Source of the DNA: Candidatus Fimivivens faecavium
GTDB lineage: Bacteria; Bacillota; Clostridia; Oscillospirales; Ruminococcaceae
NCBI GenBank assembly: GCA_018716105.1
Contig: DVKH01000012.1
Coordinates: 1,225-65,224, forward strand
Direction of reading: 5' to 3'
DNA: 64,000 nucleotides
Shown piece after piece: positions 1 to 64,000 of the stretch (position 1 is the stretch's first letter; every line of letters starts with the position of its first letter). The position numbers and the translations under genes are program-made. The notes under the pieces were generated by a model that saw nothing but the letters and a program-made list of their open reading frames with translations, made no database searches and was not told where the DNA came from.

Positions 1-115
1 TCCGGTGGGCCACCTCATAGGCATGGGCCAGGCCGATACCCAGCACATCTGCCACATTCTGTACCGTCAGCATCAGCGGGAGTTCTTCGAAGGATTTGTA
101 TTTGGATCTTCTCAT
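1..115 (-). CDS. helix-turn-helix (excisionase/MerR-like) DNA-binding protein, N-terminal part; gene runs off the left edge
   Basis: Reverse-strand ATG at 113-115 preceded by an AAGGAAG RBS. My translation is MRRSKYKSFEELPLMLTVQNVADVLGIGLAHAYEVAHR, which has the LTVxxVAxxLGI HTH signature typical of ICE/IME modules. Confidence 0.5.
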   Translation of the reverse strand, partial: MRRSKYKSFEELPLMLTVQNVADVLGIGLAHAYEVAHR

Positions 116-184
116 TGACTTCCTTTCCACCTTCCACGCGGAAGGATTTTTATTCTTTGTTTAGCGGCCCAGTTTTTGCGCCGC

Positions 185-1525
185 TCACATGGTCATGTCA
201 GGCCACTGCTCCTCATAGTCATCCGGCTTGTGGCCCAGTGCGATACGCTTTTCCTGCAGCTTCTTCAGTCGCTTGCGGTCGATTTGGATACCGCCGGGAC
301 GAGATTTGGGAACGGAGTTGTCCTGGAAGATCCGTCCCATGTGGTGGGGCAGTCTGGTCACCGCCAGCATGAAAGAGGGCGGACGGTTTTCTTCCAGATG
401 GTCCAGGAGAAACTGCGCATACTGGTTGCCCTGGTCAGCGGATTGGGTCAGCCAGTATACAGCCCGCTCCTCGTCATAGGGAACTACCTTTCCGGTGAGG
501 TACAGCTTGCCCAGCATGTACTGGGCATACTGGTTTCCGCGCTCTGCCGACCTGGTGAACCACTCCACCGCAGCGACTGTGTTCTTCTCCACATTCTCAC
601 CCTTGAGGATACTCCTTTGCCAGTCGGTACATTGCGTAGTGACTGCCGTTGGTCGCCGCCGTGTAGAGCCAGTTCATCCCCTGCTGGATGTTCCGTACCT
701 CCAAATCATCAGAGAGACACAGCTTGGCCAGAGAATACTGCGCCACCAGATGTCCCTGCTCCGCCGCCCGCTCGAACCAGTACTGTGCTTCCACCGAGTC
801 CGGTATCAGTATTGGCCCGTCCCGCCAAAGCTTTCCCATCAGGTATTGGGCGTACATATCACCGCTCTCAGCCAGCTTCTCCATTTCCGCCACGGCGTAG
901 CTCCGCTCATCCAGCGTCTGTCTCTCGCCCGGATCACATCCCGCAACGACCAGTAGTCAGAGGACTCGTTGCGGAATTCCTCCGGCTCATCGTGCTGGCT
1001 CAGATTCTTTTCTTCGAAGGTAACTTCGTCCAGCCGCAGGCGCTCCGCTTCGCGGATGACCGCATTTTTGATCTGTGTGAACTCCTTCTGCTTTGAGAGC
1101 GGGATGCGTTCCTGCGGCTTGTCATAATAGTACGCATCCACCTTACCCTGCAGGATCTGCCACTGCTCATAGCACTTGCTCACCGTAGGGAGCCGCTCCA
1201 TCTCGTCCACAATCTCATCTACCAGCTTCTTCATCCGCTTTGGGAGATAGCCGTAGGACTTCTTGCCCTTGACCGTTTCGAGCTGCGCCGCCAGCTCCAG
1301 CATGAGCCGCTCGGCCTCCGGGTGGCTGCACATTCCTTCCCGCATGGTCCGCACCAGTTCCAGCATCGCCCGACGGTCTTCCTGTACCAGCTCATCTCTG
1401 GACTCCGACTTCTGTTCATAAAGGTGGAGCATCTCGTTGCGGAAGATATCGTTGATCAGCTTGGACTTGATCTGACGGATGCCTGTCGTAGGTTTCCTGC
1501 CAGAAGCTGATGTATTCCCGAATCG
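185..1525 (-). pseudogene. relaxase/mobilisation protein remnant with C-terminal Sel1 (TPR-like) repeats; at least two frameshifts and no N-terminal relaxase domain
   Basis: ORFs 839-1432, 597-893 and 185-592 are colinear pieces in three frames. Reading across the junctions restores ...RDVIR/GERQTLDERSYAVAEMEKL... near 900-950 and ...AKEY/KGENVEKNTVAAVEWF... near 592-600. Repeated GNQYAQYxLGKLY Sel1 motifs are present. Confidence 0.6.
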
Positions 1526-2276
1526 TCATATCCCCACCTCCATGCACTGGCGCTGCAGATCCCGGAAGGCCACCCACGGCAGTCGGGCCTGTTGCAGCAG
1601 TTTCTTGTGGAGGTAATAGAATTCGTGGAGTTTGTAGGGTTCTTCTGTTTTGGGATTGAGGAATACCCAGGGTGAATCCGTTTCCGGCAGTCGCTCCAAC
1701 AGATGCTCCGCTCTGGGATTCAGCGTCAGCAGGCGCTGGCCCCGGTGGATGTACCGGCAGCGGACATGAAAATCGGCCCACGACAAGGTGATGAGTTCAC
1801 ATTGCCGCAGGCCGCTTGAAAGTCCTGTATAGATAATGGGAAGTACGTCCGCACTGCTCGGCGGCGTTCAGGTAACGCTGGATCTGCCCCAGACGGAGCG
1901 GGGCTGTCCTGTATTCTTCCGCCGCAGGCTCCGTGCAGAGCCGAACCGGGTTGTAGGGCATGAGCTGCTCCCGCGCCGCTTCGTCCATACATCGCCGCAG
2001 AAGCAGATGGACGCACCAGACACTTCTGGCGCTGAGTCCCTGGCTCCGCAAGTCATCGTAGAAGCCTGCGACCGTCTGTTCTGTCAGCGCAGTCAGTTCG
2101 ATGCCGCCGACGCCGGGGATAATGCGGCTGTAGATCAGGTTGCGGTAGCCGCCCTCGGTGTTGCCGTTCCACTTGCTTCGGTTGGTCTGAAACCAGCAGT
2201 CGCACCACTGCCCGACCGTGATTTTCTGTTCTTTCTGCATATCGTCGCCTCCTTTTTGGCAAACGAACAATATCAC
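1526..2276 (-). pseudogene. tyrosine recombinase/integrase, broken into an N-terminal SAM-like piece and a short C-terminal piece
   Basis: ORF 1797-2276 (TVGQWCDCWFQTNRSKWNGNTEGGYRNLIYSRIIP...LRSQGLSARSV) looks like a phage-integrase N-terminal domain. ORF 1526-1786 holds only about 85 aa of a catalytic-domain tail. A second integrase-like N-terminus (MTIREYISFWQETY) at about 1480-1525 is fused out of frame to relaxase sequence. Confidence 0.6.
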
Positions 2277-2326
2277 AGAAAGCGGAAAATAGCTATCGGA
2301 AAGAACGGAATATTTCAGAAAGAATA

Positions 2327-2362
2327 ATTATTCCGAATAATGTCGCTATTATTCGGAATAAT
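2327..2362. promoter_or_regulatory. perfect inverted repeat ATTATTCCGAATAAT-N6-ATTATTCGGAATAAT (candidate operator); a third half-site TTATTCGGAAG lies at 2373-2383
   Basis: Read directly. The 15-bp arms are exact reverse complements and abut the -35 of the promoter below. Confidence 0.6.
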
Positions 2363-2366
2363 GCAG

Positions 2367-2395
2367 TTGATTTTATTCGGAAGATTGGTTATAAT
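2367..2395 (+). promoter_or_regulatory. sigma70-type promoter TTGATT-17-TATAAT for the 2428 gene
   Basis: Hexamers at 2367-2372 and 2390-2395, about 30 nt upstream of the ATG. Confidence 0.5.
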
Positions 2396-2427
2396 GTTCT
2401 TGAAAACAGGCACGGAGGTGTTCCTAT

Positions 2428-4293
2428 ATGACAATTAAAGAAGCGGCTGCCGCTTGGGGCATTACCGAACGGCGGGTCAACGAGCTTTGCAAAGCCGGAC
2501 GCATCTCCGGCGCACATAAGGAAGGCAGACAGTGGTTTATCCCGGATGGCACGCAAAAGCCGATGGATAAGCGTGGCCGTCGGAATGCTGTGGCTCCGGT
2601 GCTGCCCTCCGTGCGCAAACCTCTGCCCATCGGCGTGTCCGATTACCGGGAGGCCTGCAATAATTACTACTATGTAGACAAAACACTGATGATCAAGGAG
2701 TTTCTGGATGAACGGCCCAAGGTATCCCTGTTCACCCGTCCCCGGCGCTTCGGTAAGACGCTGAACATGGATATGCTTCGTACTTTCTTCGAGAAAACGA
2801 CCGAGGATACCTCTATTTATTTCAGAGATAAGAAAATCTGGTCCTGTGGCGATTCCTACCGCGCTCATCAGAGAAAATATCCTGTTGTGTTTCTTTCCTT
2901 TAAGGATGTGAAATACACCTCCTGGGAGGAAACATACCAGACGCTCCAAAAGCTGATTGCACAGGAATTTCGCCGCCACGATGAATTGGCTTCCAGCTCC
3001 GCACTCAGCGATTATGAAAAAGAGGAATATTCCCGTCTTGCAACGGAAACAGCAGATGAAGTGGACTACCAAATGTCCCTTGGGACGCTGACGCTGCTTC
3101 TCCATAAGCACCACGATACTGCGCCCATCGTTATTATTGACGAATACGATACTCCCATCCAGCAGGGCCATGTGAATGGTTTTTACGATACCGTTATCGG
3201 CTTCATGCGCAATCTGTTCTCCGGTGGCCTGAAGGACAATCCAAATCTGAGTTATGGCTTCCTGACCGGCATCCTGCGTGTTGCCAAAGAGAGCATTTTC
3301 AGCGGTCTGAACAATCTGAAAATCAATTCCATCCTGGATGGGCGTTACAGCGAATACTTCGGTTTCACCTCAGAAGAAGTGCGTGAGATGGCGGAATACT
3401 ACGGCGCATCCGAAAAATATCAGGAGATCTGCGACTGGTACGATGGTTATCGTTTTGGTAACACCGATATTTTCAACCCTTGGTCCGTCATCGGGTACTT
3501 CAACAACAACTGCCGCCCCAAAGCATTCTGGCAGTCCACCGGCAGCAACGACATCATCCGTGAGGTTCTGGCCTCCGCTACACCGGATATCATGGAGCGT
3601 CTGGAAACATTGATGAAGGGCGAATCCTTCGTTACGCATATCGACACCGGCGTCATCTATCCGCAGATCCAGAACGATCCTTCCTCTGTTTACAGCTTCC
3701 TTCTGGTGGCAGGCTACTTGAAGGCTGTGAGCTGTGATCAGGCTTACGGCGAGGATTATATGTGCGAGGTCGCTCTGCCCAACAAAGAGATCTCTTTCGT
3801 ATACAGCAAAGAGATCCTTTCTCAGCTTGAGTATATTATTCCGCGCAGTCTTGCAATTGAGATCCAGGAAGCGATTTATAAGGTGGATATCCCCGCACTG
3901 CAGCGAGCTTTGGAAAAATATCTGATGCAGACCATCAGTTTCTACGACTCCAACGCTGAGGATTTCTATCACGGCATGGTTCTTGGATTCTGTGCCATGC
4001 TGAACAACAATTACCGCATTACCTCCAATCGTGAAGCCGGTAAGGGACGGTATGATGTCCAGCTTCTTCCTCTTCATAAGCAGCTTCCCGGTATTCTGAT
4101 TGAGTTGAAGGCTGGAAAAGATCTCTCCGAAGCACAGCTTGAGGATCTTTCCAAAGTCGCACTGCAGCAAATCAACGACCGGGCGTACAGTGTTGAATTG
4201 CAGGCAATGAAAGTCTCGTCCGTTGTAAAAATGGGTCTTGCATTTTCCGGCAAACATGCTCGTATTTCCGGAGATCAACAAGAACTCGAATGA
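2428..4293 (+). CDS. HTH domain + predicted AAA-ATPase-like domain + PD-(D/E)XK nuclease-like C-terminus (PF09820/PF08011-type architecture)
   Basis: 621-aa ORF. The N-terminus MTIKEAAAAWGITERRVNELCKAG is an HTH. GVSDYREACNNYYYVDKTLMIKEFLDERPKVSLFTRPRRFGKTLNMDMLRTFFE is the signature start of the predicted AAA-ATPase family. The C-terminal GKGRYDVQLLP...ILIELK resembles a PD-(D/E)XK core. Confidence 0.75.
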   Translation: MTIKEAAAAWGITERRVNELCKAGRISGAHKEGRQWFIPDGTQKPMDKRGRRNAVAPVLPSVRKPLPIGVSDYREACNNYYYVDKTLMIKEFLDERPKVSLFTRPRRFGKTLNMDMLRTFFEKTTEDTSIYFRDKKIWSCGDSYRAHQRKYPVVFLSFKDVKYTSWEETYQTLQKLIAQEFRRHDELASSSALSDYEKEEYSRLATETADEVDYQMSLGTLTLLLHKHHDTAPIVIIDEYDTPIQQGHVNGFYDTVIGFMRNLFSGGLKDNPNLSYGFLTGILRVAKESIFSGLNNLKINSILDGRYSEYFGFTSEEVREMAEYYGASEKYQEICDWYDGYRFGNTDIFNPWSVIGYFNNNCRPKAFWQSTGSNDIIREVLASATPDIMERLETLMKGESFVTHIDTGVIYPQIQNDPSSVYSFLLVAGYLKAVSCDQAYGEDYMCEVALPNKEISFVYSKEILSQLEYIIPRSLAIEIQEAIYKVDIPALQRALEKYLMQTISFYDSNAEDFYHGMVLGFCAMLNNNYRITSNREAGKGRYDVQLLPLHKQLPGILIELKAGKDLSEAQLEDLSKVALQQINDRAYSVELQAMKVSSVVKMGLAFSGKHARISGDQQELE

Positions 4294-4582
4294 TTTTCTT
4301 CGTTCAGCAGGCTGGCTCACTTGCGAGTCAGCCTGCTGCTATGCTTTCCGCCGGGTTTATTCCTTGTTTATGCGGCGCAATTCCTGCACCCTGTTCTGTG
4401 GTATATCGGGCAAATCTGGACGTAGTTTCTTTTAATATACAGAATTCAATCCCACACAAATCCCAAAAGGCGAAAGATTTGATTGAAGCAAACAGGGCAA
4501 AAGAGTTTCAAACAGGAACCGCAGGATTGAAGGAAAGCGACAAAGAGGTCGCAAGAGTTCCCGCTGAAGGTTCAGACACATA

Positions 4583-5005
4583 TTGATAAAAACATTTCCA
4601 GAAGCCCGGGTCTCCTGGTCTATCAACACATTGGACGAGGGTTTTAGGTCGGATATGGACAACGCGGCGTCGATTGAGCGCCGTCTTTCCGCTATGGGGG
4701 CTTTTTATCGAGCGGGCATTCGCACAACCTGTTTTATTTCGCCTATTTTCCCGGGCATTACGGACGTAGAAGCGATTATCCGGCGGGTAAAAAAACAGTG
4801 CAGCTTGATTTGGCTGGAAAACCTCAACCTGCGCGGCAGCTGCAAGACCGTGATGATGCAATACATACAAGATGCCCGGCCGCATCTGCTGCCCCTTTAT
4901 CGGGAGATTCACAGCGTTGGCATTGTAATGAATCACCGGGCGGAAATGATTGCGGCGATACTGGCTGTCTTTCTATGCCCGCAAATTAAGCAGAAAACAT
5001 TCTAG
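4583..5005 (+). pseudogene. C-terminal fragment of a radical SAM (SPL/DNA-photolyase-like) protein
   Basis: The 140-aa ORF covers only the distal barrel (SINTLDEGFRSDMDNAASIERRLSAMGAFYRAGIRTTCFISPIFPGITD...LENLNLRG). No CxxxCxxC-bearing N-terminus is found upstream in any frame. Confidence 0.5.
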
Positions 5006-5026
5006 CTTAGCGTGCAAAATTTCATC

Positions 5027-5059
5027 AAAAGAGCGCAGACGGAAATGCCGTCTGCGCTC
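5027..5059 (-). terminator. rho-independent terminator downstream of the ydbC-like gene
   Basis: 12-bp stem GAGCGCAGACGG/CCGTCTGCGCTC with a short loop, followed by a T-run on the minus strand. Confidence 0.6.
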
Positions 5060-5128
5060 TCAAATGCAATATTTCATCTTCCTGCAAGGATGGAAATCCG
5101 GCCCCTATTCCATAGGAGCGAGCGTTTT

Positions 5129-5356
5129 CTATTCGCCCAGATCGAGCTTCGAAAGAATCCGCCTCAGCGCGAGAAGATCCTCTTTGGTCAGGGTGATTCC
5201 CTTTCCCATCCGCTCGCCGTCTGGGGACCATTCCCGCAGGTCGTATTTCGGCTCGCGCTCGTTCCAACTGATCAAATTCAGCTCCTTCGTCCAGCCCCGC
5301 GGCGATTCGCTGAGCAAGCCAATCTTTTCCACCACTTCGTATTTGAGTTCCGCCAT
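5129..5356 (-). CDS. YdbC/PC4-like small ssDNA-binding family protein
   Basis: 75 aa. MAELKYEVVEKIGLLSESPRGWTKELNLISWNEREPKYDLREWSPDGERMGKGITL matches the conserved YdbC-family pattern. Confidence 0.7.
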   Translation of the reverse strand: MAELKYEVVEKIGLLSESPRGWTKELNLISWNEREPKYDLREWSPDGERMGKGITLTKEDLLALRRILSKLDLGE

Positions 5357-5633
5357 GTTTTCACCTTCTTAATTGAAATTCATTTTAGAGGCTTTTGCCC
5401 GGTTATTGGCATATGCCCACGGTCCCAGGCGCTGAAGGGCGCCTTTCCCCCGCGGTCGCCGCGCAGCCGATCTTCATCGCCGGATCAGTCCGCACCTGAG
5501 CGGTTAGGCCGCCTTGCGCATTTTCCCCTCTCCGGGCCTGGCCTGCGCCATTTCTTTCCTTTCCTGCAAACTGTGTTTGGAAAACGAAAAAACGCCCGAT
5601 GCGAAAACGACGCGCCGGCCGGGCCAGTCCTTC

Positions 5634-6215
5634 TTATTTTTTAAGAATGATCTCGCCGTAAACCTCGCCCTTGCACCCCGCGGCATTCGATTCATCGGTG
5701 TCGATGTGCATTGCCGTCGCATAGGTGGGATCCACACGGCAGACCACGTCGTCAAAGATCAGCGAGCGGTCCTCGGAGCCGACCTTCACCTGAACGACCT
5801 GCTTGTCCTCTACGCCGTATTCCCTGGCGTCCTCGGGCGTAAAGTGGATGTGGCGCATCGCAACGATCACACCCTCGGAAAGCTCCACTTCGCCGCAGGG
5901 GCCGACCAGCCTGCAGGCGCCCGAACCCTCGATATGGCCGGATTCGCGCACCGGGGCGGAGATGCCGAGCGCTCTCGCGTCGGTCGCAGAAACCTCGACC
6001 TGGGTGCATTTGCGGACAGGGCCGATAATCGAGAGGTTTTTCATCGTAGATTTGGGGCCTACAAGATCCACCCGCTCATTCGAGGCGAACTGCCCGGGCT
6101 GCGAAAGCATCTTTTTAACCGAAAGCTGCGCGTTCTCGCCGAACAGGGTCTTCAGATCCCGCTCCGTTACATGGAGATGGCGCGCACTGGTTTCCACCAG
6201 GACTTTGTTTTTCAT
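5634..6215 (-). CDS. pduL: phosphate propanoyl/acetyl-transferase PduL
   Basis: VETSARHLHVTERDL...GPxR...QVExS.TDA..LG duplicated-domain pattern. Start trimmed to MKNKVLVE, which has a GAAGGAG RBS. Confidence 0.85.
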   Translation of the reverse strand: MKNKVLVETSARHLHVTERDLKTLFGENAQLSVKKMLSQPGQFASNERVDLVGPKSTMKNLSIIGPVRKCTQVEVSATDARALGISAPVRESGHIEGSGACRLVGPCGEVELSEGVIVAMRHIHFTPEDAREYGVEDKQVVQVKVGSEDRSLIFDDVVCRVDPTYATAMHIDTDESNAAGCKGEVYGEIILKK

Positions 6216-6341
6216 GTTATATGCTCCTTCTCTGCCGTAACCGGCTATTGCTTTCACGAGACGGCATAAATATCAACGAACGGATCACCGTCATAAATTC
6301 AAGTATTTCCGATTTCGCTTGCCGTAATTTATATAAAATGA

Positions 6342-6510
6342 CGATACCATAACGACGGCCCTATGGCCTGCGCGCCGCGGAAACGGCGTACAAACCGCCC
6401 AAAACCGATTTGAATTGCGGTGTAACAAGCGCAGCGCGCGGCGCCTGACGCGCGTGCCCCGCCAAAGGCGGGTTAAGTTGGGCAAGCCCAAATCTCTGCG
6501 GTTATGATCC
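6342..6510 (-). repeat. GC-rich structured repeat, copy B (proximal to pduL)
   Basis: The reverse complement aligns along its length with 9580-9751. Shared blocks are ATAACCGCAG, TTGGGC..GCCCAA, CCGCC..GGCGGGG, CTGCGCTTGTTAC, CCGCGGCGCGCAGGCC and CGTTATGG. Confidence 0.65.
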
Positions 6511-6652
6511 CAGAACAGGAAACCGCAAAGGTGGTTCCCGCCGCGCCTGCGGCGGGGCCTGGCGGCAGCCGGGCGGATCTGGTTAAACAAGCGCAGCATC
6601 CCGCCATCGCCGGCAATAAAAGCAAGGCTGTTTTCCCTGCTGGTTATTATAC
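6505..6652 (-). repeat. GC-rich structured repeat, copy A (distal, more diverged), beginning with GGTATAATAACC
   Basis: Shares GGTATAATAACC(A)GCAG and GCTGCGCTTGTTTAAC with the other copies. Lies in tandem with copy B. Confidence 0.5.
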
Positions 6653-6675
6653 CGTCTTGTTCAAATGCTTGTCAA
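6646..6675 (-). promoter_or_regulatory. sigma70-type promoter TTGACA-18-TATAAT reading into repeat copy A and on toward pduL
   Basis: Consensus hexamers on the minus strand (plus-strand TGTCAA 6670-6675, ATTATA 6646-6651). Confidence 0.5.
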
Positions 6676-6744
6676 CGAAGATGACATTTTTTTACGGCTG
6701 TGCTATACTGAAAACCAAATCGAAAAAGCTGGAGGAATGGAAAA

Positions 6745-7329
6745 ATGACGGATAATTTAGCACAATTGAGGGAACGCGCCTCCGGCTGCACGTCCTGCCG
6801 GCTCGCGCAGACCAGAACAAACGTCGTCTTCGGCGTCGGGAACCCGAACGCTCGAGTGATGTTCATCGGGGAAGGCCCGGGAAAAAACGAGGACGAACAG
6901 GGCGAACCGTTTGTCGGCCGCGCCGGCCAGCTTCTCGACCGGATGCTTGGCGGAATCAACCTCTTCCGGGATAAAAACATCTATATTGCCAATATGGTCA
7001 AATGCCGTCCGCCCGAAAACCGGGACCCGGCTCCGGACGAGGTTTCCGAATGCATCGGCTATCTCCGCGAGCAGATTAAACTGATCCATCCCAAAATCCT
7101 GGTCTGCCTCGGCCGGATCGCGGCCCAGTACCTGATCACCCCAGATTTTAAAGTGACAAAGCAGCACGGCGAATTCTTTGAGCGCGGCGATTTTCTCATG
7201 ATGGGGACGCTCCACCCCGCGGCGATCCTGCGCAATCCCGGGCAGAAGGCGCTCGCCTTTGAGGATTTTGTAGGACTCCGCCACCGTATCCTGGAACTCT
7301 GTCCCGAGGTCTATGAAGGGATTGAATAA
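6745..7329 (+). CDS. udg: uracil-DNA glycosylase, family 4
   Basis: CxxCxL...VFGxGNPNARVMFIGEGPG...FVGRAG and a C-terminal HPAA motif. Confidence 0.85.
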   Translation: MTDNLAQLRERASGCTSCRLAQTRTNVVFGVGNPNARVMFIGEGPGKNEDEQGEPFVGRAGQLLDRMLGGINLFRDKNIYIANMVKCRPPENRDPAPDEVSECIGYLREQIKLIHPKILVCLGRIAAQYLITPDFKVTKQHGEFFERGDFLMMGTLHPAAILRNPGQKALAFEDFVGLRHRILELCPEVYEGIE

Positions 7330-7469
7330 GCGGCGCCGTTCTGGCCAAAGCGTCTGCGTTCTCTGCGGTATCCCGCCGCAAGCTGGCGGAAAATGAAGTT
7401 TTCTTCCGTCCCATCCTTCATTTTAGTCAAAAAAACCGCGAAATTTCGTCATATTCTATCCCAATTTTA

Positions 7470-7498
7470 TTGATTCTCGAAACAACGCATGCTATGAT
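7470..7498 (+). promoter_or_regulatory. promoter TTGATT-17-TATGAT for nhaC
   Basis: Hexamers at 7470-7475 and 7493-7498. Confidence 0.4.
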
Positions 7499-7569
7499 AG
7501 GGTTATCTCCCAGCGGACAGGCCCCAATATGGGGCCAAGTCCAATCACAACGGAAATGAGGCAAATTTG

Positions 7570-9093
7570 ATGGATCCTGTACAAGTGGGCTGGCTTTCCC
7601 TGCTGCCGCCGATCATCGCGATCGGCCTGGCGCTGATCACGAAGGAGGTCATCTCCTCCCTGGTCATCGGCATCTTTTCGGGCACCCTGATTTACACCTA
7701 TATGACGGGTGGGAATCTCGTGGTTGACACCGTTCAAAACACCTTCACGCTGATGGCGGGGAGAATCGACATCGACATCCTGCTGTTCCTCGCCCTTCTG
7801 GGCGCGCTGGTTGTGGTGGTCACCCGGGCGGGCGGCTCCCGCGCCTACGGCAAATGGGCGGGAACGAAGCTGAGGGGCCGGTCGAGCACCCTTCTTGCGA
7901 CCAGCGGCCTCGGCGCGCTGATCTTCATCGACGACTATTTCAACTGCCTGACCGTCGGCACCGTCATGAAGCCGGTCACCGATAAATACAAGATTTCGCG
8001 CGCAAAGCTTGCCTACATCATCGATGCAACGGCGGCGCCGGTCTGCATCATCGCCCCGATCTCGAGCTGGGCGGCCGCCGTCGGTTCGAACCTCAAGGCG
8101 ACCGGCGCGTTTGAAAGCGACCTTCAGGCGTTTGTCGCGACCATCCCCTATAACCTCTATGCGATCCTCTCGATCACGATGGTGATCGTGCTCGCCTGCA
8201 CCCATTTGGATTTTGGCCCGATGGCGAAGGCGGAACACCGCGCAGAGCACGGCGATCTCGGCGCCATCGATACAAAGATGGAAGAGACGATGGAGATCTC
8301 CGACAAGGGCCGCGTCCTGGACATGCTGATCCCGATCGGCGCCCTGATCGTCTTCTCGATCGGCGCGATGCTCTATAACGGCGGCTACTGGGGCGACGAC
8401 CCGGCTTATCACACCGTTGCGGCGGCGTTCGGCAACTGCTACGCCTCTGGCGCGCTGATCATCGGCGGCTTTGGCGCGCTGATTGTGGCGTTTCTGCTCT
8501 TTGTCCCTAGAAAGCTGGTCAGCTTCCGGGATTTCATGGACGGTATCACCGAAGGCGTCAAGTCGATGGTGCCGGCCGACATCATCCTGATCCTCGCCTG
8601 GACCATCAGCGGCGTCTGCCGTGAACTTTTGATGACCGGCGAATATGTCAAATCCCTCGTCGAAAACTCGGCGATGCCCGCCGCGCTGATTCCGGCGATC
8701 ATCTTCGTGGTCGCGGCCGCCCTCTCGTTCTCGATGGGAACCGCCTGGGGCACCTTCGGCATCCTGATCCCGATCATTGTCCCGGTCTGTGCGGCGATCG
8801 CGCCGCAGCTTATGGTCGTTTCGCTCTCCGCGACCCTTGCCGGAAGCGTCTTCGGCGACCATTGCTCCCCGATCTCCGACACCACCATTCTCGCGTCCAC
8901 CGGCGCCGGCTGCAACCATATTGAACATGTCTCCACCCAGATGCCATACTGTCTTGTGGTTGCGGGCTGCTGTTTTGTCGGATATCTGGTTGCAGGTTTC
9001 ACAAACGGCAGCGTCGTTTGGACGCTGCTCTCCTCGCTGGTCCTGCTCACAGTCGTGCTGATTGTGCTGCACAAGGTCTTCGGGGACGAATAA
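7570..9093 (+). CDS. nhaC: Na+/H+ antiporter NhaC-family membrane transporter
   Basis: About 507 aa and polytopic, with the typical NhaC blocks (FIDDYFNCLTVGTVMKPVTD, GDHCSPISDTTILAS). The ATG at 7570 has better RBS spacing than the TTG at 7567. Confidence 0.85.
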   Translation: MDPVQVGWLSLLPPIIAIGLALITKEVISSLVIGIFSGTLIYTYMTGGNLVVDTVQNTFTLMAGRIDIDILLFLALLGALVVVVTRAGGSRAYGKWAGTKLRGRSSTLLATSGLGALIFIDDYFNCLTVGTVMKPVTDKYKISRAKLAYIIDATAAPVCIIAPISSWAAAVGSNLKATGAFESDLQAFVATIPYNLYAILSITMVIVLACTHLDFGPMAKAEHRAEHGDLGAIDTKMEETMEISDKGRVLDMLIPIGALIVFSIGAMLYNGGYWGDDPAYHTVAAAFGNCYASGALIIGGFGALIVAFLLFVPRKLVSFRDFMDGITEGVKSMVPADIILILAWTISGVCRELLMTGEYVKSLVENSAMPAALIPAIIFVVAAALSFSMGTAWGTFGILIPIIVPVCAAIAPQLMVVSLSATLAGSVFGDHCSPISDTTILASTGAGCNHIEHVSTQMPYCLVVAGCCFVGYLVAGFTNGSVVWTLLSSLVLLTVVLIVLHKVFGDE

Positions 9094-9152
9094 GAAGCCA
9101 AACCGGTGAACGGTTCCGGCCAACCAGGGCTCAGGTAAAACCGATATGAGTG

Positions 9153-9194
9153 CGTAAGAAACAAAATGAGGGACTGCACTGAAATATGCGCGGT
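9153..9194 (+). terminator. rho-independent terminator of nhaC
   Basis: AAAATGAGGGAC ... GTCCCTCATTTT, a 12-bp stem ending in a T-run. Confidence 0.75.
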
Positions 9195-9557
9195 CCCTCA
9201 TTTTCACATCAACCGGCCAAAAACTATGTCGTCTACAATTTGATGGGCCGGTTCCGCTCGGGAATTAGATTTCAGGCCGTTTTTCCCCAGGCGTTTCGAG
9301 AATGCCCTCCAGCCAGGGATTCGTCCCAACGGCAAATACGATTACCAGAGTGGGTTCTACCCCTGGGGCGGGGAACCAACTCCCCAAAAATGCCGGATCA
9401 AATCACACGGGGCCAGGGACCTGCGGCCCTTACGACAGCTTTCAAAATAATGGGTGCCGGCGCTTTGAAACGGCGGCGAAATCATCGCCGCCGCCCCATT
9501 CGTCCTCAAATGAACAACTCCCCCGGCACGCTTTGACAGCGCGTCACCAGTTTCTTC

Positions 9558-9587
9558 TTGCCCGTTCTGCCGTTTCGATGGTATAAT
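9558..9587 (+). promoter_or_regulatory. promoter TTGCCC-18-TGgTATAAT (extended -10) embedded in the start of repeat copy C
   Basis: Hexamers at 9558-9563 and 9582-9587, with a TG two bases upstream of the -10. Confidence 0.45.
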
Positions 9588-9751
9588 AACCGCAGTAAAT
9601 TGGGCAAGGCCCAATTTGCCCCGCCTGCGGCGGGGCGGCGCGGTTAAATCCGCGCCCTGCGCTTGTTACGCCAGAACCCCAACCGGCTTTGCCGGTCTGT
9701 CCGCCGCTCCCGCGGCGCGCAGGCCCGATTGGCCCTGCCGTTATGGCATAC
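9580..9751 (+). repeat. GC-rich structured repeat, copy C, in front of the cytidylate-kinase-like gene
   Basis: Three consecutive hairpins (TTGGGC/GCCCAA, CCCCGCC/GGCGGGG, GGCGCGG/CCGCGCC) are bracketed by CCGCAG...CTGCG. Same block order as 6342-6510 on the other strand. Confidence 0.65.
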
Positions 9752-9797
9752 TGAAATAAAGCAGAAATCGGCTTCGCATCAAAGGAGGTTGGCCCTG

Positions 9798-10427
9798 ATG
9801 ACACATACGGTAATCACCATCGCGCGCGGACACGGAAGCGGCGGCAGACGGATTGGAAAGCGCCTGGCCAAGGAACTCGGCTTTGCCTTTTATGACCGGG
9901 AGCTGCTTCGACTCGCTTCGGAGGACAGCGGCATTAACGAGCGTTTGTTTGCAGAGGCGGACGAGACGATGAAAAACAGCCTTTTGTTCCGCGTCGCCAA
10001 AAAGGTCTACAAAGGCGACATCATCCCGCCGGACCGGGACGACTTTGTTTCAAACGAAAACCTCTTCAACTATCAGGCGAAGGTCATCCGCGAGCTTGCG
10101 CAGGAAGGCCCCTCGGTCATCGTCGGACGCTGCGCCGACTTTGTGTTAAAAGATCACGAGCGGCTGGTTCGAATCTACATCCACGCGCCGCTGGAAACCT
10201 GCATCGACCGTCAGGAAGCGATGATCAGCCTGCCGAGAAAGACGCTCGAAAAGCAGATCGTCACCACAGACAAGCGCCGCGCCGCCTACTACCGCTATTT
10301 TACCGGACGGGACTGGAAAGACGCGGACCACTACGATCTCTGCTTCGACAGCAGCGTTTTGAGCGAGCAGAAATGCGTCGACCTGATCCGCGCCTACATC
10401 GCCGCCCGCTTTAAAGAGGAACCCTGA
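9798..10427 (+). CDS. cytidylate kinase-like family protein (PF13189-type)
   Basis: MTHTVITIARGHGSGGRRIGKRLAKELGFAFYDRELL is the typical N-terminus of this family. GGAGG RBS. Confidence 0.8.
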   Translation: MTHTVITIARGHGSGGRRIGKRLAKELGFAFYDRELLRLASEDSGINERLFAEADETMKNSLLFRVAKKVYKGDIIPPDRDDFVSNENLFNYQAKVIRELAQEGPSVIVGRCADFVLKDHERLVRIYIHAPLETCIDRQEAMISLPRKTLEKQIVTTDKRRAAYYRYFTGRDWKDADHYDLCFDSSVLSEQKCVDLIRAYIAARFKEEP

Positions 10428-10430
10428 ACG

Positions 10431-10467
10431 AAACGCATCTCCGGCCATTGGCCGGAGATGCGTTTTC
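10431..10467. terminator. bidirectional rho-independent terminator
   Basis: AAACGCATCTCCGGCC..GGCCGGAGATGCGTTTT, a perfect long stem flanked by A and T runs. Confidence 0.7.
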
Positions 10468-10566
10468 ACTCAAGGCGCTTCCAGCGCCGCCCAGTAGTCC
10501 TGCGGCTATGCCCGCGTTCTATCCGCCCGCCGCCATGGACCCCCGATGGCCGCGCAGAATTTTATG

Positions 10567-11637
10567 TCAGATCTTCGCCGCGACGGCGTCGCCCATCTCG
10601 GAGCAGGAAACCCGTTTTCCGCCCGCCGCGGCGATGTCGCCGGTGCGGTACCCTTCGTCGAGCGCGCGTTCCACCGCGTCCTCGATCGCCTTTGCCTCCG
10701 CCTCCATGTCAAACGAATACCGGAGCATCATCGCCGCCGCAAGGATGGTCCCGATGGGATTTGCGAGATTCTTCCCCGCGATGTCGGGGGCCGAGCCGTG
10801 AATCGGTTCATAGAGGCCGTTCTTCCCGTCACCGAGGCTCGCCGACGGGATCATCCCGATCGAACCCGCGACCATGCTCGCTTCGTCGGTGAGGATATCG
10901 CCGAACATATTCTCGGTCACGACCACGTCGAACTGCGACGGGTCGCGGACGATCTGCATCGCGGTGTTGTCGACCAGCATGTTCGAGAACGAAACGTCCG
11001 GATAATCCTTTGCGGTCCGCTCCGCGACCTCCCGCCAGAGCCGGGAGGAGTCGAGGACGTTCGCCTTGTCGACCGAGGTCACTTTCCCGCGGCGCTTTTT
11101 CGCGATATCGAACGCGACCCGCACGATCCGCTCGATCTCGTGTTCGGAATAGGACAGCACGTCGGTCGCGACCTTCTCGCCGTTTCGCTCGGTGGTTTCG
11201 TGCTTTCCGAAGTAAATGCCGCCGGTCAGCTCCCGCACGACGACGAAATCGATCCCCTTTTCTACAATGTCGGCGCGAAGCGGGGAGGATTCCCTCAGCT
11301 GCCGGAACATCCTCGACGGCCGGAGGTTCGCATAAAGCCCCATCCCGGCCCGCAGCGCAAGCAGCCCCGTCTCGGGGCGGATGCTCTTGTCCACCATGTC
11401 CCATTTGGGTCCGCCGACTGCGCCGAGCAGGACCGCGTCTGCCTCCCGGCAGGCCCCCAGCGTCTCGTCCGGCAGCGGGACCCCCGCCGCGTCGATCGCC
11501 GCGCCGCCGAGCAGCGCGGGCGTATAGGCGAAGCGGTGGCCGAATTTTGCAGCCGTCCGATCCAGGACCTTGACCGCTTCATTCACGATTTCGGGGCCGA
11601 TGCCGTCCCCGCTGAGCACTGTGATTCTCTTTTCCAT
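10567..11637 (-). CDS. leuB: 3-isopropylmalate dehydrogenase
   Basis: [18 protein letters not shown]...LYANLRP...[13 protein letters not shown]...GSAPDIAGK. Start trimmed from the longer ORF. Confidence 0.9.
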
Positions 11638-11648
11638 GCCGCCGCCTC

Positions 11649-12134
11649 CTACTTCGCCTTGATCGCACCCAGCAGTCCGTTCGCCTTCACGATCTCCTGA
11701 ATAAACGGCGGGAACGGCTGCGCCTGATAGGTTTTCTTTTTGGTGTGGTCGGTGATCAAACCGGTGTTGAAATCGACCGAGACCTCGTCCCCCGCCTCGA
11801 TCCCGTCGCTCGCCTCGACGCATTCGAGGATTGGAAGGCCGATGTTGATCGAATTGCGGTAGAAGATCCTGGCAAAGCTCTTCGCGATCACGCAGGAAAC
11901 CCCCGCCGCCTTGATCGCGATCGGCGCGTGCTCGCGCGAGGAGCCGCAGCCGAAGTTATTTCCGCCGACGATGATGTCGCCGGCTTTCATCTTCCCGACA
12001 AAATCCCTGTCGATATCCTCCATGCAGTGGGAGGCCAGCTCCTTGTGGTCGGCCGTGTTGAGGTAGCGCGCAGGGATGATCACGTCGGTATCGACGTTGT
12101 CGCCGTATTTAAATGCCGTCGCTCTGTTGCTCAT
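11649..12134 (-). CDS. leuD: 3-isopropylmalate dehydratase small subunit
   Basis: 161 aa; [15 protein letters not shown]...[11 protein letters not shown]. Confidence 0.9.
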
Positions 12135-12175
12135 CTTATTTTCACTCCTGTTCCTTCTGCAAAACGCCGCAATGT

Positions 12176-13432
12176 TCAGTCCCCGGGCTGTGCGATTTTT
12201 CCCGCAATGGCCGAAGCCGCCGCAACCGCCGGGCCAGCGAGGTAGACCTCAGAGGTCGGGTGGCCCATCCGCCCGACGAAGTTCCGGTTTGTGGTCGCAA
12301 CCGCCCGCTCGCCCGCCGCGAGGATTCCCATATGCCCGCCGAGGCAGGGGCCGCAGGTCGGGGTCGAAACCACCGCGCCCGCGTCGAGGAAGATGTCGGT
12401 GTAGCCCAGGCGCATGCACTCGCGGTAGACCCACGGCGTCGCCGGAATCACGATGCAGCGCACGTCCCTGGCCACCTTTTTGCCCTTCATCACCTCGGCC
12501 GCCATCGCCATATCGGCGAGCTTTCCGTTGGTGCAGGAGCCGATCACAACCTGGTCGATCGGCACGTCCCCGATCTGGTCAAAGGTCCTGGCGTTTTCCG
12601 GCAGATGGGGGAAAGCGACCGTCAGGCCGATTTTGCCGAGGTCGATGTCGTAAACCGCGTCGTATTCGGCGTCGCCGTCCGCCTGAAAGACCTCATAGGG
12701 GCGCTGCACGCGGTCGTCCACATAGGCTCTGGTCACCTCGTCGACCGGGAAGACGCCGTTTTTGCCGCCCGCCTCAATCGCCATGTTGCAGATGGTCAGC
12801 CGGTCGTCGATCGTGAGGTTTTTGACCCCCTCGCCGGAAAACTCCATCGACTTGTAAAGCGCGCCGTCGACCCCGATCATGCCGATGATATGTAAGATCA
12901 CATCCTTGCCGCTGACCCACTTTTGGAGTTTGCCGGTAACGTTGAATTTGATCGCGGAGGGGACCTTGAACCAGAGCTTCCCGGTCGCCATCACCGCCGC
13001 CATGTCGGTCGAACCGACGCCGGTTGAAAACGCGCCGAGCGCGCCGTAGGTGCAGGTGTGGGAGTCGGCGCCGGTCACAATCTCGCCCGGCGCGACCAGC
13101 CCCTTTTCCGGCAGGAGGGTGTGCTCAACCCCCATCTCGCCGACGTCATAAAAGTGCGTCAGGTCGTATTTCCGCGCGAAGGCCCTGCTCTGCTTGCACT
13201 GCTCCGCCGCCTTGATGTCCTTGTTCGGCGCGAAGTGGTCCATCACCAGCGCGATCTTCCCCTTGTCGAAGACCGAGGTAAAGCCCGCCTTCTCAAACTC
13301 GTTGATCGCGACCGGCGAGGTGATGTCGTTTCCAAGCATCATGTCGATTTTCGCCTCGATTAGCTGCCCGGGCTTTACTTCATCGAGCCCCGCGTGCGCC
13401 GCCAGAATTTTCTGCGTCATGGTCATGCCCAT
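12176..13432 (-). CDS. leuC: 3-isopropylmalate dehydratase large subunit
   Basis: 418 aa; aconitase-family motifs [15 protein letters not shown] and GSCTNG. Confidence 0.9.
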
Positions 13433-13480
13433 CTTGAGTTCTCCTCTCCATCGCCGGCGGAAACGCCGCCGTTCCTTCCA

Positions 13481-14995
13481 TTATACAATGCTGTGAATTT
13501 TGTCCATCCCGTTGACATAGGCCCGGATGCTCGCCTCAATGATGTCGGTCGAAAGGCCGCGCCCGGTGTATTCCTCGCCGTCGTGCAGGAGCTTGACGAT
13601 GACCTCGCCGAGCGCGTCCTCGCCCTCGCTGACCGCCTGGATGCTGTAGTTGGAAAGCTCCGCGTCGGTATGGGTGATCTGGTTGATCGCCTGAAACGCC
13701 GCGTCGATCGGGCCGGGCGCCGCCGCAACCCCTTCGACCGTCTCGCCGCCGACCGAAAGCTTGATCGCGGCGGTGGCGCTGATGTTGGTGCCGGAATTGA
13801 CCACAAAGCTCTCGAGGGTAAAGGTGCCCTTCTCATTGACCTTCTGCGCGGTCACAAGGGCTACGAGATCCTTGTCGCTGACCGTCTTTTTCTTGTCGGC
13901 GAGGTCTTTAAAGCGCTGGAACGCTGCCTCAAGCTCTTCCTTGGTGAGTTCATATCCCAGGGAACCCAGACGGTCGGCAAACGCATGTTTTCCAGAGTGC
14001 TTGCCAAGCACCATCCGGTTCTGCGGGACCCCGATGCTCTCAGGGGTCATAATTTCATAAGTCAGCGGATTGTTGAGGACCCCGTGCTGATGGATGCCCG
14101 CCTCGTGCGCAAAGGCGTTCGCGCCGACGATCGGTTTCGTCGGGGCGACCGGCACGCCGATGATCGAGGAGAGGAGCCTGCTGGTCCGGTAGATCTGGCT
14201 CGATTCGATCCCGGTTTCGGCCCCGTAATAGTCGGCGCGGGTTTTGAGCGCCATCGCGATCTCTTCAAGGCTCGCGTTTCCCGCCCGCTCGCCGATGCCG
14301 TTGACGGTGCATTCCACCTGGGTCGCGCCCGCCGCAATCGATGCGAGGGAGTTTGCCACCGCAAGGCCGAGGTCGTTGTGGCAATGCACCGAGATATCCA
14401 CACCGTCGATTCCCTCGACGTGCTCCTTCAGATAGCGGATCAGCTCGTACATCTCCTGCGGCGCCGCATAGCCGACCGTGTCCGGGACGTTGAGGACCGT
14501 CGCGCCCGCGCGGACCGCCGCGGTAAAGCACTCGGCGAGGAAGCCCCGGTCGCTCCGCGAGGCGTCCTCGGCGGAAAACTCGACGTCGGGGCAGTAGCCT
14601 TTCGCCCTTCGCACCATCCGGTCGATCTGGTCAAGCACCTGTTCGCGCGTCATCTTGAGCTTATATTTCATGTGGATGTCGCTCGTCGCGAGGAAGGTGT
14701 GAATCACCGGGTGCTTCGCGCCCTTGACCGCCTCCCAGGCGCGGTCGATGTCCTCGGGAAGCGCCCTGGAAAGGCTGGCGACTTTACAGTTCTGCACCAC
14801 GCCCGAAATCGCCTGGACCGCCTTAAAATCGTCGGGCGAAGAAATTGCAAACCCCGCTTCAATGATGTCGACGCCGAGTTTTTCCAGCTGGCGCGCCATC
14901 TCCAGCTTTTCCTGGAGATTCATGCTGCAGCCCGGGGACTGCTCCCCGTCGCGCAGGGTGGTGTCAAAAACCCGGATTCGTTTTCGTTCGTTCAT
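13481..14995 (-). CDS. leuA: 2-isopropylmalate synthase
   Basis: [16 protein letters not shown]...[18 protein letters not shown] at 14995 with a GGGAG RBS. Confidence 0.9.
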
Positions 14996-15027
14996 ACCGC
15001 ATCTCCCTTTCAAACTCTTTGGAAGAA

Positions 15028-15320
15028 CAAAAAAGCCTTCGTCTGTCGCGCCTTATAACGCGAGAGACGAAAGCGCCGCTTCCGTGGTACCACTCTCATT
15101 GGCGGAAAACCCGCCCGCTCGTTTCCGCATCGGCCCTGCAAACGGGCGAATGCCGCCTTCTGGTAACGGTGAGGAACCCGTTCTTCCTACTGAGCCGCAG
15201 CGGGCCGTTCAGTCGACAGCTAAAGGGCGAGTTCGAACTGATCCGGGCGCCGCCTCGCACCAACCGGCGGCTCTCTGGTGCTCCAGGCACACAATCCGTT
15301 TTCCCTTATCATCGCATTTG
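15028..15320 (-). promoter_or_regulatory. T-box leader (Leu, specifier CUC) with terminator, controlling leuABCD
   Basis: On the minus strand: GCGATGATAAGGG (K-turn/stem I base), AGAGAG, distal GTTGGTGCGA, GAA-CTC-G immediately before GCCCTT (closing the AAGGG helix), T-box AGAGTGGTACCACGG, then a long terminator hairpin plus TTTTTT. Confidence 0.75.
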
Positions 15321-15338
15321 GAAAATTTGATTTTCTTT

Positions 15339-15368
15339 ATGATACGGCATCGGCCGGGCGGTTGTCAA
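15339..15368 (-). promoter_or_regulatory. promoter TTGACA-18-TATCAT for the leu leader
   Basis: Minus-strand hexamers (plus-strand TGTCAA 15363-15368, ATGATA 15339-15344). Confidence 0.45.
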
Positions 15369-15692
15369 GCCCCGCCGCAAAATTTTTTGCCCGCGCCGCT
15401 TGACTGCCCGCCGGTTTCTCCGCCGTGGGAATCCCGAAGAGGACTTCTCAGGTGCGGTTGGCACGGCGGCTGTGCGCCGTGTAAAGCTCATGCGGTCCGC
15501 CCAAAACGCACGGGCCCCGTCCCTGCGCCTGCCGCACCATCTTTGGAAGATACAGGCCGTTTTGTCCAAATTCGCCGCCCACGGCTGTCATGGATACCTT
15601 TCCCGGATCGCGCCGTCCTCTTTTTCGTCTCTCTCCTGCCCGATTGGGACCGCCCTTAGAACAGACGGCTTCCCACAGAAAGCGTTCCTGCT

Positions 15693-16886
15693 TCAAAACG
15701 ATATCTTGTCCAAAATCCCGGAGAGTTTCGCAATCGCAACGCCGTAGTTTGTTATCGGCACCCCCTGTTCCTCCGCCTTCTGAACCCGCGAGAGGACGTA
15801 CCGGCGGTTGAACATGCATGCCCCGCAGTGGATGACCAGGTCATAGGGCGAGAGGTCCTCGGGAAAATCAGTCCCGCTCACCACCGTAACCGAAAGGCCC
15901 TCGCCCGCTTTTTTTCGCAGAAGCCGCGGGAGCTTCACCCGCCCGATGTCCTCTTCCTTGGGCGCGTGGGTGCAGGCTTCGGCGATCAGCACATGCGAAT
16001 TCTCATTGAGGGAGTCAATCGCCTCCGCCCCTTTCAGGAACGCTTCGATGTCCCCCTTGTACTGCGCCATCAGCACCGAAAACGAGGTCAGGCGCGCTCC
16101 TTTGGGAAGGGACCTGTGCACGAGCGGGAACACCTGGGAGTCGGTGATCACCAATGCCGGCGGAGCTGACAGCGCAGAATACGCTTTTTCGAGGCGTTCG
16201 GCGGTCGTGCAGACAACCGTGCACTGCCGGTCCAAAAGGTCCCGGATGGTCTGTACCTGCGGGAGGATCAGCCGGCCCTTCGGGGCCTGAATATCCTGCG
16301 GCATGACGAGCAGGACCACGTCGTCCTCCCGCACCAGCCGCCCGGTGATGCTCCCCGCCCCATAGCCGGCCGGGACATGCCGGGCGATCTCCTCCCGAAG
16401 CGAAGGGATTCCCTCCCCGGTCTTTGCGCTGATCAGAAGCGGGACAAGGCCGGTCGCCGCCTCAATCTCTGCGGCGCGGGCGGCGGGACGCCCCGCCGCG
16501 TCCTGTTTCCCAAGGGCCGCGATCACCGGGACCCCCCTCTCCCGGAAGAACGCCGCCCACTCTGTCTCGGCGGAAAGCTCCCCTTCGGGCGGGAACACCA
16601 GAATCGCGATGTCGGTTTTCTCCGCCGCCCTGCGGGTCCCCTCGACGCGGAGCGCGCCGAGCTCGCTTTTATCGTCGAAGCCCGCAGTGTCGAGGAAGAC
16701 CACAGGCCCGACGGGATGGAGCTCCATCGCCTTGTAAACCGGGTCCGCGGTGGTTCCCGCCACATCGGAGACAAGCGCCGCCTCCTGCCCGGTCAGGGCG
16801 TTGATCAGCGAGGACTTCCCGCTGTTGGCGCGCCCGAACAGCCCGATATGGAGCCGCTCGGCGCGCGGGGTTTCGTTGAGGCTCAT
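15693..16886 (-). CDS. hydF: [FeFe]-hydrogenase H-cluster maturation GTPase HydF
   Basis: 397 aa; GRANSGKSSLINALTGQ P-loop, DTAGFDD, and a C-terminal CxHxxxxxxxxxxxxxxxxxCGAC-type cluster region (EACTHAP...HCGACM). Confidence 0.9.
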   Translation of the reverse strand: MSLNETPRAERLHIGLFGRANSGKSSLINALTGQEAALVSDVAGTTADPVYKAMELHPVGPVVFLDTAGFDDKSELGALRVEGTRRAAEKTDIAILVFPPEGELSAETEWAAFFRERGVPVIAALGKQDAAGRPAARAAEIEAATGLVPLLISAKTGEGIPSLREEIARHVPAGYGAGSITGRLVREDDVVLLVMPQDIQAPKGRLILPQVQTIRDLLDRQCTVVCTTAERLEKAYSALSAPPALVITDSQVFPLVHRSLPKGARLTSFSVLMAQYKGDIEAFLKGAEAIDSLNENSHVLIAEACTHAPKEEDIGRVKLPRLLRKKAGEGLSVTVVSGTDFPEDLSPYDLVIHCGACMFNRRYVLSRVQKAEEQGVPITNYGVAIAKLSGILDKISF

Positions 16887-16898
16887 TGGCTTTCCCTC

Positions 16899-18311
16899 CT
16901 AGAAGCGGAAGTCGCGAAGGCCGGAGTGCAGGCCCTCGAGGTGTTCGAGGACCTTGGCCCTCACCTTTTCATTCGGGATGCGGCCGATTTCGTCCCGTAC
17001 CAACGCCCTGCCCTTCTCCCTTGTCTCGGGGGAAGCGTAGTCCTCCAGATATTCGGTCAGGGTCATCAGCGCGTTCGCCTGGCAGACGTTTGCGATCTGC
17101 CCGCTTTTGAGGAGCCGCATGAACCGGTCTCCGGTGCGCCCCTCGCGGTAGCAGGCGGTGCAGAAGCTCGGGATATGCCCGAGGTCGATCAGCCAGCTCA
17201 CCACCTCGTCGAGGGTCCGGGTGTCGTTGACTTCGAACTGGGCGGAGTTCTCCTCCTCCTTTTCGGCATAGCCGCCGACGCTGGTGGAGGACGCGCCGCT
17301 GATCTGCGACACGCCGAGCGTGAGGACCTTCTCCCTGGTCTTCTGGGATTCGCGGGTCGAGACGATGATCCCGGTATAGGGAACCGCGATGCGCAAAAGC
17401 GCGACCAGCTTCGTAAAGATCTCATCTGAGATCGCATTGGAGTAGTCGCCGGGGTCGACGTCGTCCGCCGGCCGAAGGCGCGGCACGCTGATGGTGTGCG
17501 GCCCGCAGCCCTTCGCCGCCTCGAGATGCTCCGCGTGCATGAGAAGGCCGATGAAGTCGTATTTATAGAGATTCAGGCCGAACAGCACCCCAAGCCCCAC
17601 GTCGTCGATTCCGCCGTCCATCGCGCGGTCCATCGCCTCGGTGTGATAGGCGTAGTTGTGCTTCGGGCCCTTCGGATGAAGGTACTCATAGGTCTCCTTG
17701 TGATAGGTCTCCTGGAACAGGATATAGGTGCCGATTCCGGCCTCCTTGAGCTTGCGGTAGTTCTCAACCGTCGTCGCCGCGATGTTGACGTTCACCCTGC
17801 GGATCGCGCCGTTTTGATGCTTGATGCCGTAGATGGTCTTGATGCTCTCGAGCACATATTCAATCGGGCAGCGCTCCGGATCCTCTCCGGTTTCCAGCGC
17901 GAGGCGCTTGTGCCCCATGTCCTGAAGCGCCGTCACCTCACGGACAATCTCCTCCTGAGAGAGCTGCTTTCTCGCGATATGCTTGTTCGACCCGTGATAG
18001 GGGCAGTACCGGCACTCGTTGACGCAGTAGTTGGAGAGATAAAGCGGCGCGAACATCACGATCCGGTTGCCGTAAAACCGGCGCTTGATGCGGTTGGCGA
18101 GGTCCTTCATCCGCTCGGCCACGTCGGGCAGCTCCGAATGGAGCAGGACCGCCGCTTCCTCGTGGCTGATCCCCTTCATCAGCTCCGCTTTCTCAAAGAT
18201 CCGGCCGATCAGTTCACGGTTTTCCGCGTTCTCCTCCCCATATCGGAGGCACCGCCGGATTTCCTCGTCGCTGATGAATTCCTCCGCCTTGGATGACATC
18301 ATATTGTACAT
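16899..18311 (-). CDS. hydG: [FeFe]-hydrogenase radical SAM maturase HydG
   Basis: Starts MYNMMSSKAEEFISDEEI. YLSNYCVNECRYCPY radical SAM site and a C-terminal CTACYR auxiliary-cluster motif. The 171-aa N-terminal extension in the ORF track overlaps hydE and was removed. Confidence 0.9.
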   Translation of the reverse strand: MYNMMSSKAEEFISDEEIRRCLRYGEENAENRELIGRIFEKAELMKGISHEEAAVLLHSELPDVAERMKDLANRIKRRFYGNRIVMFAPLYLSNYCVNECRYCPYHGSNKHIARKQLSQEEIVREVTALQDMGHKRLALETGEDPERCPIEYVLESIKTIYGIKHQNGAIRRVNVNIAATTVENYRKLKEAGIGTYILFQETYHKETYEYLHPKGPKHNYAYHTEAMDRAMDGGIDDVGLGVLFGLNLYKYDFIGLLMHAEHLEAAKGCGPHTISVPRLRPADDVDPGDYSNAISDEIFTKLVALLRIAVPYTGIIVSTRESQKTREKVLTLGVSQISGASSTSVGGYAEKEEENSAQFEVNDTRTLDEVVSWLIDLGHIPSFCTACYREGRTGDRFMRLLKSGQIANVCQANALMTLTEYLEDYASPETREKGRALVRDEIGRIPNEKVRAKVLEHLEGLHSGLRDFRF

Positions 18312-18337
18312 AAGATCCCCCTCTCTTTTTGTCCCTG

Positions 18338-19366
18338 TCAGACCGGGACCCGTCCCATCGCGCGTATCTCGCCTTCCAGCGCCCGCCGCTCGGCCGCGAT
18401 GTCGGTGTCGCGAAGCTCGCTCGGATAGATTTGGTAAAGCCGTTTGACCCGGCTCGGGGTCACCTTGCGCATGATCACATTCGCCCCTCTGGAAAAGACA
18501 GCGTTTTTTTCCTCCCCATCGAGCACGCCGAGCGCGGTCGTCGCCGGAAGGTTGCAGAACGGCATCAGAATCCGTGCGAGCGCGACAGCCCGGCTTGTCA
18601 TCGCGACGCTGCCGTGAGGCAGGTCCCGGAGCGCCGTCTCCGGATGGGGCACGAACGGCCCGATCCCGGCCATGTCGCAGCCGAGCTCCAAAAGCAGCAG
18701 AAGGTCCCTGGCAATCGTCTCCTCCGTCTGCCCCGGCAGGCCGATCATGAACCCGCTCCCGACCTCGAATCCAAGCTCTTTGAGATCCCGCAGGCCCCGC
18801 ACCCGGTTTTCGAGCGTCCCGCACGGATGGAGGCTCCGATAGATCCTCTCGTCCGCCGTTTCGTGCTTCATCAGATACCGGTCGGCCCCCGCCTCGCGCA
18901 GGATCCGGTAGTCCTCCCGGCGCTTCTCGCCCGCCGAGACGGTCACGGCTGCGCCGGTCTTTTTGATCTCCCGGACCACGTCCGCGAGGATCTCGGGCGT
19001 AAACCAGGGATCCTCGCCCGACTGGAGGACGATGGTGCGGTATCCCGCCCGCGCCGCTTCGGCCGCCGTCTCCACCATTTCCGCCGGCGAAAGCCGGTAG
19101 CGGGAAAGCGCCCGGTTTTCGGAGTTTAACCCGCAGTAGCGGCAGCGCCTGCGGCAGTGGTTTGAAAATTCGAGAATCGCGCGGATCAGAATGGCGTCGC
19201 CCTTTGTCTCCCGCCTAAAATCATCCGCGAGCCGGTAGAATTCTGAAAAATCACGCCGCCTTAAAAGCGCAGCCAGCGCCTTTGCTTCCGGGATAACGCC
19301 GTGCTCCTCGGCCCTTAGACGGAGCGCGGCAAGCTGTTCTCCGCGGCGGCCCGCGCTACTGTCCAT
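18338..19366 (-). CDS. hydE: [FeFe]-hydrogenase radical SAM maturase HydE
   Basis: LEFSNHCRRRCRYCGL CxxxCxxC site and BioB-like fold motifs. The exact start is uncertain (19366 or 19423). Confidence 0.85.
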   Translation of the reverse strand: MDSSAGRRGEQLAALRLRAEEHGVIPEAKALAALLRRRDFSEFYRLADDFRRETKGDAILIRAILEFSNHCRRRCRYCGLNSENRALSRYRLSPAEMVETAAEAARAGYRTIVLQSGEDPWFTPEILADVVREIKKTGAAVTVSAGEKRREDYRILREAGADRYLMKHETADERIYRSLHPCGTLENRVRGLRDLKELGFEVGSGFMIGLPGQTEETIARDLLLLLELGCDMAGIGPFVPHPETALRDLPHGSVAMTSRAVALARILMPFCNLPATTALGVLDGEEKNAVFSRGANVIMRKVTPSRVKRLYQIYPSELRDTDIAAERRALEGEIRAMGRVPV

Positions 19367-19619
19367 GCGCCTGGCCCGCCTTGGAATAAAGGGTTTTGAC
19401 GCTGATGCCCGGAAGCTTTCCAAGCCTCCCGGACATCGCGGAGATCTCCTGCTGCGGCGCGTCGATGATCACGCTGATGATACAGATCCCCTTATCCCGA
19501 TAGGGTACCCCCATCCGCCCGACGATAAACCGCCCGAATTGATGCAGGATCTCGTTGGCTTCGGCCGCCGCCGACGTGTCCTCGACAATGATGCCGACAA
19601 GTGCGATTCTGGTTTCCAT
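19356..19619 (-). CDS. TM1266-family putative iron-only hydrogenase system regulator (small ACT/NikR-C-like protein)
   Basis: METRIALVGIIVEDTSAAAEANEILHQFGRFIVGRMGVPYRDKGICIISVIIDAPQQEISAMSGRLGKLPGISVK matches the family pattern. It is the first gene of the hydE-G-F operon. Confidence 0.7.
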   Translation of the reverse strand: METRIALVGIIVEDTSAAAEANEILHQFGRFIVGRMGVPYRDKGICIISVIIDAPQQEISAMSGRLGKLPGISVKTLYSKAGQAHGQ

Positions 19620-19636
19620 TGCCTTCCTCCTTTGGC

Positions 19637-19674
19637 GCGCCGGCCGATAAAAAACGCCCCGCGCCGGAATCTTG
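19637..19674 (-). terminator. intrinsic terminator inside the 5' leader of the hyd operon (attenuator)
   Basis: Minus-strand RNA CGCCCUGUGCC-AAGAUUCC-GGCGCGGGGCG forms an 11-bp stem (two G-U pairs) followed by UUUUUUAU. It ends about 20 nt before the RBS/ATG of the regulator gene. Confidence 0.65.
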
Positions 19675-25968: not shown

Positions 25969-27531
25969 TTACCGCTCCGTTTTGATCTGCCGGATGACGT
26001 CGATCACCGTTCCGTCCCGGTATTCCACCACCGCGACTACCCGGCCGGTACACTCAATCGGCTTTGGAACGCCGGTGATCTCCTCTGCCATCCCGCAGAG
26101 CGTCTCGATCGGAACCGTCTCGATCCGGGCCGCGTCAAGCGAAGCTTTGACCGCTTTGTAATTGCGATGGCGCGGGTTGAGGGCGATGCCCGCCTCGGTC
26201 ACGACGGCCGCAACCGTCTCGCCGGGCGTGCAGGCGGTCATAACCCTGCGGACCACCGACGGAATCCGCCCGCGCACCAGCGGAAGCGCGACAACCGGCA
26301 CTGCGGCGCCGGCCGCGGCGTCCGGCCCCCCGCCGAGGCCGCCCACCATCTCGCCGTTTGCCCCGGTAAGGAGATTCACGTTAAAATCGACGTCCACCTC
26401 CAAAGCCCCCAGCAGCCCCACGTCGAGCCGGTTGACCAGGCATCCGCAGGAGTGGGGATTCGCATAGAGGCTGTTGTCGCACTCGAGCACCATCTTGTTT
26501 GCGTCGATGGCAAGCGCCGACTCCGCGTCAAAACTCTGAACCGCCTGCACGCATCGGATCAGCCCCTCTTCAAACAGGCGGATGGCCGAACCCGGGATCC
26601 CCCCCACCGCCATGCCCGCGGCGATTCCCCGTTTGACCATTTCATCCCGGAGGAACCGGGTACAGGCGATCGGGATCGCGCCGACCCCTGTCAGGAAGGA
26701 GAAGCCGTCGCGGAACCAGCCGCAGTTCGCGATCACCTTTGCGGCACGCTTTGCAATCAGCAGATCGCGCGGGTTGCGCGTCAGCCTGGCCGCGCCCTTT
26801 CCGATTTTTTCCGGATCGCCGATCTCATCGACCCGGACCACATAATCGACCTGGTCCTGCGCAATTGAAGCGGGGACGCAGGGATAGTCCACCAGATGGT
26901 CTGTAACCACCACAACCGTAGCGGCCGAGCGTGCGTCGATCATCGCAAAGCCGAGCGAGCCGCAGGCGTTGGGCCCGATGCATCCGGTGGCGTTCCCGTA
27001 TTCGTCGGCGGCCGACGCGCCGAGGAATGCGACGTCGATGACAAGCTCCCCCGCCTCGATCGCGCGGGGGCGGCTTCCGTGGGTGCGGAGAATCACCGGT
27101 TCCTCCATCAGCCCTTCCAGCACCGCGTTGCCAAGCTCGCCGCGGATGCCGCTCGCCTCAATCCTGCGGATGGTGCCGTCCCGCACGAAATCCGAAATCG
27201 AAGGCTCGCGGACGTTGACGACCGCGCTCGGCGCAAAGGTCAGGTTTTTGATCCCAAGCGCCCGGATCTCGTTGAGCACCTGCCCGACGATTTTGTCCCC
27301 CTCGCGGAAGTGGTGGTGGAACGAGATGGTCATCCCGTCTCTCAGTCCGCTTTTGAGGATCGCTTCACGGATCGACGGGAGGAGCTTTTTCTCCCCCGGC
27401 AGAAACCGCTTCTGCCGCTTGTTTGTCCCGATGACCGCGGACGGCTGGGCCGAGAAAGCGCCGGAATACGGCGTGAGCTTCCGCCCGCACAGCTTGTCCG
27501 GGATCTCCCTTCCGAGGCTGTTCACTGCCAT
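25969..27531 (-). CDS. citF: citrate lyase alpha subunit (citrate CoA-transferase)
   Basis: 520 aa; ...GMTISFHHHFREGD... and the overall CitF pattern. Confidence 0.9.
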   Translation of the reverse strand: MAVNSLGREIPDKLCGRKLTPYSGAFSAQPSAVIGTNKRQKRFLPGEKKLLPSIREAILKSGLRDGMTISFHHHFREGDKIVGQVLNEIRALGIKNLTFAPSAVVNVREPSISDFVRDGTIRRIEASGIRGELGNAVLEGLMEEPVILRTHGSRPRAIEAGELVIDVAFLGASAADEYGNATGCIGPNACGSLGFAMIDARSAATVVVVTDHLVDYPCVPASIAQDQVDYVVRVDEIGDPEKIGKGAARLTRNPRDLLIAKRAAKVIANCGWFRDGFSFLTGVGAIPIACTRFLRDEMVKRGIAAGMAVGGIPGSAIRLFEEGLIRCVQAVQSFDAESALAIDANKMVLECDNSLYANPHSCGCLVNRLDVGLLGALEVDVDFNVNLLTGANGEMVGGLGGGPDAAAGAAVPVVALPLVRGRIPSVVRRVMTACTPGETVAAVVTEAGIALNPRHRNYKAVKASLDAARIETVPIETLCGMAEEITGVPKPIECTGRVVAVVEYRDGTVIDVIRQIKTER

Positions 27532-28427
27532 AAGATATCACCTCCGTCGATCATGCCGGCCGCTTCGGCAAGCGACACCACCCGCCGTGCGCGTTCGACA
27601 ACCGGCTCGTCAACCATGCCGCCGTCAAGGGCGACAACCCCCAGGTTCTTCTCATGCGCCTGGCGGATCGCTTCGAAAACGCGCAGCGCCTTTTCCAGCT
27701 CCTTTTCGGTCGGGGTGAAAATTTCGTTGACCGGTTCCACCTGCCGCGGGTGGATGAGATACTTCCCGTCGAACCCGAGCTTTTTGATCAGCTTTGTGTC
27801 CTCGATCAGCCCCTCGGTGTTGTTGATATCCGCGAAGACGGTGTCAATCGCCTGGATCCCCGCCGCTCTCGCAGCGAGAAGGACGGCGTTTCGGGCGTAA
27901 AACAGTTCAAGCCCGTCGGCCGAACGGGTGGTTTTCATGCTGGCGGTAAAATCCTCGCCGCCGATTGAAATGGCGGCCGTCCGCGGGCTCGCCGTCGCGA
28001 TCTCCCGCGCGTTCAAAACGCCTGTGTGCGTCTCCATCCCCGCGATCAAACGTGTGCTGCCCGGCGTGATCCCGGCCTTCTCCTCCACCGCGCGGATCGC
28101 TTCATCCGCGCGTCGGACGTCCTCGGGCGTTTCGATCTTCGGGAAGCGGACGATGTCCGGCCGCGCGCGGACAACCGCCTCCAGGTCCTCGTGCCCGAAC
28201 GGGGTGGACAGCGCGTTGACCCTGACGATCACTTCTACATTCTTGGGGCGCTTTTTTAAGAGCGTATTGAAGATCAGAAACCGGGCCGCGTCCTTTTCCG
28301 CGACCGGAACCGAATCCTCGAGGTCGTAGACCAGGCAGTCCGCGCCGTAGTAGGGCGCCTGCGCGAGATTCGCCGGGCTCGAGCCGCTGACATAGAGGAG
28401 CGAACGCCGGAGCGGTTCCTTCGTCAT
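27522..28427 (-). CDS. citE: citrate lyase beta subunit (citryl-CoA lyase, HpcH/HpaI family)
   Basis: 301 aa; RRSLLYVSGSSP...DLEDSV... Confidence 0.9.
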   Translation of the reverse strand: MTKEPLRRSLLYVSGSSPANLAQAPYYGADCLVYDLEDSVPVAEKDAARFLIFNTLLKKRPKNVEVIVRVNALSTPFGHEDLEAVVRARPDIVRFPKIETPEDVRRADEAIRAVEEKAGITPGSTRLIAGMETHTGVLNAREIATASPRTAAISIGGEDFTASMKTTRSADGLELFYARNAVLLAARAAGIQAIDTVFADINNTEGLIEDTKLIKKLGFDGKYLIHPRQVEPVNEIFTPTEKELEKALRVFEAIRQAHEKNLGVVALDGGMVDEPVVERARRVVSLAEAAGMIDGGDILWQ

Positions 28428-28729
28428 CTGCGTTCCAGCTCCTTTCCCCAGTCAAACTCCGCGGCCCCAGCCGACCGGCAGACAGCCGCCTGGACGCGCG
28501 AGCGGATGACGCTGTCGAGCGCCCCTTTGTCGCTGAGTTCCACGATTGCGTCGGTCACCTCCAGTTCCCGAAGCACGTTATGCACCGTCTCGAGAATCGA
28601 GTCGCCGAACTGGCGCCTTACAACGCTCTCAAGCGCGACCCGGATCCCTTTGCCCGGATTCGGCTTTGTCACGACGTAAACGTCGCTCGACTCCAACGTT
28701 CCGGCATATCCCAATTTGATCAGTTCCAT
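28424..28729 (-). CDS. citD: citrate lyase acyl carrier protein (gamma subunit)
   Basis: MELIKLGYAGTLESSDVYV (prosthetic-group Ser in LESSD). Start chosen by GAGGG RBS spacing. Confidence 0.85.
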   Translation of the reverse strand: MELIKLGYAGTLESSDVYVVTKPNPGKGIRVALESVVRRQFGDSILETVHNVLRELEVTDAIVELSDKGALDSVIRSRVQAAVCRSAGAAEFDWGKELERR

Positions 28730-29129
28730 TGAATCCATCCCTCGTTTCCGGGGCCGCGTCCCGGAAAGGCGGTAAGGAAAAAATCGCCCTTCCATCGCGC
28801 GGTTCCCCATTGGCTCTGAAAGAAGTATGCAGGATTTCCAGGATTTTTGCAACCCGTTCTGTCCGCCAAAGGCTGGGAAACTTCGAGCGCGGCCAGGGCC
28901 GCATTTAGGCCGTTTCCGCTGCCGGCCGCCCTGGCCTCCTCCGCCGGCAGGCTCGGACAGGCGAACTTCCAGGCCGCCGAAGGGGGCGTGATGGCCAAGG
29001 GCCTCGCCGGCCTTTCAGAAGGCGGCCCCGGCAGCGGTCAACACCCCCGGCTTCAGCCGCGCGCTCCGGTCCCTTTCCTCCCGCTATCCCCCGCCTGATG
29101 GCAGCCGGGCCAGTCGTGATCATGTACCG

Positions 29130-29175
29130 AAAAAATCCCGCGGCAAGGTAATTTCCAGCCTCGCCGCGGGATTTT
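29130..29175 (-). terminator. terminator of the NhaC-type transporter gene
   Basis: AAAATCCCGCGG...CCGCGGGATTTT with a T-run on the minus strand. Confidence 0.7.
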
Positions 29176-29186
29176 CCATTGTTTCG

Positions 29187-30524
29187 TCAGGGGGCTTGCG
29201 GCCCTTGTGCATCCCGGAACCGAAAAAAGCGCTTGGTCACGAGATAGAGCGCCGGCACAAGATATAGATAGACCGCAAATAAGATGCTCCCCGCCCCGAC
29301 CCCCAGCGCCTCAAGCGGAACGGCGCAGGCGATGTTCCAAGGGATCGCCGCCGAGAGGAGAATCACGGAGTTTTCCAGGTCGACCGCGAGCTCCCGGCGG
29401 CTGGCCCCCTGCTTCCGGTAAACCCCCGCGACCAACTGGTTCGACATGATCGAGGCGAGGGTCTGGTTGCAGAACGCGGCGCTCCCCGCGAGGGAGACGA
29501 GCGCCGTCACAGGGAACCGCCCGGTTTTCCCCGCGAGCGCTTCTATCGCGCCCTCGAGCCTGTGGAGCATGCCGGTGCCGTCGAACAGCCCCGAAATGGT
29601 GCAGGACGCGGCCACAATCAGCGTGACCTTCACCATAGAGAGCAGCCCCCCGCCCGCGATGATCCGGCTGAACGCCCCGTCCCCCTCGGGCCGGTATCCG
29701 AACACCGCCGCGGAAAGCGCCTCCCCGGTTCCCATCCCCTGCGCGAAAACCGCGATCAGAAACGCCGCGAGGGCCGACACCAGCATCGCCGTCTTGACCC
29801 CGCATCGGAACAGCGGAAGCGCCAGAATCAGCACGGCCGGAACCAGCATCAGCGGCGAAAGCCGGGACGCTTCCTCAATCTGCGCGAGAAAGCCCCCGTC
29901 CACCGCCGAGAGCGGAAACAGCCGCGAGAGCGCGGCAAAGATGAGCACGGAAACCGCAAACGGGAGCGCCCCCGTCCGGTACATCTCCCGGATGTTCCCG
30001 TAAAGGTCGGTCCCGGTCAGCGCCGCAATCAGGTTCGCGCTCGACGATGCCGGCGCGCACCGGTCGCCGAAGTACGCCCCGGCGAGGATCGCCCCGCCCG
30101 CCGCCGCGGGGTCCGCCCCGCCGCTCTTTGCGAGGACGATCAGCACAATCCCAATCGTCCCAACCGTCCCAAAGCTTGTTCCAAGCGCATAGGAGATCAG
30201 ACAGGTGACCAGGAACGCGCAGACCAGGAACCATCTCGGCGAGATGATCTGAATCCCCCAGTAGACGAGGTAAGAAATTGTCCCCGAGGCCCGCCAAAGC
30301 GCCGTGATCAGCCCGATCAGCACAAAGATCCGGACCACTACCAGCGCCCTTCCAACGCCCTGGGCCATCATCCCAAACAGCTCCCGGCTCCCGAAGCCCT
30401 GCCGCCTTCCGACCGTGAAAAAACACCCCGCGCCGAACAGAAGCGGCAGAAGGACCGGCCCGTCCAGCGCCAGCGAAACCAGAAGCGCCGCCAGAAAAAG
30501 CCCAAACGCAAGTAAAACGTCCAA
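29187..30524 (-). CDS. NhaC-family membrane transporter (second paralog), adjacent to citDEF
   Basis: 445 aa and polytopic; ...YFGDRCAPASSSANL... corresponds to the GDHCSPISDTT block of NhaC proteins. Confidence 0.8.
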   Translation of the reverse strand: MDVLLAFGLFLAALLVSLALDGPVLLPLLFGAGCFFTVGRRQGFGSRELFGMMAQGVGRALVVVRIFVLIGLITALWRASGTISYLVYWGIQIISPRWFLVCAFLVTCLISYALGTSFGTVGTIGIVLIVLAKSGGADPAAAGGAILAGAYFGDRCAPASSSANLIAALTGTDLYGNIREMYRTGALPFAVSVLIFAALSRLFPLSAVDGGFLAQIEEASRLSPLMLVPAVLILALPLFRCGVKTAMLVSALAAFLIAVFAQGMGTGEALSAAVFGYRPEGDGAFSRIIAGGGLLSMVKVTLIVAASCTISGLFDGTGMLHRLEGAIEALAGKTGRFPVTALVSLAGSAAFCNQTLASIMSNQLVAGVYRKQGASRRELAVDLENSVILLSAAIPWNIACAVPLEALGVGAGSILFAVYLYLVPALYLVTKRFFRFRDAQGPQAP

Positions 30525-30626
30525 ATCTTAAGTCCCCTTTATCGCAAACCTTTTTATAGTATACACAGATCCAAAGGCCGTATAAGGGCTTTAACCGCAG
30601 CGGGCGGAAAAGCCGGAGCCATGCGC

Positions 30627-30660
30627 AAAAAGGCCCTGGGGAGCCGTCCCCAGGGCCTTT
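30627..30660 (-). terminator. terminator downstream of the ABC operon
   Basis: AGGCCCTGGGG...CCCCAGGGCCT flanked by A and T runs. Confidence 0.7.
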
Positions 30661-30669
30661 CCGTCGGGT

Positions 30670-31470
30670 TTATTCCCCGCTCAGCAGCATCCTGTCGCTG
30701 TCGAGATTCTTTTTGCTCGTCTCCTGAAAGCGTTCGATCAGCTTAGGCACCGTCATCTCCGCCCGCTCTTTCCCGCTGAGGTCGAGGACGATCCTGCCGT
30801 CGTCCATCATGATGGTCCGGGTCCCGAGGCCCAGGGCCGATTGGATGTTGTGGGTCACCATCATGCAGGTGATCCGGTTTTCGGCGACGATCTTTTGCGT
30901 GATGTCCAGCACTTTCTCCGCCGTCACCGGGTCGAGCGCCGCCGTGTGCTCGTCGAGCAGCAGGAGCTTGGGCGTGATGATGGTCGCCATCAGAAGGGTC
31001 AGCGCCTGCCGCTGCCCGCCGGAGAGAAGGCCGACCTTCGTCTTCATCCGGTCCTCAAGCCCGAGCCCGAGCGCCGCGAGCTTCTCCCGGAACAGCTCCC
31101 GGCTCTGTTTGTCAAGGCCGAAGACCGGATTCTTGCCGGCGCCCCGGAGATAGGCCAGCGCCAGGTTTTCCTCGATGGTCATCGAGGGCGCGGTCCCCTT
31201 GAGCGGATCCTGGAACAAACGCCCGATTTTCCGCGCGCGCCGGTATTCCTTCTGATAGGTGATATCCTCCCCGTCGAGCAGGATTTCGCCGCTGTCGACA
31301 AAGAAAAAGCCCGAAATGGTGTTGAACAGCGTCGATTTTCCCGCGCCGTTCGAGCCGATCACCGTCACGAATTCCCCTGCGCCGAGGTGGAGCGAAAACC
31401 GGTCGAGCGCGCGTTTTTCATTGACCGTCTTGGGATGAAAAGTCTTTGAGATATTATTTAAGGTCAGCAT
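30670..31470 (-). CDS. ABC transporter ATP-binding protein
   Basis: Walker A GSNGAGKST, signature LSGGQRQ, Walker B LLLLDE. Confidence 0.9.
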   Translation of the reverse strand: MLTLNNISKTFHPKTVNEKRALDRFSLHLGAGEFVTVIGSNGAGKSTLFNTISGFFFVDSGEILLDGEDITYQKEYRRARKIGRLFQDPLKGTAPSMTIEENLALAYLRGAGKNPVFGLDKQSRELFREKLAALGLGLEDRMKTKVGLLSGGQRQALTLLMATIITPKLLLLDEHTAALDPVTAEKVLDITQKIVAENRITCMMVTHNIQSALGLGTRTIMMDDGRIVLDLSGKERAEMTVPKLIERFQETSKKNLDSDRMLLSGE

Positions 31471-32377
31471 CGCTCTTCTCCGCCTTTCTGCGCCGCTTTA
31501 TCGCTGCAAACGCGATCTGGTCCCGCACCGCCGGCCAGCTGATCGCCGCCGCGACCACGACGGCCGAGACGAGCTTCAAGTTCTGCGGCGAAACCGATGC
31601 GTCGAGCGCGAACGCCATGATCAGCCGGTAGATGATCGCCCCGGCCGCCGCGCCGAGGACGCAGCGCGGGACGCTTTTTGTTCCGGTGATCACCTCGCCG
31701 ATGATCAGCGACGCAAGGCCGACGATCACCATGCCGGTCCCGACCGTGATCTCAGAGAACATCTGGTACTGCGCGAGCAGCGCCCCCGAGAGCGCGACCA
31801 TCGCGTTCGCGGCGCAGAGGCCGACCGTGATGGTGAAGTCGGTGTTGATTGAGGAGGAACGGACCATGTCGCGGTTGTCGCCGGTCGCCCGGACCGAGAG
31901 GCCGAGGTTGGTCCGAAGGAACAGGATCAGCGCCAGCGACACCGCGGCCGCTGCGAGAAACGCGACCCCGAGCTTCGCCCAATCCTTGGTGAAGACGCCC
32001 TCCGCCAGGGTAAACGCCGTCTCCTTCCGCAGGAGGGTGACGTTGCTCTTGTCGCCCATCACCTGAAGGTTGATCGAGTAGAGCGCGGTCATGGTGATGA
32101 TCCCCGCGAGAATCGGCTGCACCCCCAGCTTCGTCTGCAGAAACGCCGTCACAAAGCCCGCGAGCGCGCCCGCGAAGAGCGAGAGGAAAAGCCCGAGAAA
32201 CGGCCTTCCCGCCACGGTAAAGACGGCGGAAACCGCCGCGCCGAGGGTAAAGCTCCCGTCCACCGTGAGATCCGCGATGTCGAGGATGCGATAGGAGAGG
32301 TAGAGGCCGAGCGCTACCAGGCTGTAGATCAGCCCAAGCTCGACCGCGCCCTGGAAAGCAATGCTGCTCATGGTCAT
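31454..32377 (-). CDS. ABC transporter permease
   Basis: 307 aa, about 8-10 TM segments, overlaps the ATPase gene. Confidence 0.85.
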   Translation of the reverse strand: MTMSSIAFQGAVELGLIYSLVALGLYLSYRILDIADLTVDGSFTLGAAVSAVFTVAGRPFLGLFLSLFAGALAGFVTAFLQTKLGVQPILAGIITMTALYSINLQVMGDKSNVTLLRKETAFTLAEGVFTKDWAKLGVAFLAAAAVSLALILFLRTNLGLSVRATGDNRDMVRSSSINTDFTITVGLCAANAMVALSGALLAQYQMFSEITVGTGMVIVGLASLIIGEVITGTKSVPRCVLGAAAGAIIYRLIMAFALDASVSPQNLKLVSAVVVAAAISWPAVRDQIAFAAIKRRRKAEKSDADLK

Positions 32378-32425
32378 GTAGCTCCTTGCCGCCGGTCGCC
32401 CGGCTGGGAATTCTGGGAAACGGTA

Positions 32426-33397
32426 TTATTTTACATATTGGGAAACGTCTACGCCGATCGCCGCGGCGGTTTCGGGATTGACGACCGTGGCGTATTCGTC
32501 GAGCACCTCGACCGGCACCTCCGAAACTGGTTTCCCGCCGAGGATCTCGGCCGCGATCTTCGCCGTCTGTTTGCCGAGGTTGGTGTAGTTGACGCCGACC
32601 GTCGCAAGGCCGCCGTCGGCAACCATCGAATCGGCCGCGACATAGACCGGGAGCTTCGCCTCGATCGCGATCTGGGCGAGGTTCGGCATCGCATTTGCCA
32701 CGGTGTTGTCAATCGGGCAGAACACCGCGTCCACCTTCCCGACCAGCGAGGTCATCGCCTGGGTCACTTCGCTGACGTTCGTGACGGTCGCCTCGCGGTA
32801 GGCGATGTTCTTGGCGTCGAGATAGGCTTTCGCGTCGGCGATCACCGAAACCGAATTGTCCTCGCCAAGGTTGTAGACCAGGCCGTAGGTCTCAATGCCG
32901 GGGGTCAGTTCGTCCGCGAGGGTGAAGATCCCCTCAACCGAGATCGCGTCCGAGGTTCCGGTGATGTTCGAATCCGGTTTTTGAAGGTCGCTCACAAGCC
33001 CCGCCGCGATCGGGTCGGTCACGGCGGAAAAGACGATCGGGATCTCGGTGGTAACCGAAGCGGCGCCCTGCGCGGCCGGGGTCGCGATGGCGACGATCAT
33101 GTCGGATTCGTCGCCGGCAAACTTCTGGCAGATGGCGTTGATGTTGTTCATGTCGTTCTGCGCATTCTGATAGTCGATCTCCACTTTGTCCTCGCCATAG
33201 CCGAGGGCGGCGAGCTCGTCGGTGAACGCGGTTCGAATCTCATCGAGCGAGGGGTGCTCCGCAAGCTGAATCAGGCCGATTTTAAGCTTCCCGCTCTCAG
33301 CGTCAGCGGGAGCCTGGGAAGAAGCTTGCTTCTGGGAACAGCCGGCGGTAAGGGCGAGCATTGCGGCGCAAAGTGCAACGGATAACAGCTTTTTCAT
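32426..33397 (-). CDS. ABC transporter substrate-binding lipoprotein (PF04392-type, TrpX-like family)
   Basis: MKKLLSVALCAAMLALTAGCS lipobox, ...KIGLIQLAEHPSLD.... Start set at the ATG with an AGGAGA RBS. Confidence 0.85.
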   Translation of the reverse strand: MKKLLSVALCAAMLALTAGCSQKQASSQAPADAESGKLKIGLIQLAEHPSLDEIRTAFTDELAALGYGEDKVEIDYQNAQNDMNNINAICQKFAGDESDMIVAIATPAAQGAASVTTEIPIVFSAVTDPIAAGLVSDLQKPDSNITGTSDAISVEGIFTLADELTPGIETYGLVYNLGEDNSVSVIADAKAYLDAKNIAYREATVTNVSEVTQAMTSLVGKVDAVFCPIDNTVANAMPNLAQIAIEAKLPVYVAADSMVADGGLATVGVNYTNLGKQTAKIAAEILGGKPVSEVPVEVLDEYATVVNPETAAAIGVDVSQYVK

Positions 33398-33506
33398 GAT
33401 CATTTCTCCTTTTCTGTGGGTGAATACGGTTTTGGGCGGCGTCTTATCTCCCGCCATCGCCATCGAAGGCTCCCTCTCAACGCCGGTCCCTCCTTTCCCT
33501 GAAAAT

Positions 33507-33750
33507 AAAAAAACTGTCCTTGCACAATATGCAAGGACAGGCATTCACCTGCGGTACCACCTTACTTGCCCCGTCAAAGGGGCCGCTCGCCGAAATGCAA
33601 ACACATTTCCCGCCCTGTAACGTGAGCGCCACGTCGGCAGCTACTGCGGGAACAGCTCCCGGTTCACCCCGCCCTCCGCGGTCCATTTGCCAATCCGCTT
33701 CCTGCCGGGATTTCAGCCGCCCCGGCTCTCTGTGAGTGCGCTTTTGGTGT
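33507..33750 (-). promoter_or_regulatory. T-box leader with terminator controlling the ABC importer (specifier not resolved by eye)
   Basis: On the minus strand: AGAGAG near the 5' end, T-box GGTGGTACCGCAG (plus-strand 33549-33561), then terminator CTGTCCTTGCA..TGCAAGGACAG + TTTTTTT. Confidence 0.7.
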
Positions 33751-33787
33751 GATCTCCGCATCTTCGGTTTCTTCTTTAATTTCTTTG

Positions 33788-33816
33788 ATTAAACCATATT
33801 ATGCTGCCGTTGTCAA
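33788..33816 (-). promoter_or_regulatory. promoter TTGACA-17-TTTAAT for the T-box leader
   Basis: Minus-strand hexamers (plus-strand TGTCAA 33811-33816, ATTAAA 33788-33793). Confidence 0.45.
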
Positions 33817-34119
33817 GCGGGTTCGCCCTCCAGCGGGCTTAAATTTTTCGCCGCGCGAGGCCATCGCGCCGCTTCGGTCCCGAGGAGGAGCCGGTAAAAC
33901 CGCTCCTCAAGCTCGCGGAGCCGCGGCGGAGGAAACATTGCCCCCCGCGGAAAAACCGTACGATTCTTTTCTGTCTGCTCCTATGCGGATCCCCGCCGCC
34001 CCCGCGGCGGCCAGTCGAATGGCGCTTACTTCTTGCTCTTGCATACCCACAACCAAATCCCAGCGAGAAGGGCCGCCGGCGGTGTCCGCCCCATGTGCGG
34101 CTTTTTTCCCGCTTTGCGT

Positions 34120-34458
34120 TTATTTCCAGTTCTTCCAGACCTCGGGGCAGTAGCCCGCCGTCGCCTCCCGGCCGTTGCGGACGATCGGCGTTTTGAGAAG
34201 CTTCTGGTTTTCAAACAGCTTCTGTTCCCGGTCCTCCTCCCGTGCGAGATAGCCGAGCAGGACCGCATCGGGGTCCTTCGCCTCCCCAATCATCGCTGTG
34301 ATCCCGCCGAGCGCCGCCTTGACGCTTTGGAATTCGCCGCGGCTCATCCCCTTTTGCGTCAGGTCGATTTTTTGGAATTTGATCCGCCTCTCCTTAAAAT
34401 ACCGTTCCGCTTTTTTGGTATCAAAGCACTTGGGCCTGCCAAAAATCTGAATGTTCAG
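34120..34458 (-). CDS. ArsC/Spx/YffB-family protein, apparently starting at CTG
   Basis: In-frame extension of ORF 34120-34347 reads LNIQIFGRPKCFDTKKAERYFKERRIKFQKIDLTQKGMSRGEF..., the canonical N-terminus with the CxxT/S motif. A TGA lies two codons upstream, and GAGGGA lies 6 nt before the CTG. Confidence 0.6.
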   Translation of the reverse strand: MNIQIFGRPKCFDTKKAERYFKERRIKFQKIDLTQKGMSRGEFQSVKAALGGITAMIGEAKDPDAVLLGYLAREEDREQKLFENQKLLKTPIVRNGREATAGYCPEVWKNWK

Positions 34459-34617
34459 CTTTCATCCCTCCTCTGCCGCTTTGATTCTATCATACCAGAA
34501 CCCGCGCCGAAGCAACAGCCTCGCCCTGCCCCGAAATTTTTACATTTTCCTGCACCCATTTGTCACAGGCGGATGTTACCATCCAATTCAGGAACATCGC
34601 GAAAGGAGGCGGCCTTC

Positions 34618-35139
34618 TTGGCGCCATCAAAACAGGATGCCGCGTTTTTTGAGGATTGCTGCCGCGGCCTGCTCGCTTTTTCGGAAGTACAGAGCATGCG
34701 CGGCTTTTTGCAGCACGGCTGCGTTTCGACGCTTGAACACAGCCTTTCAGTCGCCTGGAACAGCTTTGCCCTCTGCCGGCGGCTCGGGCTTTCGGTGGAT
34801 GAGCGGAGCCTCATCCGCGGCGCGCTGCTGCACGACTTTTTCCTCTACGACTGGCATGAAAAAAGCTGCGGCCCCGGCGCATGGCCGCATGGGTTCACCC
34901 ATCCGGGCGCCGCGCTCCAAAACGCTTCCAGATTATTCCAACTGACCGCTCGGGAGAAGAACGTCATCGAATCGCACATGTGGCCGCTGACCCTGCGAAA
35001 GATCCCCCGCTGCCGCGAGGCCGCGGTGGTCTGCCTCGTCGACAAGGTCTGCTCCATCGCCGAGACCCTGCGGCTTCGGCGGCCGGGAGCGGGTTATGAG
35101 CCGCGCTGGAACAGTTTGATCAGGAGCTGCCTGCACTGA
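34618..35139 (+). CDS. HD-domain phosphohydrolase
   Basis: ...STLEHSLSVAWNSF...GALLHDFFLYDWH... (H..HD motif). TTG start with an AGGAGG RBS. The upstream 195 aa of the track ORF is antisense to the ArsC-family gene. Confidence 0.7.
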   Translation: MAPSKQDAAFFEDCCRGLLAFSEVQSMRGFLQHGCVSTLEHSLSVAWNSFALCRRLGLSVDERSLIRGALLHDFFLYDWHEKSCGPGAWPHGFTHPGAALQNASRLFQLTAREKNVIESHMWPLTLRKIPRCREAAVVCLVDKVCSIAETLRLRRPGAGYEPRWNSLIRSCLH

Positions 35140-35306
35140 GCATCAGAAAGGCCGTCGTTCCGCACGACGGCCTTCGCTTCGCTCAAAAGCCGCCACGCGG
35201 CGGACTCGAACAACGGGCTCAGCTCTGGGAATTCCATCGCCAGCGCGTCCGGTCCGAGCTCGCCGTTTTTCCCAAGCTCAGCAGCCAACACCGATAATAA
35301 GTCCAT
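35094..35306 (-). CDS. hypothetical small protein
   Basis: 70-aa ORF with plausible composition. No recognisable motif. Overlaps the HD gene 3' end. Confidence 0.3.
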   Translation of the reverse strand: MDLLSVLAAELGKNGELGPDALAMEFPELSPLFESAAWRLLSEAKAVVRNDGLSDAQCRQLLIKLFQRGS

Positions 35307-35393
35307 TTTCGCCCTCCTCTAAGCATAAATACTCACGTTTGTAGTAATTATAAACGCGCATCATGTTAGAGTCAATACGTCATATCAACGTAT

Positions 35394-35684
35394 TTGGGGC
35401 GGATCGATGTGCAGCCAATTCAGTTCTATGGTCAAAAGAATATAACCTCCCGTCGAATACAAGAGACGAGAAAGCGGTTAGGTCTCAGCCAAGATCAGCT
35501 TGCCGCGCGGCTTCAGGTCATGAACGTCAACATGGATCAGCAAATCCTGAGCAGAATCGAGCGCAACCTTCGAATTGTCACCGATTATGAAGTGGTCTGT
35601 TTCGCCCGCGCCCTCGGCGTATCTGAAAGCTGGCTGCTCGGCGGTTTCGATGAAATCGCGGCGAAAAGCCAGACAAAAGGATAA
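35394..35684 (+). CDS. XRE-family HTH transcriptional regulator
   Basis: RIQETRKRLGLSQDQLAARLQV...SRIERNLRIVTDYEVVCFARALGVS. The start is TTG 35394 or GTG 35409. Confidence 0.7.
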   Translation: MGRIDVQPIQFYGQKNITSRRIQETRKRLGLSQDQLAARLQVMNVNMDQQILSRIERNLRIVTDYEVVCFARALGVSESWLLGGFDEIAAKSQTKG

Positions 35685-35723
35685 AAATCCCGCCTGCCTC
35701 CCGGCAGGCGGGATTTTTCATTG

Positions 35724-36371
35724 TCATTGGCCCTGCAGCCGCGACCCCATGAGGATCAGCGTCCCCTCCCGGACCGAAACAACCGCCTCGTCCGCGGTGA
35801 TGCGGTTCCCCAGCCCGATCGGGAACGAGCAGTCGAGCGCCGCGTCCCGGAGCGGGTACAGCGCGCCCTCGATCCCAACGCCCCTCGCGGTCCCGCCGTA
35901 GGCGAACACCGAAAGGGTATAGGTATCGTCGCGCGGGATGCGCCTCTTGCCGTTGCGGAGGATCCCAACCCAATCGTCCGGCCCGAGCAGGACGCCGTCC
36001 GCGCCGTGGTCGAGCAGGAACGCCAGCGTCTGGATGTTCGCAAAGGTGTGGTCGAGCCGCCCGCCGAGCGCATAAAGGAGCACAAACTCCCGATAGCCGC
36101 GCGAAAGGCCCTCCCGCACCGCGATCATGCTGTCGGTGTCGTCCTTCATCACCGGAAACCGAAGCGTCTCGACGCCTTCAGGGAGCGCCTCCCCCGGGGG
36201 AAGCGAATCAAAATCACCGACAATCAGATCGGGCCGAAGGCCGATTTCGCGCGCGGCTGTCAGCCCATCGTCGCAGCAGATGACGAAATCGCCGGGCTTT
36301 CGCCGGAACGGCTTTTTGTCCCTCTCCCCGGCGCAGACAATCACGCACCGCTTTTCGTCTAAAGCTCCCAT
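35724..36371 (-). CDS. thiN: thiamine diphosphokinase
   Basis: VIVCAGE...ICCDDG...PDLIVGDFDS. Confidence 0.85.
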   Translation of the reverse strand: MGALDEKRCVIVCAGERDKKPFRRKPGDFVICCDDGLTAAREIGLRPDLIVGDFDSLPPGEALPEGVETLRFPVMKDDTDSMIAVREGLSRGYREFVLLYALGGRLDHTFANIQTLAFLLDHGADGVLLGPDDWVGILRNGKRRIPRDDTYTLSVFAYGGTARGVGIEGALYPLRDAALDCSFPIGLGNRITADEAVVSVREGTLILMGSRLQGQ

Positions 36372-37240
36372 TCCTTAATCTCCTTCGCCTCTTCATAGAG
36401 CGCCAAGTAGCTCTCCCATCGCGAGACGGCGACCTCCCCGCGCTCCACCGCCGCGAGGACGGCGCAGCCCTTCTCCTTTGTGTGGGAGCAGCCGGTGAAA
36501 CGGCACCCGCCGAGAAAGGGCGAAAACTCCGGGAAACAGTCCTCGAGTTCTTCCTTTCGGATGAGTTCGAACTGCCGGGTATCGATCGCCGAAAAGCCCG
36601 GGGTGTCGGCGACAAGGCCGCCCGCGGCTTTATAGATCTGGGTCATGCGGGTGGTGTGCCGCCCGCGCCCGAGCTTCTGGCTGATCTCACCGGTCTGCAG
36701 CGCCAGCGCGGGGTCGAGCGCGTTGAGCAGCGTCGACTTCCCGACGCCCGTGTTCCCGGAAAAGACGCTGAGCTTCCCCTTCAGCAGCGGCCGCACCGCG
36801 TCCACCATCCCTGAGAGCGAATTGACGCTCATCGCCTCATAGCCCGCGCCGCGGTAGAGTTTGAGAAGGCCCGAGACGTCGGCCAGATCGCTCTTGGTAA
36901 AGACGATCGCGGCCTGGATCTTCTTATGCTCCGCTATCGCGAGCAGCTTATCGAGCACCGGAAGGTTCGGCGCCGGATCCGCCGCGGCGGACACCAGCAC
37001 AAGCTGGTCGAGGTTCGCCACCGGCGGGCGGGCCAGCTCGTTTTTCCTCGGGAGGATTTCGGTCAGATAACCGATCCCTTCCGACCGCTCAAACCGCGCG
37101 AAGTCGCCGACCAGCGGCGTGATCTCCTTTTTGCGGAACAGTCCCCTGGCGCGGCATCCGACCAGCTCGCCGCCGCATTCGACGTAGTAGAAACCGCCGG
37201 TCGCCTTCATGATCCGGCCCTCGTTATATCCTTCGTTCAT
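36359..37240 (-). CDS. rsgA: ribosome small-subunit-dependent GTPase A
   Basis: FTKSDL, GNTGVGKSTLLNAL, C-terminal zinc-finger CRFTGCSH. Confidence 0.9.
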   Translation of the reverse strand: MNEGYNEGRIMKATGGFYYVECGGELVGCRARGLFRKKEITPLVGDFARFERSEGIGYLTEILPRKNELARPPVANLDQLVLVSAAADPAPNLPVLDKLLAIAEHKKIQAAIVFTKSDLADVSGLLKLYRGAGYEAMSVNSLSGMVDAVRPLLKGKLSVFSGNTGVGKSTLLNALDPALALQTGEISQKLGRGRHTTRMTQIYKAAGGLVADTPGFSAIDTRQFELIRKEELEDCFPEFSPFLGGCRFTGCSHTKEKGCAVLAAVERGEVAVSRWESYLALYEEAKEIKEWEL

Positions 37241-39234
37241 GGGTGATTCGCGGAGTTGTCCTCCGTCATCTTCGAGGAGCCGGTGTCGAAATTCAGTTCA
37301 AAGGTCTGGTAGAGGAAATCGTTATAGAGGACGTGGATGGTCACCGTCCCGGTCCCTTCAAAGGCCGGCCGCCAGTAAAGCGCTTCCTTCGGCTCGACCA
37401 TCTCCTCCTTGATCACGTTCCCGTTCGCGACGGCCTGCATCTTCACAAGGCCCTCCACGTCGGCCGGGAGCTTCACCGCGAGCTGGACCACCGTCTTCTG
37501 GTTGCTTCCGCCCGAGACGTTGAGGTTGACAAAGCCGCCGGTCGAAATCTGCGAGCCAAAGGCCGGATCCTGGAAGGTGACGGTGTCATAGGGCTCGTTT
37601 GAGACGACGTAGCTCACCCCGCCGAGCTGGAGTCCGCGCGCCTCGATCAGAAGCTTCGCGTCTGCAAGCGAGCGCCCAACCACGTCCGGCACTTCAACCA
37701 CCTTGTTTTCGGGCCCCATGCTGATCTGGAGCTTGACGTTGGTCCCCGCCGTGATCTGGCTGTCCCGTCCCGGCTCGGTCGAGACGACCGTTCCAGGCGC
37801 CTGGGTCGAGAAAACCTCGCTTCTCGTATAGGGGAGGTCAAGTTCTGTGAGTTTCGCAACCGCCGCGTTCTCCTCCATCCCGATGAGATTGGGCATGGTG
37901 ATCATCGCGGCGCCTTCGGAAATCATAACCTTGATCTTCGAATTCGCCTTGACCGTTTTTCCCGCCTTTGGCGACTGGTCGAAGACGATTCCCTTGTCGT
38001 AGAGATCGTTCGACTCGGTCCCCTCGACCTCAATCACAAACTCCTCATACTGCGGCGCGTCCTTGATCGAATCGTACCGAAGGCCCACGAGATCCGGCAC
38101 CGTGACGTCAGGCACCTTTTCGAACGGATTGTTGAGATAGAGCATGGTCGCGATGAAAACGCCCGAAATCACGACAAACGCGGCGGTAATCCCCGCGAGG
38201 ATCGGGATGACGCTTGCGCTCCGGCTGCGCTCTTCCTCCTCATCCGGTTCGGGACGCCTGGATGGGGTGCGCACAGGTTTTTTCTGCGGCGTTTTCTTCT
38301 GGCTTTTCATCTGATCCTCTCTCTTTCTCACCGAGCGGAACGCCTTCTGATACCGCTCTTCCTGCGCAGGCTCGGAAGTCAGGTATTTATACTCGAACTT
38401 TGCGCTCGGATTGTTCTTAAACGCTTCGAGGTCGCGGAGCATCTCCGCCGCCGATTGATACCGGCGCTCCGGATCCTTTTCCATCGCCCTGAGGGTGATC
38501 TCCTCGAGCGCCTCGGGAATTCCGGGGTTGACGCTGCTCGGGGGCGGCGCCTGGGTCTGGATCTGCTTGAGCGCCACAGAAACCGGCGAATCCGCCTCAA
38601 ACGGGAGCTGCCCGGTCAGCATTTCATAGAGCATTACGCCGACTGAATAGAGGTCGGTCCTCTGGTCGGTGTGCTCGCCCCGCGCCTGTTCGGGGCTGAT
38701 GTAGTGGACCGAACCGATCGCCCGGTCGGTGATGGTGCGTGTTTCGCTCCGGGCAAAACGGGCGATGCCAAAATCGGTGATCCGGATGCTCCCGTCGGTC
38801 AGGAGCATCACGTTCTGGGGCTTGATGTCCCGGTGGACGATGCCCTTGTCGTGCGCATGCTGAAGGGCGGCGAGAATCTGATCGGTAAAGTGCACCGCCT
38901 CTTTCCAGGTCAGCTTCCCCTGCTGCTCGATATATTCCTTGAGGGTGATGCCGTCGATGTATTCCATTACAATCGACTGCATGCGGTTCGAGAACGAAAC
39001 GTCGTATACCTTGATGATGTTCGGATGGGACAGGACCGCAATCGCCTTCGATTCGTTTTTAAACCGGCGCAGGAATTCGTCGTTCGAATAGAACTCCTCC
39101 CGCAGGATCTTGACCGCAACGGTTTTCCCGTCGACCGCGTCGACCGCCTTGTAGACGTTCGCCATCCCGCCGACGCCAATGAGCTCGGTGACCTCATACC
39201 GCCCGTCGATCTTCTTTCCGATGTAGTTATCCAT
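37237..39234 (-). CDS. prkC: Ser/Thr protein kinase with PASTA repeats
   Basis: GVGGMANVYKA, HRDIKPQN, DFGIAR, a TM segment, and three PASTA-like repeats. Confidence 0.9.
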   Translation of the reverse strand: MDNYIGKKIDGRYEVTELIGVGGMANVYKAVDAVDGKTVAVKILREEFYSNDEFLRRFKNESKAIAVLSHPNIIKVYDVSFSNRMQSIVMEYIDGITLKEYIEQQGKLTWKEAVHFTDQILAALQHAHDKGIVHRDIKPQNVMLLTDGSIRITDFGIARFARSETRTITDRAIGSVHYISPEQARGEHTDQRTDLYSVGVMLYEMLTGQLPFEADSPVSVALKQIQTQAPPPSSVNPGIPEALEEITLRAMEKDPERRYQSAAEMLRDLEAFKNNPSAKFEYKYLTSEPAQEERYQKAFRSVRKREDQMKSQKKTPQKKPVRTPSRRPEPDEEEERSRSASVIPILAGITAAFVVISGVFIATMLYLNNPFEKVPDVTVPDLVGLRYDSIKDAPQYEEFVIEVEGTESNDLYDKGIVFDQSPKAGKTVKANSKIKVMISEGAAMITMPNLIGMEENAAVAKLTELDLPYTRSEVFSTQAPGTVVSTEPGRDSQITAGTNVKLQISMGPENKVVEVPDVVGRSLADAKLLIEARGLQLGGVSYVVSNEPYDTVTFQDPAFGSQISTGGFVNLNVSGGSNQKTVVQLAVKLPADVEGLVKMQAVANGNVIKEEMVEPKEALYWRPAFEGTGTVTIHVLYNDFLYQTFELNFDTGSSKMTEDNSANHP

Positions 39235-39976
39235 GCTGTCCCTCCCTCTGGGTGAATATCGCGAGCACTGCCGTGATGTTGTCGCCGCCGCCGTTTTCGT
39301 TCGCCCGGCGGATCAGCCCCTCGGGCGAGCCGAGCCGTGCCGCGACCGCGGTCAGCGCCGCAAGTTCCTCTTCCGGGACTTCGTTGTACAGGCCGTCGGA
39401 ACAGAGCAGCAGGCAGTCCCCCGGCAAAAGCGCGCAGTCGGTAAAGTCGAATTCAAGTTCCGGCTGAACCCCGACCGCCCGGGTGATATAGTGCCTTTGG
39501 GGATGTTCGCTCGCGGCCTTCCGGGTGATGTCCCCGCGCGAGACAAGGATCTGGACAAAGGTGTGGTCGGTCGTCAGCTGGGTCAGAACGTCGTCCCGCA
39601 GCAGGTAGGCCCGGCTGTCCCCCGCATGGATGATCACGGCGCATCCGCCGAAGACCACCGCCGCGACAAGGGTGGTCCCCATTCCGGTGAGCCGGGCGTC
39701 TTCCTTCGCCGCATCGAAAACCGCCGCGTTCGCCGCCGCCGCCGCGCAGGTCATCACCGCCCGGAGCTGCCGGCCGCTCATCCCGGCGGAGACGTCACGG
39801 AGAAGCATGTCCCGGAAGGTTTCAGCCGCGATCGCGCTTGCGACGTTGCCGCCGCGCTCGCCGCCCATGCCGTCGCAGACGATCAGATAACCGCCCCAGT
39901 CCGTCTCCCCGCAGAGAAAGGTATCCTGGTTGTTGCTCCGCTTGACCCCGGCATGGGTCGCCCCTACGATGCGCAT
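39227..39976 (-). CDS. stp: PP2C-family Ser/Thr phosphatase (Stp1/PrpC)
   Basis: NQD...VCDGMGG...LLCSDGL...DNITAV. Confidence 0.9.
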   Translation of the reverse strand: MRIVGATHAGVKRSNNQDTFLCGETDWGGYLIVCDGMGGERGGNVASAIAAETFRDMLLRDVSAGMSGRQLRAVMTCAAAAANAAVFDAAKEDARLTGMGTTLVAAVVFGGCAVIIHAGDSRAYLLRDDVLTQLTTDHTFVQILVSRGDITRKAASEHPQRHYITRAVGVQPELEFDFTDCALLPGDCLLLCSDGLYNEVPEEELAALTAVAARLGSPEGLIRRANENGGGDNITAVLAIFTQREGQHG

Positions 39977-41016
39977 CCGTCTTCCTCCTCCCGGTCTTTT
40001 CTCCTGAGCTGCCCGCAGGCCGCGTCGATTTCGGTCCCCATCTCCCGCCGGATGGTCGCCGCGAGTCCGAGCCGTTCCAGCTCAGCCCGGAACGCTTCGG
40101 CCGATTTCCGGCTCCCGCGCCGGTATGGCGTTTCGGCCACGGGGTTGACGGGAATCAGGTTGACATGGCAGTTCTGCCCCCTCAAAAGCGCCGCGAGTTT
40201 CCGCGCCGTCTCAAGGCCGTCGTTCACCCCGCCGATCAGCGCGTATTCATACGACACCCGCCGGCCGGTGATCTCAAAATAGCGGCGGCAGGACTGCATC
40301 AGCCGCCCAATCTTATATTTCCGGTTGACCGGCATGATCCGGTCCCGGGTTTCGTCGTCTGCCGCATGGAGCGACACCGACAGCGTGATTTGAAGCTTCT
40401 CGTCCGCGAGCCGGTCGATCTCCTCGCAGAGGCCGCAGGTCGACAGCGAGATATGCCGGTGCGACAACCCGAGGCCCTTCGGATCCCGCACCAGGGTCAG
40501 GAACCGCAGAACCGCGCCGAAATTATCGAGCGGCTCGCCGATCCCCATCAGGACAACCGAATCGATCCGCTTCCCCGAAAGCCGCCCCGCCTCATAAACC
40601 TGATCGAGCAGCTCGGACGCCGCGAGGTCCCGCACCTTTCCGCCGATGGTCGAGGCGCAGAAGCCGCAGCCCATCCGGCAGCCGACCTGGCTCGAAATGC
40701 ACAGGGAATTCCCGTAATCGTGGGCCATCAGGACCGACTCGACCGTGTTGCCGTCCCGAAGGCGAAATAAAAACTTGGCCGTGCCGTCCTGCGCCTCCAA
40801 AATCCGCTTGGCCTCCAGCCCGTTTATGTAGCAGGATTCCTGGAGCTTCTGCCTGAGGGGCTTTGAAAGGTTGGTCATCTCGTCAAAGGACCCGGCGCGC
40901 TTTCCATGCAGCCATTCAAAGAGCTGGCCCGCGCGGAATTTCGCTTCGCCCCAGCCCGCGAGAAGCAGCTCGAGCTCTTCCCTCGTCATCGATTTGAGGT
41001 CGGTTTTGTCCGTCAT
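39964..41016 (-). CDS. rlmN: 23S rRNA/tRNA (adenine-C2)-methyltransferase RlmN
   Basis: CISSQVGCRMGCGFCAST radical SAM site, ...IPVNPV... Confidence 0.9.
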   Translation of the reverse strand: MTDKTDLKSMTREELELLLAGWGEAKFRAGQLFEWLHGKRAGSFDEMTNLSKPLRQKLQESCYINGLEAKRILEAQDGTAKFLFRLRDGNTVESVLMAHDYGNSLCISSQVGCRMGCGFCASTIGGKVRDLAASELLDQVYEAGRLSGKRIDSVVLMGIGEPLDNFGAVLRFLTLVRDPKGLGLSHRHISLSTCGLCEEIDRLADEKLQITLSVSLHAADDETRDRIMPVNRKYKIGRLMQSCRRYFEITGRRVSYEYALIGGVNDGLETARKLAALLRGQNCHVNLIPVNPVAETPYRRGSRKSAEAFRAELERLGLAATIRREMGTEIDAACGQLRRKDREEEDGCAS

Positions 41017-42296
41017 CCGCGTCTCCTCATCTTTGCGAGATAAAATCCGTCCCCGCCCTCCTCGCCCGGGAGGATGGTTCTGTCAAAGCGGTCCCCGTTC
41101 CACAAAACCGGTTCAAACCCGGTGTGCCGGGCGAGAAACCGGCCGGTGATTTCTTCATTCTCTTCAGGACGGATCGTGCAGGTCGAATAGACCAGGACGC
41201 CTCCCGCTTTACAATAGTGTGAAGATGTTTCCAGAATTTTATACTGCGTTTCCGGAAGGTCTTTCGACGCCTCGGGTCCGCGGTATTTGACCTCGGGCTT
41301 GCGGCGGAGCACGCCGAGTCCCGAACAGGGCACGTCACAGAGCACGCGGTCAAACCGGCCGAACGCTTCGTTCGGCTTTGTCCCGTCGTTCCGGGCCGTA
41401 CGGATGACCGTGATCCCAAGACGCCTGGCCCCCGATTCAATCAGCCGGAGCCGCTTTTCCGAGAGGTCGCAGGCGACGATCTCCCCGCGGTTTTCCATCT
41501 GAGCCGCCATCAAAAAGCTCTTCCCGCCCGGCGCGGCGCAGACGTCGAGCACCCGGTCCCCCGGCTGTGCCCCGCAGAGCAGCGCCGCCTGCTGGGCCGA
41601 AAGATCCTCGATCAGGAACAATCCCTCCCCATAAGCGCGGCTGTGCGCGAGACCGCCCGCCGACCGCCAGGCGCCCGGAACCCCCTCGCAGCGCTCCGCC
41701 TGGTAGCCTTCGGCGGAAAGCGCGGAGAGCAAACCTTCCTCCGTAGCCTTAAGCGGGTTGGCGCGCAGGAACACCGGCGGCCGGCCGAACGAGCGCGCGA
41801 GGAATTCCCGCGTCTTCTCTTCGCCGTACCGCGCGCAGAACCGTTCGCACCAGGCGGCCGGACAGGAAAACTCCACTTCCATTCTCTGGTACAGTGTCCC
41901 TTTGACCGGCGGAATTCTGCACCCATCCCGCAAAAAAGAGCGAAGCACGCCGTTGACCAGGCCCGACGCGGCGCCCTGCCCCATCGTCCTGGTCATCGCG
42001 ACCGCCTCGCTCACCGCCGCATGCGGCGGGATGGTATCGAGATAGAGAAGCTGATAAAACGCGAGCCGGAGGATGGCCCGGACCGTTTCGGTCAGCTTCG
42101 GCCTTGCATAGCGGCCGATGCAGTGGTCCAGCGTCAGCTTTCGCTCGAGCACGCCGTAGAACAGCGCCGCCGCAAGGGCCTGGTCCCGCGCGTCAAGGCC
42201 GGATTTGGAAAGCGCCGAATCGAAGACGAGCGTCGAATACCCGCCCGACTCCACCCGGAGAAGCGCCGCCGCCGCAACCTCCCGGACCGTTTTCAT
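41013..42296 (-). CDS. rsmB: 16S rRNA (cytosine967-C5)-methyltransferase
   Basis: NusB-like N-domain, DVCAAPGGK, DVPCSGLGV, YSTCT. Confidence 0.9.
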   Translation of the reverse strand: MKTVREVAAAALLRVESGGYSTLVFDSALSKSGLDARDQALAAALFYGVLERKLTLDHCIGRYARPKLTETVRAILRLAFYQLLYLDTIPPHAAVSEAVAMTRTMGQGAASGLVNGVLRSFLRDGCRIPPVKGTLYQRMEVEFSCPAAWCERFCARYGEEKTREFLARSFGRPPVFLRANPLKATEEGLLSALSAEGYQAERCEGVPGAWRSAGGLAHSRAYGEGLFLIEDLSAQQAALLCGAQPGDRVLDVCAAPGGKSFLMAAQMENRGEIVACDLSEKRLRLIESGARRLGITVIRTARNDGTKPNEAFGRFDRVLCDVPCSGLGVLRRKPEVKYRGPEASKDLPETQYKILETSSHYCKAGGVLVYSTCTIRPEENEEITGRFLARHTGFEPVLWNGDRFDRTILPGEEGGDGFYLAKMRRRG

Positions 42297-42369
42297 CCGT
42301 CCAGCCCCTTTCTGTCTGCAAAACCGCCTTTATTTTATACAATTAGGAAATATTCGATTCTTTTCTACT

Positions 42370-43080
42370 TTAATCGCGCCGCCGGTTCCCAAACAGCAGC
42401 ACCAGCCTGAGAAGCTGCGCCGCCGAGACGATCAGCGCCGCGACATAGGTAAGCGCCGCGGCCGAGAGCACCTTTTTTGCGCCCGCCAGCTCGTCGCCCA
42501 TCAGGATGTTGTGGCTTTCCAGCGTCCGAAGCGCGCGGGAACTCGCGTTGAACTCAACCGGGAGCGTCACCAACTGAAAGACGGTGACCAGCGAAAAAAG
42601 CAGGATGCCGAAGTCCACAAGGTTCTGGCTCCCCATGACCAACCCGATCAACAGCAGCGGAAACGAAAGCCTGGAGCCGAAATTGGTGATCGGGATAATT
42701 GCGGTGCGGATGGAGAGCGGCGCGTAATGGGTCGCATGCTGGACTGCGTGCCCCGTCTCATGCGCCGCAACGCCGATTGCCGCGATCGATTCGCTGCCGT
42801 AAACCCCCTCCGACAGCCGCACAACCTGGGCGCGCGGGTCGTAGTGGTCGGTGAGGCTGCCGGCAATCCGTTCGACCCGGACGTTGAACAGCCCGTTGTC
42901 GTCAAGGATCTGCCGCGCGACCTGTTCGCCGGTCATGCCGCTGTAGCTGCGGACCTGCTGGTATCTGGAAAAGGTCGAGGAAACCCTCCCCTGCGCCCAC
43001 ATGGCGACGAACAGCGCCGGCAGGACCAGCATGATATAATAAGGATCGATATAAAACATCAAATCACACTTCCCTAACAT
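42370..43080 (-). CDS. membrane zinc metallopeptidase (PF04298-type)
   Basis: AAHETGHAVQH HExxH and TM segments at both ends. Confidence 0.8.
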   Translation of the reverse strand: MLGKCDLMFYIDPYYIMLVLPALFVAMWAQGRVSSTFSRYQQVRSYSGMTGEQVARQILDDNGLFNVRVERIAGSLTDHYDPRAQVVRLSEGVYGSESIAAIGVAAHETGHAVQHATHYAPLSIRTAIIPITNFGSRLSFPLLLIGLVMGSQNLVDFGILLFSLVTVFQLVTLPVEFNASSRALRTLESHNILMGDELAGAKKVLSAAALTYVAALIVSAAQLLRLVLLFGNRRRD

Positions 43081-43149
43081 AAACTGTTTTTCTGATAGAA
43101 TACAGGATCGTTATGTCAGTGCTGTGAACACGCTGCAACTGGATTTTGT

Positions 43150-44061
43150 TCAAAACAGCTTTCCGGGCGTCAGCCGCTGCCCGCGGATCAGTTCCGCCCC
43201 GGTGATACGCTTTGCGCCCTCCATCTGGACCTCCAGGAGCTCAAGGCTCCCCTCGCCCGCCGCGACAATCAGCCGCTTCGGGTCGAGCAGCTCGCCCGGT
43301 TTTCCTGTAAAGTCTGTCACCTTTACACGGTGGATTTTCAGCGTCCGGCCGTCCAAAAGCCGCGCCGTGGCCGCGGGCCACGGCGTAACGCCCCGGATCT
43401 GGCAGCCGAGCTCTGGCGCGGGCCGGTTCCAGTCCACCTCTCCCTCTTCTTTCCGGAGCGGCGGGGCCTGCGTCGCCAGCGCTTCGTCCTGCTTCTGCGG
43501 AACAATCTCATCGAGCCGCCGGATGGTTTCGGAAAGGCAGTCCGCCCCAAGCAGCGCGAGCCGCTCGAACAGCTCCCCCGCCGTCTCATTTTCGCCGATC
43601 GGGGTTTCGCGCCGGAGCAGCATGTCGCCGGTGTCGAGACCTTCCGCCATGAACATCGTGGTGACGCCGGTGACCGTTTCGCCCCCCATCACCGCGCGTT
43701 GAATCGGCGCCGCGCCGCGGAATTTCGGCAGGAGCGAGCCGTGGACGTTGATGCAGCCCCGCGCCGGGAGGTCGAGCACCGCCTTCGGCAGAATCCGCCC
43801 ATAGGCGACCACCACGATCAGTTCCGGGCGCAGTTCCTCCAAAATCCCCTGCGCTTCGGGATTTTTTAGTCCTTTCGGTTGAAAAACGTCGAAAGAATAC
43901 TCATTGGCAAGCTCTTTGACCGGCGGCGGCACAAGGCGGTACCCCCGGCCCTTCGGCCGGTCCGGCTGGGTGAACACCCCCGCGATCTCGTGCCCGTCTT
44001 CGACGAGCCGCCGAAGGCTCGGCGCCGCGAAATCGGGCGTCCCCATAAAGACGATGCGCAT
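43150..44061 (-). CDS. fmt: methionyl-tRNA formyltransferase
   Basis: MRIVFMGTPDFA...NVHGSLLPKFRGAAPIQ. Confidence 0.9.
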   Translation of the reverse strand: MRIVFMGTPDFAAPSLRRLVEDGHEIAGVFTQPDRPKGRGYRLVPPPVKELANEYSFDVFQPKGLKNPEAQGILEELRPELIVVVAYGRILPKAVLDLPARGCINVHGSLLPKFRGAAPIQRAVMGGETVTGVTTMFMAEGLDTGDMLLRRETPIGENETAGELFERLALLGADCLSETIRRLDEIVPQKQDEALATQAPPLRKEEGEVDWNRPAPELGCQIRGVTPWPAATARLLDGRTLKIHRVKVTDFTGKPGELLDPKRLIVAAGEGSLELLEVQMEGAKRITGAELIRGQRLTPGKLF

Positions 44062-44065
44062 CGCC

Positions 44066-44545
44066 TCACTCCTCCTCGCCGTCGTCCTCGTCGGGGTCGA
44101 TCATCCGGATGGCAAGATCCTTGAACAGCCTCCCTGACAGATGGTCGATCTCGTGGCAGCAGGCGCGGGCCAGAAGGTTTTCCGCTTCGAGCTCCTTCGC
44201 CTCGCCGTTGCGGTCGGCATATTTGACTACGACCTTTCTCGGCCGCGGCACAATGCCGTATTCGCCCGGGGAAGAGAGACATCCCTCAGACTCCTCGATC
44301 TGTTCCGCGCTCTCATAGACGATCTCTGGGTTGACCAGTTCGATCACGCCCTCGCCGATGTCGATTACGCAGACCCGGCGGAGAATCCCTACCTGCGGCG
44401 CGGCCAGGCCGACGCCGTTTGCATGGTGCATCGTCTCCGCGAGGTCGCCGAGGAGCTGATGCAGCCTCTCGTCGAATTTATCAACCGGGCGGCTCTTTTT
44501 CCGTAGCGCCGGATCGGTTTCCAATAATATTTTACGGATCGCCAT
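44066..44545 (-). CDS. def: peptide deformylase
   Basis: GVGLAAPQVG, EGCLS, HEIDHL. Confidence 0.9.
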   Translation of the reverse strand: MAIRKILLETDPALRKKSRPVDKFDERLHQLLGDLAETMHHANGVGLAAPQVGILRRVCVIDIGEGVIELVNPEIVYESAEQIEESEGCLSSPGEYGIVPRPRKVVVKYADRNGEAKELEAENLLARACCHEIDHLSGRLFKDLAIRMIDPDEDDGEEE

Positions 44546-44642
44546 TTTCGTATTCCTCCCTCTGCGCGCCGCGGCTTTTCGAAACATCCGCCTGCTTTAG
44601 TCTGCCCGGTCCTGTCGCAGACAACCAGCCGGCGCGCGTTTT

Positions 44643-47066
44643 TCAGACCCCGCCGTCGTAATAAAAATCGATTTGAATTTTTGCCATGTTTTCTCTATCA
44701 TACCACTGATTGGCCCTCCAAAACAATTCCCTTGTGGCTTTATTGTTCCGGCACTTGACCAAAAGGCGGTAGCGATACCGCCCCGCCGCGCGGAACACAT
44801 TGCACTCGGCCGGGCCGAGCACCCGGATCGGGAGGTTTGGATAACTCTTCTTTGCGAGCTTTGTAAACCCATCCGCATACAATTTTGCGCTCGCGCGCGC
44901 CTTTTTTTCGCTTTCGTCGAGAAAGGTTGCGCAGGCGATGTCGCAGAACGGCGGGTAAAGCCCCACCCTCCGGTAGCCGATCTCCTCCCGGTAAAACGCC
45001 TCATAGTCCTGCTTGGCAGCGAGCGGAAGCACCCGGTTGTCGGGCGTAAAGGTCTGGATGACGGCGCGGCCGGGTTTTTCCGCGCGGCCGCAGCGCCCGA
45101 CCACCTGCGTAATCAGCGAGAAGGTCTTCTCATACCCGCGGAAGTCCTCGGTATAGAGCGACTGATCGGCCGAGAGCACCCCGACAAGCGTCACGTTCGG
45201 GAAATCAAGCCCCTTCGCGACCATCTGGGTCCCGATCATGATGTCGTAATCGCCCGCCGCGAACGCGCCAAACAGCTTCTGGTGCGAAAAGCGCGACATG
45301 GTCGTGTCGAGGTCCATCCGCAGGATCCGCGCCTCGGGGAACAGCGCGCGAAGCTCCTCCTCCGCCTTCTGGGTGCCGACCCCGGCATAGCGGAGCATCT
45401 CGCTCCCGCAGGCCGAGCAGGTTTTCTGCTCCGGCCCGGAATAGCCGCACCAGTGGCACATCAGCCGCCCGTTCGCCGCGTGGTAGGTCAGCGGGATCGA
45501 ACAGTTCGGGCAGCGCGCCGCCTCGCCGCACTTCGAGCATTTGAGCATGGTGTGGTAGCCCCGCCGGTTGAGGAGCAGGATCGACTGCTGCTTTTCCCTG
45601 AGATTCTGGGAAAGCTCTTCGGAAAGCTCCTCGCTGATCGCGGTCGAATAGGCCGCCAGCGGCGCCTCGCGCATGTCGACGACCTTCACCGGCGGCAGCT
45701 CCCCGCCCGAATAGCGTTCTTCGAGTGTAAAGAGGTGGAGCTTTCCAGCCTTCGCCTGATAAAAGCTCTCGACCGACGGGGTCGCCGAACAGAGCAGCAG
45801 CTGCGCCCCATGCCGTTTCGCGCGGATTTTCGCGATATCACGCGCGTGATAGCGCGGCGACGCCTCCGAATGATAGGTGTGCTCCTGTTCCTCATCGATC
45901 ACGATCAGCCCGATGTTCCCAAGCGGCGCGAAAACCGCCGAGCGGGTCCCGACGACGACGTCTGCCTTCCCCTCCCGGATTCTCCGCCATTCGCCGAGCC
46001 GTTCGGACATCGAAAGCGAAGAGTGGATCACCGCGACCCGGTCCCCGAACCGCGCGGTGAAGCGCGCGACCGTCTGGGGCGTGAGCGCGATTTCCGGCAC
46101 CATCACGATGGCGGTCCGCCCGCCCCTGACCGTCTCCTCCAGGAGCTTTAAAAACACCAGCGTCTTCCCGCTCCCGGTGACGCCGCGCAGGAGCGACGCC
46201 GCATAGCCCCCGGCGCGGGAAAGCGCGAGAAGCCCGCCGTAAACCTCCTGCTGGCGCGGGGTCAGGACGATCTCGCTCCGGTCAGTTGGGGGAAGCGTCT
46301 TCGCCCGGTCCCGCACCACCAGCTCTTCGAACAGCTCGACAAGGCCCATCTTCCGCATCCGGTCGACCACCGCGCGGGTCACCGCGCAGTAGTAGCCGAT
46401 TTCCCTGACCGATGCGCAGCCGACCTCCGAAAGCAGGCCGGCCACCGCCTTCTGTTTTTTGGTGAGCTTTTTGGGGAGTTCCTCCACACAGAGCCGGACC
46501 ATCACCGCCCGCTCGTCGGCGATCTTTTTCTTCACCAGCTCATTGCGGGTGGCAAGCCCCTTTTCGACCAGCTCCTGCGCAGCCGGATGCCCCGCGGGAA
46601 GCCCCGCCGCCTCGAGCGCCTTTTCCTCCGGCGCGATCGCCCGCCTTGTGAGCAGATGGCGATAGAGCGCGGCAGCTTCCGAAGTCAAAAGGAGCGGCGC
46701 GGGATCAACCCCCCGCACCGCCAAAAGCCCCTCGGTCACCTTCACCCCGGCGCCGGGCGGGATCAGCGCCCGGACGGCGTCGAACCAGCCGCAGAAGGTC
46801 GTCTCCCGAAGCGTCCGGATCAAAAACAGCCCCTCCTCGTCCGCAAGCGGCTCCCGGTCCACCGCCGAGAGAACCGCCTTCGCGCCGTGGGGGGCCTCCC
46901 CCTCGAACACCGAGAGCACAAATCCAAGCCGCTTCTGGTTGCCCTTCCCGAACGGCACCACCGCCCGCTGCCCGGCAGAGAGCGCCATCCCCTTCGGGAT
47001 CAGGTAGTCGTACTCCCGGTCGTAGGAGGGCGCGGCTTTGTCGAGAACCACGCGGGCAAGTTTCAT
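44643..47066 (-). CDS. priA: primosomal replication protein N' (PriA helicase)
   Basis: GVTGSGKT, DEEQ, zinc-binding CxxC repeats (CSKCGEAARCPNC...CHWCG...CSACGS). Confidence 0.9.
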   Translation of the reverse strand: MKLARVVLDKAAPSYDREYDYLIPKGMALSAGQRAVVPFGKGNQKRLGFVLSVFEGEAPHGAKAVLSAVDREPLADEEGLFLIRTLRETTFCGWFDAVRALIPPGAGVKVTEGLLAVRGVDPAPLLLTSEAAALYRHLLTRRAIAPEEKALEAAGLPAGHPAAQELVEKGLATRNELVKKKIADERAVMVRLCVEELPKKLTKKQKAVAGLLSEVGCASVREIGYYCAVTRAVVDRMRKMGLVELFEELVVRDRAKTLPPTDRSEIVLTPRQQEVYGGLLALSRAGGYAASLLRGVTGSGKTLVFLKLLEETVRGGRTAIVMVPEIALTPQTVARFTARFGDRVAVIHSSLSMSERLGEWRRIREGKADVVVGTRSAVFAPLGNIGLIVIDEEQEHTYHSEASPRYHARDIAKIRAKRHGAQLLLCSATPSVESFYQAKAGKLHLFTLEERYSGGELPPVKVVDMREAPLAAYSTAISEELSEELSQNLREKQQSILLLNRRGYHTMLKCSKCGEAARCPNCSIPLTYHAANGRLMCHWCGYSGPEQKTCSACGSEMLRYAGVGTQKAEEELRALFPEARILRMDLDTTMSRFSHQKLFGAFAAGDYDIMIGTQMVAKGLDFPNVTLVGVLSADQSLYTEDFRGYEKTFSLITQVVGRCGRAEKPGRAVIQTFTPDNRVLPLAAKQDYEAFYREEIGYRRVGLYPPFCDIACATFLDESEKKARASAKLYADGFTKLAKKSYPNLPIRVLGPAECNVFRAAGRYRYRLLVKCRNNKATRELFWRANQWYDRENMAKIQIDFYYDGGV

Positions 47067-47100
47067 CCGCTCCGCCTCCTGTGCATGCCGTTTGCCCGCC

Positions 47101-48288
47101 TCACCGCATCGCGAGCAGACGGTCAAAAATCCTCGCCGCAACCTCGCCCTTCGGGAGAAGCGGCAGCTCCTCGGCCCCCTCGCGGGTGAGCAGCGTCATG
47201 ACGTTGGTCTCGGTCCCAAAGCCCGCGCCCTCTGTCCGAAGGTTATTGGCGGCGATCAGGTCGCAGTGTTTCGCCGTCAGCTTCTTCGCCGAATTCTCGA
47301 CCAGGTCCCTGGTCTCCATCGAAAATCCGCAGAGAAGCTGTCCCGGCCGCTTTGTTTGGCCTAGTTCCTTTAAAATATCGGGGTTGCGCACCAGCGGAAG
47401 GGTCATTTCCCCGTCCGACTTTTTGATTTTGTCCGCGCTCACCGCCTCGGGGCGGTAGTCGGCGACCGCCGCCGCCATCACGGCGAGGTCGGCCTTCGCC
47501 GCGCGGGAAAGGACCGCCTCGCGCATCTCCAGCGCCGACCGCACCCGGACCACCTCGGCGCCCGCTGGAACGGGAATCGAAACCGGCCCGGTCACAAGCG
47601 TAACCCCGGCCCCGCGCGCGAGCGCGTTTTCCGCCATCGCATAGCCCATCTTCCCGGTCGAGTGGTTGGTCAGAAACCGGACCGGATCGAGCGATTCCTC
47701 GGTCGGTCCCGCCGTCACCAGAACCCGCAGGCCCTTCATGTCCTTCGGGGTCAGCAGCCGGCGGATCGCGGCGAGAATTTCCTCCGGCTCGGCCATCCGG
47801 CCTTTGCCGTCGTCGCCGCAGGCCAGGTGCCCGGTTTCGGCGTCAACAAAAGAAACACCCAGCTCCTTTAGCATCGCAAAGTTGCGCTGGGTGACGGGAT
47901 TATTGTACATTCCGGTGTTCATCGCGGGCGCGACGAGCTTTGGGCAGGACGCCGCAAGCAGCGTCGTGGTCAGCATGTCGTCCGCAAGGCCCATCGCCAT
48001 CTTTGCCAGGACGTTCGCGGTCGCGGGGGCGACGCAGAACAGATCGGCCCGTTTGGCGAGCGAAACATGCTGCACGTTCCACTGAAAATTCCGGTCAAAG
48101 GTGTCCACAGACACCCGGTTTGCGGTCAGCGTTTCAAAGGTGAGCGGCGCGATGAACTCGGTCGCGTGCCCGGTCATCAGGACATGAACCGCCGCGCCCT
48201 CCTTGACCAAAGCGCTGGCGAGCATCGCCGATTTATACGCGGCGATCCCTCCCGTCACCCCGAGCAGAATGGTCTTTCCGCTAAGCAT
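47101..48288 (-). CDS. coaBC: bifunctional phosphopantothenoylcysteine decarboxylase / phosphopantothenate-cysteine ligase
   Basis: ILLGVTGGIAAYK...PAMN..M and a C-terminal CoaB domain. Start trimmed to MLSGKT. Confidence 0.9.
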   Translation of the reverse strand: MLSGKTILLGVTGGIAAYKSAMLASALVKEGAAVHVLMTGHATEFIAPLTFETLTANRVSVDTFDRNFQWNVQHVSLAKRADLFCVAPATANVLAKMAMGLADDMLTTTLLAASCPKLVAPAMNTGMYNNPVTQRNFAMLKELGVSFVDAETGHLACGDDGKGRMAEPEEILAAIRRLLTPKDMKGLRVLVTAGPTEESLDPVRFLTNHSTGKMGYAMAENALARGAGVTLVTGPVSIPVPAGAEVVRVRSALEMREAVLSRAAKADLAVMAAAVADYRPEAVSADKIKKSDGEMTLPLVRNPDILKELGQTKRPGQLLCGFSMETRDLVENSAKKLTAKHCDLIAANNLRTEGAGFGTETNVMTLLTREGAEELPLLPKGEVAARIFDRLLAMR

Positions 48289-48308
48289 AACTTCCTCCGT
48301 CTTAAGTC

Positions 48309-48500
48309 CTACTCGCGCCGCAGCGCGCTCTTTCCCTCGGCAAATTCGTCTACGGCGAGTCTCACCGGTTTCTCCTCCAGGATGTCGTGTTCCTCTTCCG
48401 CTTCGTCCGCGATTTCTCGCGCGCGTTTCGCGACGGCGACCACAAAGGCGTAACACTCCTGCGGATTGTCCAGCATCTCGCTCATGGCGGGTCTCAGCAT
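48309..48500 (-). CDS. rpoZ: DNA-directed RNA polymerase subunit omega
   Basis: 63 aa; ...YAFVVAVAKRAREI... Confidence 0.85.
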   Translation of the reverse strand: MLRPAMSEMLDNPQECYAFVVAVAKRAREIADEAEEEHDILEEKPVRLAVDEFAEGKSALRRE

Positions 48501-49141
48501 AATTCCAGCACCTCTTCGATCAAATTTTCATGGAACCTTGTGACAAGCCTTCCCGCACGGATCGCGCAGAGAAGCCGGTCCCTCGCGTCTTCCAGATTGT
48601 CGTTGATGACGACAAAGTCGTATTCGTGAAACTGGCGGATCTCCTCGACGGCCACTTCGAGCCGCTTTTTGATCTGTTCCTCGCTCTCGGTGTGGCGGTT
48701 TATAAGCCTCTCCCTCAGTTCGTTGTAGGACGGCGGCATCACAAAGACCAGGACGGCGCTCGGGCAGGCTTTTTTCACCTGCATCGCGCCCTTCACCTCG
48801 ATCTCGAGGACCACGTTCCGCCCGAGGTCAAGCTGCTCCGAGACGAAGCGCCTCGGAGTCCCGTAGTAATTCCCGTTGTATTCGGCGTACTCCAGCATTT
48901 CGCCGTCCGCGATAAACCGCTCGAACTGCTCCCGTGTGACAAAATGATAATCGACCCCGTCGCGCTCCTCCGGACGGGGGGCGCGGGTGGTCGCGGAAAC
49001 CGACATGACGATGTCCCTGTGCTCGGCGACCAGCGGGCGCAGAAGCGTCCCCTTCCCCACGCCGGACGGCCCGGAATAGACGATAAGCTGGCCGCGCGGT
49101 TTTTGCGGGCGCCATGCGTTTTGTTCCGGCTGATTACTCAT
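48494..49141 (-). CDS. gmk: guanylate kinase
   Basis: [10 protein letters not shown]...TTR.PR..E..G.DY.FV. Confidence 0.9.
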
Positions 49142-49400
49142 CTTCCTCGATCTCCTCCTCGTCATCGTCGTCGGCGAGACGGTTCGCAACCGTTTCGGGC
49201 TGCACGGCCGAAAGAATGACATGGTCGGAATCGGTGATGATGACGGCGCGGGTGCGCCGCCCATAGGTCGCGTCGATCAGCGCGCCCCGGTCCCTCGCAT
49301 CCTGGATGATCCGTTTGATCGGCGCCGACTCGGGGCTGACAATCGCGACGAGCTTGTTGGCGGAAACCATGTTCCCGAACCCGATATTGATAAGCTTCAT
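49134..49400 (-). CDS. remA: DUF370/RemA-family protein
   Basis: [64 protein letters not shown]. Confidence 0.85.
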
Positions 49401-49424
49401 CTCGGTTTCTCCGTTTCTTTGATC

Positions 49425-50300
49425 CTATTCGATGTTTTGAATCTGTTCCCGGATCTTTTCGATCTCGCTCTTGATCTCGACGACCGCGCGCGCCACGGCA
49501 AGATCCTGCGCCTTCGAGCCGATGGTGTTCGCCTCGCGGTTAAGCTCCTGCGTGAGGAAATCAAGTTTGCGCCCGACCGCGCCGCCCGTGGAGAGGATCT
49601 CGCGGTACTGCGCGATGTGGCTGCGGAGCCGGACCGTCTCCTCGGCGACGGCGATCCGCTCGGCGAAGACCGCCGCCTCGGTCAGGACCCGCCCCTCGTC
49701 CACGCTCCGGTCGGCGAGCACGTCGCTGAGCTTCTGATAGAGCTTCGCCCGGTAATCTTCGACCGTCTTCGGCGACTGCTCCTCCACCATCGCGGTCAGC
49801 CGTTCGACCGCTTCCAGCCGCGAAAGGACGTCGTCCTTCATCCTGCCGCCCTCGGCCGCGCGCATCGCCACAAACCGCTCGGCCGCCTCCCCGGCGACCT
49901 CGGCCACCGCATTCCAGACCTCGTCCTCGTCCGCCTCGTTTTTCTCGACTGTAAACAGATCGGAAAACCGAACAAGGGTTGAAAGCCGGATGTCGTCTTC
50001 GAGTCCCGTTTCCGTCTGGAGATCCCGGAGCGCGGCGAGATAGGACGACGCGAGGGCGCGGTTCACCTTCACCGTTCCCGCTTCCTCATCAGAAACGATG
50101 CCCACATAGCAGTCGATTTTCCCGCGGGAGACCCGCTGCTGGACGAAGCTTTTGAGCTTCTCCTCAAGAAAGCCGAAACTCCGCGGGACCCGGCAGGAGA
50201 ATTCGAAGTACCGGTGGTTGACCGATTTAAGTTCCACCGTGATGTCCCGGCTTCCGATCAGTTTCTGCGCCCGGCCGTAGCCGGTCATGCTTTTCACCAT
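49425..50300 (-). CDS. yicC: YicC/YloC-family endoribonuclease
   Basis: MTGYGRA...ELKSVNHRY...C-terminal EANTIGSKA...VE.K.E.EKIREQIQNIE. Confidence 0.85.
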   Translation of the reverse strand: MVKSMTGYGRAQKLIGSRDITVELKSVNHRYFEFSCRVPRSFGFLEEKLKSFVQQRVSRGKIDCYVGIVSDEEAGTVKVNRALASSYLAALRDLQTETGLEDDIRLSTLVRFSDLFTVEKNEADEDEVWNAVAEVAGEAAERFVAMRAAEGGRMKDDVLSRLEAVERLTAMVEEQSPKTVEDYRAKLYQKLSDVLADRSVDEGRVLTEAAVFAERIAVAEETVRLRSHIAQYREILSTGGAVGRKLDFLTQELNREANTIGSKAQDLAVARAVVEIKSEIEKIREQIQNIE

Positions 50301-50455
50301 TTGGGCCTTCCCCTTTCAGGAGGCGCGGCCGTGCCGGCCGCCGGAACAGAGATTTTCAGCGTCCGGCCCTGTTTTCCGGCCAAGCTCTGAAAATCTCTGT
50401 TTTTCTCCCATTTTGCATGGATTTCTTTTTATCATACCCCGCCCGGCGGTGTTTG

Positions 50456-50794
50456 TCAACCGCGGCAGGTGCGGCTGAAAAACGCCTCGAGCCGCCCCTC
50501 CTTTGGGATGCCGATTTCCAAAAGCCGCTCCCTCAGGGCCGCTGCCATCGCCGGGGAGAAGCCGAACTGGCCGTACCCCCGCTGCCAGGCGGCGGAGAAT
50601 CCGGCCCGGACCAAACCATCCAGAATGCCGAGATCCTGATAATATGCGTCCTCAATATAAACGGCATGGTCACGCAGGGTGAAAACGCAAAGGCCCTGCC
50701 TTTTTCCGCCGGAAACCGCTTCAAAGGCGATCGCGTTCCCATTGACCTTCCGATGGATCAATTGGGCAGGGCTTGTTTCCCGAATCAAAAGCAT
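50456..50794 (-). CDS. hypothetical protein (about 112 aa)
   Basis: MLLIRETSPAQL... has protein-like composition, unlike the Arg/Pro-rich upstream extension. No family recognised. Confidence 0.35.
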   Translation of the reverse strand: MLLIRETSPAQLIHRKVNGNAIAFEAVSGGKRQGLCVFTLRDHAVYIEDAYYQDLGILDGLVRAGFSAAWQRGYGQFGFSPAMAAALRERLLEIGIPKEGRLEAFFSRTCRG

Positions 50795-50834
50795 CGCTTG
50801 GCGGCTCCTCGCTTTCGTTGGTTTTGAGGCGGCG

Positions 50835-51683
50835 TCAGGCCCGCCCGTCCTTTTTGGGGGCGCGTCCCGCCGCGCGCCGCGGCGGCCTTGAGGCCGCGGG
50901 CTTTGCGCCGCCCATCCCGCCGCTCCGGCGGACGGGCTTCTTCGCGCCCGCCGGCGTCTCACGGACCGAAACCGCGTTTCGGATCGCGCCGATCTCCTGC
51001 GGGGTCAGCTCCCGCCATTTGCCGGGCGCCAGCATCCCGAGCTTCACCGGGCCGATCGACGTGCGGCGGAGCCGCGCGACCTCAAGCCCGACCGCCTCGC
51101 ACATCCTTCTGATCTGCCGGTTTTTCCCCTCATAGATGGTAATCCTCAGGACCGTCCTTTCCGGCCCATTCACCTCAACCTGCACTTGGGCGGGCTGGGT
51201 CTGGGCGCCATCGTCGAGGGTCACCCCGGCCGACAGCCGGACGATCTGATCCTCGGTCACGCCGGAGCGTACCGTCACCCGATAGGTTTTTGAGATATGG
51301 TGCGAGGGGTGCATGATGAAATTTGCAAACTCGCCGTCGTTGGTCATCAGCAGAAGGCCCTCGCTGTCCCGGTCGAGCCTTCCGACCGGAAACACCCGCT
51401 GCCCCACGTCTTCCACCAGCGAAGCGACGCAGCGCCGGCCCAGCTCGTCCGAAAGAGTCGTTACATAGCCCCGGGGCTTGTGAAGCGCAAGATAGAGCTT
51501 CTTCGCCTTTTTTGGGACCTCAATGCGCTCGCCGCCGACATGGATCACGTCGCGGCCGGGCCGCACGTCCTGTCCGATCACGGCCCGGCGCCCGTTGACG
51601 GTGACCTTTCCGCTTCTCACCAGTTCTTCCGACGCGCGCAGCGACGCAATCCCCAGCTGCGAGAGGAGTTTATGGATTCTCAT
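50835..51683 (-). CDS. rluB: pseudouridine synthase, RluB/RsuA family, with a basic C-terminal tail
   Basis: S4 domain (RIHKLLSQLGIASLRASEELVRSGKVTVNG), VFPVGRLDRDSEGLLL, YEGKNRQIRRM. Confidence 0.85.
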   Translation of the reverse strand: MRIHKLLSQLGIASLRASEELVRSGKVTVNGRRAVIGQDVRPGRDVIHVGGERIEVPKKAKKLYLALHKPRGYVTTLSDELGRRCVASLVEDVGQRVFPVGRLDRDSEGLLLMTNDGEFANFIMHPSHHISKTYRVTVRSGVTEDQIVRLSAGVTLDDGAQTQPAQVQVEVNGPERTVLRITIYEGKNRQIRRMCEAVGLEVARLRRTSIGPVKLGMLAPGKWRELTPQEIGAIRNAVSVRETPAGAKKPVRRSGGMGGAKPAASRPPRRAAGRAPKKDGRA

Positions 51684-52866
51684 ATGGTATCTCCCTTGTC
51701 GGCCCATTGAGGGGGAACCAGTGGTCCTCCGGATGGGCAAAAAAGTATTCGACCTGTTCGAGGATGCTCCGGTTGTCTACAAACCGGCTGGGAACGCGCT
51801 GATCCGAAACGAGCGGGGAACGGCCGAGCACCTCGTCGCCGAGGGTGAGGACCGCCTCCCCCACGACCTGCCCTTCCTCGACCGGCGCGTAAAGGAACGG
51901 TTTGACCGTCAGCCCAAGCTGGTAATGGGTCTTTTCCTCCTCGGTCAGATAGGCGCCGAGCTGCCAGAGGGGTTTGACCGGGACGCGGTCAAGCGTCCCG
52001 CCCGCCACCGGCACGGAAAGATTCGCGACCGTCTTCGAACAGTCCACAAACGAAAGTTTTGCAAAGCATTTGTCCACGATCTCATGGTGGACGTTAAAAT
52101 CATCGGGACAGCCCAGGGTCACGACGATCACGGTCAGCCCGTCGCGGCTCGCCGCCGAAACAAGGCAGCGCCCCGCCTTTTTGGTAAAGCCCGTCTTGAG
52201 CCCGATGCAGTCCTCGCAGTTCCAGAGAAGCTTGTTGTGGTTGGTCAGCCGCCGCTGGTAGGGCGGGTTCCCAAAGGAAACGGTTCCGGTTTTGGACGAG
52301 ACGATTTTGGCGAACTCCTCATTCAAGAGCGCTTCCCTCGCCAGAAGCGCCATATCATAGGCCGTCGAATGGTGATCCCCGACATCAAGCCCCGAAACCG
52401 AACAGAAATGGGTGTCCTTCATCCCGATCTCTTCGGCCCGTTGGTTCATCATCTCCAGGAATTTTTCCTGGCTTCCCGCGATGCGCTTGGCCGCCGCCCC
52501 CGCGGCGTCATTTCCGGAGGCCAGGAGCATCCCCCAGGCGAGCGCGCGCAGCGACACCTGGTCCCCCTCCTGGAGGCCCATCGACGACCCCTCCACCCGG
52601 ATCGCGTCGGAATCGACGACGAAATACTCGTCGAGGTCCGGCTGCTCAAGGGTGATCAGCGCAGTCATGATCTTGGTAGTGCTCGCCATCGGAAGCGGCT
52701 CGTGACAGTCCTTTTCATATAACACCCGCCCGGTTGCGGCGTCCATCAGGACGGCGCCCTTAGCGGGATCGGCAAAAGCGAGCGGGTCGGCGGAATCCTC
52801 TGCAAACGCCGCCGAAGGGACGAAGAAGAAAACGGCGGCCAACAGAAGCGAAACGGCTTTTTTCAT
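51670..52866 (-). CDS. dacB: D-alanyl-D-alanine carboxypeptidase (PBP5/DacB-like)
   Basis: Signal peptide, SxxK (ASTTKIMT), SGND, KTG (LKTGFT). Confidence 0.85.
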   Translation of the reverse strand: MKKAVSLLLAAVFFFVPSAAFAEDSADPLAFADPAKGAVLMDAATGRVLYEKDCHEPLPMASTTKIMTALITLEQPDLDEYFVVDSDAIRVEGSSMGLQEGDQVSLRALAWGMLLASGNDAAGAAAKRIAGSQEKFLEMMNQRAEEIGMKDTHFCSVSGLDVGDHHSTAYDMALLAREALLNEEFAKIVSSKTGTVSFGNPPYQRRLTNHNKLLWNCEDCIGLKTGFTKKAGRCLVSAASRDGLTVIVVTLGCPDDFNVHHEIVDKCFAKLSFVDCSKTVANLSVPVAGGTLDRVPVKPLWQLGAYLTEEEKTHYQLGLTVKPFLYAPVEEGQVVGEAVLTLGDEVLGRSPLVSDQRVPSRFVDNRSILEQVEYFFAHPEDHWFPLNGPTREIPYENP

Positions 52867-52979
52867 TTCAGACGAGCACCTGCCTTTCAGCTTATCCTAT
52901 GCTCGGCTGAACGGGAAAATAACAGCAGAGGCCGCCGGGTCCGCCGGAAAAGCGCCCCGCGAAAGGCGGCGTTACGGTG

Positions 52980-53381
52980 CTAAATTCCGGTTTTCTCTTC
53001 CGCGTCCTTCTGGGGCTTTTTCTTTACAAGGCCCGAGACCTGATCGATCACCCCGGGAATCATGTTGACAACCCGGTCCGCGGTGTTGTCTGCGGTCTGC
53101 ATCTGAAGCAGCTCGACCTTCCCGTTCGAGATCACAAGAAAGCAGATCGGCTGGATGGTGACCCCGCCGCCGGTGCCGCCGCCGAACGGATTGGCCGGCT
53201 TGGAGGAGGGGATCTCCCCGCCGCCGCCCGCGAAGCCGAAGCTCACCTTGGAAACCGGAATGATCACCGTGCCGTCCGCAGAGTGGATCGCTTCGCCGAT
53301 GATGGTGTTTACGTCGACCAGCTTTTTGAGGTTTTCCAGCGAGGTCCCGAGCAGCTCGTTCACCGGGTTTTTGTTTTCCAT
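52980..53381 (-). CDS. ytfJ: sporulation protein YtfJ (GerW family)
   Basis: ...LVDVNTIIGEAIHSADGTVIIPVSKVSFGFAGGGGE...GGGTGGGVTIQPICFLVI. Confidence 0.8.
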   Translation of the reverse strand: MENKNPVNELLGTSLENLKKLVDVNTIIGEAIHSADGTVIIPVSKVSFGFAGGGGEIPSSKPANPFGGGTGGGVTIQPICFLVISNGKVELLQMQTADNTADRVVNMIPGVIDQVSGLVKKKPQKDAEEKTGI

Positions 53382-53439
53382 ATACGTTTCTACCGTCCTT
53401 TCGCATGCGCCGTCCCAACTGGCGGCGCGCCTTTCCGAT

Positions 53440-54129
53440 TTAGGCCCCGTTTCCCGCCTGAGCGAGATCCGGCTGACCGGGTTCCGGCTTTTCTTTTTTC
53501 CGTCCCGTTTTCTTCGCGGCGGACCCAAGTCCCTTTACGGCGGTCCAGAGGACCCAGAACCCGATGCTCAAAAGCGAAGCCAGAACGGTGGCCGGAAGGA
53601 TTTTCACCGTCACCGAATACCGGTATTCGTCCCGTCTGGCTGTAAAATCCGGCGCGATCCAAATCCGCTTCGCCCTGATCTTCAAAAAGTTTTGGAGCAG
53701 CGCCAGCGCCCCATACACCCGCGCGTTCATTTTCCCAAATTCGATCGCCGTCTCGGCGGCGTCGCCGCGCCCGACGGTCACGTCCAGCGTCAGCTGCGCG
53801 AAGGTTGTCCCGCGCACCAGGCGCCGGACCGGCCGCCAAAGACGCGGCAGCAGGGTCTGCAAAAGCTCCAGCCCTTCTTTTGCTGAAACCGGCGGCGCTT
53901 TTTTCCGCGCGGCCTTTTCCGCCGCCTTCTTCTCTTTTTTGTTTTTGGGTTCTTTTGCCGGTTCCTCTCTTCCCCCCTCCGGCAGGGGATAGAGCCTGAT
54001 CCGGAAAAACAGATAATGAAGCCGGACCCCAAAAGCGCCTTTGTTCTCAATGCGGACCGAAACCGGCGCCAGGAGCAGCGCCGCCAGAACGGCGGGAATC
54101 ACCCAGAAAACGGTCAAGCCGATGCCCAT
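53440..54129 (-). CDS. ytfI: DUF2953 (YtfI-like) sporulation-associated membrane protein
   Basis: N-terminal TM segment, ...LHYLFFRIRLYP..., a Lys-rich linker, and gene order next to ytfJ. Confidence 0.7.
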   Translation of the reverse strand: MGIGLTVFWVIPAVLAALLLAPVSVRIENKGAFGVRLHYLFFRIRLYPLPEGGREEPAKEPKNKKEKKAAEKAARKKAPPVSAKEGLELLQTLLPRLWRPVRRLVRGTTFAQLTLDVTVGRGDAAETAIEFGKMNARVYGALALLQNFLKIRAKRIWIAPDFTARRDEYRYSVTVKILPATVLASLLSIGFWVLWTAVKGLGSAAKKTGRKKEKPEPGQPDLAQAGNGA

Positions 54130-54176
54130 CCTTTCGCGTGCGCCGGAGGGCCGGTCCGGCTCGCATTTTTTGATCT

Positions 54177-54755
54177 TCAGGAAAGCGCCGAATCAAATCC
54201 GATCTGGTCCTCGAGCACATCCCCGTCCTCCTCCAGCCCTTGGGCCGCAGCCGGCATCAGCGCCGGCGGAAGTTCGTCGAGCGTGGACAGGCCAAAGGTC
54301 CTGAGAAAATGCTCGGTCGTCTGATAGCAGATCGGGCGGCCGGGCAGTTCGAGCCGCCCCGCCTCCTCGAGGAGGCCCTTTTCTGTGAGCGCCGCGACAA
54401 TCGAACTCGAGTCCACCCCGCGCACCTGCTCGATATAAGCGCGGGTCACCGGCTGGTTATAGGCGACAACCGCCAGAACCTCGAGCGCCGCCTGCGAGAG
54501 CGGGACGTTCCGCCGCTCGTTGAGCGCCGTCCGGATGACGGCGGCGTGGCAGGGGCGGGTCGACAGCTGATATTTCCCGTCCAGCCTCAGCAGCTGGAAC
54601 GGGCTCTCCTCTTCTTCCAGGAGGTCGCGCAGATGGTCGAGCAGCCGCCGCACCGTCTCCGCGTCGTGGCCGACGGCCAAAGCGATCCTTTCCGGCGCGA
54701 CCGGCTCGCCAACCGCAAACAGGATCGCCATCATGGCCTTTTGTACCTCGCTCAT
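54177..54755 (-). CDS. scpB: segregation and condensation protein B
   Basis: ...ILFAVGEPV...LSQAALEVLAVVAYNQPVTRAYIEQVRGVDS... Confidence 0.9.
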   Translation of the reverse strand: MSEVQKAMMAILFAVGEPVAPERIALAVGHDAETVRRLLDHLRDLLEEEESPFQLLRLDGKYQLSTRPCHAAVIRTALNERRNVPLSQAALEVLAVVAYNQPVTRAYIEQVRGVDSSSIVAALTEKGLLEEAGRLELPGRPICYQTTEHFLRTFGLSTLDELPPALMPAAAQGLEEDGDVLEDQIGFDSALS

Positions 54756-55486
54756 ACGCCCCCGGCCCTCCTTTCCCGTTCCCTGTGGAACTCGATTTCG
54801 CTTCCGTCCTCCGACACGGTTACCCTGCCGCCCTTGATCAGCTCCAGGAGCGCGAGAAAAGTCGCCACCAGCTCGCTCCGGCCCTTCTGGTCGGAAAACG
54901 CTTCGTCAAAACCGATGCGCGGCGTGCGGTAGAACCTGCGGAGCAGATGGATGATCCTCGAACTGACCGAGACCACCCTTTTTGAAACGATACCGGAAAA
55001 CGCCTCCCTGGGCGCAGGCTGTCTGCGGACCGCCTTCACCGAAAGGCCCCTGAGCGCCTCGGGCAGGACCGACGCCGGATGGGTCAGCATATAGGTCGGG
55101 TCGGAACCAATTTCAATTGGTTCCCGGACGAACACCCTGTTTTCGTCCGCCATCCGGTAGAGCTTTGCCGCCAGCGCCCGGCAGACCTGATACTCCATCA
55201 GCTCCCCCGCGAGCTCGGTTTTGAGCTCGTCCGCTTCCTCCTCATGGCGCGGCAGCAGCATCACCGTCTTGATGTGGACAAGCCGTGCGGCCATCTCGAG
55301 GAATTCGCTCTGCACCTCAAGGTCCTTGTCCTCCCGCCCGTCGAGGAAGGCGAGATACTGGGCCAGCAGTTCGGAAATCTCGATGTCGAGAATGTTCAGT
55401 TTGTGTTTCGCGATCAGATGCAGCAGGAGGTCGAGCGGCCCCTCAAAATCCGAGAGGCGGAACGAGAGCGGGGCCGAAGCGGGCAT
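54752..55486 (-). CDS. scpA: segregation and condensation protein A
   Basis: FEGPLDLLLHLI.KHKLNILDI.I..L..QYL. Confidence 0.9.
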   Translation of the reverse strand: MPASAPLSFRLSDFEGPLDLLLHLIAKHKLNILDIEISELLAQYLAFLDGREDKDLEVQSEFLEMAARLVHIKTVMLLPRHEEEADELKTELAGELMEYQVCRALAAKLYRMADENRVFVREPIEIGSDPTYMLTHPASVLPEALRGLSVKAVRRQPAPREAFSGIVSKRVVSVSSRIIHLLRRFYRTPRIGFDEAFSDQKGRSELVATFLALLELIKGGRVTVSEDGSEIEFHRERERRAGGV

Positions 55487-55528
55487 TTGATGAGTTCCTT
55501 TCCGTTTGCTGTGTGTTCCAGGCCGGAT

Positions 55529-56191
55529 TCATAGGAGCATTCGGAACGGGATGTCGATAAAGCCGGTCAGGAACGAGAGGATGCGATACAGGAAATTGGT
55601 CAGAAAATAGATCGGCGCGTCGAACAGGCCCATCCAGACCAGAATCAGAATCGGGAGCACCAGCATCTGCTCATAGCCCTGAATCTGCCAGACGATCCTC
55701 GGGGGCAGAAGGACCGACGCGATCCGCCAGCCGTCAAGCGGCGGCAGCGGCAGAAGGTTAAAGACTGCCAGCGACAGGTTGACCGAAACCATCATCCACA
55801 GCACCTGGAGGATGCCTGAAAACATCCAGTCCGGCCCCGGGGTGACGATTGCAAATCCACGCAGGACTTTATAAACAATGAGGCAGACGCCCGCAAGGCC
55901 GACGTTCGCCAGCGGGCCAGCGAGCGCGGTCACGACGGTTCCGCCCCTCCTGTTCCGGAAGTTATTCGGGTTAAAGGGAACCGCCTTCGCCCAGCCGAAG
56001 CCGACCAGCAAAATCATCAGCGCGCCGACCGGGTCGATGTGATCGAACGGGTTCATCGACACCCGCCGGTTGTAGCGCGCGGTATCGTCGCCCATTTTTT
56101 CCGCTGCAAAAGCGTGAGCCGCCTCGTGGATCGGAAGGCAGGTCAGAATGACGATCAGCCTCGCGATGATGTCGGTTACGCCTGGAAACAT
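55529..56191 (-). CDS. site-2 protease (peptidase M50) family membrane protein
   Basis: HEAAHAF HExxH in a TM segment, ...NLLPLPPLDG. Confidence 0.8.
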   Translation of the reverse strand: MFPGVTDIIARLIVILTCLPIHEAAHAFAAEKMGDDTARYNRRVSMNPFDHIDPVGALMILLVGFGWAKAVPFNPNNFRNRRGGTVVTALAGPLANVGLAGVCLIVYKVLRGFAIVTPGPDWMFSGILQVLWMMVSVNLSLAVFNLLPLPPLDGWRIASVLLPPRIVWQIQGYEQMLVLPILILVWMGLFDAPIYFLTNFLYRILSFLTGFIDIPFRMLL

Positions 56192-56379
56192 AAATTTTCT
56201 CCGTCAGCCGCCGCCGTGCGGCATACATAAAACGTCCCTCTCCGGCAAAATTAAGAGGGCGGCAGGATTTCCCGGATTTTCCTCAGGATTCCATCAAATA
56301 ATTATATCTGTATTATTGGTAAAAAGCAACCGGCGGTAAGCGCCGGCATGGAATTTGTGTTCAAATTTCAAAAAAATCC

Positions 56380-56408
56380 TTGCTTTTCCGGCAAAAGTCT
56401 GATAGTAT
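56380..56408 (+). promoter_or_regulatory. promoter TTGCTT-17-TAGTAT for rpmB
   Basis: Hexamers at 56380-56385 and 56403-56408. Confidence 0.4.
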
Positions 56409-56453
56409 ACTACTGTTACACAGATTAGAGACCCCATAAGGAGGTGCAGTGAA

Positions 56454-56642
56454 ATGGCAAAATGCGATATCTGCGGAAAAGGCGTTTCGTTCGGGATCAA
56501 GGTCTCCCATTCCCACCGGAGATCGAACCGTACCTGGAAGCCCAACGTCATGCGCGTCAAGGCGCTCGTGAACGGAACACCGTGTCACATTCACGCCTGC
56601 ACCCGTTGCTTACGCTCGGGTAAGGTCACCAGAGCGATATAA
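56454..56642 (+). CDS. rpmB: 50S ribosomal protein L28
   Basis: MAKCDICGKGVSFGIKVSHSHRRSNRTWKPNV. Confidence 0.9.
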   Translation: MAKCDICGKGVSFGIKVSHSHRRSNRTWKPNVMRVKALVNGTPCHIHACTRCLRSGKVTRAI

Positions 56643-56660
56643 TCTCGGGGAAATCATAGA

Positions 56661-56697
56661 GCCGGAAGGGGAGCGCCTCTTCCGGCTTATTTTCTTT
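56661..56697 (+). terminator. terminator after rpmB
   Basis: GCCGGAAG...CTTCCGGC + TTATTTTCTTTT. Confidence 0.6.
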
Positions 56698-56716
56698 TGA
56701 AAGCGAGGATGAAGCC

Positions 56717-56977
56717 ATGCCGTTCCCCTGCCCGTGCTGCGGTTTTCTCACCCTGCCCGCCCCCGCCCAGGATGCCGCCGCATTTATTTGTCCCGTCTGC
56801 TTCTGGGAAAACGACGTATTCACAGCGTCCGGCGATGAGCCGAGCGACGAGAACCGCGGCCTTTCGCTGCTCGAGGGCCGGGCCAATTTTCAGGCGTTCG
56901 GCGCCTGCTGCCGCGAGATGCTCCCCCATGTCCGCCCGCCGCGCCCGGAGGAGCGGCGCGAAAGCGGCGGCCCTTGA
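56717..56977 (+). CDS. CPCC-family cysteine-rich protein
   Basis: MPFPCPCCGFLTL...ICPVCFWEND. Confidence 0.6.
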   Translation: MPFPCPCCGFLTLPAPAQDAAAFICPVCFWENDVFTASGDEPSDENRGLSLLEGRANFQAFGACCREMLPHVRPPRPEERRESGGP

Positions 56978-57098
56978 TAAAAGGTCCGTCCGAATCGCGG
57001 TTCCTTTCCCGCCTCAAGCCCCGATCACATGCCGGCCCCTTTTTCGGCCGGCCGTCCAAACAAGGCCCGCGGATCATTCACCCGCGGGCCTTGTTCCG

Positions 57099-58124
57099 TC
57101 AGCTGCCCGACCGGCCCATCTTGAGCCAGCCCACCTCTGTCTCATGCTTGAGCGGGCGTTCCAAAAGCGCGGAAACAACCTGCTTTACCGTTGTCCGCCC
57201 CTTGATCAGAAGATAGGCCTGGGTGGTGATCGGCATCTCGACCCCCGCCTTTTGGCTCAGCTCATACGCGCATTCGGTCGCGACGATGCCCTCGACCGTC
57301 ATCCCGACCTTCTCGACCGCCTCTGCGACCGAAAGCCCCTCTCCGACATAGATGCCGCAGCGCCGGTTCCTCGAGTGCATCGAACAGCAGGTCACAATCA
57401 GGTCGCCGACCCCGGAAAGGCCCATAAAGGTCTCGGGCCGCGCGCCCATCGCGACGCCGAGCCGCGCGATCTCGGTGATGCCGCGGGTCATCAGGGCGGC
57501 TTTGGTGTTGTCGCCGAAGCCCATGCCATCGATGATCCCGGCGGCAAACGCGATGATGTTCTTAAGCGCCCCGCCGAGTTCCACCCCGATCACATCGTCG
57601 CTGGTGTAAATCCGGACATGGGTGTTCGCGGTCAGGTCCTGCACCTTTTGCGCGGCCTTCTGGTCCGCGCTTGCCGCGACGACCGCGGTCGGGACGCCGC
57701 GGGTCAGCTCCTCCGCGTGGGACGGGCCGGAGAGCGCGACCACCGGATGGCCCGGGAGCTCCTCCCCGATCACCTCGTCCAACCGGAGCAGCGACCCCGG
57801 CTCGAGGCCCTTCGCCGCGCAGCAGAGCGCCGCGCCCTCTTTCAGCCTTCCCGCGCACATCTTCGCGGCGGCCCGGATGCCGACGGTCGGCGTCGCGAAA
57901 AACACCACTTCGGCCTCTTCGATGCCGTCGATATCGTCGACAATCCCGACTTCATCCGGGATCTTCACGCCCTTTAACAGCTCGGTATTCTCCCGTTTTT
58001 TTCTCAGCTCCTCCTGGAACCAGCCCTGCCAGCCCCAGAGCCGAACCGAATGGCCCGCGCCGGAGAGCATGACGGCCAGCGCCGTCCCAAAGCCGCCGGA
58101 TCCAAGCACAAACAGATTTGCCAT
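57099..58124 (-). CDS. gpsA: NAD(P)H-dependent glycerol-3-phosphate dehydrogenase
   Basis: VLGSGGFGTALA...GALKNIIA... Confidence 0.9.
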   Translation of the reverse strand: MANLFVLGSGGFGTALAVMLSGAGHSVRLWGWQGWFQEELRKKRENTELLKGVKIPDEVGIVDDIDGIEEAEVVFFATPTVGIRAAAKMCAGRLKEGAALCCAAKGLEPGSLLRLDEVIGEELPGHPVVALSGPSHAEELTRGVPTAVVAASADQKAAQKVQDLTANTHVRIYTSDDVIGVELGGALKNIIAFAAGIIDGMGFGDNTKAALMTRGITEIARLGVAMGARPETFMGLSGVGDLIVTCCSMHSRNRRCGIYVGEGLSVAEAVEKVGMTVEGIVATECAYELSQKAGVEMPITTQAYLLIKGRTTVKQVVSALLERPLKHETEVGWLKMGRSGS

Positions 58125-58154
58125 ACCCTTCGCCCTTCTTTCGATTTGACCGGA

Positions 58155-58787
58155 TCAGGTCCCCGGTTTTTTCCTTGAAAACTTCCGCTCGGTCCCGTTT
58201 AAAAGCCGTTTGATGTTCTCCCGGTGGTTAAAGACGATGATCGCGCCAAGCAGAAAGGCCATCGCCATCTCCACCGGATCGACCGCCCCCTGCAGCCAGC
58301 GACGCCCAAGCAGCACGAACGCAAACGAACCCGCCCCCAGAACCGAGGCGAGGGAAACATATCCCGTGATCGGCGCGATCGGGATAAAGATCACCGCGAC
58401 GATCAAAAACGACGCCGGATCGAGCGCCGCGAGCAGGCCGAGGCCGGTCGCGACCCCTTTCCCGCCCTTAAAGCCGAAATACAGCGGGAACATATGCCCG
58501 AGCAGCGCCCCCAGCGCGCCGAACAGCCCGCCATAAACCGCAAGAGCCGCCCCTGCGACCATCCTCCCCAAAACCACCGCCAGCGTCCCCTTGAGGAAGT
58601 CCCCGATAAAGGTCATCGCCGCCGGGAGCTTCCCATAGGTCCGGAGCATATTGGTCATGCCCGCGTTCCCGCTCCCGTGGCTGCGCACGTCGTCGCCGCG
58701 AAGGCGCGAGAGTATGATCGAAAAGTTCAGGCTGCCGAGGAGATACCCAAACAGCGCAATCATCGCCAAAACCGGCGCAGCTTCCAT
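58155..58787 (-). CDS. plsY: glycerol-3-phosphate acyltransferase PlsY
   Basis: ...YLLGSLNFSI...HGSGNAGMTN...FKGGKGVAT. The start is 58787 or 58811. Confidence 0.85.
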   Translation of the reverse strand: MEAAPVLAMIALFGYLLGSLNFSIILSRLRGDDVRSHGSGNAGMTNMLRTYGKLPAAMTFIGDFLKGTLAVVLGRMVAGAALAVYGGLFGALGALLGHMFPLYFGFKGGKGVATGLGLLAALDPASFLIVAVIFIPIAPITGYVSLASVLGAGSFAFVLLGRRWLQGAVDPVEMAMAFLLGAIIVFNHRENIKRLLNGTERKFSRKKPGT

Positions 58788-58949
58788 CGTCAACGCGCAT
58801 CCCTCTCCCATATAGAAGATTTGGCCCTATTCTACCGTATCGCACCCCGTTTTTCAAGCGCAAAGCCTGTCGGAACGCACAATCCCCCACAGAATGGGCC
58901 GATCCCGCCAAAAAGCCGGCCCCGAAAAACCGGAGCCGGCTGCGGATCA

Positions 58950-59396
58950 TCAACTGTTCGTTTCCTGTTTTCCGCCGTCCGCTTTAATCAGCGCAAACGA
59001 AAAATCCGCGCTGACGCAGAGCTTTCCGCCCACGCTCCCTTTCCCGCTCGCGAAATAGAACGGCGCTTTCGAACGGGTGATGGCGCACTCGATTTCGAGG
59101 GTGTCCCCGGGTTTTACCTGCCCTTTGAACCGCACCTTGTCGAGGCCGGTGAAAAACGGCGTCAACCCCTCGGATTCGGCCGAAAACAGCACGCAGCAGG
59201 TCTGGGCCAGCATCTCGCAGAGCATCACCCCCGGCACAACCGGGTTACCCGGAAAATGCCCCTGTAAAAACCACTCGTCCCCCTTGATATGAACGCGCCC
59301 GACGGCGCGCTCCGGTTCGGTCCGCTCCGCTTCGTCGATCAAAAGCATCGGCTCCCGGTGCGGCAGAAGGGTCCTGAGCGTCTCCCGATTCATCAT
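58950..59396 (-). CDS. fabZ: 3-hydroxyacyl-ACP dehydratase
   Basis: LPHREPMLLID...HFPGNPVVPGVM..E..AQ. Confidence 0.9.
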   Translation of the reverse strand: MMNRETLRTLLPHREPMLLIDEAERTEPERAVGRVHIKGDEWFLQGHFPGNPVVPGVMLCEMLAQTCCVLFSAESEGLTPFFTGLDKVRFKGQVKPGDTLEIECAITRSKAPFYFASGKGSVGGKLCVSADFSFALIKADGGKQETNS

Positions 59397-59413
59397 TTCC
59401 GTTCCCCTCCCCG

Positions 59414-60640
59414 TCAGACCTTCCGGAACGCAAGGCAGGCGTTGTGCCCGCCGAAGCCGAGCGAGTTCGAAACCGCGAGGTCGAGCTCCGCTCCGCGCGC
59501 TTTGCCCGGCACATAATCGAGGTCGCAGTCCGGGTCAGCCTCTTCGAGTCCGGCCGTCGGCGGAACCAGGCTGTTTTTGAGCGCGAGAACCGCCGCCACC
59601 GCCTCGACCGCGCCCGCGGCCCCAAGCATATGACCGGTCATCGACTTGGTCGAGGAGATCAGGAGCCGTTTCGCCTCCTCCTCGCCGAACGCTTTTTTGA
59701 GCGCAAGGGTTTCGGATTTGTCGTTGAGCGGCGTGGAGGTGCCGTGGGCGTTGACATAAACCCGCTCGCCCTCCCGGTATCCCGCCATGCCGAGCGCCAT
59801 ACGGATCGCCCGAGAGGCGCCCTCCGCCTCCGGGTCGGGCGCGGTGATATGATGCGCGTCGCAGGTGTGGCCGTATCCAGCCAGCTCCGCATAGATTTTC
59901 GCTCCGCGGCGCACGGCGTGCTCATACTCCTCGAGGACGACGCAGCCCGCGCCTTCTCCCATGACAAAGCCGTCCCGCCGCCGGTCGAACGGAATCGAAG
60001 CGCTCTTCGGGTCCTCCCTGGCAGTGAGCGCCATACAGCTCGTAAAGCCCGCCACCGCGAGGCCGTTGATCGGCGCCTCAGCCCCGCCGGCAATCATCGC
60101 GTCGGCATAACCGCCCTGGATGGCGCGGTACGCTTCGCCGATCGCATTCGATCCGGTCGCGCAGGCCGTCACCACCGGGAGGCAGGGACCCTTTGCGTTG
60201 TAGCGGATTGCAATCGAGCCGGCCGCAAGATTCGATATCATCATGGTGATCAGAAACGGCGAAATGCGCGATGGGCCGCTTTTAAGCATTTTTTCATGCT
60301 CTTTGAGCATCGTCCCGATCCCTCCGATGCCGGAACCGAAATAGACCCCGAGCCGCTCGGGATCGTAATCCCGCAGGCCCGCGTCTTCCATCGCCTGCAC
60401 GGCGCTGGCGATCGCGTACTGCGCATAGAGATCGTTGCGCTTCTGCTCGAGCTTTTCCAGATAAGGCGAGGGATCAAAGCCCTTCACCTCGGCCGCGACT
60501 TTCACTTTAAAATCCGTCGGATCAAACCGCGAAATCGGCGCGACGCCGCAGACTCCCGCGGAGATGCCGTTCCAAAATTCCTCCACGGTGTTCCCTACCG
60601 GAGTTACCGCGCCGAGGCCGGTGACCACTACTCGTCTCAT
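59414..60640 (-). CDS. fabF: beta-ketoacyl-ACP synthase II
   Basis: RRVVVTGLGAVTP...ACATGS...HGTSTP.ND..E...NSLGFGGHN. Confidence 0.9.
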   Translation of the reverse strand: MRRVVVTGLGAVTPVGNTVEEFWNGISAGVCGVAPISRFDPTDFKVKVAAEVKGFDPSPYLEKLEQKRNDLYAQYAIASAVQAMEDAGLRDYDPERLGVYFGSGIGGIGTMLKEHEKMLKSGPSRISPFLITMMISNLAAGSIAIRYNAKGPCLPVVTACATGSNAIGEAYRAIQGGYADAMIAGGAEAPINGLAVAGFTSCMALTAREDPKSASIPFDRRRDGFVMGEGAGCVVLEEYEHAVRRGAKIYAELAGYGHTCDAHHITAPDPEAEGASRAIRMALGMAGYREGERVYVNAHGTSTPLNDKSETLALKKAFGEEEAKRLLISSTKSMTGHMLGAAGAVEAVAAVLALKNSLVPPTAGLEEADPDCDLDYVPGKARGAELDLAVSNSLGFGGHNACLAFRKV

Positions 60641-60774
60641 GCCTGTTCTCCTTTGCAATCATACTATCCTATCGGAAACATGCGGCCGGCGTCGTCAGAA
60701 CCCCGCGCTGAAACAGCCCGGGGGGCGGAGCGAAAAACGGCGCGGCTTTTTGCTCCGCCCCCCCCGGACGCCTT

Positions 60775-61878
60775 TCAGGCGAAATCCTGCTGGACGCCGG
60801 CCGCTGCACAGAATTCTTCGCGAAGGGTCGAAAACAGCTCTTTGACGGTGGTGATCCGGTCAATCCGCCAGCCGTTCTCCCCGACAAACGCAAAGCCGTG
60901 TTCCATCCGTCCCCTGCAGGCGTTTAAGAGAGCGACCGAAATGCAGTAGGGCGCGCTCTCCCCCTTGCAGGTGCTGATGCAGTGAAACGGGCAGGCCTTC
61001 GGGTGCTTTTCGCCGTTCGCCGCGGCCTTTAGAAAAGCGTCGGTGATCGCGCGGCCCGGCATCCCGACCGGGCTTTTGATGATCCCGATGTCCTCTTTCC
61101 GGCACTGGACATAAGCCTCCTTGAAGGCGTCGCTCGCGTCGCATTCCTCGGTCGCGACAAACCGTGTCGCCATCTGAACAGCCGACGCGCCGAGCGAGAG
61201 GATCCGATGGATGTCGCCGCCGGTAAAAACGCCGCCGCCTGCGATCACCGGGACGGGCTTTCCGCCCGCCTCCTCAAGGCGCCTGGCTTCCTCGAGGACG
61301 TCCGGAAGAAGCGCCTCGAGCTGAAACTGGGGCTGATCGAGTTCGCTCTCCTTAAAACCGAGGTGCCCGCCGGCCTTAGGACCCTCGAGCACAAAGCCGT
61401 CGGGGGTGTAGCTGTATTTTTCCCGCCACCATTTGGCGATAATCCGGGCGGTGCGCCTGCCGGAGACAATCGGGACCAGCGCGGTCCTGCACCCTTCCTT
61501 CCGATAGGACGGAAGGTCGAGCGGAAGCCCAGCCCCCGAAAAGATCACGTCGATCCCCTCTTCGATCGAGGTCCGGACCAGCTCGGCAAAATCGGTCAGC
61601 GCAACCATGATGTTGACGCCGAGAACCCCTCTGGTCATCGCGCGGGCCTTGCGGATCTCGTCTCGGAGCGCTTCGGCGTTCGCCTTTGCGTAGTTGGGCG
61701 CGCCCGGTTTTTTGAGCATGCCGATGCCCGCGGCGGAAATCACGCCGACGCCGCCTTCGTTCGCCACCGCTGAAGCGAGCCGGGAAAGCGAAATTCCAAC
61801 CCCCATTCCGCCCTGGACAATCGGGGCGGAAAGCGCTTTCCCTCCAAGAGAAAAGGGATTCCAGGTAAATTGGTTCAT
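60775..61878 (-). CDS. nitronate monooxygenase/FabK-like FMN oxidoreductase with a Cys-rich C-terminal extension
   Basis: PIVQGGMGVGIS...GVNIMV...AGGHLG...VIAGGGV, then ...CPFHCISTCKGESAPYCI... Confidence 0.75.
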   Translation of the reverse strand: MNQFTWNPFSLGGKALSAPIVQGGMGVGISLSRLASAVANEGGVGVISAAGIGMLKKPGAPNYAKANAEALRDEIRKARAMTRGVLGVNIMVALTDFAELVRTSIEEGIDVIFSGAGLPLDLPSYRKEGCRTALVPIVSGRRTARIIAKWWREKYSYTPDGFVLEGPKAGGHLGFKESELDQPQFQLEALLPDVLEEARRLEEAGGKPVPVIAGGGVFTGGDIHRILSLGASAVQMATRFVATEECDASDAFKEAYVQCRKEDIGIIKSPVGMPGRAITDAFLKAAANGEKHPKACPFHCISTCKGESAPYCISVALLNACRGRMEHGFAFVGENGWRIDRITTVKELFSTLREEFCAAAGVQQDFA

Positions 61879-61924
61879 AACGCCTCCAAAAATGCGATTT
61901 ACTCGGTTGCCGCCGGCCCCCTGC

Positions 61925-62668
61925 TCACATGCAAAGGCCGCCGTCCACCCGGATAACCTCACCGGTAATGTAGGAGGCCGCGTCGCTCGCGAGAAACACA
62001 CAGAGCGCCGCAACCTCTTCCGGGGCGCCCATCCGCTTCATCGGGATCGCGCCCACGGCCGCCTCCCGCGTTTTTTCCGGGAGCGCTGCAGTCATATCGG
62101 TTTCGATAAAGCCAGGCGCAACGGCGTTGCAGGTGATCCCGCGCGCGGCCAGCTCCTTTGCGACCGATTTGGTCAGGCCGATCAGCCCCGCCTTCGCGGC
62201 GGCGTAGTTCGCCTGTCCCGCGTTCCCCGCAAGGCCCGAAACCGAGGTGATGTTGAGAATCCTTCCGGAACGCTTTTTCATCATCGGCGAATAGAACTGC
62301 CGGATCAGATGAAACGCCCCTTTGAGGTTGGTGTCAAGGACGGCGTCGTAATCGGCCTCTTTCATCGAAAGCACCAGGCCGTCCCGCACAACCCCCGCGT
62401 TGTTCACAAGGATATCGAGCTTTCCAAACGCCTCAAGCACTTTGGCCGAGGCCTCTTTGACCGCGGCCTCGTCGGAGACGTCGCAGCGCAGCGCGAGGCA
62501 CCGCCGGCCGAGCGCCGTGATCTCGCTCTCGGCCGCCCGGGCCGCGTCTTCGTTCCCAGCGTAAAAAAAGGCGACGTCCGCCCCGTTTTTCGCAAATTCC
62601 ACGGAAATCGCGCGCCCGATGCCGCGGCTCCCGCCGGTCACCAGCGCGGCTTTCTGTTCTAACAGCAT
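61925..62668 (-). CDS. fabG: 3-oxoacyl-ACP reductase
   Basis: ALVTGGSRGIGRA...NNAG...YAAAKAG. Confidence 0.9.
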   Translation of the reverse strand: MLLEQKAALVTGGSRGIGRAISVEFAKNGADVAFFYAGNEDAARAAESEITALGRRCLALRCDVSDEAAVKEASAKVLEAFGKLDILVNNAGVVRDGLVLSMKEADYDAVLDTNLKGAFHLIRQFYSPMMKKRSGRILNITSVSGLAGNAGQANYAAAKAGLIGLTKSVAKELAARGITCNAVAPGFIETDMTAALPEKTREAAVGAIPMKRMGAPEEVAALCVFLASDAASYITGEVIRVDGGLCM

Positions 62669-62691
62669 TCTGTACCCTCCGTTGCCGCGGG

Positions 62692-63615
62692 TTACGCCCC
62701 GAGCGCCGCGGCCGCCGCTTCCAGCGACGCGGCGTCTTCGACGTTATAAATCTCCGCGCCGGGAAGCGTCTTTTTCACAAAGCTAGACAGTGTTTTCCCG
62801 ACCCCAACCTCGACGAACGCCTCGATCCCGTCGGCCGCCATCCGCTCGAGCGTTTTCTGCCACAGGACGGGGCGGACCGCCTGCTTCGCGATCAGGGTTT
62901 TCATGTCCTCGTCCGCTTCGCCAAAGGGCGCGGCGGTCGAGTTCGCATAGACCGGCAGTTCCGGCTGGCGGAGCGCATATCCCCGAAGCGCCGCTTCAAG
63001 CCCTTCTGCCGCCGGGAGCATAAACGGCGAATGAAATCCCCCGCTCACCGGGAGGATCATCGCCCTTCCGCCCGCCTTTTTGACCGCCTCGGCGAAGGCG
63101 GGAAGCGTCTCCCGCTTCGCCGCGACAGCCACTTGGCCCGGGCAGTTGAAGTTGATGGGATAAACCTCCGGGAACCCGGAGCAGAGTTCGATCACCAAAT
63201 CATTCGAAAGCTTGACCACCGCCGCCATGCCGCTCCCGCTTGCCTCTGACGCCTCGTGCATCAGCTCCGCGCGCCTGAGGACCAGCCGGAAACCGTCCCC
63301 GTCCTCAAACGCGCCCGAAAACTGGAGCGCCGCAATTTCGCCGAGCGAAAAGCCCGCCGCCGCGGCTGGGCGGATCCCCCGCTCGCGCAGGGCCTCTCCC
63401 GCCGCGAGATCGACGCAGTAGAGGCAGGGCTGGGTATTGAGCGTCACTGAAAGCTCTTCTTTTGTCCCATCAAAGCACTGGGCGCTGGTGCCGGGCCGGA
63501 TCTCGTCGGCCATGTCGAACACCCGCCGCGCCGCGGCGCTCGCCTCACAAAGGCTTTTTCCCATGCCGGGGGCCTGCGCCCCCTGCCCGGAAAACAAAAA
63601 CGCGATTTTTTTCAT
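62692..63615 (-). CDS. fabD: ACP S-malonyltransferase
   Basis: FLFSGQGAQ..GMG...GFSLGE. Start trimmed to MKKIAFLF. Confidence 0.9.
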   Translation of the reverse strand: MKKIAFLFSGQGAQAPGMGKSLCEASAAARRVFDMADEIRPGTSAQCFDGTKEELSVTLNTQPCLYCVDLAAGEALRERGIRPAAAAGFSLGEIAALQFSGAFEDGDGFRLVLRRAELMHEASEASGSGMAAVVKLSNDLVIELCSGFPEVYPINFNCPGQVAVAAKRETLPAFAEAVKKAGGRAMILPVSGGFHSPFMLPAAEGLEAALRGYALRQPELPVYANSTAAPFGEADEDMKTLIAKQAVRPVLWQKTLERMAADGIEAFVEVGVGKTLSSFVKKTLPGAEIYNVEDAASLEAAAAALGA

Positions 63616-64000
63616 CGGTTCGCGCCCTCCAAAAGACGCTCCGCCTCCCCCATCATCTCGGCGATGATTTCGGCGCAGGTCTGCTCGCGACGGACCAATC
63701 CGGCGGACTGTCCCGCCATGAAGCAGCCGTTCTCCGCGTCGCCTTCCTTCGCCGCACGGCGAAGTGCCCCAACGCCTTTCGCCTCGAGTTCCTCGTCCGG
63801 CGTGGCGCCATCGTATTCCATTTTGAACAGCTCCCGTGAAAACGGGTTTTTGAGGCACCGGACCGGATGGCCGAGTTTTTTCCCGGTCGTGATGGTGTCG
63901 ATGTCCTTCGCCTTGAGGATCTTTTCCTTATAAACCGGGTGGACGGTGCACTCCTTTGCGACCAGGAAACGGGTCCCGACCTGCACGCCGCACGCGCCGA
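63612..64000 (-). CDS. fabK: enoyl-ACP reductase FabK (nitronate monooxygenase family), C-terminal part; gene runs off the right edge
   Basis: ...VQVGTRFLVAKECTVHPVYKEKILKAKDIDT..TG...GHPVRCLKN. Overlaps the fabD start. Confidence 0.75.
   Translation of the reverse strand, partial: GACGVQVGTRFLVAKECTVHPVYKEKILKAKDIDTITTGKKLGHPVRCLKNPFSRELFKMEYDGATPDEELEAKGVGALRRAAKEGDAENGCFMAGQSAGLVRREQTCAEIIAEMMGEAERLLEGANR

What the first reader, a model, noticed from the sequence alone, without database searches (positions are those of the whole stretch)
6342..6675. Tandem copies of a GC-rich, hairpin-dense repeat between a consensus promoter and pduL
On the minus strand a TTGACA-18-TATAAT promoter (6646-6675) is followed by two related units of about 150-170 nt (6652-6505 and 6510-6342) and then by about 125 nt of AT-rich spacer before pduL. 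Unit B aligns block for block with 9580-9751 on the other strand. The shared blocks are ATAACCGCAG, hairpin TTGGGC/GCCCAA, hairpin CCGCC/GGCGGGG, a third GC hairpin whose sequence differs but still pairs, CTGCGCTTGTTAC, CCGCGGCGCGCAGGCC and CGTTATGG. By eye about two thirds of positions match, stems are kept and loops vary. I could not match it to any riboswitch class I know (SAM, B12, TPP, FMN, lysine, glycine, ZTP, c-di-AMP/GMP, ykkC, Mn, T-box). Three explanations remain open: a multi-copy sRNA or leader family, a MITE-like element (the ends ATAACCGCAG / CTGCCGTTAT are inverted), or a REP-type repeat.
Basis: seen in the sequence. Interest (0 to 1): 0.65.

Follow-up and report, generated by a model that had tools for sequence, protein, structure and literature searches.

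The report
Modular hairpin repeat anchored at promoters
The GC-rich tandem units upstream of pduL belong to a multi-copy, modular repeat seen so far only in one chicken-gut Clostridia species, where it sits in head-to-tail arrays starting at the -10 promoter box of unrelated genes; it most resembles known bacterial interspersed repeats such as pneumococcal BOX elements, not a riboswitch.

Summary
Unit B (6344-6512, minus) and unit C (9579-9749, plus) are 75% identical over 173 nt. Unit A (6512-6654) is a weaker, mosaic relative. No Rfam family matches.

The window comes from Candidatus Fimivivens faecavium (Oscillospiraceae). The orthologous UDG/pduL intergenic region in six relatives keeps the promoter but has no repeat.

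A protein search with a spurious ORF antisense to unit C found four more arrays. At least one, probably two, come from the same species. They lie upstream of pcrA/uvrD, a phoH-like gene, a membrane protein and a secreted protein.

All six arrays are head-to-tail, point toward the downstream gene and start with TG(G/A)TATAAT. Each unit has two hairpin-cluster domains. Internal units carry one type of 3' domain (beta) and terminal units another (alpha).

Stems keep pairing through compensatory changes. Loops vary freely and the downstream genes are functionally unrelated. Units at unlinked loci are up to 96% identical.

Best reading: a lineage-restricted, BOX-like modular interspersed repeat, or "mobile promoter-leader", transcribed as a structured 5' UTR. 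How it spreads is unknown. It is a new member of a known kind and of moderate interest.

The parts
6646..6675 (-). pduL promoter, TTGACA-18-TATAAT. Its -10 box is the first element of unit A.
   Evidence: One search gives a 12/12 consensus match. The same TTGACA-N17/18-TATAAT promoter stands in front of pduL in two relatives that lack the repeat.
6512..6654 (-). Unit A, a mosaic unit. It has the shared start (GGTATAATAACCAGCAG), a small hairpin with a U run instead of H1-H3, CTGCGCTTGTT, and a beta-type 3' domain with three hairpins.
   Evidence: CM scores are 19.5 and 21.8 bits. The beta domain aligns with L181, L182, L183 and L184 units. Identity to the other units is 72-83%.
6611..6641 (-). 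Terminator-like hairpin AGCAGGGAAAACAGCCTTGCT followed by TTTATTG, placed just after the predicted transcription start. The same module ends the L184 array.
   Evidence: flags it as a terminator-like site. One search shows the L184 counterpart...CATAACCGCAGGGAAAGCAGCTTTGCTGTTTTCGG.
6344..6512 (-). Unit B, an alpha-type terminal unit with a decayed -10 box (TGGGATCAT) and shortened stems.
   Evidence: R1 scores 154 bits and R2 91.8 bits. It is 77% identical to C in the global alignment (75% over 173 nt by blastn) and 81% to L181_u3. Its folding z-score is only -0.84.
6216..6343 (-). AT-rich spacer between unit B and the pduL start codon. It begins with a decayed unit start (TGGTATCGT ... GCAAGCGAAATCGG).
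   Evidence: A comparable vestige follows unit C and L181_u3.
5634..6215 (-). pduL (phosphate propanoyltransferase), the gene downstream of units A and B.
   Evidence: Pfam PF06130, E 8e-78.
9558..9587 (+). Promoter-like site TTGCCC-18-TATAAT with a TG extension (TGGTATAAT). It forms the start of unit C.
9579..9749 (+). Unit C, a solo alpha-type unit and the best preserved copy in the window.
   Evidence: R1 scores 209 bits and R2 101 bits. Folding z-score is -6.08. It is 86% identical to L181_u3.
9744..9771 (+). Vestigial start of a further unit after C (TGGCATACTGAAATAAAGCAGAAATCGG, compare TGGTATAATAACCGCAGTAAATTGG). It may be the original gene-proximal -10 region.
   Evidence: Read from the sequence. 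This is an inference.
9798..10427 (+). Cytidylate-kinase-like gene downstream of unit C.
   Evidence: Pfam PF13189, E 6e-54.

Best explanation
The units belong to a modular interspersed repeat family found so far only in Candidatus Fimivivens faecavium. It resembles a BOX element or a 'putative mobile promoter'.

A full unit is about 170 nt and has three parts:
1. A start module, TG(G/A)TATAAT-AACCGCAG, which is an extended -10 promoter box plus the first transcribed bases.
2. A 5' domain of three GC hairpins (H1, H2, H3), closed by CGCAG/CUGCG plus an AU-rich extension.
3. A 3' domain of three more hairpins, in a beta form (internal units) or an alpha form (last unit before the gene). A helix that uses the TGGTAT of the next unit closes this domain.

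Arrays of one to three units sit between a promoter and the ribosome-binding site of functionally unrelated genes, always pointing toward the gene.

Shown here: multiple copies at unlinked loci, the modular array structure, the orientation, absence from the same site in relatives, and maintenance of stems by compensatory changes.

Inferred: arrays grow by unequal recombination between start modules. The family reaches new promoters by an unknown copy mechanism, possibly using the shared -10 region as the junction. The array is transcribed as a long structured 5' UTR. Its effect is then generic, meaning it supplies or keeps a -10 box and alters mRNA stability, processing or attenuation. It does not sense a ligand.
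For: - **Copies at other loci.** Spurious ORFs antisense to the element gave four further arrays. CM scores are 78-146 bits.
- **Same species.** L181 proteins fall in clusters of at least 90% identity with Ca. F. faecavium proteins. L184 proteins share cluster members found on contigs whose longest length (160,337 bp) is the same as that listed for the L181 UvrD cluster.
- **Unrelated neighbours.** The downstream genes have no common function.
- **Promoter anchoring.** All six arrays begin with TATAAT preceded by TGG, TGA or, in unit A, CGG. Internal units keep TATAAT only where the units of an array are 94-98% identical; elsewhere they carry TATCAT, GATCAT, TTTCAT or TGCAAT.
- **Recent copying.** L181_u1 and L184_u1 lie at unlinked loci and are 96% identical over 173 nt.
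- **Recent tandem duplication.** L182_u1 and L182_u2 are identical except inside the -10 hexamer.
- **Insertion, not ancestral sequence.** Six relatives keep the divergent UDG/pduL arrangement, but the intergenic region is 160-240 nt instead of 530 nt, and no CM hit is found.
- **Stable folds.** Intact units have folding z-scores of -5.5 to -7.1.
- **Compensatory changes.** Seven pairs changed on both sides and still pair. Between L181_u1 and L182_u1, 6 of 58 pairs changed on both sides and all 6 still pair. Paired positions differ at 14.7% and unpaired positions at 29%.
- **No known family.** Rfam gives nothing.
Against: - No whole genome could be scanned, so total copy number and the orientation statistics rest on six loci. 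Four of these were found through spurious ORFs.
- No transposase, clean terminal inverted repeat or target-site duplication was identified, so mobility is inferred only from distribution and identity.
- No transcription data are available.
- Compensatory changes show that the hairpins matter but not at which level. G-U and A-C mismatches are equally common, so the structure gives no strand signal.
- The species of origin of L182 and L183 is not established.
- The 16 same-species contigs show no copy-number variation at the pduL locus. BOX arrays, by contrast, vary in length between strains.
Confidence: 0.6

Rival explanations
1. A family of cis-regulatory leader RNAs. The structured units in the 5' UTR would be bound by a global RNA-binding protein, an RNase or a small ligand, and would co-regulate pduL, the kinase-like gene, pcrA and the others.
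For: All six arrays sit in 5' regions and point toward the gene. Stems are kept by compensatory changes and evolve half as fast as unpaired positions. Folding is very stable.
Against: Loops and junctions vary freely and no unpaired nucleotides are conserved outside the start module and CUGCGC. The downstream genes share no function. Copy number per locus ranges from 1 to 3, with truncated and mosaic units. Near-identical units occur at unlinked loci (96%). The element is absent from the pduL leader of six relatives. Rfam gives no match.
Confidence: 0.17
2. A classical non-autonomous transposon (MITE) moved by a transposase encoded elsewhere in the genome. ATAACCGCAG / CTGCCGTTAT would be the terminal inverted repeats and the flanking TGGTAT would be a target-site duplication.
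For: The element is small, non-coding, multi-copy and dispersed, and it is missing from the orthologous site in relatives. In unit C the ends are 9/10 complementary. Units B and C are flanked by similar 8-mers, TGGGATCA/TGGTATCG and TGGTATAA/TGGCATAC. Correia elements likewise carry promoters (PMC3049150, PMC3575422).
Against: Beta-type units lack the 3' inverted repeat. The flanking TGGTAT is simply the start of the next unit in head-to-tail arrays, so it need not be a duplication. Orientation is uniform. No related insertion sequence was seen in the 64 kb window or the 20 kb of L181. Nothing similar was found in plasmids, phages or IMG/VR.
Confidence: 0.13
3. Tandem small-RNA genes. Each unit would be transcribed from its own TGGTATAAT promoter into a roughly 170 nt structured sRNA.
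For: A perfect extended -10 box stands at the head of every unit in L181 and of two units in L184. The unit fold is compact and stable.
Against: Units do not end in an intrinsic terminator. The -10 box is decayed in most internal units. The closing helix of the 5' domain includes the -10 box itself, which a transcript started 7 nt downstream would not contain.
Confidence: 0.07
4. A purely local segmental duplication of the pduL promoter region, with no family beyond this 3.4 kb stretch.
For: All three window copies lie within 3.4 kb and nothing else is found in the 64 kb window.
Against: Units that are 81-86% identical to B and C stand upstream of pcrA/uvrD on a different contig of the same species. 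Three further loci also carry related units.
Confidence: 0.02

Closest known systems
BOX elements of Streptococcus pneumoniae and BOX-type repeats of S. suis (PMC3049150)
   Same: Both are composite interspersed intergenic repeats built from distinct modules. An internal module occurs in tandem in variable number between terminal modules. Both are predicted to fold into stable stem-loops when transcribed, both lie next to unrelated genes, and BOX elements are known to raise or lower expression of neighbouring genes.
   Different: There is no sequence similarity. Modules here are larger, about 100 nt for the 5' domain and about 70 nt for the 3' domain. The whole unit is repeated, not only an inner module. 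Every array starts with an extended -10 box and points toward the downstream gene. The host is an Oscillospiraceae species. No length variation between strains was seen at the one locus that could be compared.
Putative mobile promoters (Matus-Garcia, Nijveen and van Passel 2012; summary in PMC3575422)
   Same: Both are highly similar non-coding sequences (at least 80% identity over at least 50 nt) upstream of non-homologous genes within one genome. Here, units upstream of pcrA and of the phoH-like gene are 96% identical.
   Different: That category is operational and mixed. Here the repeated piece includes the -10 box and a long structured leader, and it forms tandem arrays.
Correia elements (Neisseria), ERIC, and bcr1 of the Bacillus cereus group (MITE-like repeats that are co-transcribed and fold as RNA)
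   Same: All are small non-coding dispersed repeats of about 100-170 nt. Correia elements can create promoters and are processed as RNA hairpins (cited in PMC3049150 and PMC3575422). The comparison with bcr1 rests on my own knowledge.
   Different: Those elements have clear terminal inverted repeats and target-site duplications and occur in both orientations. None of that is shown here.
REP / BIME / REPIN
   Same: GC-rich extragenic palindromes with a mosaic arrangement, whose hairpins are preserved.
   Different: REP units are single palindromes of 20-40 nt linked to a RAYT transposase and usually lie at the 3' ends of genes. Here a unit holds six different hairpins and lies at the 5' ends of genes.

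Membership tests
Any Rfam family (riboswitch, leader or sRNA) | Match to the family covariance model at its gathering score | tested here: not met
   Zero matches at gathering score across the whole window. At E up to 10, only chance-level partial matches appear on units A-C.
Riboswitch-like aptamer | Conserved nucleotides concentrated in junctions and loops, with covarying stems | tested here: not met
   Stems covary, but loops vary freely. H1 loops are AAG, UU, UUCG, UUUG and others. H2 loops are UGC, UUU, GGU and AAA. H3 loops are UUAAAU, AGAC and GGAC. Junctions vary in length.
Riboswitch-like aptamer | Association with functionally coherent downstream genes across species | tested here: not met
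   The downstream genes are pduL, a Cytidylate_kin2 gene, a UvrD/PcrA helicase, a KH/PhoH-like gene, a membrane protein and a secreted protein. The element is absent upstream of pduL in six relatives.
MITE | Terminal inverted repeats | tested here: inconclusive
   In unit C, ATAACCGCAG and CTGCCGTTAT are 9/10 complementary. The match is weaker in unit B and absent in beta-type units, which end in CCTGATATGG.
MITE | Target-site duplication flanking each copy | tested here: inconclusive
   Similar 6-8-mers (TGGTAT...) flank units B and C, but these are the start of the next unit in head-to-tail arrays. No pair of filled and empty sites within the species was available.
MITE | Small, non-coding, multi-copy and dispersed, with presence/absence differences between relatives | tested here: met
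   Six loci carry 13 or more units. Indels between copies break every reading frame. The element is absent at the orthologous site in relatives.
MITE | A related autonomous insertion sequence with the same ends | not tested
   No complete genome was accessible. No other occurrence of the end motif exists in the 64 kb window.
BOX-type composite repeat | Distinct modules, with tandem repetition of an internal module between terminal modules | tested here: met
   Arrays read beta-beta-alpha (L181, L182), beta-alpha (window A-B), solo alpha (window C), and beta followed by truncated or mosaic units (L183, L184).
BOX-type composite repeat | Many dispersed intergenic copies per genome and array-length variation between strains | tested here: inconclusive
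   At least 4-6 loci are known, but the genome-wide count is not. The 16 same-species contigs all carry A+B and C with 97-100% identity and no length change.
Putative mobile promoter | At least 80% identity over at least 50 nt upstream of non-homologous genes in one genome (PMC3575422) | tested here: met
   L181_u1 versus L184_u1 is 96% over 173 nt. Window C versus L181_u3 is 86% over 173 nt.
REP / REPIN | Single palindrome of 20-40 nt, often in inverted pairs, with a RAYT gene | tested here: not met
   A unit is about 170 nt with six different hairpins, and arrays are direct, not inverted. Whether a RAYT gene is present was not tested.

The most novel reading that the evidence does not exclude
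The element could be a self-propagating promoter-plus-leader cassette whose hairpins are selected at the RNA level. Arrays of structured units in the 5' UTRs of many unrelated genes would then form a binding platform for one global RNA-binding protein or RNase. That would place those genes under a common post-transcriptional control that arose recently in a single gut Clostridia lineage. It would be a regulon assembled by a mobile RNA module, not by point mutation.
Probability: 0.15. Interest if true: 0.7.

Novelty: new member of a known kind. Interest (0 to 1): 0.4.

Why it matters
Interspersed repeats are barely described in the uncultured Oscillospiraceae of animal guts. This family shows three practical points:
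- A long 'orphan structured leader' can be a lineage-specific repeat and not a riboswitch.
- Such repeats can carry a working-looking extended -10 box and stay anchored at promoters. This is a concrete case of promoter and leader reuse.
- They create spurious ORFs in metagenome gene catalogues, for example the 83-aa ORF at 6504-6755 and P0268-P0271.

If the hairpins act in RNA, the family would be a natural example of rapid rewiring of 5' UTRs.

Tried and rejected
- **Rfam.** Searches at gathering score and at E up to 10 gave nothing credible.
- **Genome-contig scan.** The pattern CTGCGCTTGTT-N30-60-GCGCAGGCC was too loose.
- **Metagenome scan.** A stricter pattern gave two chance hits, so the species is apparently not in the JGI set.
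- **Viral contigs.** Three pattern scans gave only chance hits.
- **Plasmids and phages.** blastn of unit C found no match.
- **Literature.** A search for a pduL-associated riboswitch candidate found nothing.
- **Profile search.** A search with peptides antisense to the units returned one protein, an 83-aa sequence (P0272) that I take to be the window's own 83-aa ORF; its sequence was not checked.
- **Coding potential.** Rejected, because indels of 1-2 nt between B and C break every frame.
- **Transcription-factor palindromes.** Rejected, because the spacing between H1 half-sites varies from 2 to 5 nt.
- **Strand assignment from wobble pairs.** G-U and A-C mismatches occur in similar numbers (23 and 18 cells; 12 and 18 once the invariant U-G pair is set aside), so the test is uninformative.
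- **tRNA-derived origin.** ARAGORN found no tRNA or tmRNA in the window.

Full report
**Observation**

On the minus strand, a perfect TTGACA-18-TATAAT promoter lies at 6675-6646. It is followed by two GC-rich units and then about 125 nt of AT-rich spacer before pduL, which runs from 6215 to 5634 (Pfam PF06130).

Unit B (6344-6512) aligns with unit C (9579-9749, plus strand) at 75% identity over 173 nt, with blastn E 1e-22 to 1e-24.

Unit A (6512-6654) is a weak relative, scoring 19.5 and 21.8 bits with the two covariance models. No other copy exists in the 64 kb window.

**Not a known RNA**

Rfam 15 gives no match at gathering score anywhere in the window. At E up to 10 only chance-level partial matches appear on the units. 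The window contains no tRNA or tmRNA.

**Context and organism**

pduL is divergent from a uracil-DNA glycosylase gene (UDG). Unit C lies between an NhaC-type antiporter gene, which has its own terminator at about 9166-9205, and a Cytidylate_kin2 gene.

Exact protein look-ups name the organism as Candidatus Fimivivens faecavium, family Oscillospiraceae. Sixteen same-species contigs carry A, B and C at 97-100% identity.

**The repeat is an insertion relative to other species**

Six contigs encode PduL proteins that are 74-77% identical to the window's protein. All keep the divergent UDG/pduL arrangement. In the two that were read, the TTGACA-N17/18-TATAAT promoter is also kept. Their intergenic region is only 160-240 nt, against 530 nt in the window. 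No covariance-model match is found even with the speed filters turned off.

The first bases after the -10 box in one relative read TATAATAATGGCAGAAAACAG. Unit A reads TATAATAACCAGCAGGGAAAACAG at the same place. The 5' end of unit A therefore looks like the ancestral pduL promoter and start of the 5' UTR. This last step is an inference.

**Finding the family elsewhere**

DNA pattern scans failed. The genome scan used too loose a pattern and returned only noise. The metagenome and viral scans found only chance hits. Plasmid and phage BLAST found nothing.

What worked was a protein search with the 86-aa spurious ORF that runs antisense through unit C. It returned four predicted 'proteins', each with two or three matching stretches. 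These are spurious ORFs reading through tandem copies of the element. For example, the peptide PIYCGYYTI is the antisense translation of GGTATAATAACCGCAGTAAATTGG.

The contigs encoding these ORFs could be fetched. They carry units scoring 78-146 bits. The four arrays are:
- **L181:** three units upstream of a pcrA/uvrD helicase gene, divergent from an mscS-type channel gene.
- **L184:** between yqfD and a KH/PhoH-like gene.
- **L183:** between rnj (RNase J) and a membrane-protein gene.
- **L182:** upstream of a gene encoding a signal-peptide protein.

L181 proteins fall in clusters of at least 90% identity with Ca. F. faecavium proteins. L184 proteins share cluster members found on contigs whose longest length (160,337 bp) is the same as that listed for the L181 UvrD cluster. 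The species of origin of L182 and L183 is unknown.

**Anatomy**

A full unit is about 170 nt and has three parts:
1. **Start module:** TG(G/A)TATAAT-AACCGCAG, which is an extended -10 box plus the first transcribed bases.
2. **5' domain:** three hairpins, H1 (UUGGGC/GCCCAA), H2 (CCCGCC/GGCGGG) and H3 (GCGCGG/CCGCGC). They are closed by CGCAG/CUGCG plus an AU-rich extension that pairs with the -10 box region.
3. **3' domain:** three further hairpins, in one of two forms.
   - The beta form ends in CCTGATA|TGGTAT and is always followed by another unit.
   - The alpha form ends in GTTA|TGGYAT and is the last full unit before the gene.

The two forms share the central hairpin CGCCGC-loop-GCGGCG.

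The arrays read as follows:
- beta-beta-alpha in L181 and L182
- beta-alpha in the window (A then B)
- solo alpha in the window (C)
- beta followed by truncated or mosaic units in L183 and L184

The small hairpin with a U run that replaces H1-H3 in unit A also ends the L184 array.

Minimum-free-energy folds of intact units recover the two-domain picture. Their z-scores are -5.5 to -7.1 against dinucleotide-preserving shuffles. Unit B is degenerate, with a z-score of -0.84.

The 3' TGGTAT is simply the start of the next unit.

**Promoter anchoring**

The first unit of all six arrays carries TATAAT, preceded by TGG or TGA in five of them and by CGG in unit A, which instead has a consensus -35. 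Some of the others also have a reasonable -35 element.

Internal units keep TATAAT only in arrays whose units are 94-98% identical to each other (L181 and L184_u2). Elsewhere they carry TATCAT, GATCAT, TTTCAT or TGCAAT.

L182_u1 and L182_u2 are identical except for three bases inside the hexamer. That pattern is what unequal crossing-over between start modules would produce (inference). Each array is followed by a decayed start module and then a unique short leader.

**Are the hairpins selected?**

With only B and C there was no covariation signal. With the wider set, seven pairs show changes on both sides that keep pairing:
- G-C to A-U in the outer closing helix
- A-U to G-C at the base of H1
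- G-C, C-G and U-G at the base of H3
- C-G to U-A in the central beta hairpin
- G-C to C-G and A-U to G-C in the last beta hairpin
- C-G, U-G and U-A in the first alpha hairpin

Covariation scores exceed 499-500 of 500 shuffles for the 5' and beta domains. The tool warns that related sequences can produce this without any structure.

A pairwise count is more telling. Between L181_u1 and L182_u1, paired positions differ at 14.7% and unpaired positions at 29%. Six of 58 pairs changed on both sides, and all six still pair. About 1.3 double changes would be expected under independence (my own calculation from the numbers).

The stems are therefore maintained. Loops and junctions are free, which is the opposite of a ligand-binding aptamer. 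G-U and A-C mismatches occur in similar numbers, so the structure does not reveal which strand, or whether RNA or single-stranded DNA, is under selection.

**Interpretation**

The element has these properties:
- multi-copy
- dispersed at unlinked loci of one species
- near-identical between some of those loci (96%)
- absent from the same site in relatives
- modular, with internal tandem units
- located next to functionally unrelated genes

This is the signature of a bacterial interspersed repeat. The closest described kinds are the composite BOX elements (PMC3049150) and the operational class of 'putative mobile promoters' (PMC3575422).

It is not a plain MITE on present evidence. Beta units lack a terminal inverted repeat, no clean target-site duplication is seen, and orientation is uniform. 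It is not REP-like.

How it spreads is unknown. I infer tandem growth by unequal recombination. I also infer that the shared TGGTATAAT region is the junction when a new promoter is colonised.

The most likely consequence is a long, very stable 5' UTR that either donates or preserves a -10 box and changes mRNA stability, processing or attenuation. None of this functional part is shown.

**Limits**

- No complete genome of the species could be scanned.
- Four of the six loci were found through spurious ORFs, which is an ascertainment bias.
- No transcript data exist.
- Two of the six regions are divergent, so any orientation there would point at a gene.
- The uniform orientation therefore rests mainly on three or four co-directional regions.

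**Verdict**

The feature is real. It is a new member of a known kind: a lineage-restricted modular interspersed repeat, or mobile promoter-leader. It is not a riboswitch. Interest is moderate, at 0.4.

Noticed in passing
window 6504-6755 (+): Gene callers annotate an 83-aa ORF with no Pfam domain that overlaps the UDG start. It runs antisense through unit A and is almost certainly spurious. P0268-P0271 are similar artefacts reading through other arrays, so this repeat seeds false proteins in metagenome catalogues.
   Followed up: yes
window about 1-5000 (compare L001-L004 with L005, L006, L010, L013): The region beyond pduL and the PC4-domain gene varies between strains. Some contigs, and the window, carry an island with AAA-ATPase_like/PDDEXK_9, MobL, Sel1, HTH_17 and a phage-type integrase, next to a shortened Fpg gene (199 aa). 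Other contigs have radical-SAM, nitroreductase and MarR genes at that position, and in some of those (L004, L009, L011, L014) Fpg is full length (275-277 aa). The island looks like an integrative mobilisable element.
   Followed up: partly
window 9205-9578 (+): About 370 nt with no called gene, no Pfam hit for the ORFs tested and no Rfam hit. It lies between the nhaC terminator (9166-9205) and unit C and includes a GC hairpin at 9470-9495. Its nature is unknown.
   Followed up: no
window 9798-10427 (+): Outside this species, the closest homologues of the cytidylate-kinase-like protein are only 60-67% identical, and the named ones come from Lachnospiraceae-type genera (Mobilitalea, Anaerocolumna, Niameybacter). 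The relatives that share the UDG/pduL arrangement have other genes after UDG. Horizontal acquisition of the nhaC-kinase segment is possible.
   Followed up: no
L016 1372-1900: On this low-coverage contig (coverage 2.8) PduL is only 88% identical to the window protein. The upstream A+B leader is nearly identical at the DNA level (unit B about 99%). The cause may be sequencing errors or recombination in pduL.
   Followed up: no
L181 9826-9897 (-): The start of the pcrA/uvrD gene differs between annotations, giving 774 or 798 aa. The longer form starts at an ATG preceded by GGGGAAGG, about 100 nt after the last repeat unit.
   Followed up: no
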